A program made the position numbers and the translations under genes. A stretch of 64,000 nt of DNA from a bacterium (lineage in GTDB: Bacteria; UBA8248). This document shows positions 1 through 64,000 of this stretch, one piece after another (position 1 is the stretch's first letter; each line of letters opens with the position of its first letter). The notes beneath the pieces were generated by a model. It worked only from the letters and a program-made list of their open reading frames with translations. It was not told where the DNA came from and did not search any database. The DNA lies in assembly GCA_965213625.1 (NCBI GenBank), contig CBDBZU010000004.1, positions 2,336,001 through 2,400,000 of the forward strand, given 5' to 3'.

Positions 1-184
1 TCCCCCGGCCCACCTGATAGGCCTCGTCGGCCTTAAAGCGGTGCAGCGCGAAGCGGTCCTCCTGCGAGTAGATGGCTATCGTCTCGATGCCGAGTTCGAC
101 CGAGGCGCGGAACACCCGGATGGCGATTTCGCTCCGGTTGGCTACCAGTATCCTGCGGAAATTGGTCTGCGGCTGGTTAATCAT
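1..184 (-). CDS. pyc: Pyruvate carboxylase, N-terminal part (runs off the window)
   Basis: Manual translation [56 protein letters not shown] is the typical Pyc N-terminus; purine-rich RBS upstream. Confidence 0.9.
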
Positions 185-424
185 AACGCTCCCTTGGCTA
201 TCTTGCGGAACTCTCGTCCGCCTGTGTTAGAGGTTATGTCGTCGATGCGTCTCATCATTCATCATATGGGCGCGGGCGCCCCAGATTCCAATGCCGGTCT
301 GCGTCGGTTCTTCCCGTCAATTTCGAGGAATCTGCAGATAACGAATTTTCGCATGTTGCCGCGTAATCGGCCAGAGCAATCGGCGCGATCCACACGGGAG
401 GACTTTCATAGGAGAGCGGCTTGC

Positions 425-790
425 TCAGTCCTGCTCCAGGAGGACGGCCAGCTTTTCGAGCACCTCGCCCACCACGCGCGGTGGCGCCTTGGATGCCAAG
501 CGAGCCTTTCGTGCCCGCCAGTCGAGGCTTTTCACCTGATCGGCGAGCACCACCCCCGATACGGGGCCATCGGGTGGGAGCGTCACCTCGAATGGATAGC
601 CCTTGACTCTGGAGGTGATGGGGCACAAGAGCGCCAGGCTGCTTTTCTCGTTGTAGCTTCGGGGGCTGACGACCAGCGCGGGGCGGCGGCCCGCCTGCTC
701 ATGCCCCGCCTGGGGGGTGAAGGAGAGCCAGACGACCTCGCCCCTGCCCGGAACGTAGTCCGCGCCGGAAGCTACCCGCCTCGCTACCAT
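425..790 (-). CDS. mazF: MazF/PemK family mRNA interferase toxin
   Basis: Motifs F-x-PQAGHEQAGRRPALVVSP, CPITS..KGYPFEV and LADQVKSLDWRAR; overlaps the upstream antitoxin gene. Confidence 0.95.
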   Translation of the reverse strand: MVARRVASGADYVPGRGEVVWLSFTPQAGHEQAGRRPALVVSPRSYNEKSSLALLCPITSRVKGYPFEVTLPPDGPVSGVVLADQVKSLDWRARKARLASKAPPRVVGEVLEKLAVLLEQD

Positions 791-1023
791 GCCTCGGCGC
801 CCTGCGCGGGTCCGGCATCTTGCTCGGTGTGTAGGTTATCGGGACTGATCTCGGATAGCATGTCAGCCAGCCGGTAGCCTCTTTTGCGCATCACCACCCG
901 GTCGCCGCGCGCGCTCATCTCGATGGCCGAACCCTCCCGGACGCCCCATTGCTCGGCGACGGGCTTCGGGATGCGGACGGCCAGGCTGTCTCCCCACTTT
1001 GCGATGTGCGATTTCGCACCCAT
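784..1023 (-). CDS. mazE: MazE/AbrB family antitoxin
   Basis: KWGDSLAVRIPK AbrB motif; GAGGAGG RBS; coupled to mazF. Confidence 0.93.
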   Translation of the reverse strand: MGAKSHIAKWGDSLAVRIPKPVAEQWGVREGSAIEMSARGDRVVMRKRGYRLADMLSEISPDNLHTEQDAGPAQGAEAW

Positions 1024-1039
1024 GCGGATTTCCTCCTCT

Positions 1040-1085
1040 CAAGATATCATATCTATAATATATATCTATTTAGAGATGGTGTCGA
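1040..1085 (-). promoter_or_regulatory. mazEF promoter with AT-rich putative autoregulatory operator
   Basis: Minus strand TCGACA (1085-1080), 17 nt, TATATT (1062-1057); repeated TAGATAT units overlap the -10. Confidence 0.6.
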
Positions 1086-1185
1086 GGGGAGGGGATTTCT
1101 TAATGCTCACACCAGGCATGTTTGCAATTACTCCCCCCTTGATAAGCATCGACGACCGATATAATAGGTTTACGTTTATGTACGG

Positions 1186-1207
1186 CATTCCGGCGCATGC
1201 CGGAATG
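1186..1207. repeat. Short palindrome (REP-like hairpin)
   Basis: CATTCCGGC-gcat-GCCGGAATG. Confidence 0.55.
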
Positions 1208-1229
1208 AAGGTGAAGAACCGCGTCCGCC

Positions 1230-1255
1230 GTAGGGACAGGCCCCTGTGCCTGTCC
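1230..1255 (+). repeat. GTAG-type REP, family B
   Basis: GTAGGGACAGGCccctgtGCCTGTCC; near-identical copy on the minus strand at 61885-61910. Confidence 0.8.
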
Positions 1256-1294
1256 TAGGTTCCCGTCATTGTTTCCTTACCGATTGGATTTGGT

Positions 1295-1366
1295 TGTAGG
1301 GGCCGCATATATGCGGCCCGTGGTGGGAAGGCGAAAAGGGAGGGTCGCATATATGCGACCCCTACA
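1295..1366. repeat. Inverted GTAG-REP doublet (REPIN-like), family A
   Basis: TGTAGGGGCCGCATATATGCGGCCC, 22-nt spacer, GGGTCGCATATATGCGACCCCTACA; the same unit occurs inverted at 52621-52693. Confidence 0.9.
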
Positions 1367-1467
1367 ATCGGTGTGGATTTTTAATTCCCCGCCTCGAGAA
1401 TGAACTCTGGTGTCGGTCGACCCCATCGGCTCGTGCTGAATTAACCGAATGTTTCGTCCATGCGGAA

Positions 1468-2181
1468 TCACACCGACTCCGGCATTTCGTCCCAAGTCCT
1501 GTCGTCCAGCGTTCGGCCTGTCTTTTTCTTGAACACGCCGCCCCATTGCTTAAAGAAAAAGGGCGTGCCGCTGTTCACGCAGTTGTCGCGAATCTCCCGC
1601 ACCCAGTCCGGCTCCATAAGCCTGGCGCCCGGCCCGGATTCACCGCCGACGATCACCCAGTCGACGCCCGTCAGGTCCAGGCCCGGCAAAGGGCCGAGCA
1701 GGGGTTCGAGAGAGAGAAACTTCGTCCGCGCGCCGGTCACCCTGAGCGGCGCCAGACGCCCGAGCCATTTTTCGGATTCGATGCTCGCGCCGAGCCAGAT
1801 GTTGGGCGACCAGTTCAACTTTCTGCTAAGTAGAGCGGCGCGGCCCGGCCGCTTGGTGAGCACCTGAAACGTGTGCCTACTCGCGCGGTTCATCACGTCG
1901 AAAACGGACTCGATGAAATCAGTCGGCACAGATTGATGAAACAGATCGGACATGGAATTGACGAAGACGAGGCGCGGTTTCTTCCACTTCAAAGGTTCAT
2001 CGAGCGAAGATTCGTGAGTGGCGAGGGAGAACCCGTTCTTGTACTTTTTCATTCCCATGGCCTGTAGCCGTTTCGACATCCTCTCGGCGTAGCAATGCTT
2101 GCATCCCGGACTGATCTTCGTGCAGCCGGTAACCGGGTTCCAGGTCATCTCGGTCCATTCGATTCTCGAAATCGTCGACAT
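1468..2181 (-). CDS. DUF5131 / phage Gp37Gp68 family radical-SAM-like protein
   Basis: [25 protein letters not shown] (Cx6Cx2C), [28 protein letters not shown]. Confidence 0.92.
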
Positions 2182-2183
2182 GG

Positions 2184-2240
2184 CTATATGTGCTCCAGGA
2201 TGTGTTCTGCAATAATCGTGGCAAGTGAAACTTTCCGCAT
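2184..2240 (-). pseudogene. Possible 3' remnant of a three-Cys-motif partner (TcmP-like) gene
   Basis: Frame ...[14 protein letters not shown] stops 2 nt before the DUF5131 ATG and resembles the IAxHIL C-terminus of TcmP-like proteins (from recollection). Confidence 0.3.
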
Positions 2241-2491
2241 TCGCCCACGCATCCTCACCCGATCTTGAATCGCCACCGCGCCGCGAGGCAGCACAGGAGC
2301 TTGTTTCGTTGATTTTATGAATACTAGGCGAAAAAATTATCTTGATGTTTGATTTCTGTTGAGTATGATGCTTGCTCTTGTTTCTCGAAAATCAAATCCC
2401 GCCCGCTTTTCTGAAACCAATTGACCCACAGACTCCAACATACAAGTTGTTGTTTGAAACTGTATCTTCTCTCAGAGGATTGAAAAAGAAT

Positions 2492-3961
2492 ATGGCAATC
2501 TATTTTTCTGAACACTTTGAGGTAGACCGAGAATATCTGAATGACTATGGAGCATTTGACATTTCTTTGGCGTCAGACCTCCCTTTGTTTATTGATCCAT
2601 TTTTACTGTTTAACAGTAAAAAAGAGAAATATCGAAATCTCCATGAGGAGATTATTAAATATTTGCGTTTTCTTCGGGACAAAGTAAAAGGCGGTCAGAC
2701 GCCTCCTGTACTCTTGCAGAGCTGGTGTAAGTTTCCTGAAGTAAAACAGACCTGGTTAGGATTTGCTATAACCGGGAATGATGGAAGAGGCCTAGGAAAT
2801 AAATTCGCAATAGCGCTTCACGATAGCTTAGATAAAATATTTAGTGATTTTGGTGAAGAACAACTCACACGAGGTAGCCATTTAGAGAAGCTGTGTCTAA
2901 TTCGTAATGGTGTCGGGCGTGATTGCATAAGTGATTTCACTACGAACCTGATCAAGGGTTTTCTTTGTGCTTTCACCCAAGAGTTTGCCCGAGAGCATAT
3001 TTCAGAAGGAAAAAGAAACGTAAGAAATGTTAGCCACGTTAGATTTAATTTTAAAACCGAAATTTGGGAATCATCGGAATTTGACCTCCCTTGGGTTAAT
3101 GGTGATTTTGCATTGTTGACACCAAAAGAACTTCTTACGAGGGATGATACATGGATAAATAAGACGGATCTTGTGAGTGATTTTGAGCGCCTTCCAGAGG
3201 CTCTTCCAAACGAACAATTGCGTTTTCAGGTCAATAATTATTTCTTAAAACAACTTAATCTCCAAGATGATAAAGAACCAGCTAGGGAAGAACGCGAATC
3301 GGCCGCCAAAAGTACGATATTGCAATTCCCCCAGCTAATTGATGCATATATTAAACATAAGGAAGACAGGGGAGAAGAGGCTGAAAACATTAGTAGTGCT
3401 AAGGTCAAATTTTCAGAACTTATTTTTAACGAACGAATTAAGCTGCTTCGATCAATACTGAAGAAGGAAACGGAGTTTTATGAGTTAAACAGAGGCACAT
3501 TTGAAGAGGCGCACAAGAGAGTCACCTACCTAAAAGACTGCATAGAAAACAAAGGGGGATTTAAGTTATTTTACAATGATGGTCAACCAATCAAGAAAGA
3601 AAAAGACCTCCAAATTATGTATAGACTTTGTTGGTATGACACTTCTTATGACGTGAGTCGTGAAGTAAACGATGGTAGAGGTCCAGCGGATTTCAAGATA
3701 TCAATGGGTCAAACTGATAAAACGATAGTGGAATTTAAGTTAGCAAGTAATAGTCATTTAAAGCGAAATTTACAGAATCAGGCTGAAATTTATCAAAAAG
3801 CGAGTGATGCAAAGAACGCCATTAAAGTAATAGTTTATTTTACTGAGAGTGAACTGAAAAAAGTGGATAAAATAATGAATGATTTAAATCTTTCGAACGA
3901 ACAAGATGTCATTCTTATAGACGCACGAATGGATAATAAGCCATCAGCTTCTAAAGCCTAG
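2492..3961 (+). CDS. AT-rich hypothetical protein with C-terminal PD-(D/E)xK nuclease-like domain
   Basis: 489-aa ORF from ATG 2492; C-terminal EKDLQ...REVNDGRGPADFKIS...IVEFKLASN...QAEIY (D...ExK plus QxxxY); much more AT-rich than the flanks. Confidence 0.7.
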   Translation: MAIYFSEHFEVDREYLNDYGAFDISLASDLPLFIDPFLLFNSKKEKYRNLHEEIIKYLRFLRDKVKGGQTPPVLLQSWCKFPEVKQTWLGFAITGNDGRGLGNKFAIALHDSLDKIFSDFGEEQLTRGSHLEKLCLIRNGVGRDCISDFTTNLIKGFLCAFTQEFAREHISEGKRNVRNVSHVRFNFKTEIWESSEFDLPWVNGDFALLTPKELLTRDDTWINKTDLVSDFERLPEALPNEQLRFQVNNYFLKQLNLQDDKEPAREERESAAKSTILQFPQLIDAYIKHKEDRGEEAENISSAKVKFSELIFNERIKLLRSILKKETEFYELNRGTFEEAHKRVTYLKDCIENKGGFKLFYNDGQPIKKEKDLQIMYRLCWYDTSYDVSREVNDGRGPADFKISMGQTDKTIVEFKLASNSHLKRNLQNQAEIYQKASDAKNAIKVIVYFTESELKKVDKIMNDLNLSNEQDVILIDARMDNKPSASKA

Positions 3962-4052
3962 AGATAGTTTCTAATTTTTGATTTACCGAAAATGGGAGCT
4001 TGAAGTTTGGCAAGGTATTTCCACACTCAACAGTCTTAATTTCTTCAAGTAA

Positions 4053-4124
4053 TAGGTCTTTCCCTCGACTACCAGCTCTTTTCACGTCGCGCTTGAATTG
4101 CGACTAACGAACGGGGGTCAGCAC
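4053..4124 (-). pseudogene. yafQ: YafQ toxin remnant (premature stop, truncated)
   Basis: GTG directly after the antitoxin stop; MLTPVR*SQFKRDVKRAGSRGKDL is a YafQ N-terminus with TAG at 4106-4104; similarity ends at the AT-rich segment. Confidence 0.8.
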
Positions 4125-4382
4125 CTACAAACCCATCTCCTCGAACAACTCCCCGGCGCTCTCGAAGCGCTCCCCCTTGCCCTCATCCAGTTCTTCCATC
4201 GCCTTGCGGGTGGCGGGGTTCGGCGCGCGGACGACGAAGGGCAGCCTCCGCTCCTCCGCCACGCGCATCATGAGCAGGCGAATCGCATCCGAAACCGAAA
4301 GGCCCATGGCGTTCAGCGCCTCGGTGGCGCGGGCCTTTGTCTCGCTGTCGATTCGGGCGCGTACGACCGTATCTGTCGGCAT
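4125..4382 (-). CDS. dinJ: RelB/DinJ family antitoxin
   Basis: VVRARID..K..A...L..MGLSVSDAIRLLM.RVA.ERRLPF...PN..T..A motif; GAGGAGG RBS. Confidence 0.88.
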   Translation of the reverse strand: MPTDTVVRARIDSETKARATEALNAMGLSVSDAIRLLMMRVAEERRLPFVVRAPNPATRKAMEELDEGKGERFESAGELFEEMGL

Positions 4383-4399
4383 GTGGCGTCCTCCTCTTG

Positions 4400-4421
4400 T
4401 GTAGCCTCATTGTAGCTACAA
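4400..4421. promoter_or_regulatory. Putative DinJ autoregulatory operator
   Basis: TGTAGCCTCATTGTAGCTACAA with perfect palindrome TTGTAGCTACAA (4410-4421) just upstream of the antitoxin RBS. Confidence 0.6.
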
Positions 4422-4556
4422 CACCTCGTGCTCCCTGTCAAGCCCGCTTTTCGTGTGGTTTTAGTATGAATCCCTCCCCCCGTTTGGCATGAGCGCGGAA
4501 CCTTGGTCTAATGGGCGCGGTTTTTTTCGTTGAGCGCCTTACCCGAAGGAGGCAGC

Positions 4557-5960
4557 ATGGCGGCATATGACGTGGCGGTTATCGGCGGGGGACCTGCGGG
4601 CTATGTGGCGGGCGTGCGTGTGGCCCAGAGCGGGGGAAGCTGCGTGGTCATCGAACGAGACGAGCTGGGCGGCACCTGCCTGAACTGGGGCTGCATCCCG
4701 AGCAAGAGCCTGATCGCCGCCGCGGAAGTTTTGAGGAACATCAGGAACGCGGACGCCTACGGCATCGAGGTCACGGGCGAGGTGCGCGCCGATCTCGCTG
4801 CCATGGTCGAGCGCAAGGACAAGATAGTCGCAGGCCTGGTAAAGGGAATCGGCGGGCTGTTCAAGGCCCACGGGGTGGATCACATGGCGGGTGACGCCGA
4901 GATACTGGAGATGGGTAAAATCTCGGTGCGCGGAAAAGAAGGGGAACACGAGATAGTCGAGGCCGATAAGATCATCATCTGCACCGGTTCCCGGCCTGCG
5001 CAGATTTCCGCCTTTCCCATCGACGGTAATAAAATCATCTCCTCCGAACAGGCGGTGCATCTCAAAACTTTGCCCAAGAGGGTGCTCATCGTCGGCGCGG
5101 GCGTCATCGGCTGTGAGTTTGCGTGTCTGTATAGAGAACTGGGCGCCGAAGTCGTCATGGTGGAGTTGCTCGACCGCGTCCTGCCGCTGGGGGACGAGGA
5201 CGTCTCGAAACTCATGGCGCGCGAATTAAGAAAACAGAAGATTAAGGTGCGCCTGAATGAGAAGTTAACGGGCGTCTCGCGCAAGGGCAGGGCGATGGTC
5301 GCCGAATTCGAGGGTTCGGATGAGGAGGAACGCGCCGACCTCGTACTCGTCTCCGTGGGCCGGACGATGAACACCGACGGGCTGGGGCTCGAGCGAATCG
5401 GGGTGGAGCTCGGTCCGCGCGGCGAAATCAGGGTGAACGATATGATGGAGACGAACGTCGCGGGCGTTTATGCGGCGGGGGACGTGGTGGGCGAGCCCAT
5501 GCTCGCGCACGTGGCCTCGGCGGAAGGAGTCGCCGCTGCGGAAAACGCCATGGGCGCGGAGATTCGCATGGATTACCGGGCGATTCCGGCGGGTATCTTC
5601 ACGCATCCCGAGATCGGCGTCGTCGGCATGGCCGAGCACGAGGCGGAGAAGGCCGGTCACGCAGTGCGCGTGGGCAAGTTCTCGGTGCGCTCTCTGGGCA
5701 AGGCGCAGGCCGAACGCGCGCTGGAGGGCGAGGTGAAGGTCATCGCCGACGCGGGAGATGACGCCATTTTGGGCGTTCACATCGTAGGCGCCCACGCCGC
5801 TGACATCGTGCACGAGGCCGCCGTCGCCATGCAGCACCGCGTCACCGCCTCGGACCTGGCCGGCACCATCCACTCCCACCCCACGCTCTCGGAAGCCGTG
5901 ATGGAAGCGGCATTGGACGTCCACGGCGAAGCCATCCACGCGCCGCCGAAGAGACAGTAG
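4557..5960 (+). CDS. lpdA: Dihydrolipoyl dehydrogenase
   Basis: GGGPAG FAD motif, GGTCLNWGCIPSK redox disulfide, C-terminal HSHPTLSE. Confidence 0.95.
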   Translation: MAAYDVAVIGGGPAGYVAGVRVAQSGGSCVVIERDELGGTCLNWGCIPSKSLIAAAEVLRNIRNADAYGIEVTGEVRADLAAMVERKDKIVAGLVKGIGGLFKAHGVDHMAGDAEILEMGKISVRGKEGEHEIVEADKIIICTGSRPAQISAFPIDGNKIISSEQAVHLKTLPKRVLIVGAGVIGCEFACLYRELGAEVVMVELLDRVLPLGDEDVSKLMARELRKQKIKVRLNEKLTGVSRKGRAMVAEFEGSDEEERADLVLVSVGRTMNTDGLGLERIGVELGPRGEIRVNDMMETNVAGVYAAGDVVGEPMLAHVASAEGVAAAENAMGAEIRMDYRAIPAGIFTHPEIGVVGMAEHEAEKAGHAVRVGKFSVRSLGKAQAERALEGEVKVIADAGDDAILGVHIVGAHAADIVHEAAVAMQHRVTASDLAGTIHSHPTLSEAVMEAALDVHGEAIHAPPKRQ

Positions 5961-6067
5961 GCTTGCGCTCTGCGGGCTCGATTCTGGCTTTCTCTGGATT
6001 GTTGAATAAAGCCTTAATTTCTTGATTCGGCGTATAGGGCCGACTGGGGAGGGAGGGTTGTGGTTTT

Positions 6068-6092
6068 TGTAGGTCGGACATATATGTCTGAC
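6068..6092 (+). repeat. GTAG-REP variant of family A
   Basis: TGTAG-GTCGGACA-TATA-TGTCTGAC; same architecture with a different but still pairing stem. Confidence 0.7.
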
Positions 6093-6124
6093 ATACATGC
6101 GTACATGGACGCCCCCCTGGAATG

Positions 6125-6378
6125 CAAGCGGTTTTTTGGGAGGGTTCGGCGCAAAGCGGTTCGACTCAGTCGTACATTCGGCCTCTTCGTTGCGGCGCTT
6201 CGTAACGGCCGCGGGCCCGTATGGAGATGCGCGGGTCGGGTCCGAATCGGCCCGGCGAGCTCGATGGTTCGCTCGTCGCATGTAACTGGTTGCCCCGACC
6301 CCGTCTCGATGACCGTTTGCCCTTACTCCTCCTGTGGCCTGCCCACATTCCTCCCGGCTCTATCCGCGCGCCCGCCGC
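6125..6378 (-). ncRNA. Putative bridge RNA / seekRNA of the IS1111 element (ends approximate)
   Basis: Stem GGGTCGGG (6233-6240)/CCCGACCC (6294-6301) and cap stem GCGAGC/GCTCGT (6255-6276) enclose an internal loop whose two sides match the left and right target flanks; 6170-6177 matches the predicted circle junction. Confidence 0.72.
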
Positions 6379-7059
6379 TCAGGCGAGGGGCGCCGGTTCC
6401 CTGTAGTCGTCCTTGTTCCGCATCAGCGCCCACGCGATGCGCGCCATTTTGTTGGCCAGCGCCACCGCGACGAGCATCCTCGGCTTGCGCGCCAGCATCC
6501 GGGCCAGCCACGAACCCGGCGGCGCGCCGCGCCGGAGCGCCTGGCGAATCACCGACATCGCGCCCGTGACCAACAGCCGCCTCACGTCGCGCTGGCCCAT
6601 CTTCGATACCCGGCCCAGGCGGGGCTTGCCCCCCGTCGAGTGTTGCCGGGGCACCAGTCCCAGCCAGGCCGAGAAGTCCCGGCCCCGCCGGAAGTTCTCC
6701 ATCGGCGGCGCGAAGGCACGGATCGCAGACGCCGTAACCGGACCCACCCCCGGGATACGCATCAGACGCCGCGCCTCCGCGTCCGCCGCGTCGTTCTTGT
6801 GGCGCTTCACGTACGGCTTCACGTAGGCCGGCGGCGCGAGCCGAACCTCGTGGCCGAGCTTCGCAATCTCACGGCCCCAGCGGTGCGCCCCCGCGCACGC
6901 CTCCATCGCCACCACGCAGCGCGGCTGTTTGGCCAGGAAGTTCAGCAGACCCGCCCGACCGAGCTTCTTGCGGAACGCTACCGAACCGTCCGCGCGCGCC
7001 CCGTGGAGTTGAAAACTGTTTTTCGCCAAGTCGATGCCGATGATGTAGACTCCTTCCAT
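6379..7059 (-). pseudogene. IS110-family transposase with in-frame internal deletion (226 aa)
   Basis: IGIDLAK, AMEAC, KNDAADA (DEDD) fused directly to ARRLMRIPGVGP...WLGLVPRQHSTGG; the central coiled-coil region is missing. Confidence 0.85.
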
Positions 7060-7158
7060 GGATGCCTCCTTCCGGGCGGTGTGTGACGTTGCCTCGCCAC
7101 ATTCTAAACTGCCGGAAGGGGGCGTCCACCCCATCGGCCCGACCGGTTCGTGGCTTGC

Positions 7159-7183
7159 GGGTCGCATTTATGCGACCCCTACA
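7159..7183 (-). repeat. GTAG-REP, family A
   Basis: GGGTCGCATTTATGCGACCCCTACA, 1 mismatch to 1342-1366. Confidence 0.85.
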
Positions 7184-7284
7184 CCCCGAATAAGGAATGA
7201 CGGCAGTGGTCAATTCTGGGCGAAGAGGATTTTTCCAACAGCCCCCACAAGGCTCTCGAAACAGCCTTGCGGATTCCGTAATGC

Positions 7285-8265
7285 TTAATACGGCACGTCG
7301 ATGAGCATACCCTCACCCGATCGCATGTCTTCTTCCAGAAGCTCGCGCATCGCTTTCGTCACCGGGCCGGGCTTTCCGTCCCCGATGATTTGGTCATCCC
7401 ACTGCACCACGGGGGCGACGTATATCGAGCTTCCGATGAGCATCATCTCCGCGGACGCCTTGGCCTCGGCCACGGGAATGTCGTCCACCACCACGTCGGC
7501 GATGACCTCTTGCTCCACGAGGCGGCTTGCGAGTTCGAGCAGGCGCTTCACCGTGCAGCCCGAGAGGATGTTCTCGAATTTCGGGTGCCGCAGCACGCGC
7601 TCGTTCGTCACGAAGGCGCAGTTCATGTTCGAGCCCTCGCCCACGTTCCCGGCCTCATCCACGAAAATCCCGTTGTCCAAGCCCTGTTCTTTCGCCTCCA
7701 TCTGCATCAGCGTGTTGGGCAGGTAGTTCGTGCTCTTGGTGACGGCGTAGAGCGGCGGCTTGATGGGGTAGGTCGTCGTCATCACCCGCATTCCCTCGGC
7801 GTAGTAGCGCTCGGGATAATCCAGGCCGCCAAAGATCATCACGAAAAATGCAGGCTTGGCGTCGCCTGCAGGGATGAGCCCCAGGTTGCCTGTCCCGGAA
7901 GATGCCCAGTAGCGGATTGAACCCTCGCGGCGGCCCGAGAGCGCGCTCGTGCGGATGACGATATCGCGCATCTCCTCGCGGCTCGGCAGTTCGAGTTTCG
8001 ATGCCTCCGCTGAGCGGATGAAGCGGTCCAGATGGTTTTCCAGGTCGTAGATCTTCCCCTCGATGATGGCCGCCGTGTCGAAGATGCCGTGTCCCCGGTG
8101 CACCATGTGGTCGTCGAAGGGGATGACCATCAGGTCGGGGTCCGTCACCACGCCGCCCAGGTGGCTCGAATAAAACGCCGAATAATCGACCTCCTGCGTC
8201 TCGCGCAGGTTCTTGAGACTATCGAGGACGTCCTCTCTCGTGAGGACGCCGATGTTTTCCGCCAT
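7285..8265 (-). CDS. Class IV PLP aminotransferase (D-amino-acid transaminase / ADC lyase-like)
   Basis: PFDDHMVHRGHGIFDT, HLDRF, KSTNYLPN, EGSNMN, ILSGCT; AAGGAG RBS before ATG 8265. Confidence 0.88.
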   Translation of the reverse strand: MAENIGVLTREDVLDSLKNLRETQEVDYSAFYSSHLGGVVTDPDLMVIPFDDHMVHRGHGIFDTAAIIEGKIYDLENHLDRFIRSAEASKLELPSREEMRDIVIRTSALSGRREGSIRYWASSGTGNLGLIPAGDAKPAFFVMIFGGLDYPERYYAEGMRVMTTTYPIKPPLYAVTKSTNYLPNTLMQMEAKEQGLDNGIFVDEAGNVGEGSNMNCAFVTNERVLRHPKFENILSGCTVKRLLELASRLVEQEVIADVVVDDIPVAEAKASAEMMLIGSSIYVAPVVQWDDQIIGDGKPGPVTKAMRELLEEDMRSGEGMLIDVPY

Positions 8266-8443
8266 GGCCTTCTCCTTGTGCGTCGAATCGAATCCCTGAA
8301 ATTTCAGGGAAGCATACCGGTGGATGAAACCGCATTTTTTCGATTTCTGCCGCATGATGCCGCTTGGGTGATTTTCGGGCAAGGGCCTGCTACATTATCG
8401 CCCGGATGGCTTGGGTCTATGAAGTGAACCGGAGGCATGGTCG

Positions 8444-9586
8444 ATGCAGGACGATGTTTATTTGAACGACGAGCAGACGATGGTGCGGCAGATGACGCGC
8501 GATTTCTGCGAGCGCGAGATCGCCCCCCGGGCGTCGGAGATAGACGAGGGCCGCTTCCCGGCGGAGGTCGTGAAGAGCATGGGCGAACTCGGGCTGATGG
8601 GCCTTACGGTGCCGGATTCCTACGGCGGAGGGGGGGCGGACCCCGTCTCGATGGCGCTGGCGACCGAAGAAGTCGCCGCCGCGTGTCCTTCGACGAGCGC
8701 CATTTTCGCCGCGCACAACTCCCTGGTCTGTGAACCTGTCTACCGCTTCGGCAGCAAGGGACAGAAGGAAAAGTATTTACACGGCCTGGCGAGCGGCGCG
8801 AGCATCGGCGCATTCGCCCTGACGGAGCCGGGCGCGGGTTCGGACGCCGCCTCGCTCACCACCAGCGCGGTGCGCGAGGGAAATGCCTACCGCATCAACG
8901 GCGTGAAGCGCTTCATCACCAGCGGCAAGCAGTCGGGCCTGTGCCTTCTCTTCGCCGTGACCGATCGCGCTATGCGCCACAAGGGGCTGAGCGCCTTCCT
9001 GGTGCCGACGGATGCCGAGGGCTTTGAGGTCGTGCGCAGCGAAGACAAGATGGGGATGCACGGCTGCTCGATATCGGAGCTTCGCTTCGACGCCGTGGAA
9101 CTGCCCGAAGAGAACCGCATGGGGGAGGAGGGGCAGGGCTTCGAGCTTGCGATGCGCATCCTGGATTCGGGGCGCATTATCGTCGCGGCCCAGGGCCTGG
9201 GCTTCGCGCGGGCGTGTCTCGACGCCTCGGTGGCCTATGCGCGCGAGCGCGAGACGTTCGGCGTGCCGATAAAGGATCACCAGCCCGTTGCGTGGAAGCT
9301 CGCCGACATGGCCACCCGCGTCCACGGCGCTCGGCTGCTCACCCTGAAGGCCGCGCGGCTCAAGGCGGCGGGTGAGCCCTATTCGTCCGTGGCCGCCATC
9401 GCCAAGGTATTCGCAACCGACGCCGCCCAGCGGAATGCCGAAGAGGGCGTTCAACTCCACGGGGGGAACGGCTACATGCGCGAGTATCCCGTGGAGCGCT
9501 TCTACCGGGCGTCCAAGGTGACGCAAATTTACGAGGGGACGAACGAGATACTCCGCCAGGTCATCGCCAAGCACCTGCTCAACTGA
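8444..9586 (+). CDS. Acyl-CoA dehydrogenase
   Basis: FALTEPGAGSD, NGVKRFITSG, QLHGGNGY, QIYEGTNEI. Confidence 0.95.
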   Translation: MQDDVYLNDEQTMVRQMTRDFCEREIAPRASEIDEGRFPAEVVKSMGELGLMGLTVPDSYGGGGADPVSMALATEEVAAACPSTSAIFAAHNSLVCEPVYRFGSKGQKEKYLHGLASGASIGAFALTEPGAGSDAASLTTSAVREGNAYRINGVKRFITSGKQSGLCLLFAVTDRAMRHKGLSAFLVPTDAEGFEVVRSEDKMGMHGCSISELRFDAVELPEENRMGEEGQGFELAMRILDSGRIIVAAQGLGFARACLDASVAYARERETFGVPIKDHQPVAWKLADMATRVHGARLLTLKAARLKAAGEPYSSVAAIAKVFATDAAQRNAEEGVQLHGGNGYMREYPVERFYRASKVTQIYEGTNEILRQVIAKHLLN

Positions 9587-9638
9587 AAAGAAAGCCGCCC
9601 ACCGCCCATAATCGAGTAACATTGAAGAAAGAAACTGT

Positions 9639-9680
9639 TTTGTCGCTCACGTATTTACCACAAAGCCGTTTGTCGCTCAC
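9639..9680 (+). repeat. 12-bp direct repeat, possible regulator site
   Basis: TTTGTCGCTCAC at 9639-9650 and 9669-9680, upstream of TTGACA at 9697. Confidence 0.5.
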
Positions 9681-9768
9681 TTTTGGGCGAAAATGATTGA
9701 CAAAACCATTAGCTGAGCATTTATTAACTGCAAACGCGCCCCCGCCCGTAAATGGAGATGATGAGCCG

Positions 9769-10446
9769 ATGTCGGTCCCAGGGGTTCGCTCACGCTATCT
9801 ATTCTGGAAACGGGCGTCTCGCGCGCGCCGGCGACGCCATTTTTTGCTCGCTTTCGCCCTCGTATTTCTCGTGAGCGGCTGCGTCACGCCCACGCCGAGG
9901 CGGCAGGGGAATATCTGTTCGGTTTTCGATCAGAAGCCCGACTGGTACGACTACGCCCGCGCGTCCGAGAAGAGTTGGGGCACGCCGGTGCACGTGCTCA
10001 TGGCGTTCGTGTGGAAGGAGTCGAGCTTCCGGAGCCACGCGAGGCCGCCCATGCGGTGGTTCCTGTTCATCCCGCTCGGCCGCCCCTCCACGGCGCTGGG
10101 CTATGCGCAGCCACTGAACCAGACCTGGCGGGACTACAAGAAGGAGCGCGGCCACATATTGAGCAGCCGCACGCGCATGAAGGACGCGCTCGATTTCATC
10201 GGCTGGTACAACGCCAAGTCACGTCGCGAACTGGGCATTTCCCTGAACGACGCCCACAGGCTCTACCTCGCTTATCACGAGGGAAGGGGTGGCTACCGGC
10301 GCGGCACCTGGAAGAAAAAACCGAAATTGCGTCGCGCGGCGCAGCGGGTGGCCGAGACCGCCCGTCGCTACAAGGCGCAGCTTGCGCGTTGCGAGTCGAA
10401 GTACCGCTGTGATTCCTGGTATCAAATCTGGCCATTTTGCCGCTGA
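9769..10446 (+). CDS. Lytic transglycosylase SLT-like lipoprotein (start uncertain)
   Basis: Lipobox LVSGC; ESSF...ARPP, ALGYAQ, DALDFIGWY, YLAYHEG.GGY. Confidence 0.82.
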   Translation: MSVPGVRSRYLFWKRASRARRRRHFLLAFALVFLVSGCVTPTPRRQGNICSVFDQKPDWYDYARASEKSWGTPVHVLMAFVWKESSFRSHARPPMRWFLFIPLGRPSTALGYAQPLNQTWRDYKKERGHILSSRTRMKDALDFIGWYNAKSRRELGISLNDAHRLYLAYHEGRGGYRRGTWKKKPKLRRAAQRVAETARRYKAQLARCESKYRCDSWYQIWPFCR

Positions 10447-10456
10447 GGGTTTCAGA

Positions 10457-11137
10457 ATGTTTCCGTACCGTTTTATTAAATGTCCTGCGATTGTCATCTG
10501 CGTTCTGACCGCTCTTCTCGCCCTCGCTCCCGGCGCTCTCCAGGCGGAGGAGGTCGTGCTCGGCCGCTTCTCGGCGGGCGATCTCACGGGCTGGGAGCCC
10601 AAGAGCTTCGAGGGAGAAACCAGGTACCGCCTGATCAAGGAGAAGGGCGGCGAAACCGTGCTCGAAGCGGTGAGCAAGGCGACTGCGTCCGGCCTCGTGC
10701 TCAAGCGCAAGATCGACGTCACCAAAACGCCTGTCCTCATCTGGCGCTGGCGGATAGAACACCCCGTCAACCCACCGGATGAACTGTCGAAAGAGGGAGA
10801 CGACTTCGCCGTCCGTGTCTATTTCCTGGCGCCCGGCGCCGGCTGGCTCTCTTTTCCGGATTCGGTCGTTTACGTCTGGGCCAGCAGCCAGCCCGCAGGC
10901 TCCGCCTGGCCGAACCCCTATACGAAAAAGGCCCACATGGTCGCCGTCGATTCCGGCATGAAGCACGCCGGGCAGTGGCGCACCCATCGCCGGAACATGC
11001 GCGAAGATTTCAAGCGCTACTTCGGCCGCGACATCACCGAGATCACCCACATCGCCATCATGACCGACACCGACAACAGCAAGCTCTCGGCCCGGGGCTG
11101 GTACGGCGACATCCGCGTCGCCCCCGCCGGGCCATAG
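10457..11137 (+). CDS. DUF3047 family secreted protein
   Basis: Signal peptide; ASGL...P.L.WRW, K.GDDF..RVY, YVWAS, AIMTDTDNS. Confidence 0.85.
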   Translation: MFPYRFIKCPAIVICVLTALLALAPGALQAEEVVLGRFSAGDLTGWEPKSFEGETRYRLIKEKGGETVLEAVSKATASGLVLKRKIDVTKTPVLIWRWRIEHPVNPPDELSKEGDDFAVRVYFLAPGAGWLSFPDSVVYVWASSQPAGSAWPNPYTKKAHMVAVDSGMKHAGQWRTHRRNMREDFKRYFGRDITEITHIAIMTDTDNSKLSARGWYGDIRVAPAGP

Positions 11138-11168
11138 AACGCGACCCGCTGACGGGTGGCTTCACGCC

Positions 11169-12008
11169 CTAGGAGCTCTTTTCCGATTTGTACTTTTCGA
11201 TGGCGGCCAGCGCCTGGCTGTGATCCTCGGGGTCTTCCACGCGGCGCACGGTATCCATCGCGTCGTCGATTTGCCCCGCCACTGCCTGCGCAACGGCGAT
11301 ATCCCTGTAGGCCCAGGAGCGGTACAGCGCCTTGCTGATGCCGCTTGCGGAGTTGAGTGCGGCGGGAAAATCTCCCGCTTGCGCCTGAGCCGTGGCGATT
11401 TCCTGCAGGGCCCAGGAGCGCCAGGAAGAGTCGCCGATTTCGCGGGCGCTTTGAACGGCGGCGGTGAAATCTCCCGCCTCGGCCAGGTCCATGACGCTTC
11501 GCCACGCTTCTTTGGAAAGGTTTTTTTCGTCGCGGATCTCCTCGATCGCTTCGAGAGCGGCGTTCAACGTATGGGAGGCGATTGTAGCGGCGGGACCACT
11601 CTGAATGGCGGAGAAGTGCTTGAGCGCCTCCATTTGATCATCGGGGTCGTCGATGCGGCGTATCGTCTCAATGGCTTCACTGATATGTCCCGCCCTTGCC
11701 TGTGCGATGGCGATTTCCCTTAAGGCGGAGGCGTAAAAAAGAGCGCTTCCGATGCCCCGCGCGGTCTCGATGGCGCCTTCGATATTCCCTGCCTTTGCCT
11801 GTGAGTTGGCGAGCTGACTCAGATGAATGGAACGGTTCACGATTTCGCTGAGGTATCGGGCGCTTTCGGTCTCGGGGGTGAGCTTTCGCCCGTCAAGCGC
11901 GTCATCCCGGATTTCCTCGCTTTCCGGCAAGAAAGATGGCGGAGCCGGCTTCTCGACTTCGCGCGAATCCCCCAGAAATCGCATGAAACTCCGGATTATT
12001 CTTTTCAT
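11169..12008 (-). CDS. TPR-like helical repeat protein (start uncertain)
   Basis: About five 33-aa repeats of the type AL..IA.AQA.AG....A...A..I. Confidence 0.7.
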   Translation of the reverse strand: MKRIIRSFMRFLGDSREVEKPAPPSFLPESEEIRDDALDGRKLTPETESARYLSEIVNRSIHLSQLANSQAKAGNIEGAIETARGIGSALFYASALREIAIAQARAGHISEAIETIRRIDDPDDQMEALKHFSAIQSGPAATIASHTLNAALEAIEEIRDEKNLSKEAWRSVMDLAEAGDFTAAVQSAREIGDSSWRSWALQEIATAQAQAGDFPAALNSASGISKALYRSWAYRDIAVAQAVAGQIDDAMDTVRRVEDPEDHSQALAAIEKYKSEKSS

Positions 12009-12258
12009 TCGGCTCCTCCCATATCCTGCACGGGAGCATTGGTCTTTCTCAGGTTTATCCCTATTAGATTGATAGTATTTGTGTTGTTTTACCTGGTTCA
12101 TTCTCTTCAAATTCGTTTTGTCATGCAATAAAAAAAAGAGCCGAAAGTCCTGATTCGCAGATTCTCGCAATGTATACGATATAAATACATGCGATGAACC
12201 AATAAAATACAAAATTTACTGGCGCTACGTTGGGTAGGATGGGGCAAGTTCTGCGGTT

Positions 12259-14295
12259 TTACTCCTCGATCGCCTCGGCGACGAGTTCGGCGATGTCGGC
12301 GGCGCGGATGTTCTTATCGGGGTCGAGCGCCTTAAGAGCGTCATCGAACATCTGCATGCAGAAGGGACACGACACGGCGGCGGTTTCGGCCCCGCAGGCC
12401 TTCACATCCGCGAGCCGCTCGTGGTTGATGCGCTTTTGCGGGTCATCGTCCATCCAGGCGTAGCCGCCTCCCGCGCCGCAACACAGCGAACGCGAACGGT
12501 TGCGTTCCAGTTCCGTAAAGCCGCCGTCAGAAATCTGGTGCAGCACCTCGCGCGGGGCGTCGTATACGCCGTTGTGGCGGCCCAGGTAGCAGGGGTCGTG
12601 GTAAGTGAGGGAGCCGAGCGATTTCTTGAGTTTGAGCTTTCCAGATTTTATCAGTTCCGCGATGAGCTGCGTGTGGTGTACCACCTCGTAGTTCCCCCCG
12701 AAGTCGGGGTATTCGTTCTTGTACGTGTTGAAGCAATGCGGGCAGGTGGTGATGATTTTCTTCACCTCGTAGCCGTTCAGCGTCTCGATGTTCTGCTTCG
12801 CGCACATCTGGAAGGTGAATTCACCCCCGACCCGTCGGGCCGGGTCGCCCGTGCAGACCTCCTCCGCACCCAGGATGGCGAAGTCCACGCCCGCCGCGTC
12901 CAGAATTTTCACCATCGCCCGCGACACCTCGATGTTGCGGTCGATCATCGAACCCGTACAGCCCACCCAGTAGAGGTATTCCGCCTTCCCGCCGCTTGCG
13001 AGGACTTTTACGTCGAGCCCCTCGTACCATTCCTCGCGGTTGTGCTGCGCGCCCACCCAGGGGTGGAGCCGCTCGTCCATCGACTTCAGGAACTGGCGCG
13101 CGTCCTCGCTCGTTTTCGATTCCATCATCACCAGGTAGCGGCGCATGTCCACCATTTTTGGAATATGCTCGATAAATACGGGGCACTCCTGCTGGCAGGC
13201 CCCGCAGGTGCGGCAGCCCCAGAGTTCTTCCTCGAGTACGGCGGGTTCATCCCCGGGCTCGCCGAACAGGGGCGCTCTCTCGCCCGCTTCTCCGTTTTCC
13301 GCAAGCGCCGCCGGGCCCGCCTCGCTCAAGTGCGCCTTCATGTCCTGGATCAGCTTTTTGGGGCTGAGCGGCACGCCGCTCATGTAGGCGGGGCAGACGT
13401 CCTGGCAGCGGCCGCAGTTGGTGCACGCGTCCAGGTCCAGCAGGTTTTTCCAGGTGTACCCTTCGATTTTCTCGACGCCCAGGGTTTCGATGGCCTCGGG
13501 GTCCGCTTCCATCGTCGCCTCGATGTCGATGAAGGTCAGCTTGCCGCTCGATTCCAGATTTCTGCAGAACATGTTCAACAGGCCGTACCAGATGTGGTTG
13601 AATTTCCCGAAACCCATGTAGCCGAGCAGCACGAATGCGGTGACCGCGTGGAACCACCAGTTGATGCGGTGGAGGAACCGGAGCGTCTCGATGCTCAGAC
13701 CCTGGAGGGTGAGGGCGACCGCGTAGCCGCCCGGCGACCACGGCGCCAGGGCCGGGTTGTGTATAAGTTCGGTCGCCGCGATGCGAAGCCCCTCCACGAC
13801 GAAGCCCTGGACGAATACGAGCAGCAGCAGCCAGAGCGCGAGGTAGTCGTCCAGCACGGAGTTCATGCGCTCGGGCTTCATCACCAGGCGCCGCCAAAGC
13901 GCCATCAATATGCCGACGATACCCAACAGTCCGAAGCCGTCGCTGAGCAGCGAGTAGCCCAGGTAGAGGTTTCCCTTCAGGTAGTGGATTCCCGTCCATT
14001 CCTGAACGGCAATCATCGAGGTAGCGATGAGTTCGGCGAAAAAGCCGTAAAAGATGAACAGGTGCATGAGGCCGGGGTAGGGGTCCCGCAGCATACGGCG
14101 GTGGACCACCAGTTCATCCACCACGCCCCAGAGGCGTTTCACCGGATTGTCGGTTCTCAGTTCCCCGCCGCCCAGGCGCCACAGGCGCACGCGCTGGTAG
14201 ATACCGTATGACATCACGCCGATAGCCGCCGCGGCGAAGAGGTAGACCAAGGGGCCGAAAACGATGTTCCAGTAAATTTCCCGCGTGGGTGTCAT
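12259..14295 (-). CDS. Membrane-bound Fe-S oxidoreductase (FadF / HdrD-like)
   Basis: N-terminal TM helices; CTNCGRCQDVCP and CRTCGACQQECP; CCG domains (CTGD, YHDPCYLGRHN, CCGAGGG, CPFC). Confidence 0.9.
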   Translation of the reverse strand: MTPTREIYWNIVFGPLVYLFAAAAIGVMSYGIYQRVRLWRLGGGELRTDNPVKRLWGVVDELVVHRRMLRDPYPGLMHLFIFYGFFAELIATSMIAVQEWTGIHYLKGNLYLGYSLLSDGFGLLGIVGILMALWRRLVMKPERMNSVLDDYLALWLLLLVFVQGFVVEGLRIAATELIHNPALAPWSPGGYAVALTLQGLSIETLRFLHRINWWFHAVTAFVLLGYMGFGKFNHIWYGLLNMFCRNLESSGKLTFIDIEATMEADPEAIETLGVEKIEGYTWKNLLDLDACTNCGRCQDVCPAYMSGVPLSPKKLIQDMKAHLSEAGPAALAENGEAGERAPLFGEPGDEPAVLEEELWGCRTCGACQQECPVFIEHIPKMVDMRRYLVMMESKTSEDARQFLKSMDERLHPWVGAQHNREEWYEGLDVKVLASGGKAEYLYWVGCTGSMIDRNIEVSRAMVKILDAAGVDFAILGAEEVCTGDPARRVGGEFTFQMCAKQNIETLNGYEVKKIITTCPHCFNTYKNEYPDFGGNYEVVHHTQLIAELIKSGKLKLKKSLGSLTYHDPCYLGRHNGVYDAPREVLHQISDGGFTELERNRSRSLCCGAGGGYAWMDDDPQKRINHERLADVKACGAETAAVSCPFCMQMFDDALKALDPDKNIRAADIAELVAEAIEE

Positions 14296-14467
14296 GTGAA
14301 ATTCCTGTGGGGCGATTCATTGCGTTGTCGTTTATTTCTGATTCACCGAGGTTACGAAAACTGGGGGCAAAAGTCGACACGTCTTTTCGTTCATTTGAAA
14401 CACGGCTTTCTTTACAGGATAATCGGGCTGGAACCTTCCATAGTATTTCGAAACGCGGAGATGGCCG

Positions 14468-14881
14468 ATGAACGAGAGAAAAATACGCGTACTGGTGGGA
14501 AAGCCCGGCCTCGACGGCCACGACAGGGGGGCGAAGGTGGTCGCGCGCGCGCTCCGGGACGCCGGTATGGAGGTAATTTACACCGGCATCCGCCAGACGC
14601 CCGAGCAAATCGCCTCGACAGCCATGCAGGAAGACGTCGACTGCGTGGGCCTCTCGATACTATCGGGCGCACACAACCACCTGTTCCCCAGAATCCGTGA
14701 ATTGCTCGATGGGCACGGCATGGAGGACGTTTTGCTCTTCGGGGGCGGCATTGTGCCGGATGAGGATATTCCCTCACTCAAGGAAAAGGGGGTGGACGAG
14801 ATTTTCACCCCGGGCGCGACGATGGAGGACATCGTCGCCTATGTGCGCGAAACGGTGGCCCGGCGCAGGGAAAACGCCTGA
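14468..14881 (+). CDS. Cobalamin-binding subunit of acyl-CoA (methylmalonyl-CoA-type) mutase
   Basis: [27 protein letters not shown]. Confidence 0.92.
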
Positions 14882-14983
14882 GGGCGTGGCTTCGTTGCGG
14901 TGCGAAGGCGCAGTTCGTATACTGCGCGCTCATGAGCAGGACGGGGCGCAAGATTCGGGATGAAAATTTCTTGGAGCGGCAAG

Positions 14984-15460
14984 ATGAAGAATTCATGGAT
15001 CATGATATTGGCGGTCTGCTTGCTGCTCGTTTCCGCCTGTCAGCGCAAGCCCATCGAAAGGGCCGTACGCGGTTCTCTTCCCAAGGTGGAGGAGAATGTG
15101 GTCGTAACGTCCTACTGCCAAAGCTGTCATCTTCATGCAAGTTTTCAGGCAGCCCCGCACGTCGAGAAGCAACAGCTTCGCTATGAAGAGAAAAGCCCGC
15201 TGCGCACGGCCACACAATGCCTCGCATGCCACCTGGTCCGCCCCGAGTCGTTTTTCAAAGTAGAGCAGCGCAGCACCAAGTTCCCGCACGGCGCATTGGT
15301 TGAGATGGCCAATATACCCAAGCCTAAACCGCCCAAGGCCGCCCCTCGTCTGAAAAGAGAGAAAGGGCCGGGGCCTGCGCCCGAACAGGAAACTCCTGTT
15401 CCCGCCGTCAAAGAACAAAAGAAGAAAAAACGGCGCTGGTATTTCCTCTATCTCTTCTGA
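14984..15460 (+). CDS. Dihaem c-type cytochrome lipoprotein, hypothetical
   Basis: Lipobox LVSAC; CQSCH and CLACH; Pro/Lys-rich tail. Confidence 0.7.
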   Translation: MKNSWIMILAVCLLLVSACQRKPIERAVRGSLPKVEENVVVTSYCQSCHLHASFQAAPHVEKQQLRYEEKSPLRTATQCLACHLVRPESFFKVEQRSTKFPHGALVEMANIPKPKPPKAAPRLKREKGPGPAPEQETPVPAVKEQKKKKRRWYFLYLF

Positions 15461-16257
15461 GTCGGGTCGAGCAGGTCTCTCAGCCCGTCGCCCAGGATGT
15501 TCAGGCCCATAACGGTGAGGGCGATGGCGATTCCCGGATAAATCGTCAGGTGCGGGGCGACGAGCAGGAAATCGCGCCCCTCGGCCAGCATCGCTCCCCA
15601 GCTCGGCTCGGGCGGCTGGATCCCCAGTCCCAGGAACGATAGTCCCGATTCGGCAAGAATCGCTCCCGCCATGCCGATGCTTGCCTCCACGATGACCGGC
15701 GAAATGACGTTCGTGAATAGATGGAAAGTGAGGATCCGCGCGGGTTTGGCGCCTGCGGCGTGGGCGGCGATAACGAATTCGCGCTCGCGCAATGCCAGCA
15801 CCTGCGCGCGGACGAGGCGCGCGTAGCCCACCCATCCGAACACCGAAAGCGATATGACGATGTTCCACAGACTCGGCGCGAGCACCGACATGAGCGCGAT
15901 GGCGAGCAGAATGCCGGGAAAGGCCAGGAACACGTCGGTGACGCGCATGATCGTCTCATCCCAAACGCCGCCGAGATAGCCCGCGATTCCCCCGATGATG
16001 ACGCCCAGAAGTACGGATACCGACACGGCGGCGAAGCCCACGGTGAGCGAGATTCTCCCGCCGTGCAAGACGCGGCTCAGGATGTCGCGGCCGAGTTTGT
16101 CCCGCCCGAAGGGGTGCGCCGTCTCGGGCGCCGCAAGTCCCTGGGCCAACTCCATCTCATAGGGGTTTTGGGGCGCGAGGAGCGGAGCGGCCAAGGTGGC
16201 GATGAGTAAAAGGGCGATGATGCCCCCGCCCAGGTATATGGAAAGCCTGCGCTTCAT
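15448..16257 (-). CDS. Peptide/nickel ABC permease (DppC-like)
   Basis: HPFGRDKLGRDILSR, EREFV.AA.A.GA, ESGLSFLGLG; ATG 16257 overlaps the DppB-like stop. Confidence 0.92.
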   Translation of the reverse strand: MKRRLSIYLGGGIIALLLIATLAAPLLAPQNPYEMELAQGLAAPETAHPFGRDKLGRDILSRVLHGGRISLTVGFAAVSVSVLLGVIIGGIAGYLGGVWDETIMRVTDVFLAFPGILLAIALMSVLAPSLWNIVISLSVFGWVGYARLVRAQVLALREREFVIAAHAAGAKPARILTFHLFTNVISPVIVEASIGMAGAILAESGLSFLGLGIQPPEPSWGAMLAEGRDFLLVAPHLTIYPGIAIALTVMGLNILGDGLRDLLDPTQKR

Positions 16258-17174
16258 GTGAGCCTCACGCGCGGGTCGAGCCAGGCGTACGCGATGTCGG
16301 CCAGAAAGTTCGCGCTCACGTAGACGGCGGCGATGAACAGCACACAGCCCTGCACGAGGGGGTAGTCGCGTGAGGCGATGGCCTGAATCACCAGGCGGCC
16401 CACGCCGGGCCAGGCGAAGACGGTCTCGGTGATGATGGCGCCCGAGAGCAGGGCGCCGAGCTGGAGGCTCAGTATCGTGATGAGCGGCAGGCACGCGTTC
16501 TTGAGCGCATGGAGCCAGAGCACCTTTTTCTCCGAAATGCCCTTCGCGCGCGCCGTGCTTATGTAGTCTTGCGGCAGCACTTCCAGCAGGCTCGATCGCG
16601 TCATTCGCATTATTATCGGAGAGAGTGCGGTGCCGAGCGACACGGCGGGGAGGATGAGGCTGAATGCGCCCTCCCGGCCCGAGACGGGGAGCCACCCCAG
16701 CCCGATGGAGAAGACGATGATAAGCAGCGGCCCGAGCCAGAAGACGGGCATGCTCGCGCCCGCCACGGCGAGAAAACCGGCCCCGACGTCGAGCAACGTG
16801 CCCTGTCTTCGAGCCGCCGCGATTCCCAGCGGAAGCGAGATGAGCAGGGCCACCGCCATCGAGGCGAGCGTGAGTTCCGCCGAAGCATAGGTGCGTTCGA
16901 AGATGATGGTCGAGACCGCTCTTTTCTGGTGGAGCGATGTGCCTAAATCTCCCCGCAGGAGACCTCCCATGTAATCGGCGTATTGAACGCCCAGGGGCCT
17001 GTCCAGCCCCAGCGTCTTGCGCAGTAGTTCGCGCTGGGCGGGCCGGGCGGTTTCGCCCAGCATCAGGTCTACCGGGTCGCCCGGCAGCACCTGTGTGACG
17101 ACGAAAACGAGCGTCGTCACCCCCCACAGGACGGGGATGAGGAGCAGAATGCGTCTTAAGAGAAATTTTCTCAT
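16254..17174 (-). CDS. Peptide/nickel ABC permease (DppB-like)
   Basis: LPGDP, LGLDRP...QY, DYISTARAKG, ETVFAWPGVGRL, RDYPLVQG. Confidence 0.93.
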   Translation of the reverse strand: MRKFLLRRILLLIPVLWGVTTLVFVVTQVLPGDPVDLMLGETARPAQRELLRKTLGLDRPLGVQYADYMGGLLRGDLGTSLHQKRAVSTIIFERTYASAELTLASMAVALLISLPLGIAAARRQGTLLDVGAGFLAVAGASMPVFWLGPLLIIVFSIGLGWLPVSGREGAFSLILPAVSLGTALSPIIMRMTRSSLLEVLPQDYISTARAKGISEKKVLWLHALKNACLPLITILSLQLGALLSGAIITETVFAWPGVGRLVIQAIASRDYPLVQGCVLFIAAVYVSANFLADIAYAWLDPRVRLT

Positions 17175-18725
17175 CTATCGCTCCGCCGCCGGGGAGAGGT
17201 TAGCCCTCGCCAGCGAGATGAAGTCCGCGTCCGGGAACACCCGGTATCCCGAAATGCGCCTGTCGAAGACGGCCACGTTCACGCTGTGCCACAGGTTGAT
17301 GTAGGGAAGCTCACGGCCCAGGATGCGCTGCACTTCGCCGTAGATGCGGGCGCGCGCCTTTGGCGCGATGGGTTGGCGAGCATCTTCCAGGAGCGTGTCC
17401 ACCCGTGCGTTCTTGTATAAGCCCCGGTTGAGACCGGCCGGCGGCATGAAGTGGCTGTGAAAGATGTAGCGGTAGATGTCGGGGTCCGATATGCCGACCC
17501 ACGTCAGGCTGTAGAGCTGGAAGTTCCCGTTTCTGATGTCGCCGAAAAACGTGCCCCACTCATAGGAGCGGATTTTCATCTTTATCCCCACCTGGGCGAG
17601 TTGATGACCGAACACGGTGGCGATTCGGCGGCCAAGCTCGTTTTGCGAGGTTTTGTAGACGAGTGTGAAGCGCGGCTCGGGCCCCGGCCCGTCGGGGTCG
17701 GGAAATCCAGCCTCGTCGAGTAGTTTTTTCGCCAACTCCGGGCGGTGCGCGTAGCTTGGAAGACCTTTTTGGTGCGCCCAGTGATCCGGCGGCAGCAGGC
17801 TGTCCGCCTCCTGGACGAGGCCCTTGTGGATGAAGCGCACGATGGGCCGCCTGTCGATGGCGTGGGCGATTGCGCGCCGCACCTCGAGTTTCGAGAGGAT
17901 CGGGTCGCTCAGGTTGAAGCCGATGTAGCTGAAGTTCGTACCCAGCCGCTTGCGTATCTTGAGCCGCTTATTCTTGATGAAGCGCGGCAGAATATCGGGC
18001 GAAAAGGCGTTCTGGAGAAAGTCGACCCCCCCGCTTTCGAGTTCCAGGACGCGGATGGTCTCCTCCGGCAGTATCCGGAAGATGAGGCGCTCATAAGCGG
18101 GCTTTCCCGCGAAATGTCCGGGAAACGCCTTAAGCGCGATCCGCTCGTCCGGCGTGAATTCCACGAACTCGAACGGGCCGGTACCGACGGGTTTTTGGGC
18201 GAATCGCTTTCCCGTTTCGCGCGCGCTTTTGGGGAGGATGCCGACCATGAGGGATTCCGCGAACGAGGCGGAGGGTTCAGAGAGGTGAAAGACGACACTG
18301 TGCGGGGTTGGCGTTTCGATGCGCTCGAGTTCCTTGAGTCCCGCCGCCTTGGGCGAGGCGAGGGAGGGGTCGCGAATGGAGTCGAAGGTGTACTTCACGT
18401 CGGATGAGGTGAGGGCTTCGCCGTTGTGGAACCGCACCCCGCGCCTGAGTAAGAAACGGTGGACGAGAGGCGTGGGCCGCTCCCATTTCTCGGCGAGCTC
18501 CAGGACAATTCGGCCCTCGTGGTCATGCGATATCAGACGGCTGAAGATGAAGCGCTGCACCTTGGAGGAGATAGCGTCTTGCGAAAGCCTCGGGTCGAGT
18601 TGTGTGGGGTTGGTGCCGATTCCGACGACGATGGCGTCGTTTTTTTGCGAACGCTCCTCCCCGCAGGCGGATAAAAACGCGCACGCGAGGATGAGGGCCA
18701 CAAGAGCGAGCGATTTGTTTCTCAC
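17175..18725 (-). CDS. Peptide ABC substrate-binding lipoprotein (family 5)
   Basis: Lipobox LSAC; LRRGVRFHNG..LTSSDVKYT, GTGPF, VRRAIAHAIDR. Confidence 0.92.
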   Translation of the reverse strand: MRNKSLALVALILACAFLSACGEERSQKNDAIVVGIGTNPTQLDPRLSQDAISSKVQRFIFSRLISHDHEGRIVLELAEKWERPTPLVHRFLLRRGVRFHNGEALTSSDVKYTFDSIRDPSLASPKAAGLKELERIETPTPHSVVFHLSEPSASFAESLMVGILPKSARETGKRFAQKPVGTGPFEFVEFTPDERIALKAFPGHFAGKPAYERLIFRILPEETIRVLELESGGVDFLQNAFSPDILPRFIKNKRLKIRKRLGTNFSYIGFNLSDPILSKLEVRRAIAHAIDRRPIVRFIHKGLVQEADSLLPPDHWAHQKGLPSYAHRPELAKKLLDEAGFPDPDGPGPEPRFTLVYKTSQNELGRRIATVFGHQLAQVGIKMKIRSYEWGTFFGDIRNGNFQLYSLTWVGISDPDIYRYIFHSHFMPPAGLNRGLYKNARVDTLLEDARQPIAPKARARIYGEVQRILGRELPYINLWHSVNVAVFDRRISGYRVFPDADFISLARANLSPAAER

Positions 18726-18913
18726 CAGAGCGTACCGGAGGGCGGGAGACGCTTGGAGATTCGCATACGCCGCGACTCATCGTCAATCCGGCTCGTCCAC
18801 AAGGTTTACAGCCCGTTCCGGGCGGATTAAGATTCGCCCCGGCAATTGTTTTTGACTCGATGACTTGGAGGCTTTCCCCGATGAGATGGTGCAAGTGTCA
18901 GTGTAAGGGAACT

Positions 18914-19429
18914 TTGCGTATAGCGGCGATTGTGCTCGCTTTCCTCTGTATGAGCGTGAACATGGCGGCGGCCGCGCCATTTGATGAGAATCGCCCCAAG
19001 GTGGGGGATAAGGCGCATGAGTTCGAGATACAGGGCTTCAAGCTGTCCGGCCTCAAGGGCAAGAAAAACCTCGTGATGATTTTCTACCGGGGGCACTTCT
19101 GAGTGATTTGCCAACGGCAACTCGTCGAGTTCCAGCGAAATTCCGATAGAATTCATCGACTTCAGACCGAGATCATCGCCATCAGCGCGGATAATGCGCT
19201 TGAGATGAACAAGACGACACGCGAGTTGGGAATCCGGTATCTGCTGATATCGGACGCGAAGAAGCGAATCATTCAAAGCTTCGGGGTGCTTCACCCGAGA
19301 GAGGGGATCGCCCGGCCCGCCACCTTCATCATCGACAAGAACGGTGTGGTTCGCTACGTTCATGTGGGCAATTATCCCAGCGACCGCCCGACGGTTCAGC
19401 AGGTGATGCAGGCCCTCGCATTTATGTGA
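18914..19429 (+). CDS. AhpC/TSA peroxiredoxin-like selenoprotein (UGA = Sec at 19100-19102)
   Basis: Two in-frame ORFs join as FYRGHF-U-VIC-QRQL (UxxC); downstream AISAD, SD, ARPATFIIDKNGVVRY; hairpin after the UGA; start uncertain. Confidence 0.82.
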
Positions 19430-19480
19430 GAAAGCGAATCGGTATTCCCGCCCCCGCCCGGCGCGTTACGGACACCGAAT

Positions 19481-21277
19481 ATGAGAATCATGGGACAGGA
19501 ATCAACGGGCCGGTTTTTGAGATTTCCCCTATGGGCGATGGTTTTGTGCCTCATCGCCATGTGCGCGTCTGACACCTTCGCCGCAGGAAAAAGGCGCGCT
19601 CCGAAAAAAAGAGTCGCTTCCAAAAAAGGCGTCGTCTCGAAGGCCGCCTTCCAGGCCAGGGTAAAACGCGCCATAAAAAGGCAGTGCGCCCGCCCCGGAC
19701 GCCTGGGACTTTACATTCGTTCTGTTTCCACCGCGCAGACGCTCTATTCCCATAACGCCGCCACGAGGCGGATACCTGCGTCGAACGTCAAGATATTCAC
19801 TGCCGCCGCCGCGCTCGCACGCCTGGGGCCGGACTACCGCTTCGCCACCGATTTTTACGCGAAGGGCAAGGTTCGAGGCGGCGTCCTCCGGGGAGACCTG
19901 TACCTCAAGGGCTATGGCGATCCGCTTTTCGTGCATGAAAAGATGCGCGACCTCGTGCGCCGCCTCAAACTGCGGGGCGTAAGGCGTATCGAGGGCGATC
20001 TGGTGGCGGACGACACCTTTTTTGACGATAAGAAACATGGGCGCGGCTGGCGCGTGGGCCGCTCCATCCGGCCCTATCTGGCGCCGCATGGGGCATTGTC
20101 CATGAATTTTGGTCAGGCGAACGTACTCGTGGCTCCGGGTGATAGGGTCGGCGTCCCGGCTTTGGTGAATCTCGAGCCGCCCTCTCGCGCGCTTCGCCTC
20201 AAGGCGAGAGTGAAGACCTCGCGCAGGAGCTTGAATATCCGGCTCGGACGCATGCGCTCCAAGGGAAAAGATGTCGTTATTGTAAATGGTTTGTTTCCGG
20301 CCGGAAACAGGATGAAGAAGTACCGGGTACCCGTTACGGACCCCGCCGGCTTCACCGCCGGCGCGGTCGCCGTCGAGTTCGAGAGGCAGGGTATCGCCTT
20401 GATGGGCAAGATACGGCGGGCCGCCACGCCGTCCGATGCGAAACTCCTGGCGAGAAACCTCTCGCCGCAGTTGAGCGAAGTGGTTCGGGGGCTCAACAAG
20501 TTCAGCAACAATTTCGTGGCCGAGCAAGTTCTCAAGACAATGGGCGCCGATACGCACGGCGCGCCGGGCACGGCGGAAAAAGGCCTTCGCGTCGTGCGGG
20601 ATTTCTTAATCTCCACCGGCGTTTCGGCGAAAGAGATCGCCCTTGCCGACGGTTCGGGCTTGAGCAGGATGAACCGCTCCTCGCCGCGCGCTCTGGCGAC
20701 TCTCCTCGAGGCGGCGCACAACGATTTCAGGCTACGGCCCGAGTTCATGTCATCTCTCGCCGTCTTCGGCGTCGACGGAACGGTGAAGAAAAGACGCCGC
20801 CGGGGAGTCGATTCGCGCCGGGTGCGGGTGAAGACGGGCGTGTTGAACGGCGTGCGCGCTTTTAGTGGATATGCGGCCGCCGGAAACGGAGAAATCCTCG
20901 CTTTCTCTGTTCTCATGAATGGGAATGCCTGCCGGCCCAAAGGCTTCACGGGCGAGTTGGTGCGCTCGATGGTTTCATTGAACCGGAATTTTTCAAAACC
21001 CGTGAACACCCACTTCAAAGGGGCGCGCGATATGATGTCGCGCTCCATGCCGAAGCCTTCCATCAGAGACGGATGGCGCAGGCGCTCCTCTCCCCGCACA
21101 GGTCCGGCCGAAGAGGGTGAATTTGAATATCTAGGGCCGGGAATCGTCCCGTTCGCCGAATCGCCTCTGGATGGTTCCACCGGCGACTCGTCTGCGGAGA
21201 ATTCTGCCGAAGCGGCTCAGGCGGAAGGAAGCGCTGCATGGCCCTCGAAAAACACCCCGGGCAGGCGTAGCCGTTAG
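19481..21277 (+). CDS. dacB: D-Ala-D-Ala carboxypeptidase/endopeptidase PBP4 (start uncertain)
   Basis: PASNVK (SxxK), GYGDP, SNN, DGSGLSR.N, KTG. Confidence 0.92.
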   Translation: MRIMGQESTGRFLRFPLWAMVLCLIAMCASDTFAAGKRRAPKKRVASKKGVVSKAAFQARVKRAIKRQCARPGRLGLYIRSVSTAQTLYSHNAATRRIPASNVKIFTAAAALARLGPDYRFATDFYAKGKVRGGVLRGDLYLKGYGDPLFVHEKMRDLVRRLKLRGVRRIEGDLVADDTFFDDKKHGRGWRVGRSIRPYLAPHGALSMNFGQANVLVAPGDRVGVPALVNLEPPSRALRLKARVKTSRRSLNIRLGRMRSKGKDVVIVNGLFPAGNRMKKYRVPVTDPAGFTAGAVAVEFERQGIALMGKIRRAATPSDAKLLARNLSPQLSEVVRGLNKFSNNFVAEQVLKTMGADTHGAPGTAEKGLRVVRDFLISTGVSAKEIALADGSGLSRMNRSSPRALATLLEAAHNDFRLRPEFMSSLAVFGVDGTVKKRRRRGVDSRRVRVKTGVLNGVRAFSGYAAAGNGEILAFSVLMNGNACRPKGFTGELVRSMVSLNRNFSKPVNTHFKGARDMMSRSMPKPSIRDGWRRRSSPRTGPAEEGEFEYLGPGIVPFAESPLDGSTGDSSAENSAEAAQAEGSAAWPSKNTPGRRSR

Positions 21278-21359
21278 TGATGGATGAGCGCGGCGCTTGC
21301 CCGGAACCGACTCTCCCGGCGCGGTCGCTGCGGACGGAGACGGGGAGCATGAAGAGCCG

Positions 21360-23150
21360 ATGAGCAAGTCCACCGGCCCGCTCGCCTTTTCCAGCAAGTG
21401 GACCCTGCGTCCCGTCGATAAAGAAGCTGCGGAGAAACTTTCCCGGGAATTGAACGTACCCCTTCTCATGGGGAGGCTCCTCACGCAAAGGGGCATTCAA
21501 GACCCCGGCGAGGCGCGTAAATTCCTGGACGCCCCCCTGTCGGGACTGCACGATCCGTTTCTCATGAAAGGGATGGAAGAGGCCGTCTCCCACCTCATGG
21601 AGCAGGTAAGAAACCGCCGCCCCATCGGCGTTTATGGAGATTACGACGTGGACGGCATCTCCGCCACGGCGCTCCTGTGCCGGTTTCTCTCCCAGGTGGG
21701 CGTCAGGGTTCCCTACTACATTCCGAATAGACTGAATGAGGGGTACGGCCTGCACCGCAAAGGTCTGGAAAAGCTGAAAGAAGCAGGCTGCGGCACAGTG
21801 GTGACGGTCGATTGCGGAATCAGCGCGCACGCCGCCGCAAAAGAAGCCGAGCAGATGGGCTTGCGCCTCATCATCACCGATCATCATCGCCCGCCCGATG
21901 AGTTGCCGCCCTCCGTGGCCGTCCTGAACCCCCGCCAGCGAGGCTGTGAATATCCTTTTCGTGGACTCAGCGGAGTCGGGGTCGCGTTCAAGCTCATCAC
22001 CGCCGTGAGAAGGCGCTTGCATGAGGGCGGGTTCGCGGCGCCGCTGCCGAACCTCAAACAGCACCTGGACCTGGTGGCGCTGGGCACTGTGGCCGACGTG
22101 GTTCCCCTGCGGGATGAGAATCATATTTTCGTGCGCCACGGGCTCGAGATTCTCTCGCCCCCCGAAGTGGCCCAGGGCGGGTTCGAGACCCTGGATCGGC
22201 GAAAGGCGGGAATACGCGCCTTGCAAGCGTCGGCGAATCTGAAAGCCGAAGCGCTCAACGTCGGGCACGTGTCCTTCACCCTCGCGCCGAGGCTCAACGC
22301 GGCGGGACGGGTGGGAGAAGCTTCCTTCGGCGTCGAGCTTCTCACCGCAGACGACGAGGGCGAGGCGCGCTCCCGGGCGGAAGTACTCGAAGAATGGAAC
22401 CGTCAGCGCCAGAATTTGCAGCAGCAAGCCTGGGAGGAGGCGATGGCCTTCATGGAGTCATCGGGAGTCGAAGCCCGCGATGAGGCCATCGTTCTCGCGA
22501 GCGACAAATGGCACCCCGGCGTCGTGGGCATCGTGGCCTCTAAACTCGTGGAGGAGTATCACCAGCCCTCGGTCCTCATCCACTTGAAGGACGGGGTGGG
22601 CAAGGGCTCCGTTCGCTCGGCCATGGGTCTTCACGTGTACGAGGCGCTCGAGCGCTGTTCTGATTTATTGATTCAGTTCGGCGGACACAAGGGCGCCGCG
22701 GGCCTCAAGGTGGCGGAAGAGAAGATAGACGCTTTTAGGGGACGCTTCCGGGAGGTGATTCGCGGGATGAGAAAATCCGGAGCGGATGAGCGTGAACTCA
22801 TGCTCGACGCCCGCGTCGATTTTTCCGAGATGGACGCGCCGCTCCTGGAGCAACTCGAGGGCATGGCGCCTTTCGGGGAGGAGAACCCGCGGCCCGTGTT
22901 TGTTGCTTCCCGAGTCGAGGTGGCCGGAAGTCCCGGGGCGGTGGGCCGCGAGAGGGAGCACTTGAAGCTGAACCTGCGCCAGTTACGCGAGGAGAGAGAG
23001 GCCATCGGCTTCGGCATGGGGGCGCTGCTCAAGGAGCCGGAGCGTTTGAAGGGCAAGCTCGACGTCGCGTTCTCCCCCGGCCTGAACCGCTGGCGAGGCA
23101 ACACCAGGATACAACTCGAACTCCGCGCCATCCGTCCGGCGGGCGGCTAG
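21360..23150 (+). CDS. recJ: ssDNA-specific exonuclease RecJ
   Basis: YGDYDVDG, TVDCG, ITDHH, GTVADVVPL, PRLNAAGR, FGGHKGAAG. Confidence 0.96.
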   Translation: MSKSTGPLAFSSKWTLRPVDKEAAEKLSRELNVPLLMGRLLTQRGIQDPGEARKFLDAPLSGLHDPFLMKGMEEAVSHLMEQVRNRRPIGVYGDYDVDGISATALLCRFLSQVGVRVPYYIPNRLNEGYGLHRKGLEKLKEAGCGTVVTVDCGISAHAAAKEAEQMGLRLIITDHHRPPDELPPSVAVLNPRQRGCEYPFRGLSGVGVAFKLITAVRRRLHEGGFAAPLPNLKQHLDLVALGTVADVVPLRDENHIFVRHGLEILSPPEVAQGGFETLDRRKAGIRALQASANLKAEALNVGHVSFTLAPRLNAAGRVGEASFGVELLTADDEGEARSRAEVLEEWNRQRQNLQQQAWEEAMAFMESSGVEARDEAIVLASDKWHPGVVGIVASKLVEEYHQPSVLIHLKDGVGKGSVRSAMGLHVYEALERCSDLLIQFGGHKGAAGLKVAEEKIDAFRGRFREVIRGMRKSGADERELMLDARVDFSEMDAPLLEQLEGMAPFGEENPRPVFVASRVEVAGSPGAVGREREHLKLNLRQLREEREAIGFGMGALLKEPERLKGKLDVAFSPGLNRWRGNTRIQLELRAIRPAGG

Positions 23151-24307
23151 CCGAAGAGGGTTTCGAGCGACTCCCTGTCGTCGGGCTTCATCGAGAACTC
23201 GCTCAAATTGCCTAGATCCAGGTTTTTGGACAACAACATCACCTTGATGGCCCCGCCCAGACCGGTGGGGTCCATGATTCCCATGATGGATTGGCGCTCG
23301 CGCCTCGCTTTTTCTTTATCCTCGGCCTTCCAGTTCTCCACCGCTTGCGGAAGCCCGGCGCCCAGAAGAAAGCGCGTCTGATCCGTGAAGCCCGCGAGTT
23401 CCATGCCGTGCGAGGTGGCCGCCCGCAGGATGGAGGTGAAGTCGACATGGGTCGTGAGGTCGGTTTCACCGGGAAGGGAGAGCACGTCGCTAACGAGGGT
23501 GTGATCTCTGTAGCCGCGAAGCGCGCCCTCGTGGCGGGTGGGGCCGTAGAGGACGCGCGCGGAGAAGCCGTAGTCGAAGATAAGAATGGCGCCCCGCTCC
23601 ATCCGGCGCGCCACTTTGTTCACCCAGTCGAAGGCGCGCAGGTTCACCTCCGCCATCTGTCCCCTGGAGAGCCGCACACCCAAATCGGGGAACCAGCCGC
23701 TCAAGCGCGCATCAGATAGCGCGCCCTCGCAGAATTGAAGCCTCTGGCCGCTCTGAGCCACATATCTCTCTTTAATGTCCTGTTCTTTCTGGATGAGGGC
23801 GTGGACGGGCAGGGCGTCCAGGAACTCATGGGCGAGCACGACGCCCTCGAAGCCCGGTGGCGGGTATTGTGATGCGTCAGCGAATCGAACCTCGTCCGAA
23901 TCCTGGAATTTTTCTCCAATCCGCGCTTGGGCCTGCGCGCTTTGCTCGGCGAACGTATACTTGATGGTCTTTTTGAGGGCAGACTGAGATGTGCGAGCCG
24001 ATTCCAGGATGTCGAAGGCGAGCCATCCCTCTCCCGGTCCGTACTCCCAGACGTTTAGCAAGGGCGGCTCGTCCATGCGGAGCCGGATTTTCTCGAGAAG
24101 CGGCGCAATCATCCGCCCGAGCCATGGGCTCTGATGAGGCGAGGTGTAGAAATCGCCACCTGGGCCGATTCGCGAGTCTTCCCGGCAATAATAGCCACCT
24201 TGGGGATGATAGAGGGCGAGTTCCATGAATCGGCGAAAGGGGATGGGGCCTTTTTCGAGCGCATCCGCAAGGGCTTTGGAGAGTTCGGGATGAGAGGCGA
24301 TTTTCAT
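23147..24307 (-). CDS. SAM-dependent methyltransferase, MidA/NDUFAF7 family
   Basis: FMELALYHP.GGYY, GDFYTSP, E.G.GEG, EFLDALP, DYG, DLTTHVDF. Confidence 0.9.
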   Translation of the reverse strand: MKIASHPELSKALADALEKGPIPFRRFMELALYHPQGGYYCREDSRIGPGGDFYTSPHQSPWLGRMIAPLLEKIRLRMDEPPLLNVWEYGPGEGWLAFDILESARTSQSALKKTIKYTFAEQSAQAQARIGEKFQDSDEVRFADASQYPPPGFEGVVLAHEFLDALPVHALIQKEQDIKERYVAQSGQRLQFCEGALSDARLSGWFPDLGVRLSRGQMAEVNLRAFDWVNKVARRMERGAILIFDYGFSARVLYGPTRHEGALRGYRDHTLVSDVLSLPGETDLTTHVDFTSILRAATSHGMELAGFTDQTRFLLGAGLPQAVENWKAEDKEKARRERQSIMGIMDPTGLGGAIKVMLLSKNLDLGNLSEFSMKPDDRESLETLFG

Positions 24308-24440
24308 GGCGCGGAGTATACACCCGCTAAAGATGGACAAGAAGAGCGAGTCGCGGGAACATCTCCTTGATTCCGGTGGTAGGAATAACTATCATCCCGA
24401 GGTGAGAGAACTAATTACAGCATCACGAGTGAGGTACCAC

Positions 24441-24692
24441 ATGATTGTTCGCGTCAAATGTTTCGCCTGGGCCAAAGAGGTGACGGGCGAGGAGGAAATA
24501 GACCTGGAAGTGCCCGATGGCGCCACGGTGGCCGATTTGAGGGATAGCCTCGCCGAGCGGTTTCCGGTTTTTTCGGGGCGCATGGAGTCCATCGCCGTTT
24601 CCGTCAACCAGGAGTTCGCGGGCGAGGGCACGCCCGTGGATGCGGGCGATGAACTGGCGCTCATCCCGCCCATCAGCGGAGGTTGCGCATGA
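24441..24692 (+). CDS. moaD: Molybdopterin synthase sulfur carrier subunit
   Basis: VNQEF...GDELALIPPISGG followed by CA; ATGA overlap with moaE. Confidence 0.9.
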   Translation: MIVRVKCFAWAKEVTGEEEIDLEVPDGATVADLRDSLAERFPVFSGRMESIAVSVNQEFAGEGTPVDAGDELALIPPISGGCA

Positions 24693-25150
24693 TTTGCCGC
24701 ATCACGGATACCGCCATCGACATGGACGAGTTGACCGACAGCTTGGATTCCCCCGAATTGGGCGGGCTCTGCACGTTCGTGGGCAAAGTCAGGAACCACA
24801 GCGCGGGGCAGGGGGTGACGCATCTCGAATACCACGCCTATCCAGAGATGGCGGAGAAGAAGATGCGCCAGGTCGCCGGGGAGATCGAGGAGCGCTACGG
24901 CGTCACCCACCTGGCGATGGCCCACCGGGTGGGTACCCTCGCCATAGGAGATATCGCGGTGGGCATCGCGGCGGCCTCCGCCCACCGGGACGCTGCCTTC
25001 AAGGCGTGCCGCTACGCGATCGACCGCATCAAGCAGATCGTTCCGATATGGAAAAAGGAATTCGGCGAAGACGGCGTGGCCTGGGTCGAGGGCTGCGCGG
25101 TGGACGCGGAGACGGCGGAGCCTCAAAAAGCGCAAAATCAGCGCGTTTGA
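24689..25150 (+). CDS. moaE: Molybdopterin synthase catalytic subunit
   Basis: FVGKVRN, LEY.AY.EMA, HRVG.L..G, HR..AF.A, PIWKKE. Confidence 0.95.
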   Translation: MICRITDTAIDMDELTDSLDSPELGGLCTFVGKVRNHSAGQGVTHLEYHAYPEMAEKKMRQVAGEIEERYGVTHLAMAHRVGTLAIGDIAVGIAAASAHRDAAFKACRYAIDRIKQIVPIWKKEFGEDGVAWVEGCAVDAETAEPQKAQNQRV

Positions 25151-25362
25151 CTTTTTTCCCCTTCCAGCTAAAATTTATCTATACCAACAGAGAATTGCGC
25201 CTGGAGATGGCGTTTGATGTCTATGACGTATTTTTCGTTCCATAGTTATTGATTACGCACATATAGAGCTTCGTTTCATCCTGCTTTGGAAACATTTGAA
25301 GAAAGGGCGGATTTACCGCTGCGAGATTCAATGTTTTTCCCACCTAGCAAGGAGGATAGAAA

Positions 25363-26556
25363 ATGAAAATGGCTCGCATCTTCATTACAATCGCATTTTT
25401 GGTGACGACGGCGTTCTTCGCCAGCCCGGTACTGGCTGCGAACGAAATCCACTTCGGCGGAGCCATCTCCCAGACGGGCCGTTATGCGGAGCCTGCCGGC
25501 AGGTTCGTCAACGCCTACAAGCTGTACATCGATCAGGTAAACGCCAAGGGCGGTCTGCTGGGTAAGAAGATTAAAGTCACTCTCCTGGACGACAAATCGG
25601 ACAAGCAGACAAGCATCAAGCTCTACGAGAAGCTCATCACGCAGGATAAGGTCGCCATCACGCTCGGCCCCTACTCGAGCGGCATCACCGACGCGGTGGC
25701 CAACGTGCTGGAACGGTACAAGTACCCCACGCTGGCGCCGGGCGCCTCCTCGGGCATCATCTGGAAAAAAGGCAGAAAATATCTTTTCAACCAGAACGCC
25801 ATCGCCCAGAACTATCAAAGGGGCGCCGTTTTCATGGCGAAAGATATCGGCGTGAAGCGAATCGCCATCGTCGGCGAGGACAGCCTCTTCCCGCGCCAGT
25901 CGGCCGAGGGCGCCGTGGAGTGGGCGAAGAAACTCGGCATCGAGGTCGTGCTGAACGAGAACTACACGCGCAAGCAGACCGACTTCACCGCGCTGCTGCA
26001 GAAAATCAAGGCGCGCCGCGCTGAGGCGCTCATTTCGAACAGCTACTTCGCGGATGCCGTGGCCCAGATTCGCCAGCTCAGGGAACTCAACATCAACCTC
26101 AAGATTTTCGCCGGAACCGTCGGCCCCGGCCTGCCCAAGTTTGCGAAACAACTCGGCAACACGGCGGAGTACGTTCTGGGCTTCAGCCAGTGGGAGCCGC
26201 GGCCCGAAATTCTGAAGTTCCCGGGCATGAAGCATTTCATCGACTCGTACGTGAAGCGTCACAAAGTAAAGCCGAACTACCACGCCGGAATCGCCTGGGT
26301 GTCGATGCAGATTATGACCCAGGCCATCGAAAAGGCGGGTTCTTATGATCGCCAGAAGGTCTGGAAGACGCTGCGCACCTCACAGTTCCAGACCGTTATG
26401 GGGAAATGGAAGGTGGATGAGAACAACCTGAACGATCATGACGGCCTGACCTTCCAGATTCTCGACGGCCAGCGCAAGATCGTCTGGCCGAAGAAGATCG
26501 CGGAAGTCCCCTACAAGCTGCCGATGCCCAAGTGGAAGGACAGGGCCAAGAACTAG
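25363..26556 (+). CDS. Liv-type (HAAT) ABC substrate-binding protein, paralog 1
   Basis: Signal peptide; SQTG.YA, DDKSD, LGPYSSG. Confidence 0.9.
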   Translation: MKMARIFITIAFLVTTAFFASPVLAANEIHFGGAISQTGRYAEPAGRFVNAYKLYIDQVNAKGGLLGKKIKVTLLDDKSDKQTSIKLYEKLITQDKVAITLGPYSSGITDAVANVLERYKYPTLAPGASSGIIWKKGRKYLFNQNAIAQNYQRGAVFMAKDIGVKRIAIVGEDSLFPRQSAEGAVEWAKKLGIEVVLNENYTRKQTDFTALLQKIKARRAEALISNSYFADAVAQIRQLRELNINLKIFAGTVGPGLPKFAKQLGNTAEYVLGFSQWEPRPEILKFPGMKHFIDSYVKRHKVKPNYHAGIAWVSMQIMTQAIEKAGSYDRQKVWKTLRTSQFQTVMGKWKVDENNLNDHDGLTFQILDGQRKIVWPKKIAEVPYKLPMPKWKDRAKN

Positions 26557-26659
26557 GAAGGCGGCGTGTATGGAGTAGGTTTTTAACCTTGGCGCGCCGT
26601 ATTGTGATTGCGGCGCTATGGTTGAGCTTCCATAAGAATCCATAAGAGGAGGATCGGAA

Positions 26660-27856
26660 ATGAGGAAAAGCCTTGTTTTGGTTCTCGGCTTTGTTCTCGC
26701 GCTAACGGCTGCTCCCTTCGTGGAGAAAAGCCACGCGAAGGACAAAGTCACCCTGGGAATCGCCATTTCGCAGACGGGCCGCTACGCCGAGCCCGCCGGA
26801 CGTATGGTGAACTCCTACAATCTGTACGTGGACCAGATGAACGCCAAGGGTGGTTGGATCGGCAAGAAAATCGATATGATCATCCTGGACGACAAATCGG
26901 ACAAGCAGACCAGCATCAAGCTCTATGAGAAGCTGATCACGCAGGACAAGGTCGACCTGACCATGGGCCCCTACTCCAGCGGCATCACCGACGCCGTGGC
27001 CAACGTGCTCGAAAGGTACAAGTACCCCACGCTGGCGCCGGGCGCCGCCTCGGGCATCATCTGGAAGAAGGGCCGTAAGTATCTCTTCGACATCATCGCC
27101 GTCGCCCAGGACTACCAGAAGGGCGCGCTCCACATCGCCAAGGACATCGGCGTGAAACGCATCGCCATCATCGGCGAGGACAGCCTCTTCCCGCGCCAGT
27201 CGGCGGAAGGCGCCGTGGACTGGGCGAAGAAGCTCGGCCTCAAAGTGGTGCTGAACGAGAACTATCCGCGCAAGCAGACCGACTTCACCGCGCTGCTCCA
27301 GAAGATCAAGGCGCGCCGCGCGGAGGCGCTCATCTCGAACAGCTACTTCGCGGACGCCGCGGCGCAGATTCGCCAGCTTAGAGAGCTGAACATCAACCTC
27401 AAGATTTTCGCCGGAACCGTCGGCCCGGGTCTGCCCAAGTTCGCCAAGCAGCTTGGTAACACGGCGGAGTACGTGCTGGGTTTCAGCCAATGGGAACCGA
27501 AGCCGGAAATTCTCAAGAGGCCCGGCATGAGGGCTTTCATCGCTGCGTATAAAAAGCGCTATGGCGTGAACCCGAACTACCACGCTGGTCAGTCTTATGC
27601 GTCCATGCAGGTTTTCGGCGAAGCGGTGAAACGAGCCGGCTCCATCGACAGGGACAAGGTATGGAGGACGATGCGCACCATGAGCACTACGACCATCATC
27701 GGTCCCTGGAAAGTGGATGACACCAACATGAACAATCACGAGGGCTTGACCTTCCAGATATTGAATGGCGAACGCAAGATCGTGTGGCCCAAGAAGATTT
27801 CGGAAGTCAACTACAAGCTGCCGATGCCCAAGTGGAAGGACAGGGCCAAAAACTAG
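26660..27856 (+). CDS. Liv-type ABC substrate-binding protein, paralog 2
   Basis: Same motifs; long segments near-identical to paralogs 1 and 3. Confidence 0.9.
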   Translation: MRKSLVLVLGFVLALTAAPFVEKSHAKDKVTLGIAISQTGRYAEPAGRMVNSYNLYVDQMNAKGGWIGKKIDMIILDDKSDKQTSIKLYEKLITQDKVDLTMGPYSSGITDAVANVLERYKYPTLAPGAASGIIWKKGRKYLFDIIAVAQDYQKGALHIAKDIGVKRIAIIGEDSLFPRQSAEGAVDWAKKLGLKVVLNENYPRKQTDFTALLQKIKARRAEALISNSYFADAAAQIRQLRELNINLKIFAGTVGPGLPKFAKQLGNTAEYVLGFSQWEPKPEILKRPGMRAFIAAYKKRYGVNPNYHAGQSYASMQVFGEAVKRAGSIDRDKVWRTMRTMSTTTIIGPWKVDDTNMNNHEGLTFQILNGERKIVWPKKISEVNYKLPMPKWKDRAKN

Positions 27857-27903
27857 GAAGGCAAAGGAGATAGGCAAAGGTCGTAATAGCTTAGCAAGTC
27901 GAC

Positions 27904-27942
27904 TCCCGCCCCGCGCGTGGTATTGCGTGGGGCGGGATTTTT
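27904..27942 (+). terminator. Intrinsic terminator
   Basis: TCCCGCCCCGCGCG-tggtat-TGCGTGGGGCGGGA followed by TTTTT. Confidence 0.75.
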
Positions 27943-27995
27943 GCCGGTGCAATAAATTTTTGAGGGTTGTTCATAAATTCTTTATAAAACACCCT

Positions 27996-28023
27996 TTGAC
28001 ATATAAAACAATATGCGTATCAT
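27996..28023 (+). promoter_or_regulatory. Sigma70-like promoter for paralog 3 and the permease operon
   Basis: TTGACA, 16 nt, TATCAT; TATAAAACA repeated at 27983 and 28002. Confidence 0.55.
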
Positions 28024-28195
28024 ACCGCACCTATTAAAGGCAAAAATGTGCATTCAGAACTACGAGAAGTTGATTATTTCACGAAGAAATAGTCTGAATT
28101 ACTGCAATGTAGCCGTTCATTTATGAGTAGTAATTCAAACTTGTTTTTCTGTTGTTAGGCAGTATTATTTGTTTCCATCAAAGGAGTGTAAAGAA

Positions 28196-29392
28196 ATGAA
28201 GAAAAGCTTTTTATTGATTCTCGGCTTTGTTATCGCCCTCACGGCTGCTCCCTTCGTGGAGAAAAGCCACGCGATGGACAAGGTCACACTGGGTATCGCC
28301 ATCTCGCAGACGGGCCGCTACGCCGAGCCCGCCGGACGTATGGTGAACTCCTATAAGCTGTATGTGGACCAGGTGAACGCCGGAAAAGGGTGGAACGGCA
28401 AGAAAATTGACTTCAACATTCTGGACGACAAATCGGACAAGCAGACCAGCCTCAAGCTTTACGAGAAGCTGATCACGCAGGACAAGGTGAACCTGACCAT
28501 CGGCCCCTATTCCAGCGGCATCACCGACGCCGTCGCCAACGTGTTCGAAAGGTACAAGTACCCCACGATGGCGCCGGGCGCCTCCTCAGGAATTATCTGG
28601 AAGAAAGGCCGCAAGTATCTGTTCAACATCATCGCCGTCGCCCAGGACTACCAGAAGGGCGCGATTCACATCGCCAAGGACATTGGCGTAAAAAGAATCG
28701 CCATCGTCGGCGAGGACAGCCTCTTCCCGCGCCAGTCGGCGGAAGGCGCCGTGGAGTGGGCGAAGAGGCTCGGGATCAAGGTGGTGTTGAACGAGAACTA
28801 CCCGCGCAAGCAGACCGACTTCACCGCGCTGCTGCAGAAGATCAAGGCGCGCCGCGCTGAGGCGCTCATTTCGAACAGCTACTTCGCCGACGCCGCAGCG
28901 CAGATTCGCCAGCTTAGAGAGCTCAACATCAACCTCAAGATTTTCGCCGGAACCGTCGGCCCGGGTCTTCCCAAGTTCGCCAAGCAGCTCGGCGACACCG
29001 CGGAATACGTTTTGGGCTTCAGCCAGTGGGAGCCGAAGCCGGCCATCCTCAAGCGGCCCGGCATGAAGAAGTTCATCGCGGCGTATGAAAAGCGCTACGG
29101 CGTGAAGCCGAACTACCACGCGGGCCAGTCCTACGCGTCCCTGCAGATTTTCGGTGACGCGGTGGCGAAAGCCGGTTCCGCGGATCGTGACAAGGTGTGG
29201 AAAGCGTTGCGCTCCATGAAGACAACGACCGTCATCGGCCCCTGGAAGGTGGACGACGCCAACCTGAACCAGCATGAGGGCTTGACCTTCCAGATTCTCG
29301 ACGGCCAGCGCAAAATCGTGTGGCCCAAGAATATCTCGGAAGTCCCCTACAAGCTGCCGATGCCCAATTGGAAGGAAAGAAGCAAGAACTAG
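28196..29392 (+). CDS. Liv-type ABC substrate-binding protein, paralog 3
   Basis: Same motifs; AAGGAG RBS. Confidence 0.9.
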   Translation: MKKSFLLILGFVIALTAAPFVEKSHAMDKVTLGIAISQTGRYAEPAGRMVNSYKLYVDQVNAGKGWNGKKIDFNILDDKSDKQTSLKLYEKLITQDKVNLTIGPYSSGITDAVANVFERYKYPTMAPGASSGIIWKKGRKYLFNIIAVAQDYQKGAIHIAKDIGVKRIAIVGEDSLFPRQSAEGAVEWAKRLGIKVVLNENYPRKQTDFTALLQKIKARRAEALISNSYFADAAAQIRQLRELNINLKIFAGTVGPGLPKFAKQLGDTAEYVLGFSQWEPKPAILKRPGMKKFIAAYEKRYGVKPNYHAGQSYASLQIFGDAVAKAGSADRDKVWKALRSMKTTTVIGPWKVDDANLNQHEGLTFQILDGQRKIVWPKNISEVPYKLPMPNWKERSKN

Positions 29393-29432
29393 GGGTTGCA
29401 TTAAACGCGAAAATGCAATAAACATTTGAACT

Positions 29433-29470
29433 TTCGCGCCGGGGCTGTTAAAGGCGGCCCCGGCGCGAAG
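29433..29470 (+). terminator. Strong intergenic hairpin (partial terminator or mRNA stabiliser)
   Basis: TTCGCGCCGGGGCTG-ttaaagg-CGGCCCCGGCGCGAA between the binding-protein and permease genes. Confidence 0.6.
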
Positions 29471-29519
29471 GCGAAAGTATCCGGTTTTTTTGCGTAGTAT
29501 TCCGAGGACATGATTTCTC

Positions 29520-30509
29520 ATGCAGGAAAAAGCGGAAATCCGTAGTAAATACTGGTTGGCGTTGTTTTTGGTTGCGGCGTACACCATTCCTTTCGGCATC
29601 GGTATTTATACGGATAACGTCTTCTTCGATCTTCAGTGGCTGGCGGATCTGACCACCGTCATCCTGAACGGCATTATGCAGGGTGGCGTATACGCCATGT
29701 TCGCTGTAGGGCTCACGCTCATCTTCGGCGTCATGCGCATCATCAACGTGGCGCACGGCGAGCTGGTGATGCTGGGCGCCTACCTGACCTGGATGTTCTT
29801 CTTCTACGTTGGATTCGACCCGCTCCTCGCCTTGTTCATCACGCTCCCCATCGCTTTCGTCATCGGGCTCCTTATCCAGAAGCTGCTGTTGAACGCCGTG
29901 GTGGGTGGGCCGGAACTCACGCCTTTGCTGATAACTTTCGGTATGGGCCTCACGATCATCCATATCGTGGAAGCCATCTTCACCACGGATTACCGCACTA
30001 TTCCATACGCTCCCGACGCGTTCCAGCTCACCGAGACTATCGCGGTGAGCAGGAGCAAGATCATCAGTTTCGTGATGGCCGCCTTTATTTCCATCAGCGT
30101 CTTTGTTTTTCTGAAAATCCACCGCATCGGCAAGGCGATACGCGCGACGGCGCAAAACGCGGACGTCGCTATGGTCTGCGGCATCAACATTTTCCATATT
30201 TACATGATCACCTCGGGACTGGCGGCGGCGCTTGCGGTGGCGGGCGGCGCACTTGTGTCGATTCAGTTCGGCTTCAACCCGGAAACGGGTGTTTTGTATA
30301 CGCTGCAGGCCTTCGCCATCATCGTGCTCGGAGGCAGGGGCCACTATATCGGTGCGCTCATCGGAGGGGTGATGCTCGCGGTCATCGAGAGCCTCATCTC
30401 CTTCATGATCCCCAACGGCACCGCCATGGTGGAAATTGCGTCCTACGGGATGATGGTTTTCGTGCTGCTGATCAGGCCTCGCGGCCTGATGGGGCCGAAA
30501 GAAAACTAG
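29520..30509 (+). CDS. livH: Branched-chain amino acid ABC permease
   Basis: GLTLIFGVMRIINVAHG, GKAIRATAQN, LLIRP.GL. Confidence 0.88.
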   Translation: MQEKAEIRSKYWLALFLVAAYTIPFGIGIYTDNVFFDLQWLADLTTVILNGIMQGGVYAMFAVGLTLIFGVMRIINVAHGELVMLGAYLTWMFFFYVGFDPLLALFITLPIAFVIGLLIQKLLLNAVVGGPELTPLLITFGMGLTIIHIVEAIFTTDYRTIPYAPDAFQLTETIAVSRSKIISFVMAAFISISVFVFLKIHRIGKAIRATAQNADVAMVCGINIFHIYMITSGLAAALAVAGGALVSIQFGFNPETGVLYTLQAFAIIVLGGRGHYIGALIGGVMLAVIESLISFMIPNGTAMVEIASYGMMVFVLLIRPRGLMGPKEN

Positions 30510-30520
30510 GAGAGATCTGA

Positions 30521-31459
30521 ATGGGCCAAAAAGAACACCTCCGCAATTTCGGAATGCTGGCCATACTCATCATCATCCTGTGTGCGTTGCCATCGAATAT
30601 CAACCTGTACCAGCGCTCCGTCATCATGTTCACGATGATGTACGTCGTTCTCTCCTTGAGCTGGAACATCATCAGCGGCTATACGGGCTACGTGTCTTTC
30701 GGCCATGTGATGTTCTACGGCATCGGCGCATACGCCACGGGCATTCTGGTGGTGGACTACGGCTGGCACTGGGTTCCGACCCTCTTCATGGGCGTGTTCG
30801 TCTCCTTCGTGGTCTCATTGATAATCGGATTTCCGGTTTTGCGCCTCAAGGGCCCTTATTTCGCTATCGCCATGCTCGGCGCCGCGGAGGGCACGCGCGT
30901 GGTGGCCACGGTGTGGGAAGACCTCACCCACGGTGGCGAGGGAATTGGACTGCCCAACATCGAAAACTCCTTTGAAACGTATTTCGCCATGCTGGTGGTC
31001 ATGCTGGTCACCATTGTCGTTTCCTACTGGGTAGGGCATTCGAGGTTCGGGATCCGCCTGAACGCCATACGTGAGGACGAGATCGCCGCGGAGAGCCTGG
31101 GCATCAACACCACGTTCTATAAACTCTCCGCCTTCGCGCTCTCCGCCATCTTCCCGGCGGCGGCAGGCGGCATTCAGGCGTACAAGGTTCTCTACATCGA
31201 CCCCGAAACCGAGTTCTTCATCCTCGTCACCATCTACATGAAGCTCTTCGCCATGTTCGGCGGCAAGGGCACGGTGATCGGGCCTATTCTGGGCACGTTC
31301 GTCTTGTATATCGTTCAGGAAATCACCTGGGTGAAATTCCCGACGGCTCACCTCATCGCCTTCGGCGTCTTTATCGTCCTCGTGGCCCGGTTCATGCCGC
31401 GCGGATTGATGGGATACGCCATCGATAAGGGTTGGGCGCGCAAGGGAATGGTTCACTAA
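30521..31459 (+). CDS. livM: Branched-chain amino acid ABC permease
   Basis: WNIISGYTGYVSFGH, LRLKGPYFAI, AIREDE.AA.SLGI. Confidence 0.88.
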   Translation: MGQKEHLRNFGMLAILIIILCALPSNINLYQRSVIMFTMMYVVLSLSWNIISGYTGYVSFGHVMFYGIGAYATGILVVDYGWHWVPTLFMGVFVSFVVSLIIGFPVLRLKGPYFAIAMLGAAEGTRVVATVWEDLTHGGEGIGLPNIENSFETYFAMLVVMLVTIVVSYWVGHSRFGIRLNAIREDEIAAESLGINTTFYKLSAFALSAIFPAAAGGIQAYKVLYIDPETEFFILVTIYMKLFAMFGGKGTVIGPILGTFVLYIVQEITWVKFPTAHLIAFGVFIVLVARFMPRGLMGYAIDKGWARKGMVH

Positions 31460-31480
31460 GAAACGGAGCAGCGCAAGAAA

Positions 31481-32206
31481 ATGGCCGAAACGGAAATTGC
31501 TCTCGATATTCAGAACCTGAAGAAGTATTTTGGGGGCATCAAGGCGGTGGACGGGTGCACGTTTCAGGTGCCCAAAGGCCAGATATCGGGCCTGATCGGA
31601 CCGAACGGCTCCGGCAAGACCACCACGTTCAACCTGCTCACGGGCGTTCTCGCGGCGGACAGCGGTGAGGTGCTCTATAACGGAGAGAACATCGTCGGCT
31701 TGAGGCCCTATGAAATTTTCAACAGGGGCATAAGCCGTACGTTCCAGATTACGCGCATTTATCGCGAAATGACGGTGTTCGAGAACATGCTTTCCGCATC
31801 GAGCATGAAAATGCCCTTGCGCGAGGCTCGTGCCCGGGCGGAACAGTTGATGGAATTCGTCACGCTCACGAAGCTTCGAGGCGAGTATGGCGGAAACCTC
31901 TCCTACGGACAGCAGAAACTTCTCGAATTCGCCCGCGCCCTGATGACGGACCCCGACCTCATCCTCCTCGATGAACCCGCGGCCGGCGTCAACAGAACCC
32001 TGCTCAACAACCTGCTCGACCATATTCACCATCTTCAGGAAGAGCAGGGAAAAACGGTGCTCATCGTCGAGCACGACATGAACGTCATCATGAATCATTG
32101 CGAAAAAGTGTTCGTGCTCGACTACGGCGTGAAGATCGCCGAGGGTCTGCCCGAGAACATTCAGACGAACGAAGAAGTCATCGAAGCATATTTTGGACAC
32201 AAATAA
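31481..32206 (+). CDS. livG: ABC ATP-binding protein
   Basis: [28 protein letters not shown]. Confidence 0.9.
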
Positions 32207-32920
32207 ATGGCGTTATTAGACCTCAAGGATGTCAACGCGGCGTATGGCCGAATCCAGATACTCCACGACGTGTCGCTCCACGTGAACGAAAAAGAGGTGG
32301 TGGCTGTCATCGGGCCGAACGGCGCGGGAAAATCCACGACCTTCAAAATCATCATGGGCTTCATTAACTATCTCGGCGGCGAGATAGAGTTCGACGGCCA
32401 GAACATCGTAGGTTTCCGGCCCGATCAGATTCTGGGCCGAGGGCTGGGATACGTGCCGCAGGGCCGCATCGTTTTCAATCAGATGACGGTCAAGGAAAAC
32501 CTGGAGATGGGCGCCTATATCGAACGCGATCAGAAGAAAATCGACGAGGCGATGGATTATGTTTTCACGCTCTTCCCGCGCCTCGGCGAGCGGCAGAAGC
32601 AGTTGGGAGGCACGATGAGCGGCGGCGAGCAGCAGATGCTGGCGATGGGCCGCGCCCTGATGACGAGGCCCAAGATGATCATGCTCGACGAACCGTCCCT
32701 CGGTTTGAGCCCCCGCTTCGTCACGGAAGTGTTCGAGAAAATCGTAAGCCTCGCGAAGGAAGGCCTGACCATCATGCTGGTCGAGCAGAACGCCGCGCGC
32801 GCCCTGGAGATATCGGACCGCGGCTACGTGCTCGAACTCGGCAGGAACCGCTATCAGGGCGGCGGCCACGAACTCCTGAACAACCAGGAAGTCAAGATGA
32901 TGTACCTGGGCGGCGGCTAG
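32207..32920 (+). CDS. livF: ABC ATP-binding protein
   Basis: GPNGAGKST, MSGGEQQMLA, LDEPSLGL, LVEQN. Confidence 0.92.
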   Translation: MALLDLKDVNAAYGRIQILHDVSLHVNEKEVVAVIGPNGAGKSTTFKIIMGFINYLGGEIEFDGQNIVGFRPDQILGRGLGYVPQGRIVFNQMTVKENLEMGAYIERDQKKIDEAMDYVFTLFPRLGERQKQLGGTMSGGEQQMLAMGRALMTRPKMIMLDEPSLGLSPRFVTEVFEKIVSLAKEGLTIMLVEQNAARALEISDRGYVLELGRNRYQGGGHELLNNQEVKMMYLGGG

Positions 32921-33099
32921 CAGACCAACCCCTTCTTCACCTTGTAATTTCTTTTCTCCTAGCTTGAAAAGCCTCGCGCCCTCTGCTTGATTGAATCCTT
33001 TTCCCTCGTTCCTATATCATTTGGACTGCACCTTTGCGCTAGGCTTGCGCTTCGACTCTGTGCTATAAATGCTTGCTCTGCTCGGGAGGATTCCACGCC

Positions 33100-33750
33100 A
33101 TGATCCGCGTGAAGATTTGTGGGGTGACGACGGTAGAGGACGCGGAATTCGCACTTGATGTGGGGGCCGACGCCCTGGGGCTGAATTTTGTTCCGGGCAC
33201 TCCACGGTGTCTGGAAGTGGAGCAGGCGAGGGAGATTGGAGATGCGCTCCCGCCTTTCGGGACGCGGGTCGGCGTTTTCGTGAACGAGTCCCCCGAGCGC
33301 GTGATGGAAATCGCGCATCAAGTCGGGTTGGATGCGGCGCAGCTTCATGGAGATGAAACGCCTGAGGATTGCCGCTGGCTCATGGAGCGGGGTTTACGCG
33401 TCATCCGGGCTTTAAGGGTGAAAGGGCCCGAGACGGTAGCGCAGATAAACGACTTCCCCGGCTGCGCCATTTTGTTGGACGCCTACGTGAAAGGCGCGCT
33501 CGGAGGCACGGGCGAGACTTTCGATTGGGAGTTGGCCCGGCGGGCGGCCGAAGCGAGACCCATCATCCTCTCGGGCGGTCTTAAGCCCGAGAACGTGGGT
33601 GAAGCCGTGAGGAGCGTTCAGCCCTATGGGGTGGATTCGAGCAGCGGGGTGGAGGGCGCGGTTTTGGCCCGCAAAGACCCCGAGCGGGTCCTGGGATTCA
33701 TCGAAAACGCGCGAGCGGCGATAACAGAACTTGAGGAAATGAGAAGATGA
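33100..33750 (+). CDS. trpF: Phosphoribosylanthranilate isomerase
   Basis: [35 protein letters not shown]. Confidence 0.96.
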
Positions 33751-34964
33751 GCGAATTGGTCTCCAAGGGAAGGTTCGGTCGGTTCGGGGGGCGCTATGTG
33801 CCTGAAACCCTCATGCCCGCTCTTGATGAACTTGAGGTTGCTTACGAGGAAGCCCGCAGCGACCCAGCGTATAACGAAGAACTCGCCCAGTATCTCAGAG
33901 AATTCGTGGGCAGGCCCACACCGCTGTATCTGGCGGAGCGCCTCTCCGATCATTTGGGCGTACTCAGGGTTTATCTCAAGCGCGAGGATCTCTGCCACAC
34001 GGGCGCCCATAAGATTAACAACACGCTCGCCCAGGTCCTTCTGGCCAGGAGACTGGGGAAAACACGGATCATCGCGGAGACGGGAGCGGGTCAGCACGGA
34101 GTGGCCACGGCGACAGCGGCGGCGCTATTCGGCCTGGAATGCGACGTCTACATGGGCGAGGAGGACATCGGCAGGCAATCGCTCAACGTGTTCCGCATGC
34201 GCCTTCTGGGCGCGCGGGTGATTCCGGTCACCTCGGGCAGCAAGACCCTCAAGGACGCCACGAACGAGACGCTGCGCGACTGGACGGCTTCGGTGCGAAC
34301 GACCCACTACATCATCGGCTCGGTGGTGGGGCCGCATCCTTTTCCAGAGATGATACGCGATTTTCAGTCCGTCATCGGTCGTGAGGCGCGCGCACAGATA
34401 ATCGAGGCCGAAGGCCGGCTTCCCGACGTTTGTGTGGCCTGCGTGGGAGGCGGCAGCAATTCCATCGGCCTGTTCCATCCCTTCGTGGATGACGAAGACG
34501 TCGAACTCATCGGCGTGGAAGCAGGTGGCCGGGGTCTGGACACAGAGGAGCACGGCGCATCCCTGACCGCGGGGCGTGTGGGTGTTCTGCACGGATGCGA
34601 GACGTTCCTGCTCTATGACGACGATGGGCAAATCATCCCGGCGCATTCTGTGTCCGCGGGTCTCGATTATCCCGGCGTAGGGCCTGAGCATTCGTATTTC
34701 AAGGATTCCGGGCGTGCGCGCTACGTTACGGTTGAAGACCATGACGCGCTCAAGTCGTTTCAAAAGCTCTCCGTGCTGGAGGGCATCATCCCCGCGTTCG
34801 AGAGCGCCCACGCGATATCATATCTGGATCGCCTGGCCGAGGAGACGAGAGAGGCGGGCGAGATGAAGACCGTGGTGCTTTGCCTTTCGGGCCGGGGAGA
34901 CAAGGACGTGCATCAGGCGGAAGGGCTTTTGACGGAAATGCTCGATGACGAGGAAGTGCGCTGA
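33747..34964 (+). CDS. trpB: Tryptophan synthase beta chain
   Basis: [36 protein letters not shown]. Confidence 0.98.
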
Positions 34965-35782
34965 TGGGCGATAGACTGGAAACGTGTTTCAACCGTTTGC
35001 GCACAGAGGGCCGGGCCGGTCTGTTCCCGTTCGTTACAGCGGGCGACCCTGACCTTAGCTTCACTCGTGAACTACTGCCCCTCATGACCGAGGCGGGAGC
35101 GGACGGCTTCGAAATAGGGGTCCCCTTCAGCGATCCCCTGGCGGACGGTCCTACCATCCAGCGCTCGAGCATGCGCTCGCTCGAGGGCGGAACCCGCCTG
35201 AGCGGCGTCCTGGAAATGGTGGGCGAGGTCCGTGCGGATATACCCGATACGCCTCTGGTCCTGATGACATATTACAACCCCATCATCGCCATGGGTCTGG
35301 CGGAGTTCGTACGCGGCGCATCGCAGGTGGGGGCCGACGCCGTCATCGTGCCTGACCTGCCGCCCGAAGAAGCGAGCGCTCTTGTCGAAATAATGAACGA
35401 CTATCCGCTCGAGCCCGTTTTCATGCTCGCGCCCACGAGCACGCAGGAGCGTATCGAGCTGGTGAACGACGTGGGTGGCGGCTTCATCTACTACGTCGGG
35501 CAGATGGGGGTGACCGGCGCACGCGACGCCCTGGATTCGGATTTGGGCGCCACCCTGACTAAGATCAACCGGGTGAAGGATCGGCCCGTACTCGTGGGGT
35601 TCGGCATCAAGACGCCCGAGCAGGCCGCGGAAGTGGCCGGCCATGCCGATGGCGTCATCGTGGGCAGCGCGCTGATAGATGTCATGGAGGCGCAAGCATC
35701 CCGCGATGGCAAGATGCGGTCGGCTTGTGATTACATCGCCTCTTTGCGGGAAGGTCTCGATCGCTCAAAAACGGTTTCTTGA
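34964..35782 (+). CDS. trpA: Tryptophan synthase alpha chain
   Basis: EIGVPFSDPLADGPTIQ, GVTGAR, VGFGI, VIVGSA. Confidence 0.97.
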   Translation: MGDRLETCFNRLRTEGRAGLFPFVTAGDPDLSFTRELLPLMTEAGADGFEIGVPFSDPLADGPTIQRSSMRSLEGGTRLSGVLEMVGEVRADIPDTPLVLMTYYNPIIAMGLAEFVRGASQVGADAVIVPDLPPEEASALVEIMNDYPLEPVFMLAPTSTQERIELVNDVGGGFIYYVGQMGVTGARDALDSDLGATLTKINRVKDRPVLVGFGIKTPEQAAEVAGHADGVIVGSALIDVMEAQASRDGKMRSACDYIASLREGLDRSKTVS

Positions 35783-35837
35783 TAATCAAACTCAACATGA
35801 TGCGTAAGAATCTGTAGATCATTTCGAGGGTAATGCC

Positions 35838-37244
35838 ATGTCGAAAAACACGCTGTACGATAAGGTTTGGGATTCCCACACCGTGGCCAAGCTCGATTCG
35901 GGCCAGGACCAGATATTCATCGGCCTGCATCTCATCCATGAGGTCACAACACCCCAGGCGTTCGGGATGCTCAAGGAAATCGGCGCCGGCGTCGCTTTCC
36001 CCGGCCGCACGATGGGGACCGTGGACCACATCATCCCCACGCTCAGCCAGATAAGGCCCTACGAGGACGAGCAAGCCGAGAAGATGATGGCCGCCCTGGA
36101 GCAGAACGTGAACGAGTTCGGCGTCCGCTTTCTGCATCTCGATTCCGGCAAGCAGGGCATCGTTCACGTCATCGGGCCGGAGTTGGGGCTCAGCCAGCCC
36201 GGCATGACCATCGCATGCGGCGACAGCCATACGAGTACGCACGGCGCGATGGGTTCTCTGGGCTTCGGCATCGGCACGACCGAGGTGGGCCACGTCCTGG
36301 CGACGCAGACCCTGGCGCTGAACCGCCTGAAGGTGAAGCGAATCGAGGTCACGGGCGCTCTCAGCCCCGGCGTGACGCCCAAGGACGTGACTTTGCGCGT
36401 CATCCACGATCAGGGCATCAAGGGCGGCCTGGGCTTCGCCTATGAATACGGAGGCGATGTTTTCGATGACATGTCGATGGAAGGGCGCATGACGGTCTGC
36501 AACATGAGCATCGAGGGCGGCGCCCGCATCGGCTATGTGAATCCGGACCAGACGACGTTCGATTATCTCGAAGGCCGCGAGTTCAGCCCCGAAGGAGAAG
36601 CATGGGAAAGAGGGCTGGCGTACTGGAAAGATATCGCCTCGGGCGATGACGCGGAATATGACGATGTCTACGAGATTGCGGGCGAGTCGATCGAACCGAT
36701 GGTCACCTGGGGTATCAACCCGGGGCATTCTGTCGGAATCTCGCAGCCACTTCCCGAGGTTGGCAGCTTCGCGGGCGAGGACAGGAATACGGCGGAACAC
36801 GGCTATGAATTCATGGCCCTCAAGCCGGGCGAGTCGATTCTGGGCACGAAGGTCGATGTCGCCTTCCTGGGTTCCTGCACGAATTCGAGAATCTCCGACT
36901 TGCGCGAGGGCGCGCAGCTGATAAAGGGCAACAAGGTGCACCCAGGGGTCAGGATGCTGGTGGTTCCCGGCTCCCAGCAGGTGAAGCAGCAGGCCGAGGA
37001 AGAGGGATTGCACGAAATTTTCACCGATGCGGGCGCCGAGTGGCGCGAAGCGGGATGCTCGATGTGTCTGGGCATGAACCCGGACAAGCTCGTGGGTGCG
37101 GAGAGAAGCATCTCCACTTCGAACCGCAATTTCATCGGGCGTCAGGGCAGTCCGCGCGGAAGAACACATCTGGGCAGTCCGGCCGTCGTCGTCTCATCGG
37201 CGATTGCGGGCTGCATCGCGGACCCCAGAGAAATGGGAGAATAA
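35838..37244 (+). CDS. leuC: 3-isopropylmalate dehydratase large subunit
   Basis: [44 protein letters not shown]. Confidence 0.97.
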
Positions 37245-37246
37245 GC

Positions 37247-37852
37247 ATGAGCACGAAAAAAATCGAAAAAATCGTCGGCAAGGCCATACCCATGCCGCGC
37301 GACGACATCGATACCGATAGGATAACGCCGGCGCGGTTTCTCAAGTCCATTACCTTCGAGGGCATCGAGAAGGCCCTGTTCTGCGATGAACGCGAGAACA
37401 CGCCCGATCACCCCGTCGACAACCCCGCCCACAAAGGGGCCAACATGATGTTCGTGGGCAAGAACTTCGGTTCGGGCTCCTCGCGCGAACACGCTCCGCA
37501 GGCCCTAAAACGCTTCGGCATCGACGTGCTTGTCGGGGTATCGTTCGCCGAAATTTTTGCAGGCAACTGCTTCGCCATCGGTGTGCCGCTGGGCGTGGCT
37601 TCTTCGGATGACGTGAATGAGCTGATCGAAAAGGCGCAGGAAGAGCCGGAGACGCGCTTCACCGTGGACATCAGGAAATCCACTGTCAGCTTCGGCGATC
37701 GCGTCATACCAATCGACATTCAGGAGACGCGTAAAGCTGCGTTTCTGGCCGGCACTTGGGACATGCTCGCCAATTTGAGAAGCAATCTGCCCCAGGTCGA
37801 GGAGGTGGCGCAGCATCTACCCTACGTCACGAATTTCGAGGGTGAAGCGTAA
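37247..37852 (+). CDS. leuD: 3-isopropylmalate dehydratase small subunit
   Basis: IDTD.I.PARFLK, NFGSGSSREHA, SFAEIF.GN. Confidence 0.96.
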   Translation: MSTKKIEKIVGKAIPMPRDDIDTDRITPARFLKSITFEGIEKALFCDERENTPDHPVDNPAHKGANMMFVGKNFGSGSSREHAPQALKRFGIDVLVGVSFAEIFAGNCFAIGVPLGVASSDDVNELIEKAQEEPETRFTVDIRKSTVSFGDRVIPIDIQETRKAAFLAGTWDMLANLRSNLPQVEEVAQHLPYVTNFEGEA

Positions 37853-37870
37853 TAAGGAGAGGAGTCTTCA

Positions 37871-38959
37871 GTGAGTAGTTATCGGATAGCCGTTTTGCCG
37901 GGCGACGGCATCGGCCAGGAGGTGGTGGCGCAGGCGTGCTCTGTCCTGGAGGCGGCGGGCAATCGTTTCGGTGTGGGTTTCGAGTACGAAGAAGGGCTTT
38001 GCGGCGGTGCGGCTTATGACGCTACGGGAGAACCCCTTCCCGAGGAAACACTCGCCCTCTGCCGCCGGAGCGATGCCGGGCTGTTCGGCGCAGTGGGAGG
38101 TCCGAAATGGGATGAACTCTCGCGCGACAAACGCCCCGAGCAAGCCATCCTGGGTTTGCGGAAAGAGTTGAACCTCTTCGCCAATCTAAGGCCCGCTGTG
38201 ATGTTCGACCCATTGGTGGAAGCATCTTCGCTCAAGCCCGAGGTCGTTCGCGGCCTCGACATGCTCGTAGTGCGCGAGGGCGTGAGCGGCATATATTTCG
38301 GCCAGCCGAGGGGTATCGAGCGGCTATCGCCTGATGAGGAAAAAGCGGTCGACACGATGACGTATACCACGGGCGAGATTCGCCAGATCGTTCGGCTCGC
38401 GTTCGAGTTGGCCTCCGTGCGCGGGAAGAAGCTCTGCTCGGTGGACAAGGAAAACGTACTCGACAACAGCCGCTTGTGGCGCAGGGTCGCTGCAGACGTC
38501 GCCGGGGAATTCCCCGAAATTGAAACCAGCCACATGTACGTGGATAACGCGGCGATGCAGTTGATTCGCGACCCGCTCCAATTCGACGTCATCGTCACGG
38601 GCAACATGTTCGGCGACATACTGAGCGATTGCGCCTCCATGCTCACCGGTTCCATCGGCATGCTCGCATCGGCGAACCTGAACGAGACCGGTTTCGGCTT
38701 GTATGAGCCGGTGCACGGCACCGCGCCCGATATCGCCGGCCAGAACAAGGCGAACCCGATTGCGGCCATCATGTCGGCCGCGATGCTGTGCCGCTATTCG
38801 CTCAAGCGCGTGGACGTGGCCGAAGTTATCGAGGCGGCAGTCGCCGCGGCGCTCGATGAGGGTCTCAGAACGCCCGACATCCATACACCCAGCGCAACGG
38901 CGGTGGGTTGTGAAGAGATGGGCGCGAGAGTCGCCGCTCTGGCGGGAGGAGCGTCGTAA
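37871..38959 (+). CDS. leuB: 3-isopropylmalate dehydrogenase
   Basis: LPGDGIG, NLRP, NMFGDILSD, YEPVHGTAPDIAG. Confidence 0.96.
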   Translation: MSSYRIAVLPGDGIGQEVVAQACSVLEAAGNRFGVGFEYEEGLCGGAAYDATGEPLPEETLALCRRSDAGLFGAVGGPKWDELSRDKRPEQAILGLRKELNLFANLRPAVMFDPLVEASSLKPEVVRGLDMLVVREGVSGIYFGQPRGIERLSPDEEKAVDTMTYTTGEIRQIVRLAFELASVRGKKLCSVDKENVLDNSRLWRRVAADVAGEFPEIETSHMYVDNAAMQLIRDPLQFDVIVTGNMFGDILSDCASMLTGSIGMLASANLNETGFGLYEPVHGTAPDIAGQNKANPIAAIMSAAMLCRYSLKRVDVAEVIEAAVAAALDEGLRTPDIHTPSATAVGCEEMGARVAALAGGAS

Positions 38960-39969
38960 TGCGCGTCGCCGTCGCAGGCGCCACGGGCGCTGTGGGCCGT
39001 GAGATGCTCCGGATTCTGGAGGAACGGAAGTTTCCCTCTGAAGAAGTCGTTTTGCTTGCGAGCGAGCGCAGCGTGGGCCATAAAATTCCGTTTCGGGACT
39101 CGGAACTCACGGTAAGCCAACTTACCGAAGATGCCTTCAAGGGCGTTGATCTCGCTCTTTTCTCCTGCGGCGCTACCCGCTCACTCGAGTTCGTGCCCGC
39201 GGCTGTCAAGGCGGGGGCGGTGGTGGTGGATAATTCCAGCGCATTCCGCATGGATGAGGATGTTCCCCTCGTGGTGCCGGAGGTGAACCCGGATGCGATG
39301 GCCGCGCACCAGGGGGTCATCGCCAACCCGAACTGTTCCACCATCCAGCTCGTGGTGGCGCTCAAGCCACTTCACGACGCCGCTCGCATCAAGCGGATCG
39401 TGGTGAGCACCTACCAGGCCGTGAGTGGGGCCGGACAGGCCGCCATAGACGAGATGCAGGCGCAAGTCGAGGGCGACGCTGCGTCGCCAGAGAAAATGCC
39501 CCATGAGATCGCCTTCAACTGCCTGCCCCATATCGACGTTTTTCTCGAAGGCGGGCATACGAAAGAAGAAAAGAAGATGGTTGACGAGACGCGAAAGATT
39601 ATGGACGCGCCTCACCTGGCCGTCAGCGCCACCTGTGTGCGGGTGCCCGTTTACAACGCGCACTCCGAATCTGTAAACGTGGAGCTTGAAGACACCATCT
39701 CGCCGGATGAAGCGCGATCGTTGCTCTCCCGCGCGCCGGGCGTGGAGGTGGTGGATGACGTAGAATCATTCTCCTATCCCATGCCCAAGGACGCAGACGG
39801 GGAGGATTCGGTGTATGTGGGCCGCATCCGCCGGGACGATTCCCGCGAAAATTCGCTCAACCTGTGGGTGGTGGCGGATAATCTGAGGAAAGGCGCTGCG
39901 CTCAACGCGGTGCAGATAGCCGAAACCTTGATCGAGAAGGGAATGCTCCGGGCCACCCCGGTGAAATGA
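38959..39969 (+). CDS. asd: Aspartate-semialdehyde dehydrogenase
   Basis: GATGAVG, DNSSAFRM, ANPNCST, DNLRKGAALN. Confidence 0.97.
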   Translation: MRVAVAGATGAVGREMLRILEERKFPSEEVVLLASERSVGHKIPFRDSELTVSQLTEDAFKGVDLALFSCGATRSLEFVPAAVKAGAVVVDNSSAFRMDEDVPLVVPEVNPDAMAAHQGVIANPNCSTIQLVVALKPLHDAARIKRIVVSTYQAVSGAGQAAIDEMQAQVEGDAASPEKMPHEIAFNCLPHIDVFLEGGHTKEEKKMVDETRKIMDAPHLAVSATCVRVPVYNAHSESVNVELEDTISPDEARSLLSRAPGVEVVDDVESFSYPMPKDADGEDSVYVGRIRRDDSRENSLNLWVVADNLRKGAALNAVQIAETLIEKGMLRATPVK

Positions 39970-39989
39970 TTGCGAACGAGGTTATCTAA

Positions 39990-40843
39990 GTGTCTGATGT
40001 GAATATCGGAGTCATCGGCGGCAGTGGCCTTTACGAGATGGCGGAGTTGAGCGAGGTCGAAGAACGCGCGCTCGATACGCCCTATGGCGCGCCCTCGGCC
40101 CCCTATATCCTGGGGACGCTCTCCGGCAAGCGAATGGCGTTTCTGCCCCGGCACGGGCGAGGGCACGTATTTCTGCCGCATGAGATTCCCTTCCGGGCCA
40201 ATATCCACGGGTTCAAGCAGTTGGGTGTGGAATGGCTCATATCCGTCAGTGCGGTGGGCAGCCTGAAAGAAGGCATCCATCCGGGCGACATCGTGATTCC
40301 CGACCAGTTTATCGATCTCACGAAAACGCGTGTGAGTACGTTTTTCGGCGATGGCGTCGTGGCGCATGTCTCGATGGCGGACCCGGTATGCGGTGTATTG
40401 AGCGAGGTGCTGATGGGCGCGGCCTTACGTGCGGGCGCTACGGCGCACAGGGGCGGCACGTACGTGTGCATGGAAGGCCCCCAGTTCAGCAGCCGGGCGG
40501 AGAGTTTCCGCTACCGCGATTGGGGCGCTTCGGTCATCGGGATGACGAACATGCCCGAAGCCAAGCTCGCGCGCGAGGCGGAGATGAGCTACGCCACCAT
40601 CGCGCTGGCGACGGACTATGACTGTTGGCATGAGGAAGAAGAGGCGGTGAGCGTTGAGGCCGTGATAGCTCTCGTGAGAAGCAATGCGGCCCTCGCGCAG
40701 GAGATAATCAAGGAAGCGGTTCCCCAGATCGGTGGCGAGAGCCCATTCGCAGGCTCATTGGCGACGGCTCTCATGACCGATCCTGCACGAATGCCGAACG
40801 AGACGAAAGAACGTCTCCGGCACCTGATTGGGAAATACATAGC

Positions 40844-40847
<4 letters not shown>
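39990..40847 (+). CDS. mtnP: S-methyl-5'-thioadenosine phosphorylase
   Basis: GVIGGSG, PRHG, EGPQFS, GMT..PEAKLAREA, TDYDCW. Confidence 0.93.
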
Positions 40848-42127
<1,280 letters not shown>

Positions 42128-42162
42128 TCAAAGCAGTTCGCGCGTCTCGGAGCCTGAGCGCG

Positions 42163-42486
42163 ATGAGTAAAGCAGGACGATCATCCACCACGGGCCAATC
42201 GCCTAAAGCCAGACTTTTCTTCTGGCTCTCTGCGGGAATCATTATATTGCTGCTGGGTTCGGCATGGCTTGGTCAGGACGGGTATCTCGCCGTCATCGTG
42301 AACAAAGAGCGCGTGTCAAAGCTCCAAAGAGAAAACGCGGAAATCGAGGCGAGGAACAAGGAGTTGCGATCGGAAATTCGTTCTTTGCGCTCCGATAAGC
42401 AGGCGATCGAGAAAATCGCGCGCGAAGACTTAGGGCTCGTCAAGAAAGGGGAAGTCGTCTATGAGTTCATCCCTTCTAAAAAATGA
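42163..42486 (+). CDS. ftsB: Septum formation initiator FtsB/DivIC
   Basis: TM helix, coiled coil, IEKIAREDLGLVKKGE. Confidence 0.85.
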   Translation: MSKAGRSSTTGQSPKARLFFWLSAGIIILLLGSAWLGQDGYLAVIVNKERVSKLQRENAEIEARNKELRSEIRSLRSDKQAIEKIAREDLGLVKKGEVVYEFIPSKK

Positions 42487-42590
42487 TTCAATGTCGGTTC
42501 CTGAATCCCAATCGAACTTCCCTGGTGTATCTCAAACATACTCCCTCTCCTTGACAGAATGTCTATGCGGGAGTAGATAACACTTATTGA

Positions 42591-42667
<77 letters not shown>

Positions 42668-42677
42668 AGAAAAAATG

Positions 42678-42701
42678 GCCGCGGAGTCTCCGCGGCTTTT
42701 T
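42678..42701 (+). terminator. Intrinsic terminator after the tRNA
   Basis: GCCGCGGAG..CTCCGCGGC inverted repeat followed by TTTTT. Confidence 0.75.
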
Positions 42702-42762
42702 ACTTGCCGGATACATTCACGAAGTCATAGAGACGGAATGTTCAAGAGTGAAAGGGACAGGA

Positions 42763-43893
42763 ATGGCGGATAAAAAAGAACTGGGGTTGGCCATCGTAGG
42801 CTGCGGGGTCGTGGGGCGCATGCGGGGCGCATTGGCCAAAGATTTCCCCGGAATCGGCTGGATCGGCCTCTCCGATATGAACGAGAAGGTCGGCAATAAT
42901 CTCAAAGATGACATCGGGGCCGATTATTTCACCACCGATTTCAAGGAACTCCTCGCCAGGCCCGAGGTGGATGCGGCAATCATCGCCACGTCGACCTGGG
43001 CGCACGTCGAACCCACGCTCGCAGCGGCGGAGCGCGGCCTGCCCATGCTGATCGAAAAACCGCTCGCTACGGACGCGCGCGAGTCGGCCTCAGTTCTCGA
43101 GGCGATAGAATCGGCCGGCGTAGACGCCGTGGTCGGCTACACCCAGCGTTTTCGCAGGCGTTTCCTGGCCGTGAAGGACCGCGTCGATAACGGCCAGATC
43201 GGCGATGTCACGGCGGCGGTCACGCGCGCCTTCATGAACCGCATGGCGCCGACAGGTGAAGTGCGGCTTTCCCAGGATCGCCGGTTTCTGACGCCCATGG
43301 TGATTTCGGGCACCCACAGTCTCGATATGTGTCTGTGGCTGATGGGCGACGCCAAGCCCGTCTCCATATTCGCGCGCTCGACCGAGGGGATATTGAGCGA
43401 TCTCGGGACCAAGGACGCCACCTTCGGCGTGTTCACAATGGACAGCGGCGCCATCTGGAGCATGAACATCTGCTGGGCGCTGCCCAAGGAATGGCCCGGC
43501 GCTGTGTATGGGCTCGAGATCGGCATCGTGGGCACCAAAGGTGTAGTGGACATCGAGGACACGCACCGCGACGTGGTGATGGCGTCTGAATTCTCGCAGG
43601 GGCCCGCCTATAATCCGGATGATTTCGAACTGGAAGCGCGGCGCAACGTCGAATTTCTCACAAGCTTCCCCCCGGGCGACATGTATGAGGGGGAACTCTG
43701 GGGGCCGATGCGCGAGGAGACCAACTCCTGGTTCCAGCGCATCTATTCGGACAAGAGTACGCCCCATGCGACCGCCGCCGAGGGGCACCGCAACCTCATG
43801 CTGACCATGGCGATGGACCTCTCGGCCAAGCGCGGCGAGGAGTTGAAGTTGCCAATCAGTCCTGCGGAACTGATGGCGGGTCTCGAGGCGTAG
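42763..43893 (+). CDS. Gfo/Idh/MocA family oxidoreductase
   Basis: GCGVVG, IEKPLA, GYTQRF, H..D. Confidence 0.9.
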   Translation: MADKKELGLAIVGCGVVGRMRGALAKDFPGIGWIGLSDMNEKVGNNLKDDIGADYFTTDFKELLARPEVDAAIIATSTWAHVEPTLAAAERGLPMLIEKPLATDARESASVLEAIESAGVDAVVGYTQRFRRRFLAVKDRVDNGQIGDVTAAVTRAFMNRMAPTGEVRLSQDRRFLTPMVISGTHSLDMCLWLMGDAKPVSIFARSTEGILSDLGTKDATFGVFTMDSGAIWSMNICWALPKEWPGAVYGLEIGIVGTKGVVDIEDTHRDVVMASEFSQGPAYNPDDFELEARRNVEFLTSFPPGDMYEGELWGPMREETNSWFQRIYSDKSTPHATAAEGHRNLMLTMAMDLSAKRGEELKLPISPAELMAGLEA

Positions 43894-43935
43894 GGACGTT
43901 CAAGAGATATTTTAGGCGCGGAGTAGGGCGGATAC

Positions 43936-45093
43936 ATGGCTACGCGGGAGTTGGGAATCATTCTGCACGGGGCGACGGGCGGCATCTGCTCTTTCCAGCA
44001 TCTGAGAAACTCGCTCATACCCATCATCAATGAAGGTGGCCTCGACGCAGGCGGCGAGAGAATCCTGCCGAAGCTCCTGCTTGTCGGCAGGAGCGAGGAG
44101 CGGCTCGCGAAACTGGCGGCCGAACACGGCGACCTTGACTGGACGACCGACCTCGATGCGGCTCTCGGTAACGCTGCCTATTCCGTCTTCTTCGACGCTG
44201 TGTCCACGCATTTACGGGTGAATGTACTCAAGCGCGCCATCGCCGCCGGGAAACACATTTATACCGAAAAACCCGTAGCTCCTACCGTTCAGGAGGGGAT
44301 GGAGCTTCTTAGCGCGGCGCAGGCCAAAGGCCTCAAGCACGGCGCGGTGGAGGACAAGCTCTTCCTTCCGGGGTTCCTGAAACTCAGGCGGGTGGTGGCG
44401 AGCGGTTTTCTGGGCCGCATCATCGGTTTTCAGATTCAATTCGGCTGGTGGGTATTCGACGGAATCGAAGCGGAATGCCAGCGCCCGAGCTGGAACTACC
44501 GAAAGGCGGGCGGCGGCGGTCTTATCTCGGACATGCATCCGCACTGGCGCTACGTCGTCGAGGGAACCTTGGGGCCGATTGCGCGCGTGGCGGCGCTCTC
44601 CTGGACGGGCCAGACCGAGCGCGCCGACGAAGCGGGGGCACGCTTCGATGTCGACGTAGAGGACAACGCGCATACCCTCCTGGAACTCGAAAGCGGCGCG
44701 CGCGGCGCGATTCTAAGCTCCTGGTCCACCAGGGTGCGGCGTGAGGACCTTGTGACTTTCCAGGTCGATGGAACCAAAGGCTCCGCGGTGGCGGGTTTAA
44801 GGCGCTGCTGGAAGCAGGGGACAAAAGACATGCCTTTGGTGCGCGGTTTCCTGATGGGGCGCGACGCGGACACCATGGACGTCTCGGTGGATTACCGCGA
44901 AAACTGGGAGGAAGAACCAGACCCCGAGCCTTATAAGAACCCCTATCGCTATGGTTGGGAGCGCTTTATCCGCCATGTAGCGGGCGATGAGCCATTTTAC
45001 GCCGATCTCACCGCCGGAATCCGGGACGTGAGGCTCGCAGAGGCCTGTCTCCAAAGCGCGCAAGAGGGCGGCTGGGTGGATATGAAGCCGTGA
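43936..45093 (+). CDS. Gfo/Idh/MocA family oxidoreductase
   Basis: GKHIYTEKP, QRPSWNYRK..GGG.ISDM.PHW. Confidence 0.88.
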   Translation: MATRELGIILHGATGGICSFQHLRNSLIPIINEGGLDAGGERILPKLLLVGRSEERLAKLAAEHGDLDWTTDLDAALGNAAYSVFFDAVSTHLRVNVLKRAIAAGKHIYTEKPVAPTVQEGMELLSAAQAKGLKHGAVEDKLFLPGFLKLRRVVASGFLGRIIGFQIQFGWWVFDGIEAECQRPSWNYRKAGGGGLISDMHPHWRYVVEGTLGPIARVAALSWTGQTERADEAGARFDVDVEDNAHTLLELESGARGAILSSWSTRVRREDLVTFQVDGTKGSAVAGLRRCWKQGTKDMPLVRGFLMGRDADTMDVSVDYRENWEEEPDPEPYKNPYRYGWERFIRHVAGDEPFYADLTAGIRDVRLAEACLQSAQEGGWVDMKP

Positions 45094-45117
45094 TGGGTAG
45101 CCTGGATGCTGTAAACC

Positions 45118-45609
45118 TCAGCCTATAGGGTCCTGCCCTCCACCGTGGTTCGTCACTTCCCCTTCATGCAGTTGAACGTAGGCCTGTGCGAGAACGATCG
45201 CGGCTGTGTTGGCGAGGTTGTAGGAGCGTATCGGCCCGGGCATGGGCACGTATATCCGCCGCTCGGGCCAGCGGGCATGCCACGAATCGGGCAGGCCTGT
45301 GTTTTCATTTCCCAGTAGCAGCACGTCTTCGTCCCGATACGCTACCCGGTCAAAACGCGAAGCGCCGAACTTCGTGATGAGCCAGGGCGTTCTCTCGCCC
45401 AGCCAATCGAGGAAGAGGGTTTCGTTCTCGTGGATGGTGAGTTTCACGTCGTGCCAGTAGTCCAGCCCCGCTCTTTTGAGTGAATTGTCCGAAAAATCGA
45501 ATTTCGCAGGTTCGATGATGTGGAGATGCGCATCCATCCCGACACACAAGCGGCCGATGTTTCCGGTGTTCTGCGGAATCGCCGGATGATAGAGAGCGAC
45601 GTGGAGCAT
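45118..45609 (-). CDS. trmL: tRNA (cytidine(34)-2'-O)-methyltransferase
   Basis: P.IPQNTGNIGRLC, KRAGLDYW, G.E..GLP, RS.NLAN. Confidence 0.92.
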   Translation of the reverse strand: MLHVALYHPAIPQNTGNIGRLCVGMDAHLHIIEPAKFDFSDNSLKRAGLDYWHDVKLTIHENETLFLDWLGERTPWLITKFGASRFDRVAYRDEDVLLLGNENTGLPDSWHARWPERRIYVPMPGPIRSYNLANTAAIVLAQAYVQLHEGEVTNHGGGQDPIG

Positions 45610-45647
45610 TTCATTCTATTCGAAAGTTGAGGAGCCGAAGCCGATCA

Positions 45648-46961
45648 TTACGAAACGACGCCGCGAACGCTCGCCTTGTCCATCGCGTCGGTGAGGATGT
45701 CCATCGCCTGATCCATCTGCCCTTCTGTCGTCGTGGCCGGCGGCACGAAGCGAAGAACGCTTCCTCCGCGCCGCTGGCTGAAGATGAGGCCGTTCTCGAG
45801 GCATCTGCGGTTGATCTCGCTTCCCTGTCTGGTGGCGGGCGTTTTCGTCCGCCTGTCCTCCACCAGTTCGATCCCCTGCAGAAGCCCCCGGCCTCTGATG
45901 TCGCCCACCATTTCATACTGCTCTCCAAGCCAGGTGAGGCGCTCTCTCAGGTGGGCGCCGATTTTTCGCGCCTTGGCGGGTACGTCTTCCTGTTCGATGA
46001 CGTCGAGGCTAGCCACGCCTGCGGCGCAGGCGAGCGGGTCGTTCGTGTGTGAATGGGTGACGACGAACTCGGTGGACGCTATCTTCTCCTCCACCTCGGC
46101 GCTCGTCGAGACCGAAGAGATGCTCACGCCTCCGCCGAAATGCTTCGCCAGCGTCACGACGTCGGGCACCACCTCGTCCTTCTCGAAGCCGAACATCGTG
46201 CCCAGCTTGCCGAGACCCGTCTGTTCATCGTCCACGATGAGGAGCATGTCGCGCTCCTCGCAGTTTTCTTTGAGCTTCTTGAGCCATCCGGGGGGCGGCT
46301 CCACCACCCCGCCCGCGCTGAACAGGGGCTCGGTGATAACGGCGGCGGGCTTGCTCGTCGTTTGCGCGTCGATGAGCTCGAAACTCGTGTCCAGACAGGC
46401 GATCTCGCAATCGGGGAATTTCTGGGCGAGCGGGCAGCGGTAGCAGTAAGGCGCGACCATGGCCATGCTCCCCGGCGAGAGCGGCCCGTGCCCGCTGTGC
46501 CAGCCCGCGAATGTGAGTGAGCGCGCCGTATCGGAGAGGCCGTGGAAGCTGATGTGGGGGCTCGCGACCTCGAAGCCGTCGGTGTGTTTTCGGGCAATTG
46601 TCACCGCCGCCTCGTTGGCGTCAGCGCCCGATCCGAGAAAGAGGCTTTTCTCGAGCGGGGGCGGCAGCAGCGCGCCGAGCCGTTCGGCGAGAATGATTTC
46701 CTGATCGTTGAAGAAGCTACTGTGCGCGTGAATCAACTCATCACAGCTTTTCTTGATAGCGTCCGTGACGGTGGGGTGGTTGTGTCCCAAGGCGGAGCAC
46801 ATCTGGCCCGAGTTGAAGTCGAGGTATTCCTTGCCGTTCACGTCCTCGACGGTGGAACCCTCGCCGCGAACGAAGACGGGGCCCGAGAAAACCGACTTGT
46901 CCACCCGCCCGCGGAAGCTGTATTTTTTCGCCGAATCGAGCAGGTCTTTTTCGCTTCGCAT
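45648..46961 (-). CDS. Class III aminotransferase, dialkylglycine decarboxylase-like
   Basis: YLDFNSGQMCSALGHNHP, SFHG, DDEQTG.G..G, AKHFGGG. Confidence 0.85.
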   Translation of the reverse strand: MRSEKDLLDSAKKYSFRGRVDKSVFSGPVFVRGEGSTVEDVNGKEYLDFNSGQMCSALGHNHPTVTDAIKKSCDELIHAHSSFFNDQEIILAERLGALLPPPLEKSLFLGSGADANEAAVTIARKHTDGFEVASPHISFHGLSDTARSLTFAGWHSGHGPLSPGSMAMVAPYCYRCPLAQKFPDCEIACLDTSFELIDAQTTSKPAAVITEPLFSAGGVVEPPPGWLKKLKENCEERDMLLIVDDEQTGLGKLGTMFGFEKDEVVPDVVTLAKHFGGGVSISSVSTSAEVEEKIASTEFVVTHSHTNDPLACAAGVASLDVIEQEDVPAKARKIGAHLRERLTWLGEQYEMVGDIRGRGLLQGIELVEDRRTKTPATRQGSEINRRCLENGLIFSQRRGGSVLRFVPPATTTEGQMDQAMDILTDAMDKASVRGVVS

Positions 46962-47214
46962 GGGAATCGCCTCCACGGGTTTGAGAAGTAGGGGTGCTCG
47001 TTGCGCACCTCTCGCAAATACGGTTTTTTCGGCAGAAGCCGCACTCCATGAAACGCTGATAAGCTGATTTATGGTTTAATACTACCGTATATTCATGGAT
47101 TCGGATATGGCTTATCATCGAGCCTTGAGGCGATGGTCTTTCATTGACGGAACGTCCATGAAACTGCGTGATCGCGTGAATCATGGCCCGTGACTTACAG
47201 GAGGGTTGGTTCGA

Positions 47215-48762
47215 ATGAACATGGCGGAGTTTCTGACCCGGGCGGCCAGAGCCTGCGGCGAGCGGCCAGCCATATCCTCGGGCGAGGCGGTTCATTGCAC
47301 GTATGAAACGCTTGCCCGCAGGGTGGGCTCCATGGCGGGTTATCTGCGCGAAGTTCTTGAGATGAAGCCTGGTGATCGCGTGGCCATCACCATGAAGAAT
47401 TGCCCGGCGTTTCTGGAGGTTCTCTACGCCATATGGCATGCAGGGTGCTGTGCGTTGCCCATCAACGCGAAACTCCATCCGAGGGAGATGGCCTTCATCC
47501 TAGAGAATGCGGGTGCGCGCTGCTGTTTCGCCACCTCCGACCTCATGGAGACGGTTGCGCCGCTTGTCGATGAAATTGAGACATTAAAGAGCGTGATGGA
47601 GGTCGACACCCCCGAATATCGGGTGATGCAATCTCGAGAGGCCATACCCATCGAACCACAGGAGCCCGATGATTTGGCCTGGCTCTTCTATACGAGCGGC
47701 ACGACGGGCCGACCGAAGGGCGCCATGCTCACGCATCAGAACCTCCACAGCATGAGCCTGAGCTATTTCGCCGACGTCGATCCGGTCTCTGAAAACGATT
47801 GCATTCTCCACGCCGCGCCCTTGTCCCACGGCTCTGGCCTGTACGCCATACCACACGTCTACAAGGCCGCGAACAACATCGTTCCCGAGAGCGGGGGGTT
47901 CGAGCCCCCGGAGATTTATCGTCTCATCGAGGCCTATCCGGGCCTCGCCATGTTCGCGGCGCCCACCATGGTGACGCGTCTGATTCAGCACGAGGCGCTC
48001 AAGAATGCGGATACACGGAATCTGAAGGTAATCGCCTATGGCGGCGGGCCGATGTACGTGGCAGACCTCAAAAAAGCCATGGATGCACTGGGAAACAAAC
48101 TCGTTCAGGTGTACGGGCAGGGGGAAAGTCCCATGACCATCACGGTTGTCTCCAGGGAGCGGCACGTCGACACTGACCACCCGCGCTATGAAGAACGGCT
48201 CGCATCCGTCGGTGTGCCGCACACCGTGGTCGAAGTGCGCGTGGTGGACGCCGAGGACAACACCCTGCCGCCGGGAGAGACGGGTGAGGTCCTCGTGCGC
48301 GGCGACGTCGTCATGAAGGGTTATTGGAACAACCCCGAGGCCACGGCGAGTGCGCTCAAGGGCGGGTGGCTCCACACGGGCGACGTGGGGGAAATGGATG
48401 AGGATGGATTCCTCACCCTCAAGGATCGCTCCAAGGACCTCATTATCAGCGGCGGGAGCAACATCTATCCCCGCGAGGTGGAGGAGGTGCTACTCCGACA
48501 CGAGGACGTTCTGGAGGTCTCCGTCATCGGGCGACCTCACCCGGATTGGGGGGAGGAGGTCATGGCCTTCGTGGTGCGCAAGGACGGGCGAGGCGTGAGC
48601 GAGGAAGAACTAGACGGCTTGTGTCTCGAACACATCGCGCGCTTCAAGCGCCCCCGGACGTACCGCTTCATCGAGGCCTTGCCGAAGAACAATTACGGAA
48701 AAGTTCTCAAGACGGCGCTTCGCGAGATGGCGGAGCGCGAATCCCGGGAAAGCGAAGGATGA
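47215..48762 (+). CDS. AMP-dependent acyl-CoA synthetase
   Basis: YTSGTTGRPKG, YGQGE, WLHTGD, SGG.NIYP.EVE, PKNNYGK. Confidence 0.93.
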   Translation: MNMAEFLTRAARACGERPAISSGEAVHCTYETLARRVGSMAGYLREVLEMKPGDRVAITMKNCPAFLEVLYAIWHAGCCALPINAKLHPREMAFILENAGARCCFATSDLMETVAPLVDEIETLKSVMEVDTPEYRVMQSREAIPIEPQEPDDLAWLFYTSGTTGRPKGAMLTHQNLHSMSLSYFADVDPVSENDCILHAAPLSHGSGLYAIPHVYKAANNIVPESGGFEPPEIYRLIEAYPGLAMFAAPTMVTRLIQHEALKNADTRNLKVIAYGGGPMYVADLKKAMDALGNKLVQVYGQGESPMTITVVSRERHVDTDHPRYEERLASVGVPHTVVEVRVVDAEDNTLPPGETGEVLVRGDVVMKGYWNNPEATASALKGGWLHTGDVGEMDEDGFLTLKDRSKDLIISGGSNIYPREVEEVLLRHEDVLEVSVIGRPHPDWGEEVMAFVVRKDGRGVSEEELDGLCLEHIARFKRPRTYRFIEALPKNNYGKVLKTALREMAERESRESEG

Positions 48763-50135
48763 TGATGAGGGGCGCAGCACCAGGCGTGGAGGAGATGAAA
48801 TTCTCCAGGCTTCGGCAAGCGTATTCCTCGGGTGAGCAGACGCCTTCGGACGTGGTTCATGAGGTTTATCGGCGAATCGCCGCGCGCGGTGAAGACGGCG
48901 TGTGGATTCGCGTCGAATCTGAGCGTGATTTACTCGCGCGCGCGGAAGAGTTGGAGGCCCGCAAGGCGGATGCACTTCCCCTTTACGGCGTTCCCTTTGC
49001 GGTGAAGGACAACATCGACGTCGCGGGCGTTCCGACGACGGCGGCGTGCCCCGAATACGCCTATACGCCTGAGGAGAACGCTCCCTGCGTGGAACATCTG
49101 CTCGATGCCGGGGCCGTTTTCGTCGGGAAGACGAACTTGGATCAGTTTGCGCTGGGCCTTGTCGGCGTGCGCACGCCCTATGGCGTGGCCCGGAACCCGT
49201 TTCACGCGGACTACGTACCGGGCGGCTCGAGTTCAGGCTCGGCCGTGGCCGTCGCGGCGGGTCTGGTGAGTTTCGCGCTCGGTACGGACACGGCAGGTTC
49301 GGGCCGGGTGCCTGCGGGGTTCAACAACATAATTGGTCTCAAGCCCTCGCGGGGACTGGTGAGTACGCGGGGCGTGGTTCCCGCCTGCCGCACGCTCGAT
49401 TGCGTATCGGTCTTTGCTCTCGAGGCTTCGGATGCGCTTTGCGCCCTCGATACGATGGCCGCCGTGGATGAGTACCCGTACAGCCGTGCTCTTCCGGCGG
49501 GAGTCTCTTTGGAGATAAATGCGGATTTGCCGAAGGGGTTGAAGGCGGGAGTTCCTCTGCCCGGACAAAGAGATTTTCTGGGAGATGGTGAAGCGAAAAT
49601 GGTTTATGAGAGGGGGGTCGAGCGATTCTCTGAGATGGGCGTGGTTATGCAAGAGGTCGATTTCTCGCCTTTTTTCGAGGCGGCGAAACTCCTCTATGGC
49701 GGCCCCTGGGTGGCGGAGCGGCTGGCGGCGATTGAAGAGTTTTTTGGAGCGAAGCCGGATGCCCTCCATCCAGTCACGAGAGAGATAATAGAGGGAGCCT
49801 CCCGGTATACGGCTGTCGACGCTTTCCGGGCATTCTATCGACTGGAGGAACTAAAGCGCGAGGCAAAAAAAGTCTGGGAAGATATTGATATTGTGGCGGT
49901 TCCTACGACGCCCACGACCTATACGATAGACGAGGTGAATGCAGATCCCATCGCTTTGAACTCGAATCTGGGGATGTATACGAATTTTGTGAATCTCTTG
50001 GATTTATGCGCCATCGCCATCCCGAATGGATTTTATGCGAACAAGCTGCCTATCGGATTGACTCTTCTCGCGCCCACCTTCCAGGAGGGACTCTTGTGCA
50101 CGGTGGCGGAGGAGTTTCTGGCGAGGGCGGGTTGA
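48759..50135 (+). CDS. Allophanate hydrolase-like amidase (amidase domain only)
   Basis: KDNIDV, GKTNLDQFA.GLVG.RTPYG, GGSSSGS, GTDTAGSGRVPA, LY.GPWVAER, YTNFVNLLD; ends before the usual AtzF C-terminal domain. Confidence 0.88.
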   Translation: MMMRGAAPGVEEMKFSRLRQAYSSGEQTPSDVVHEVYRRIAARGEDGVWIRVESERDLLARAEELEARKADALPLYGVPFAVKDNIDVAGVPTTAACPEYAYTPEENAPCVEHLLDAGAVFVGKTNLDQFALGLVGVRTPYGVARNPFHADYVPGGSSSGSAVAVAAGLVSFALGTDTAGSGRVPAGFNNIIGLKPSRGLVSTRGVVPACRTLDCVSVFALEASDALCALDTMAAVDEYPYSRALPAGVSLEINADLPKGLKAGVPLPGQRDFLGDGEAKMVYERGVERFSEMGVVMQEVDFSPFFEAAKLLYGGPWVAERLAAIEEFFGAKPDALHPVTREIIEGASRYTAVDAFRAFYRLEELKREAKKVWEDIDIVAVPTTPTTYTIDEVNADPIALNSNLGMYTNFVNLLDLCAIAIPNGFYANKLPIGLTLLAPTFQEGLLCTVAEEFLARAG

Positions 50136-50175
50136 AATAGATGAAAACGAGAAAAACTTTAACGGAGGATATCTG

Positions 50176-51075
50176 ATGAAACGATTGGGTTTTGTAGGAG
50201 TCGGAGCGATGGGCGGCCGCATGGTGCCGCATCTCATCAAAGCGGGCCATGAAGTGGGTGTGGTGGACGTCGGCCGCGAGGCTGTGGAGCGCGCCGTGTC
50301 ATATGGCGCTATCGAGGCGTCCGGCCCTGCGGAACTCGCCGCCACGTGCGAAATCGTGCTCACGTCCCTGCCCACGGGAGCCGAGGTGGAAGAGGTCTAT
50401 ATGGGCGAGGGTGGTCTCATGGAAGCAGTCGGCGAAGGCGGCCTGCTGGTCGACCTATCCACCATAGAACCCGACCAGAGCCGCAAACTCGCGGCCGAAG
50501 CGGCGGAGCGAGGCGCCGTTGCGCTCGATACGCCCGTCTCGGGCGGGGTGATGGGGGCGGATGCGGCGAGCCTCACCATCATGGTCGGGGGGCCGAAAGA
50601 GGCGTTTGATACGGCACAGCCCGTTCTGGCGCTTCTGGGGAAAAACATCATCCACGTCGGGGGGTACGGCGCGGGTCAGGTCGCGAAACTCTGCAACAAC
50701 CTCATCGCGGGCGTCACCATGGTGGCGGCGGCGGAGGCGTTCGCCATGGGGAAGGCATCGGGCGTGGACACCAAGATTCTCCACGAGGTGATCCGCACGA
50801 GCAGCGGCGGAAGCTGGGTGATGGAAAAAGACCCGCCTTGTCCCGATCTCATCGAGGGCGCGCCTTCGAGCAAGGATTTCGAGGCGGGCTTTACGGTGGA
50901 TTTGATGCTCAAGGACATGTCCCTGGCCGTTTCCGCCCTCATGTCACTCGGGATTCCGTGCCCTTCGGGCGCTGCCGCGAACCAGGTCTACCGCATGGCT
51001 TCGCGCGATGGTCTGGGGGATCTGGATTTCGCCGCGGTGGCCATGCTGACGGGTGCTGCGGAGCGACCGCAATGA
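50176..51075 (+). CDS. 3-hydroxyisobutyrate dehydrogenase family protein
   Basis: GVGAMG, D.PVSGG..GA, AKLCNN, LMLKD. Confidence 0.88.
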   Translation: MKRLGFVGVGAMGGRMVPHLIKAGHEVGVVDVGREAVERAVSYGAIEASGPAELAATCEIVLTSLPTGAEVEEVYMGEGGLMEAVGEGGLLVDLSTIEPDQSRKLAAEAAERGAVALDTPVSGGVMGADAASLTIMVGGPKEAFDTAQPVLALLGKNIIHVGGYGAGQVAKLCNNLIAGVTMVAAAEAFAMGKASGVDTKILHEVIRTSSGGSWVMEKDPPCPDLIEGAPSSKDFEAGFTVDLMLKDMSLAVSALMSLGIPCPSGAAANQVYRMASRDGLGDLDFAAVAMLTGAAERPQ

Positions 51076-51130
51076 GCGATGCATTGTAGGGATGCGCTCG
51101 AGAACGAAGCGCCCTGATTGGAGGAACAAT

Positions 51131-52471
51131 ATGATGGAAGAGATGAATCCTGTCCAACTGAGCGCCGTTCGCGCCGCAAAGGCGATACGAGAGGGCGAAT
51201 TGACTTCCCAGGAACTCGTCGAGGCGTGTCTGGCCCGCATCGAGGATCAAGAAGAACAGATCGGCGCCTGGGAGCACCTGGACAAGGAATTCGCGCTCAA
51301 GCAGGCGAGGGAGGCCGACCTCGCCAGAGGGGACGGGAGGGCCCTCGGTCCTTTTCACGGGGTTCCCGTCGGAATCAAGGACATCATCGACACGGCCGAT
51401 CTGCCGACCGAGAACGGCTCCATACTTCATGCGGGCCGCCGGCCAACCGAGGATGCGCCACTCGTATCCCTGCTCAAAAACGCCGGCGCCGTCATCATGG
51501 GCAAAACCGTGACGACGGAGTTCGCCGTCTATCACCCCGGCAAGACGAAGAACCCCCACGACCCGAAGCGCACGCCCGGCGGCTCGTCGAGCGGTTCCGC
51601 CGCTTCCGTCGCCTCCCACATGGTTCCCGTGGCGGTGGGGAGCCAGACGAACGGCTCCGTGATACGGCCCGCCTCTTTTTGCGGCGTCTGCGGCTTCAAG
51701 CCCACCCACGGATCGATTTCTCGCTACGGCATGCTTCCGCAGTCAAGGCCGATCGATCACGTGGGCCTTTTTGCGCGCTCGGTCGAGGACATCGCCTTCC
51801 TGGGTGATCAGCTGATGGTCTTTGATGCGCGCGATCCGGATATGCGGCATCGCGCGGCCCCGAGACTGCTGGAAACCGCCGCCTCTGAGCCACCGGTCGC
51901 GCCTCGCTTCGCGTTCGTGAAAACGCCCGTCTGGGATCAGGCCGAAGAGGACGCGCAGGCGGCCTTTGAGGGATTGGCGACGCGTCTGGGCGAGAGGGTA
52001 GTGGAGGAAGTCGAACTGCCCGAGCCCTTCAATAACGCGATCGAATGGCACCAGATCATCCTGGAATCGAACCTCGCGCGGAACTTCGAGACGGAATACG
52101 AACGCGGCAGGGACAAGCTGAGCGATCTTCTGCGAAAGATGATGGAACGCGGCAAAAAGTATCTTGCGGTGGATTACACCCGGGCGGTGGAGAAGGTGCC
52201 CGTGCTGAACGGTTTGCTGGGGGAGATATTCGAGCGTTACGACGCCCTGCTCACACCGCCAGCGCCGGGGCAGGCGCCCCTGGGGCTCGGCGCGACGGGG
52301 AATCCGGTTTTCTGCACCATCTGGACCTTGTGCGGGACGCCGGCCGTGACGCTTCCTCTGCTGCAAGGAGCGGACGGGATGCCGATAGGGGTTCAACTCG
52401 TGGGACCCAAGGGAGACGACGCCAGGCTGCTCCGGACGGCGAGGTGGCTGGAATCCCGGCTCGGCGGGTAG
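51131..52471 (+). CDS. Amidase-signature enzyme
   Basis: KDIIDT, GKTVTTEFA, TPGGSSSGSAA, GSQTNGSVIRPASFCG. Confidence 0.92.
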   Translation: MMEEMNPVQLSAVRAAKAIREGELTSQELVEACLARIEDQEEQIGAWEHLDKEFALKQAREADLARGDGRALGPFHGVPVGIKDIIDTADLPTENGSILHAGRRPTEDAPLVSLLKNAGAVIMGKTVTTEFAVYHPGKTKNPHDPKRTPGGSSSGSAASVASHMVPVAVGSQTNGSVIRPASFCGVCGFKPTHGSISRYGMLPQSRPIDHVGLFARSVEDIAFLGDQLMVFDARDPDMRHRAAPRLLETAASEPPVAPRFAFVKTPVWDQAEEDAQAAFEGLATRLGERVVEEVELPEPFNNAIEWHQIILESNLARNFETEYERGRDKLSDLLRKMMERGKKYLAVDYTRAVEKVPVLNGLLGEIFERYDALLTPPAPGQAPLGLGATGNPVFCTIWTLCGTPAVTLPLLQGADGMPIGVQLVGPKGDDARLLRTARWLESRLGG

Positions 52472-52568
52472 TTTTACGGAATCCGCGCAATTCACGGCAG
52501 GTGGCGGTTTCGCCACGCTCATCGAAGAGCTTGCCGGGTACAAGGTCTGCGATACAGGTTAGCCTTAC

Positions 52569-52791
52569 GGGGTTGTTGAAAAAGTCCAGATTTCGGGATT
52601 CGGAACGACGGATGTGAAGTTGTAGGGGTCGCATATATGCGACCCTGCCTTTTACGCCTGCCGACTATGGGCCGCATATATGCGGCCCCTACACGACCAA
52701 TCTTACCCACTCGCGCCGAGCCGGCTTCACATCCATCGCTTCGTGACACTCCATACCGCCCGTTCCCAGAGCCGGGTTATTCAACAACCCC
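52569..52791. mobile_element. MITE-like element with 12-bp TIRs and 4-bp TSD, carrying a REP doublet
   Basis: TTAC|GGGGTTGTTGAA ... TTCAACAACCCC|TTAC; inner IR GGATGTGAAG (52610-52619)/CTTCACATCC (52725-52734). Confidence 0.82.
52621..52693. repeat. Inverted GTAG-REP doublet (REPIN-like), family A
   Basis: Both arms identical to those of 1295-1366 in reverse orientation; the spacer is also homologous. Confidence 0.9.
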
Positions 52792-54183
52792 TTACACGAC
52801 TATCTCCGGATCGCCGTCGCCGAGCCACCCGATGGCAGTCATCGAGACTTCCGTGCCCGCGACGGGCGAGACTTCCGGTATCTGAATGGCCGTGAAGGCC
52901 GGCCTTCGTTTCGGGAAATATCTCTTGAACAAGGGCTCGAGCGCCGATAGGTGAGCGATGTTCTGGAGAAATAGCGTCAGGTGCGTCACCCGGCTCATAT
53001 CGGAATCTGCTGCTTTCATCGCGCTCTCCATCTGATCCAGAATTTCCAGTCCCTGTAGGACTAAATTTCTCGTAGCCGGCGGAGACGTTTTCGGTAGTTT
53101 CCGGCGTAGCGCTCCCTTGAGCTCGCTTCTTCTGCTGATCGGTTCGCCGTCCCCGTTCAGGCCGACGAGGTTCGAGAGGAAGAGTACTCCCCCCGCCGCG
53201 ACGCCCAGGCTCATCTGGGCGCCTGCTCCATCCTCACCCCGAATGACCTCGCGCTTGATCTTGCTTTTGTTCATCAGCGCCGTGGGTTCGATTTCGATTT
53301 TCTCGCCCTTGTGGCCGACTTCCGCCACCTGCATCACCGTAAGTGCTGGCGGGTCTTTTGGGAAAAACCGCTCGTGGATGCGGTGGAAGGTGGGATAATC
53401 GCGCATGTCCCCGAGATAGACGGTGAGGTTCAGGATGTTTTCGAGCGAAGAGTCCGAGCCTTCCAGATGTTTCCGGATGAGGTCGTAGACGAACCACGTC
53501 TGCGCGGCGATGGGGCCGTTTCTGCTGTCCTCGTGGCTCTGCCCGACGGAGAGGAATCTTCCCCTTTTTGGGATGTCGGGATAGTTGCGGATAAGGGGAG
53601 AGCCGGGTTTGGAGGTATCGGTCGGAATCTGCCCGGCGACGAAAAGGTACGGCCCGGCGCCCACGACGTGTGAGAAATGGGCGGCGGCCGAATGGGCCTT
53701 CGAGCCTGCATGCTTCATCCTTTTCCCAAGAGTTTTCGCCGCTTCGGGATTTAAGGCGATGCCGTCGATGTTGAAGCGCACGGAACGCTCGGGGTCGAAC
53801 GCGCCCATGCCCACGGCGGTGCTCGGCGTTGGCGCTTTCGGTTCGTAGTGGCGCCTGATGCTGTCGAACACCGGGAAAAAGCGCTTATCCAGCTGGTAGA
53901 GGTGGAACCTGAGCAGATTCTCAAGCCCCCCGCCATTCGCCACGAGCGTTTCCCCAACGCCTTCATAGGTGGCGATGGCCTGCGCGCCGATGGGCGCTTC
54001 GATCTTGTCGACCCATGGGTAGTTTTTGGTCCGCGCGGGTCCGCTGTTCCCGATTTCGGCGTATCTGGTACAGATGTTCCCCGTTTTCGGGTGCATACCC
54101 ATCTGTCCGCTGAAGAACAGGAAAGGCCCGCCCGAAACGCACCGGGGCCACTTGGCGTGATCTGAAAAGAATTTTCTGGACAT
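52792..54183 (-). CDS. Protein with three tandem RidA/YjgF-like domains
   Basis: Three units: FLFFSGQ...PSTAV, YLFVAGQ...LTVYLGDM.DY...PALTV...IEIE, VLFLS...LTLFL...PAFTA. Confidence 0.8.
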   Translation of the reverse strand: MSRKFFSDHAKWPRCVSGGPFLFFSGQMGMHPKTGNICTRYAEIGNSGPARTKNYPWVDKIEAPIGAQAIATYEGVGETLVANGGGLENLLRFHLYQLDKRFFPVFDSIRRHYEPKAPTPSTAVGMGAFDPERSVRFNIDGIALNPEAAKTLGKRMKHAGSKAHSAAAHFSHVVGAGPYLFVAGQIPTDTSKPGSPLIRNYPDIPKRGRFLSVGQSHEDSRNGPIAAQTWFVYDLIRKHLEGSDSSLENILNLTVYLGDMRDYPTFHRIHERFFPKDPPALTVMQVAEVGHKGEKIEIEPTALMNKSKIKREVIRGEDGAGAQMSLGVAAGGVLFLSNLVGLNGDGEPISRRSELKGALRRKLPKTSPPATRNLVLQGLEILDQMESAMKAADSDMSRVTHLTLFLQNIAHLSALEPLFKRYFPKRRPAFTAIQIPEVSPVAGTEVSMTAIGWLGDGDPEIVV

Positions 54184-56511
54184 TTACGCCTCTATGAAGG
54201 ATGGGGGTTGAAATGCGGTGATCTCGGGGAGTTCTTCCGCGTAGCGTTCCATCTCCACAAGCGCGCTGTGCGCGCTCGGACCCTGGCCGAGGCTGGAGGT
54301 TCCCTTGTCGGGCGTCAGTACGTTGGGGTTTCCGTGCTTGTCGAGAGCCCCGATTCTCCCGGGTTCCTGCGGGTCGTACCAGGCTCCCGTTGAAAGCTGG
54401 ATGACGCCCGGGAGCAGACCATCGGTGATAACGGCGCCTGCGAGAATCGAGCCTCGCTCGTTGAAGATCCTCACGACCTCTCCGCCTGCGATTCCTCTAG
54501 CTGCGGCGTCATCGGGGTGAATCCACACCGGTTCCCTGCCGTGAATCTTGCTTTCGAGACTGGTGGAGCCGTTGTCCATCTGGCCGTGGAGCCTCGTGCG
54601 CGGCTGGTTCGAGATCATGTGCAGCGGGAATTCCTCCGCCACCTCGCTACCCAGCCACTCGCGGGGTTCCAGCCATGCGGCGTGGGGCGGGCAATCGGCG
54701 TACCCGAAGCTCTCGATGCGTTCGGAAAATATCTCGATTTTCCCCGAGGGCGTCTTGAGCGGATTGCTCTCAGGTGTTTCCCTGAACTCGGCGAGATAGA
54801 CGTACGGCGTCTCCGGCGGGGCGACTTCCGTGTGCCCCGTCTCCCAGAAATGCTCGAACGTGTCGAGAACCACACCCTTGGCAGCGGCCTTCTGGCGCGC
54901 TTCCTCATAGATGTGGCGGAGCCATTCCAACTCGTCGCGGTCTTCGGTGAACGCGCTCTTGAAGCCGAGGCGTTCTGCGAGGTCGGCGAAAATGTCGAAA
55001 TCGTGACGGGCATCGCCCACCGGCTCGATCACCTTGTGCATGGCGAGTATGAAGCGATCCCTCGAACTCGAACCGACGTCGTTGCGCTCGAGCGTGGTGG
55101 TGGCGGGCAGCACGATGTCCGCATGGCGCGCCGTGGAGGTCCACCAGGGGTCGTGAACGACGATGGTTTCAGGCCTTTGCCACGCCCTCACCAGCCGGTT
55201 CAAATCCTGGTGGTGGTGGAAAGGATTGCCCCCGCACCAGTACACCATGCGGATGTCGGGGTAGGTGCGGCGCTCGCCGTTGAAGTCGTATTCTTCGCCC
55301 GGGTGGAGCATCATGTCCGCGATGCGGGCAACGGGAATGAAGCTGCCCGTCGGGTTTTTCCCAAAGTTCATTTTGACGGAGGGGATGTCCTCACGCGGCG
55401 TTCCGCGCCCGCCCATACTCCCGTAGCCGAAGCCGAACCCGCCGCCGGGCAGGCCGATTTGCCCGAGCATGGCGGCGAGCGTGATGGTCATCCAGAACGT
55501 CTGCTCGCCGTGATCCCCGCGCTGGAGCGACCAGTTCGTGTTGAGCATGGTTCGCGCGCCCGCCATGCGCCGGGCGAGGCTTCGGATGACGTCCGCCCCG
55601 ATCCCCGTGATGGGAGCTGCCCATTCCGCGCTCTTGGGCCGCCCGTCGGTCTTACCCGACAGATAGGCTTCGAACTTCTCGAACCCCACGCAGTAGCGCG
55701 CGAGGAAGTCCTTGTCGTGCAAATTCTCTTCCCAAAGCGTGTGGGCGAGGCCGAGCATGAGCGCCACGTCCGTATTGGGGCGTACGGCGAGCCACTGAGC
55801 GTCCAGTAAATCGGGCGCATCGTCTTTCAGGGGGCTTACGTTCACGAAATCCACCCCGTTCGCCTTCGCCCTTTCGAGCCAATGTTCCAGGGTGTGCTCT
55901 CCCGCGCCGCCAGCGGCCACTTGCGTGTTTTTGGCCGGGACGCCGCCGAACATGACGAACAGATTTGAGTCCTGCGCGATGCTGTCCCACGTCGTGATGG
56001 GGCCCGAGCAGGCGGTATTGTCCCCCAGGACGTGGGGTAGGATGACGTATCCGGCGGCGATGCTGTAGGTGGTCACCTGATCCGTAAAGCCGCCGAAGCA
56101 GTTGAAAAACCTCTTGACCAGCGTGTTCGCATGGTGAAAGCGGCCCGCGCTCGCCCAGCCGTATGAACCGGCGAAGATGGATTCGTTGCCGTGTCCGGCT
56201 ATGATGCGCCGGATTTCGTCGGCAATAGTCTTGAGGGCAAAATCCCAGGAGACGGGCACGAAAGGTTCGCCGCCACGCCCTTCGGACTTTTTCCCGGGGC
56301 CGCCCTCGAGCCAGCCCGCGCGGATCATAGGCTGGGAGACGCGGCTTTCGTCATAAACGGCATCCTGGATCGAATCGAGAATGGGGGAGGGCGCAGGGTC
56401 TTTGGCGAACGGCTCGAAACCCACCATGCGGCCATCACGTACGTGCGCCCGGAATGCGCCCCAGTGGGAACTGTGGTGACGTTTTTCAATTCCACTTTGC
56501 CCGTCGGGCAT
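54184..56511 (-). CDS. Cytoplasmic bis-MGD molybdoenzyme, BisC/TorA/DMSO reductase family
   Basis: SHWG, FAGSYGWASAGRFHHA, YS (Ser ligand), QRGDHGEQ, GGNPFHHHQD, RLHGQ, GAWYDP; no Tat signal. Confidence 0.92.
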   Translation of the reverse strand: MPDGQSGIEKRHHSSHWGAFRAHVRDGRMVGFEPFAKDPAPSPILDSIQDAVYDESRVSQPMIRAGWLEGGPGKKSEGRGGEPFVPVSWDFALKTIADEIRRIIAGHGNESIFAGSYGWASAGRFHHANTLVKRFFNCFGGFTDQVTTYSIAAGYVILPHVLGDNTACSGPITTWDSIAQDSNLFVMFGGVPAKNTQVAAGGAGEHTLEHWLERAKANGVDFVNVSPLKDDAPDLLDAQWLAVRPNTDVALMLGLAHTLWEENLHDKDFLARYCVGFEKFEAYLSGKTDGRPKSAEWAAPITGIGADVIRSLARRMAGARTMLNTNWSLQRGDHGEQTFWMTITLAAMLGQIGLPGGGFGFGYGSMGGRGTPREDIPSVKMNFGKNPTGSFIPVARIADMMLHPGEEYDFNGERRTYPDIRMVYWCGGNPFHHHQDLNRLVRAWQRPETIVVHDPWWTSTARHADIVLPATTTLERNDVGSSSRDRFILAMHKVIEPVGDARHDFDIFADLAERLGFKSAFTEDRDELEWLRHIYEEARQKAAAKGVVLDTFEHFWETGHTEVAPPETPYVYLAEFRETPESNPLKTPSGKIEIFSERIESFGYADCPPHAAWLEPREWLGSEVAEEFPLHMISNQPRTRLHGQMDNGSTSLESKIHGREPVWIHPDDAAARGIAGGEVVRIFNERGSILAGAVITDGLLPGVIQLSTGAWYDPQEPGRIGALDKHGNPNVLTPDKGTSSLGQGPSAHSALVEMERYAEELPEITAFQPPSFIEA

Positions 56512-56704
56512 CAGATGATTTCCTCCGCGATATCGGATCGGACCCATGATTTGATGTGCATTAAACGCAGTATATCACGAGTGGGAGACAAGTCCCCCCG
56601 ACCTGGCGTTCCAAGCGTCCAACACTGGTAACGGGATGATTTTAAGGCGAGAATATGCCATTGTTCCACCTTCTGAGTTCAAATTTTCTGATTTGGAGAA
56701 TCTC

Positions 56705-57190
56705 ATGGATTTGCTCACGCGAATGGCCGGTGAAATCGGGCAATTGCTGAAGGATAAGGGACAGACGGTCGCCGTTTCGGAAACGTCTGCCGGTGGCCTG
56801 GTGTCGGCCGCTCTGCTCGCCGTTCCGGGGGCTTCGGCCTACTACATGGGCGGCGGCGTGCTCTACACCTACGATTCGAGGAGCATCCTGCTCGGCTTGC
56901 CCGAGGACGCCTTCGAGGGTATGCGGCCGAGCACGGAGCCCTACGCGGCGAAGCTGGCCGGGGCGATAAAAGACAGGCTGGGGTCGACCTGGGGCGTGTC
57001 CGAAACAGGAGCGGCAGGCCCTGCGGGAAACAGGTACGGGGATGCGCCGGGGCATTCGTGCATGGCGGTTTCCGGTCCGGTGGATATGGTGATGACGCTG
57101 GAGACGGGCAGTGCGGAGAGGGAAGCGAACATGTGGGCGTTCGCGGAGGCGACGCTCGGCCAGCTCAAAGAGGCAATCGAACAAAGCTAA
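56705..57190 (+). CDS. CinA C-terminal / PncC-like protein
   Basis: VAVSETSAGGL, VPGAS.Y..GG, ETG.AGP. Confidence 0.85.
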   Translation: MDLLTRMAGEIGQLLKDKGQTVAVSETSAGGLVSAALLAVPGASAYYMGGGVLYTYDSRSILLGLPEDAFEGMRPSTEPYAAKLAGAIKDRLGSTWGVSETGAAGPAGNRYGDAPGHSCMAVSGPVDMVMTLETGSAEREANMWAFAEATLGQLKEAIEQS

Positions 57191-57209
57191 CCATATGGAG
57201 AGATGCGTT

Positions 57210-58196
57210 ATGTTTCGTGCTCTGGTTTTGGAGGAAGCGGACGGGAAAGTCAGTTCAGCGATTCAGGAACTCGATGAGGCGAGTTTGCCGGATGGCGACG
57301 TGACGGTCGCTATCGATTATTCGACGCTCAACTATAAAGACGGGATGGTGCTGGGCGGCATCGGGCGACTGGTGCGAAATTATCCTCACATCGGGGGCAT
57401 CGATTTCGCAGGCACGGTGGAGAAGAGCGCGCACCCGGGTTACAGCCCCGGAGACAAGGTGATACTCACCGGCTGGCGGGTCGGCGAGGCGCACTGGGGG
57501 GGATATTCCCAAAAGGCGCGCGTCAAGGGAGACTGGCTGGTCCATCTGCCGGAGAATATGTCCACGAGACAGGCGATGGCGCTCGGCACGGCAGGCTTCA
57601 CGGCGATGCTGTCGGTTCAGGCGCTTGAAGACCACGGCATGGGCGTGGATGACGGGGAGGTGCTCGTCACAGGCGCCGCAGGCGGGGTGGGTTCGGTCGC
57701 CGTGGCCGTTCTTGCGGGTCAGGGGTATTCCGTCACCGCGTCGACGGGCAGGGAGGAGACCCACGGATATCTCGAATCACTGGGCGCTTCGACCATCATC
57801 GCCCGGAGCGAACTCGCCGAACCCACGAAACGCCCGCTCGATAGCGAGCGTTGGGCGGGGTGCATCGACTCGGTGGGCGGCACGACGCTGGCGCGCCTGC
57901 TCACGCAGATGAAATACAGAAGCTCGGTGGCGGCGGTGGGTCTGGCCGGCGGGAGCGGGCTCGATACGACGGTAATCCCCTTTCTCCTGCGCGGCGTGAA
58001 TCTCCTGGGCATCGAATCCGTCATGTGCCCGTTTGAGCCTCGTAAGAAGGCGTGGGCGCGGCTTGCGGAGGAGATGCCGATGAACAAGCTCGAATCCATG
58101 ATCTCAGAAGCGACGCTTTCCGATCTGGCGGGTCTTGGCGGTGACATTCTGAAGGGTCAGGTGCGGGGCCGCGTGGTCGTGGACGTGAACGCCTAG
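57210..58196 (+). CDS. acuI: Acryloyl-CoA reductase AcuI/YhdH family
   Basis: YSTLNYKDG, GTAGFTAML.V.ALE, TGA.GGVGS, PF.LRGV.L.GI.SV, GRVVVD. Confidence 0.85.
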   Translation: MFRALVLEEADGKVSSAIQELDEASLPDGDVTVAIDYSTLNYKDGMVLGGIGRLVRNYPHIGGIDFAGTVEKSAHPGYSPGDKVILTGWRVGEAHWGGYSQKARVKGDWLVHLPENMSTRQAMALGTAGFTAMLSVQALEDHGMGVDDGEVLVTGAAGGVGSVAVAVLAGQGYSVTASTGREETHGYLESLGASTIIARSELAEPTKRPLDSERWAGCIDSVGGTTLARLLTQMKYRSSVAAVGLAGGSGLDTTVIPFLLRGVNLLGIESVMCPFEPRKKAWARLAEEMPMNKLESMISEATLSDLAGLGGDILKGQVRGRVVVDVNA

Positions 58197-58645
58197 GCGT
58201 TTCTTTTTTTCGTCAATTCGCGGTCCAAGGCCGCTGCGAATTTATGGCGATCCGCGGTGGCCATGGGCGGCGGGCCGCCCTGAACAAGGCCGCCCGAGCG
58301 CATATCCATCATGAAATTTCGTAAAGACAGCCGCTCACCCACGTTTTCCTCGTTGTAAACTTCTCCTCGCGGGTCGATGGTCAACGCGCCTTTTTCGACC
58401 GCCTTCGCCGCAAAGGGAACATCCGCGGTGATGACGAAATCACCGGCGGCCAAGTGATCGACGATATACTCATCGGCCACGTCCGCCCCGCCGGGGACCT
58501 GAATCATGGAGACAGAGGGAATATCCGGCGTCCTGAGCTTCATGTTGGCCACCAGCACGGTGGGAATATCGAGCCGATCGGCTGTTTTATAGAGAATCTC
58601 CTTGATGTCTTGCGGGCATGCATCGGCATCCACCCAGATTTTCAT
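58193..58645 (-). CDS. YaiI/YqxD (DUF188) family protein
   Basis: IWVDADACP, VITAD.P.A, DPRG. Confidence 0.92.
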   Translation of the reverse strand: MKIWVDADACPQDIKEILYKTADRLDIPTVLVANMKLRTPDIPSVSMIQVPGGADVADEYIVDHLAAGDFVITADVPFAAKAVEKGALTIDPRGEVYNEENVGERLSLRNFMMDMRSGGLVQGGPPPMATADRHKFAAALDRELTKKRNA

Positions 58646-58765
58646 GTGTTTTCCCTTTCATCGCCCTTAATCCCAGCAATTCCTTTATAGTATGATGCTT
58701 TTCAATCGAGATGCCCAATACGCTAGGCACAAGCGTCTGACATTTGTCTGCAGAAGGGGAAAGAG

Positions 58766-58981
58766 ATGGCGGAAAATCAAGAGGGTCATGAGAAAATTGC
58801 GGCGCGGATAAGCGAGATGGCCGATACAGTCTTTGGCGTGCCCCGGGATGAACTCGGCCTCAAGACGGCGGATGATTGCGCCCGGATGCTCCAGATTCTC
58901 TCAGGCACACCCGTAGAATCCACCGATGAGCCGTTTCTGCCCATGCTCGAAGAGCCGAAGGCCGATGAGGGTGCTAAATGA
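58766..58981 (+). CDS. Small acidic hypothetical protein coupled to the amidase
   Basis: 71 aa; purine-rich RBS; ATGA overlap with the amidase; EP near the C-terminus. Confidence 0.6.
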   Translation: MAENQEGHEKIAARISEMADTVFGVPRDELGLKTADDCARMLQILSGTPVESTDEPFLPMLEEPKADEGAK

Positions 58982-60321
58982 GTGAACACTGGCGGCTCTC
59001 ATTGAGTGATGGCTTAAGCAAGATGGAGAAGGGCGATCTCACCGCGACGGAGTGGGTGCGCTCTCTTTTTTCCCGCATCGACGCTTGTGAGGATAAGGTG
59101 AAAGCCTGGGTGCAGGTGGACACGCAAGGCGCTATTGAGGCGGCGAAGGCGATAGACGAGGCCCGAAACGTCGGGGAGGCGTTGGGTCCTCTGGCAGGCG
59201 CGCCTTATGCGGCCAAGGATATTTTCGGCATCCGGGGACTCAAGCTCGAAGCCGGAACGGAGATATTCAAGGGACAGACGGCTGCCGAGGACGCCGCTTG
59301 CGTGGCGCGCCTGCGGAGCGCGGGCGCGATTGCCCTGGGCAAAGCGGTGACGACGCCTTTCGCACAGGGAGACCCCTCCATCGCCCGCAATCCCTGGAAC
59401 ATCGAGCGAAGCCCGGGCGGGTCGAGCAGCGGCTCCGCCGCCGCCGTGGGCGCGGGCATGGTTCCCGCCGCGTTCGGCAGCCAGACGACGGGCTCCACGC
59501 TTCGTCCCGCCGCCTATTGCGGCGTACCGGGCCTGAAACCCACCTATGGACGGATACCCAGGACGGGCGTCATCGAAGTTTCGTGGAATTTCGATCACCC
59601 AGGAATCATCGCGCGCACCGTCGAGGACATCGCCAAAATCCTGGAGGTGGCGGCAGGTCCCGATGGCGCGGATCATAGCGCTGTGGATGCTTCGCCGCCC
59701 TCCGCCAACCAGACGCCCCGTAAGCCGGTGAAAATCGCCTATTTGAAGCATTTGCTCTCGCTTGCCAGCAAGGAAGTCGTCGAGTGGACCGAGCGAGCCG
59801 TAGCCCGAATAAAATCAACAGGTATCGACGTCGACGAGGTGGAGTTGCCCCTGAGCATGGATGAGATAAACGCGGCGCATTTCATCGCCCGGTGCGTGGA
59901 TACCGCAGCCTGCCATGAGGATTTGTACGCGGCGCACAAGGACGAACTGCCGCCTTACGTGCGCAGGAGCATGACGATCGGCTACATGGCGCCTGCTGTT
60001 CACTACGTGAAGGCGCTGCGCGTACGGACGAATTTTACCCGGAAAATGGACGATCTGATGAACCGCTACGACCTGTTCGTGCTGCCGAGTTTCGACGCGG
60101 GGCCGCCACCGTGGGCGGAATCCACCGGTGGGCCGGCCATGTTGCAGCCACTAACCTTTTCGGGGCAGCCCGCGATCACCCTGCCTATTGGACGCGGGGA
60201 CATGAATCTTCCCCTGGGTATCCAGTTCGGCGCGATGCGCTGCGGCGAGGAGAAGCTCCTGGCGATGGCGAAGTGGTTCGAGGACGAGATGGACTGGCGG
60301 GCGGCGTTTCCGGAATTTTAA
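58978..60321 (+). CDS. Amidase-signature enzyme
   Basis: KDIF, SPGGSSSGSAAAV, GSQTTGSTLRPAAYCG. Confidence 0.9.
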   Translation: MSEHWRLSLSDGLSKMEKGDLTATEWVRSLFSRIDACEDKVKAWVQVDTQGAIEAAKAIDEARNVGEALGPLAGAPYAAKDIFGIRGLKLEAGTEIFKGQTAAEDAACVARLRSAGAIALGKAVTTPFAQGDPSIARNPWNIERSPGGSSSGSAAAVGAGMVPAAFGSQTTGSTLRPAAYCGVPGLKPTYGRIPRTGVIEVSWNFDHPGIIARTVEDIAKILEVAAGPDGADHSAVDASPPSANQTPRKPVKIAYLKHLLSLASKEVVEWTERAVARIKSTGIDVDEVELPLSMDEINAAHFIARCVDTAACHEDLYAAHKDELPPYVRRSMTIGYMAPAVHYVKALRVRTNFTRKMDDLMNRYDLFVLPSFDAGPPPWAESTGGPAMLQPLTFSGQPAITLPIGRGDMNLPLGIQFGAMRCGEEKLLAMAKWFEDEMDWRAAFPEF

Positions 60322-60363
60322 GACTGCATACATTATTGAGTTCTTGACATTGAGGGGCCTGAA

Positions 60364-61509
60364 ATGAACGAGACGGGACTTGAAACGGCGGCGCAAGAAA
60401 CGACGGATGAGGTGAAGCTCAAAATGATAGATGCGGACATTCATCCGCGGATGAACGGCATGTACCAGCTTCACCCTTATCTTTCCGAGTCGTGGCGCAA
60501 GCGCATGGGCGTGGCGCCGCTCAGTTCCGCCAAAGACCCGACGACCGCGCGAAACGTCTTTTCGATACCCAAGCGCTGGTACTACCATCCCCACGGCGCG
60601 GAGCGTCCCGACGCCCTGCCGCCCGACGGCGGGAGACCGGGTTCCAGCCTCGACATGCTGCGCTCCCATCATCTGGACAAATACGGGGTCGACACCGGCA
60701 TTCTCATCGCAGGCGATCTGTTCGGCATCGGGGGACTGCCGGACGCCGACATGGCGGCTGCGTTCATCGCGGCGAACAACGACTGGCTGCTCCACGAGTG
60801 GTGCGAGCCGGAACCCCGGCTCAAGCTCGCGATTCACGTCGGCCCGCGCGACCCGGGGCTCGCCGTCAAGGAAATCGAGAGACTCGGCGCGCATCCCGCC
60901 GTGGTGCAGGTGCAGATTCCGCAGATGGACGTGCTGCTGGGAAACCGCCACTACTATCCCATCTACGAAGCCGCAGAAGCCATGGGGCTGCCCATCGGGA
61001 TGCACGGCGCGGGAGAGGGGGCGGGCGTGAACACGCCCATGAACCCCACGGGAATCCCCGCCTATTACATCGAGGTGCACACGGGCGCGGTGACGATTGC
61101 GCAGGCCCAGGTCATCAGCCTGGTGTGTGAGGGTGTGTTCGTGCGCTTCCCGAAGCTCAAGGTCGTTTTTCAGGAGATGGGCTACGCCTGGCTGCCGAGC
61201 ATCATGTGGCGCTTCGATCAGGAATGGCGCTCGCTGCGCGCCGAGGTGCCCTGGCTGGAGCGCCCGCCGAGTGAATACATCGTCGACCACATCCGGTTGA
61301 CCACGCAGCCCATCGCGGAGCCGCCCACGAACGAGGACCACCGCCAGATTCTCAGGATGGCGAAGGCGGAGAAGACGTTGCTGTTCGCGTCCGATTATCC
61401 GCATTGGGATTTCGACAATCCCCGGCAGGTTTTTCAGGAAGTCTCGGATGAACTCAGACGGCGCATCTACCACGAGAGCGCCGAGGAGCTCTACGGCCAC
61501 AAGCTATAG
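60364..61509 (+). CDS. Amidohydrolase_2 fold protein, candidate dinuclear oxygenase
   Basis: IDADIH, YYPIYEAA....LPI.MH, E.G.AW, TTQP, FASDYPHWD. Confidence 0.82.
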   Translation: MNETGLETAAQETTDEVKLKMIDADIHPRMNGMYQLHPYLSESWRKRMGVAPLSSAKDPTTARNVFSIPKRWYYHPHGAERPDALPPDGGRPGSSLDMLRSHHLDKYGVDTGILIAGDLFGIGGLPDADMAAAFIAANNDWLLHEWCEPEPRLKLAIHVGPRDPGLAVKEIERLGAHPAVVQVQIPQMDVLLGNRHYYPIYEAAEAMGLPIGMHGAGEGAGVNTPMNPTGIPAYYIEVHTGAVTIAQAQVISLVCEGVFVRFPKLKVVFQEMGYAWLPSIMWRFDQEWRSLRAEVPWLERPPSEYIVDHIRLTTQPIAEPPTNEDHRQILRMAKAEKTLLFASDYPHWDFDNPRQVFQEVSDELRRRIYHESAEELYGHKL

Positions 61510-61681
61510 TCCAAAGGCCGCGAATGCCGACCAAAGAGAGAGAAGATATTACTCCTCCCTTGAGGGGTCGGGCTTCCCGAGGGGAAAGCCCGAAGAAAAA
61601 GACCCCTTTTTAGGGGGTAGAGGCGATGCCCCCCGACAAGGGGGGTCGGGGGGTTACTCCCTTGAAAAAGCCCTTGCCGTC

Positions 61682-61816
61682 TCATCCTGAGTAGCGGTGA
61701 AGCCGCGTATCGAAGGATGCCCTCTCGCCCGACGCGAGGCGTTCGACTCTCCTCGCCCTTCGATATAAACGCTCCTTTATCAGTCGCGTTTTACCTTCGG
61801 CGGCTACTCAGGGTGA
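61682..61816. repeat. Inverted repeat pair (third small-repeat family)
   Basis: TCATCCTGAGTAGC/GCTACTCAGGGTGA (13/14) and TATCGAAGG (61708-61716)/CCTTCGATA (61757-61765). Confidence 0.7.
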
Positions 61817-61836
61817 AGATAGAGGTGTTGGCGGTT

Positions 61837-61910
61837 GTAGGGACAACCCTCCGAGGTTGTCCTTTTCCAGGATGGTTGCAATCAGGACAGGCACGGAGGC
61901 CTGTCCCTAC
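61837..61910. repeat. Inverted GTAG-REP doublet, family B
   Basis: GTAGGGACAACCctccgaGGTTGTCC, 22-nt spacer, GGACAGGCacggagGCCTGTCCCTAC. Confidence 0.85.
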
Positions 61911-62012
61911 GGGATCATCACATCGCCGACCGGGGGATACATGGACTTTTTCAACAGATCTTAAATGGGTGGGGCTTTCAAATGGCTGAATGGCCGGTGA
62001 TGCCTGCCGGTA

Positions 62013-63107
62013 TTACAGATCGAGGCGGAATTTGTGGACCGCCTCCTCATTCACTTCCACGCCCAGGCCCGGACCCTCGGGAACCTTGACGACCCCGCCT
62101 TCCGCCACGAAGCCGGTGACGATGTCCTCATCGTGCCAGGCGGGGGCCTTGCCGGATTCGTTGTAGACGATTGATGGGGTCGAGGCGAACAGGTGCGCGC
62201 AGGCGGCGTCGTTCAGCGCGCTGTGGATGACGCTGCCGCAAATGCCCTCGATGCCGTGAATCTCGATGAGGGCGGCGGCCTTTTTTGCGTGCAGCAGCCC
62301 GCCCTCGCGGTTCACCTTCAAATTCACGATATCGGCGGCGCGCCTGCGGGCGATTTCGGCCAGATAGTCGGGCCGGAACGACTCGTCCGCACAGATGGGT
62401 ATGCGCGTGTTCTTGTTGACGAATTCCAGGCCGTCGAGATCGTTGCCGGGCACGGGCTGCTCAAGCATGGTGATGCCGTACTCCTCGATGCGCGCGCACA
62501 TCTGCACGGCGAGTTTGGGCGTCCAGCTCATGTTCGCGTCGACGACGATGTGGGCCTCATCCCCGGCCGCCTCCCTGGCCGCCGCGACGCGCGCGATGCT
62601 TGTCTTCGTGTCGCGATTCATCTTCACCTTGAACGAGGTGATGCCCAGAGCCATGGATTCCGCCGCGAGTTCGGCGGTTCGCTCGGGTGATTCCAAGGGC
62701 AGGATGTCGAAGGCGGGCATTTCGTCCCTGATTTTTCCGCCCAGCAGATCGTAGACCGGGCAGCCCAGCAAGCGCCCGATGAGATCGTGCACGGCGCAGT
62801 CGATTGCCGCTTTGGGGGAATAGTGGAAGGGAATGGCCTTTTCCATCTTGTGGACAATGAGTTCCCTATCGAAGGGGTTGCAATCGGCGACTGCGGGAAC
62901 CAGGTATTCATCGAGAATCTGATACGCGCTCTTGAGCGTTTCCCCGGTGGGAAACGAGCGCAGCGGCGCCCCTCCCCAGCCGGAAACGCCGTCGCAGGTG
63001 ATTTTTACGACGATGTCTTCTGAATGCGTCGCCATGCGCGTGGCGCTCTTATAGGGGTGGTTCAAGGGGATGGCGACGGGGAAGAGTTCTATTTTCTCGA
63101 TTTTCAT
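62013..63107 (-). CDS. Mandelate racemase / muconate lactonizing enzyme family protein
   Basis: FKVK (KxK), VDAN, EQP, ADES, NLK, PEGPGLGVE. Confidence 0.9.
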   Translation of the reverse strand: MKIEKIELFPVAIPLNHPYKSATRMATHSEDIVVKITCDGVSGWGGAPLRSFPTGETLKSAYQILDEYLVPAVADCNPFDRELIVHKMEKAIPFHYSPKAAIDCAVHDLIGRLLGCPVYDLLGGKIRDEMPAFDILPLESPERTAELAAESMALGITSFKVKMNRDTKTSIARVAAAREAAGDEAHIVVDANMSWTPKLAVQMCARIEEYGITMLEQPVPGNDLDGLEFVNKNTRIPICADESFRPDYLAEIARRRAADIVNLKVNREGGLLHAKKAAALIEIHGIEGICGSVIHSALNDAACAHLFASTPSIVYNESGKAPAWHDEDIVTGFVAEGGVVKVPEGPGLGVEVNEEAVHKFRLDL

Positions 63108-63135
63108 TTGCGCTTCAGGCTCCTGTGGCGGGGAA

Positions 63136-63534
63136 TCACACGTGCAGCATCACCAGATCTTTTTCGAGCGTGACCTCATACGTTTCGATGGAGGGGTCTT
63201 CTTCCGCCTCGAGCGTGACCTCATAGGTTTTGACGCGCATTTTGTGGGGGTTGAAGACCGAGCGCCCGTTCGTGATGTCGAACTCCCAGCAATGCCAGGG
63301 ACACACGAGTACCTGCTCGTCCATCACGTAGTCATAGGTATGGGGCCTGGATGACTTCATGGTCCCCTTGACCTTGCCCAGGCAAAGCGGCGCGCCCTGG
63401 TGCGGGCAGGAGTTCCTGACCGCGTAGAGGGAATTCTTGATGTTGAACACGCCGATGGAGCGACCCTCGACCTCGACTATCTTCCGCTCACCGGGGGGCA
63501 AGTCCGATATTTTGCACACCATGTGTTTCGCCAT
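63136..63534 (-). CDS. Rieske [2Fe-2S] ferredoxin
   Basis: CPHQG and CPWH motifs; duplicated C-terminal TYEVTLE. Confidence 0.92.
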   Translation of the reverse strand: MAKHMVCKISDLPPGERKIVEVEGRSIGVFNIKNSLYAVRNSCPHQGAPLCLGKVKGTMKSSRPHTYDYVMDEQVLVCPWHCWEFDITNGRSVFNPHKMRVKTYEVTLEAEEDPSIETYEVTLEKDLVMLHV

Positions 63535-63551
63535 TCGCGATTCGCCCCGAC

Positions 63552-64000
63552 TTAGTTCCCGGCCGCTGCGGCCGCCGCTTTTTCTCTCAGCATCTCCTCG
63601 AGCTTCGGCATGGCCCGCACCGACGCATAGCGCGCATGCTGGCCGCTCTGTGTGGAAAGGTTGCGCTTCGAGCCTTTGGGGATATGGATGATGGAGCCGG
63701 GACCCGCTTGCTGGTGATCGTCGTCCACCTGTGCGTCGATGACTCCCTTGATGACGTAGACGAATTCCTCGTGCGCGTTCTCGGCTGTCTGGTCCTCATG
63801 GCCCTCGGGAATCTCACCGTAGCCGAACGCGAGGCGCTCGCCTTCGATCCATACGGTGTGGCGTCCCGAAGATGCGGGCGCGTCCAGGGAGGGGAGTATC
63901 GGGTAATAGGAGTTGTTCAGGCCTTCGACGATGATTTCCGATCGCTCGGCGTCTCTTTCGAATTCTTCCGCAGTGCCTTCCTCGTACCGCTGGTTGATTT
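63552..64000 (-). CDS. Cupin-domain protein, C-terminal part (runs off the window)
   Basis: Manual translation ...HEEFVYVIKG.....VD.......GPGSIIHIPKG... ending AAGN*. Confidence 0.7.
   Translation of the reverse strand, partial: INQRYEEGTAEEFERDAERSEIIVEGLNNSYYPILPSLDAPASSGRHTVWIEGERLAFGYGEIPEGHEDQTAENAHEEFVYVIKGVIDAQVDDDHQQAGPGSIIHIPKGSKRNLSTQSGQHARYASVRAMPKLEEMLREKAAAAAAGN

Follow-up and report, generated by a model that had tools for sequence, protein, structure and literature searches.

An internally deleted IS1111-family element in a host REP repeat, and covariation of its putative guide RNA with target flanks and element ends

Results

The window analyzed in this study was a 64,000-nt stretch of bacterial DNA (G000:C4:2336001-2400000), and an insertion sequence occupied positions 6100-7136 of its minus strand, between two convergent genes. 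Window coordinates are used below unless a contig position is given, and all features of the element were read on the minus strand. The left junction read CGGGC (7141-7137), CG (7136-7135) and ATGGGG (7134-7129), and the right junction read CCATGTA (6108-6102), CG (6101-6100) and CATGTATG (6099-6092). The element started with the left terminal extension ATGGGG (7129-7134), which would serve as the right-donor sequence in a circle. An 11-bp left subterminal inverted repeat (7118-7128) followed, forming a perfect 11-bp pairing with the right subterminal repeat (6106-6116), and the same repeat was present in most relatives. From the junction reading, the right terminal extension TGTA together with the core CG was placed at 6100-6105. 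Counting the core as part of the left end and lengthening the repeat by one outer position gave extensions of 7 and 3 nt; this outermost position was a G/T mismatch in the window element and was paired in most relatives. The left end ATGG.. was kept in 63/63 relatives with callable ends, a count that reflects a pattern built into the end-calling.

Within the element, an internally deleted transposase gene (6379-7059; ATG at 7059, stop codon at 6381-6379) encoded 226 aa, with the deletion junction lying just after 6772. The non-coding ends were unequal, with 277 nt from the stop codon to the right end vs 75 nt upstream of the gene. By DNA search, five copies of the element were located in the genome, 100% identical over all shared bases. 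Three of the five, including C4:2211879-2213275, were intact, about 1.39 kb long and each encoding a 341-aa transposase, and the remaining two, the window copy and C4:592771-593820, carried the same in-frame 345-bp deletion, bounded by 15-nt direct repeats that agreed at 14/15 positions. The loss of residues 97-211 of the intact transposase (115 codons), which separate its RuvC-like domain from its C-terminal domain, had removed the linker/coiled-coil part; the GL-P----TG motif and, in the catalytic domain, the four acidic DEDD residues remained. Because its transposase gene is internally deleted, the window copy is not autonomous, and the loss of 115 codons means that it could be moved, if at all, only with transposase from the three intact copies.

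As set out by Siddiquee et al. (PMC11187229), IS1111 elements are defined by subterminal repeats of about 11-13 bp, asymmetric extensions (7 left, 3 right), a transposase of 330-350 aa with the motif GL-P----S(t)G and a downstream non-coding end. The intact transposase scored 316.5 bits (cut-off 140) against the NCBIfam model NF033542, 'IS110 family RNA-guided transposase', as well as 47.4 bits for PF01548 and 81.6 bits for PF02371. Its motif, GLVPRQHSTG, fitted the family pattern, and its length of 341 aa fell within the family range. In the deleted frame of the window, PF02371 was retained at 81.3 bits, and the DEDD domain PF01548 scored 16.6 bits, below its cut-off of 29. The DEDD and PF02371 domains, the subterminal repeats, the downstream non-coding end and the site- and orientation-specific insertion, which left no long target duplication, all support naming the element as a member of the IS1111 family.

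All five copies were inserted at (C/A)GGGC-CG-CATGTATG in the same orientation, with CG common to both junctions. Four of the insertions lay in perfect 15-nt sites and one lay in the A-variant, while the outer right flanks of the five copies represented three different REP variants. Nine empty GGGCCGCATGTATG sites were present in the genome, two of these being the perfect 15-mer, and 15 sites one mismatch away from the 15-mer target were unoccupied. One of the latter was the REP at window positions 1306-1320 (minus strand, C4:2337320), which matched the target at 14/15 positions. The first-pass annotation of this DNA had read CG as the shared core at the window insertion, had pointed out the 14/15 match, and had proposed tabulating the flanks of full-length copies in the genome; the core was the same in 5/5 copies, the match was found as described, and the tabulation placed every copy, three of them full-length, at the one site.

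At the window insertion, the left target half and core (CGGGC + CG) lay at 7135-7141 and were identical to the RNA word at 6254-6248 described below. On the right, positions 6068-6099 comprised the other target half (CATGTATG) and what remained of the interrupted REP, a variant that recurs in the genome. Outside the element, host sequence at 7159-7183 formed the upstream REP unit, itself a palindromic REP variant, of the BIME-like doublet that had been invaded, and an 18-nt BIME spacer occupied 7141-7158. The palindrome pattern had 86 strand-wise matches in the genome; its units occurred in pairs with spacers, and the insertion sites were halves of units. REP/BIME repeats are known as short palindromes outside genes that occur in many copies, frequently as inverted pairs, and that go along with a RAYT transposase. 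The only Y1-transposase match, a weak one that adjoined a REP, scored 22.3 bits (27.5 with neighbours) vs a cut-off of 23. The host repeats are called REP/BIME here on the palindromes, the paired units with spacers, the intergenic site and the weak Y1-transposase neighbour.

A 49-nt left flank was identical in three of the copies (A, B and E). The 18-nt spacer had exact matches only beside these copies, the next-nearest match having 2 mismatches, and all three exact spacer copies carried the element. A reading of this flank as part of a longer mobile unit cut at the upstream REP was rejected as the main reading, as the upstream REP was a poor guide match, the would-be donor end was unlike the left end, and BIME spacers form families. 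Among assembled reads, a contig of 7417 nt (run X5) joined 6071 to 7156 with 54 other letters between, which would fit a relative that lacks the element at the window site. Joints of 6092, 6095 or 6101 to 7158 or 7159 were considered as excision products or circles and were instead attributed to other BIME loci, since their sides were 25-26 letters long with other letters between. No circle junction was seen among the read joints of the window, whose sides of 22-27 letters came from REP repeats.

The non-coding end downstream of the transposase gene contained a putative seekRNA/bridge RNA core of about 159 nt (6157-6315), delimited from outer stem to outer stem on the family alignment and covariation. 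The 5' strand of the outer stem P1 (6306-6315) pairs with its 3' strand (6164-6157), as judged from alignment column counts. Inside it, the basal stem of the target loop was a perfect 8-bp helix predicted by RNAalifold (6294-6301 with 6240-6233), and the loop was capped by a hairpin (6256-6275) with a 5-bp stem (6275-6271/6260-6256). The 5' side of the loop carried the top-strand target guide UACAUGCG (6277-6284), complementary to the core and the first 6 nt of the right flank, and the 3' side carried the bottom-strand target guide CGGGCCG (6248-6254), identical to the left flank and core. The top-strand complement therefore stood 5' of the bottom-strand complement. Further downstream, a candidate right-donor guide CUCCAU (6221-6226) could be set against the left-end ATGGGG with 5 Watson-Crick pairs and 1 G-U pair, leaving the core uncovered. 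The left-donor guide AUGUACGA (6170-6177) equaled the right end, the core and the first left-end base, as they would be joined at the circle junction, and between the two donor words lay the conserved hairpin P3 (6180-6217), with 9 almost invariant pairs. As the outer stem encloses the donor words, they sit in a multiloop. The 8-bp stem, the capping hairpin, CGGGCCG, UACAUGCG and AUGUACGA had all been noted in the first-pass annotation, and our minus-strand reading located each of them at the same positions.

To compare the guide words with chance, the 277-nt non-coding end was shuffled 20000 times with its dinucleotides preserved. The CGGGCCG 7-mer arose in 3309 of the 20000 shuffles and, being this common, is weak evidence by itself. 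The 8-mer complementary to the core and right flank arose in 45 and the junction 8-mer in 28, and all three guide words together arose in 0/20000. The single-sequence folding energy of this G+C-rich RNA was no better than that of shuffled sequences (z = +0.54), 138/200 of which folded at least as well, and a search of Rfam over window positions 5500-7800 yielded no match at E up to 1. With an unremarkable fold that has no Rfam match, the guide test had to use relatives; likewise, since the single-sequence fold was not unusually stable, the support for the structure rests on covariation in relatives and not on energy.

Relatives were collected as 80 loci from a protein-based scan of species genomes and 30 loci from 41 genomes (40 related genomes and G000 itself). 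Ends could be called in 63/110 loci (L018-L127), yielding 49 distinct non-coding ends, and the other 47/110 loci, which were on truncated contigs, had partial genes or belonged to a distant subgroup with different end motifs, were dropped before counting. The structural alignments comprised 44 sequences, after removal of L078, L091, L094, L115 and L123 as misaligned, as having a mis-called end, or as near-duplicates. One conserved fold emerged from the relatives' alignment, with variable words at fixed places. In RNAalifold analysis of the 44 sequences, the basal stem of the target loop had 8 pairs, 5 of which showed changes on both sides, and of two C-G pairs inside this stem, one became G-C in 10 sequences. 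The capping hairpin had one pair with 14 both-side changes among the 44 sequences, and the nearly invariant hairpin P3 was predicted as well. The outer stem P1 was not predicted by RNAalifold on the same 44 sequences and was counted by hand on the alignment columns with slid controls: pairs 2-6 were paired in 38-43/44 sequences, with GC/AU swaps, and the paired fraction was 0.78 vs 0.15-0.43 in the slid controls.

Both target guides varied together with the flanks of the insertions. The 3' loop word matched the left flank and core at 7/7 positions in 27/56 distinct rows, at 6 positions in 15 and at 5 or fewer in 14, while the 5' loop contained at least 8 contiguous bases complementary to the core and right flank in 21/56 distinct rows. 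Over the 41 distinct guide pairs with full flanks, the left-flank guide had a mean of 4.1/5 non-core matches vs 1.51 in permutations, and the right-flank guide had a mean longest complementary run of 6.05 vs 3.24. The observed value was reached in 0/2000 permutations for either guide; the relatives are kin, which overstates their independence, and the permutation figures are for that reason not probabilities.

The clearest case was provided by relatives from the same genus, whose guides follow the REP variant of their own host. A relative with 85% protein identity had the guide CGGGACG and GGGACG flanks in 2/2 copies, and another with 82% protein identity had the guide GUAUAUGCG and the flank CGCATATA, and was inserted before CATATATG. 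A second family in the same genome, with about 76% DNA identity, had the guide GUAAGCG and a word predicting CGTTCGGTC, and its relative in another genome had four copies located exactly at GTAAG-CG/CA-TTCGGTC. Element F, the in-genome member of this second family, was a misfit, matching its left guide at only 5/7 positions. The first-pass annotation had interpreted the loop words as guides and had suggested examining guide-target covariation across homologues. That covariation was present in the 41 distinct guide pairs, with some misfits, and together with the 5/5 copies and the empty sites it supports the earlier proposal of a REP-targeting, putatively RNA-guided recombinase with a CG core.

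The left-donor guide was compared with the element ends in 27 distinct guide/end combinations. An exact 7-mer of right end and core was present in 18/27 of them, in keeping with the earlier suggestion that this third segment matches the circle junction, and a 5-mer without the core was present in 6 more, bringing the total to 24/27. The three failures (3/27) consisted of one single mismatch, one misalignment and one mis-called end. This covariation extended over CG, TG and AG cores and at least ten end words. For the right-donor candidate, the first four of the six pairs were invariant, and the only clean covariation was CGCCAU with ATGGCG, in 3/3. Because the word is nearly invariant, covariation says little on it, and CUCCAU (6226-6221) is presented as a weakly supported candidate for the right-donor guide. 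The first-pass annotation had stated that it could find no convincing right-donor guide; a candidate can now be named, and the caution about how convincing it is still applies.

Two promoter-like arrangements were found. The first (TGGACG, 16 nt, TAGAAT; 7101-7128) lay upstream of the transposase gene and is a consensus match only, with 1 found vs 0.1 expected. The second is a presumed junction promoter, with a -35-like TTGCAT at 6122-6127, followed by 18 nt and then by the TA and CG that would abut the left-end AT. The sequence at the predicted circle junction, TTGCAT-18 nt-TACGAT, was as the first-pass annotation had claimed. The second hexamer would form only by the joining of the ends, which fits the junction promoters described for the family. 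In 47/49 distinct non-coding ends, a TTGC kept the same distance to the right end; the spacer of the junction promoter was 17 nt in 43 of them, and the window element shared a spacer of 18 nt with its three nearest relatives. In two RNA libraries, each from a different study, contigs spanned 6092-6417 as well as parts of the gene with 90-99% likeness, as matches that carry neither strand nor ends. Relatives or DNA carry-over may be the source of these contigs, and expression of the putative guide RNA is only weakly supported.

Discussion

Comparison of the copies, sites and relatives suggested that positions 6100-7136 are a copy of an IS1111-family insertion sequence with a guide RNA for both its site and its own ends, a reading to which we give a probability of about 0.9. 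Beyond the first-pass annotation, in which the internal deletion was only implicit, the present analysis described how this copy differs from its intact siblings, added an outer stem that turns the donor region into a multiloop, named a candidate for the right-donor guide, and recorded covariation throughout the family in support of donor reading by the long form of the RNA.

By the mechanism that we propose, the element would move as a circle, aimed by an RNA from its own downstream non-coding end that acts in complex with the transposase. This RNA would consist of an outer stem around two modules, one for the target and one for the donor. In the target module, the 5' side of the loop would pair with the top strand of the core and right flank (CG+CATGTA) and the 3' side with the bottom strand of the left flank and core (CGGGC+CG), and these two pairings would determine where in the host REP the element inserts and in which orientation, with strand exchange at CG. 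In the donor multiloop, arranged around the conserved hairpin, AUGUACGA would match the right end and core, and CUCCAU probably pairs with the first six left-end bases; the two words would then hold the circle junction. Once the ends are joined, TTGCAT would be positioned 18 nt upstream of the new TACGAT, forming a junction promoter that could drive both the transposase gene and the RNA.

An alternative explanation is that the target is chosen by the transposase itself, which would read the REP hairpin or the inverted repeats, and that the RNA words are leftovers of captured target or junction DNA. The DNA of the donor word does equal the right end, and the relative L018/L102 has a partial duplicate after its right end that starts just past the donor word, which shows that DNA-level recombination between donor word and right end can happen; the chance frequency of the 7-mer is also compatible with this explanation. 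However, the words occupy fixed positions of a conserved fold with compensatory changes, and one of them is the reverse complement of the flank and no copy of it. The words also change with the flanks over the 41 distinct guide pairs, whereas the inverted repeats and the protein stay similar, and in the family experiments reported by Siddiquee et al. (PMC11187229) the RNA was essential and programmable. We therefore consider recognition by protein with leftover words to be very improbable. A different question concerns the second module (6232-6157), which could lack a donor-binding role and be conserved for RNA processing, protein binding or the junction promoter. A short, target-only seekRNA was enough for movement of ISEc11, so that a donor role for the second module stays putative for the IS1111 family; the role of the long form has been published as open, and the right-donor candidate is almost without covariation. 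On the other side, the left-donor word tracks the variable 5 right-end bases and the core across CG, TG and AG cores and at least ten end words, and a second module with no donor role at all appears unlikely to us.

The history of the deleted copies can also be read in more than one way. The window copy and its twin may be dead relics that have been immobile since the deletion, which would then have arisen twice by slippage or have been spread by gene conversion. The 14/15 direct repeat in which the deletion ends favors recurrent slippage, and the identical 49-nt left flank of copies A, B and E, with its unique spacer, hints at conversion or some other copying of flanks. Over all the bases they share, however, the two deleted copies do not differ from each other or from the intact copies, and each has its own locus, outer flanks and right REP variant. 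Their ends and RNA region are intact, as for a derivative mobilized in trans, and MITE-like derivatives that are moved by a family transposase are known for ISPpu9 (PMC12288879). Immobile relics nonetheless have a substantial chance of being the correct account, if somewhat under one in two. With the same reserve, we tentatively propose a two-part reading, which we would not yet back at even odds: that the window copy is a natural mini-element, with a complete guide RNA and both ends, that was moved to a second REP by the transposase of its siblings, and that the IS1111 long seekRNA has, in its second half, a genuine multiloop for donor binding, which reads the right terminal extension and core.

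Taken alone, the element is ordinary, and its value lies in the clean natural data set that it provides. About 40 distinct relatives share one fold with many targets and with CG, TG and AG cores. Ready pairs of guide and target and of guide and end are thereby available, from which pairing rules could be derived for the IS1111 branch, which is less studied than IS621, and the same covariation set also lends support to donor reading by the long RNA form. The two identically deleted copies offer a simple natural test of trans-mobilization.

Several known systems resemble the one described here. In the account of Siddiquee et al. (PMC11187229), an IS1111 seekRNA has its top-strand match before its bottom-strand match, the two overlapping in the target, an order and overlap that the window words share, and one of the elements studied there, ISPa11 of Pseudomonas aeruginosa, is an IS1111 seekRNA element that targets REPs; with ISPa11 published, such an element is already in print. 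As described in that source and in a table of PMC13604230, ISPa11 resembles the window element in its fixed insertion point in a host REP, its downstream seekRNA and the same word order. The two differ in host, REP and target word, and the table of PMC13604230 marks the ISPa11 insertion at GG*CG; this comparison was made by description only. ISEc11 and ISXne4 are organized like the window element, their transposase gene (about 340 aa) being set between subterminal repeats and followed by a non-coding end, with a long and a short seekRNA and a junction promoter. In that group, close relatives are redirected naturally when the two target words change, and the same was seen here in the same-genus relatives. 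Unlike the window element, ISEc11 uses a short linear target rather than a REP, and its target module alone is enough, whereas the second module here covaries with the donor end.

Within the IS110 group, the RNAs of IS621 and ISCro4 are likewise divided into a loop for the target and a loop for the donor, and around a 2-nt core each loop reads both strands; IS621 targets REPs as well. The two recombinases were the closest solved structures by C-terminal domain matches (E = 2.5e-11 for ISCro4 and 2.3e-8 for IS621), while similarity in the N-terminal part was marginal. In contrast to the window element, the IS110 group has its RNA upstream in the left end, the reversed guide order and inverted repeats of 2-3 bp, and a simple internal loop, not a multiloop, accommodates its donor guides. 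For the IS1111 branch, Durrant et al. (PMC11208160) reported bridge RNAs predicted in the right end of 93% of elements, with the donor nucleotides often in a multiloop. Finally, ISPpu9 and MITEPpu9 of Pseudomonas putida (PMC12288879) are similar in targeting REP/BIME repeats and in having non-autonomous derivatives that use the transposase of the element, but MITEPpu9 carries an sRNA gene between end-like boxes, whereas the derivative described here has simply lost an internal part of its transposase gene and retains the guide RNA in full.

Insertion sites and host repeats

The 49-nt left flank was identical in three of the five genomic copies of the element: copy A, which lies in the window, and copies B and E. 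In each of the three, this shared flank ran from a REP unit through an 18-nt spacer into the target half; it was located on the minus strand at window 7141-7183 in copy A, and near 592.7 kb and 1823.7 kb of G000:C4 in the same genome in copies B and E. Across the genome, the exact 18-nt spacer was found solely beside these three copies and was absent elsewhere; therefore, 3/3 spacer instances carried the element. Related spacers were also present, and given these, the spacer may represent a small BIME subfamily. Possibly, the left flank was copied by conversion.

A 7417-nt contig from sequencing run X5 matched both element flanks at approximately 93% (window 6071 to 7156), with 54 other letters replacing the 1084 nt between them. 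The contig is probably an orthologous locus of a related strain without the element.

The window contained a further pair of unoccupied REPs from the targeted family, the GGGCCGCATATATG variant, at 52669-52688 (C4:2388669/2388688). A weak Y1-transposase match (PF01797, 22.3 bits) was found at G000:C4:1978614-1978778 (locus L128), with a REP of this family ca. 0.6 kb away, and is a possible RAYT for the targeted REPs.

Related elements

The same genome contained a second related IS1111 family, with a DNA identity of approximately 76% to the window element (G000:C4:927666-928960, C4:4129761-4132490 and C4:4124823-4124978). This family consisted of one apparently intact copy, whose site fitted its own guides poorly, another copy interrupted by an insertion of approximately 1.3 kb, and one fragment of the right end.

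Among the fetched IS1111 loci, the left-junction core was CG whereas the right junction read CA in L103, L113, L122 and L127, all from one related genome, and also in L109/L116, L125 and L040. In the L103 group, CA was matched by the 5' loop word, the guide for the core and right flank, while CG was read by the 3' loop word (left flank and core) and by the donor word. This suggests either target and donor cores one base apart or heteroduplex resolution.

L018 and L102, a single locus reached by two routes, carried a partial tandem duplication starting at a shared 8-9-mer, in which the non-coding-end sequence usually 3' of the donor word recurred past the complete right end, placing a second right end 64 nt beyond the first. 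This arrangement would be the product expected from recombination between the guide-encoding DNA and the real end.
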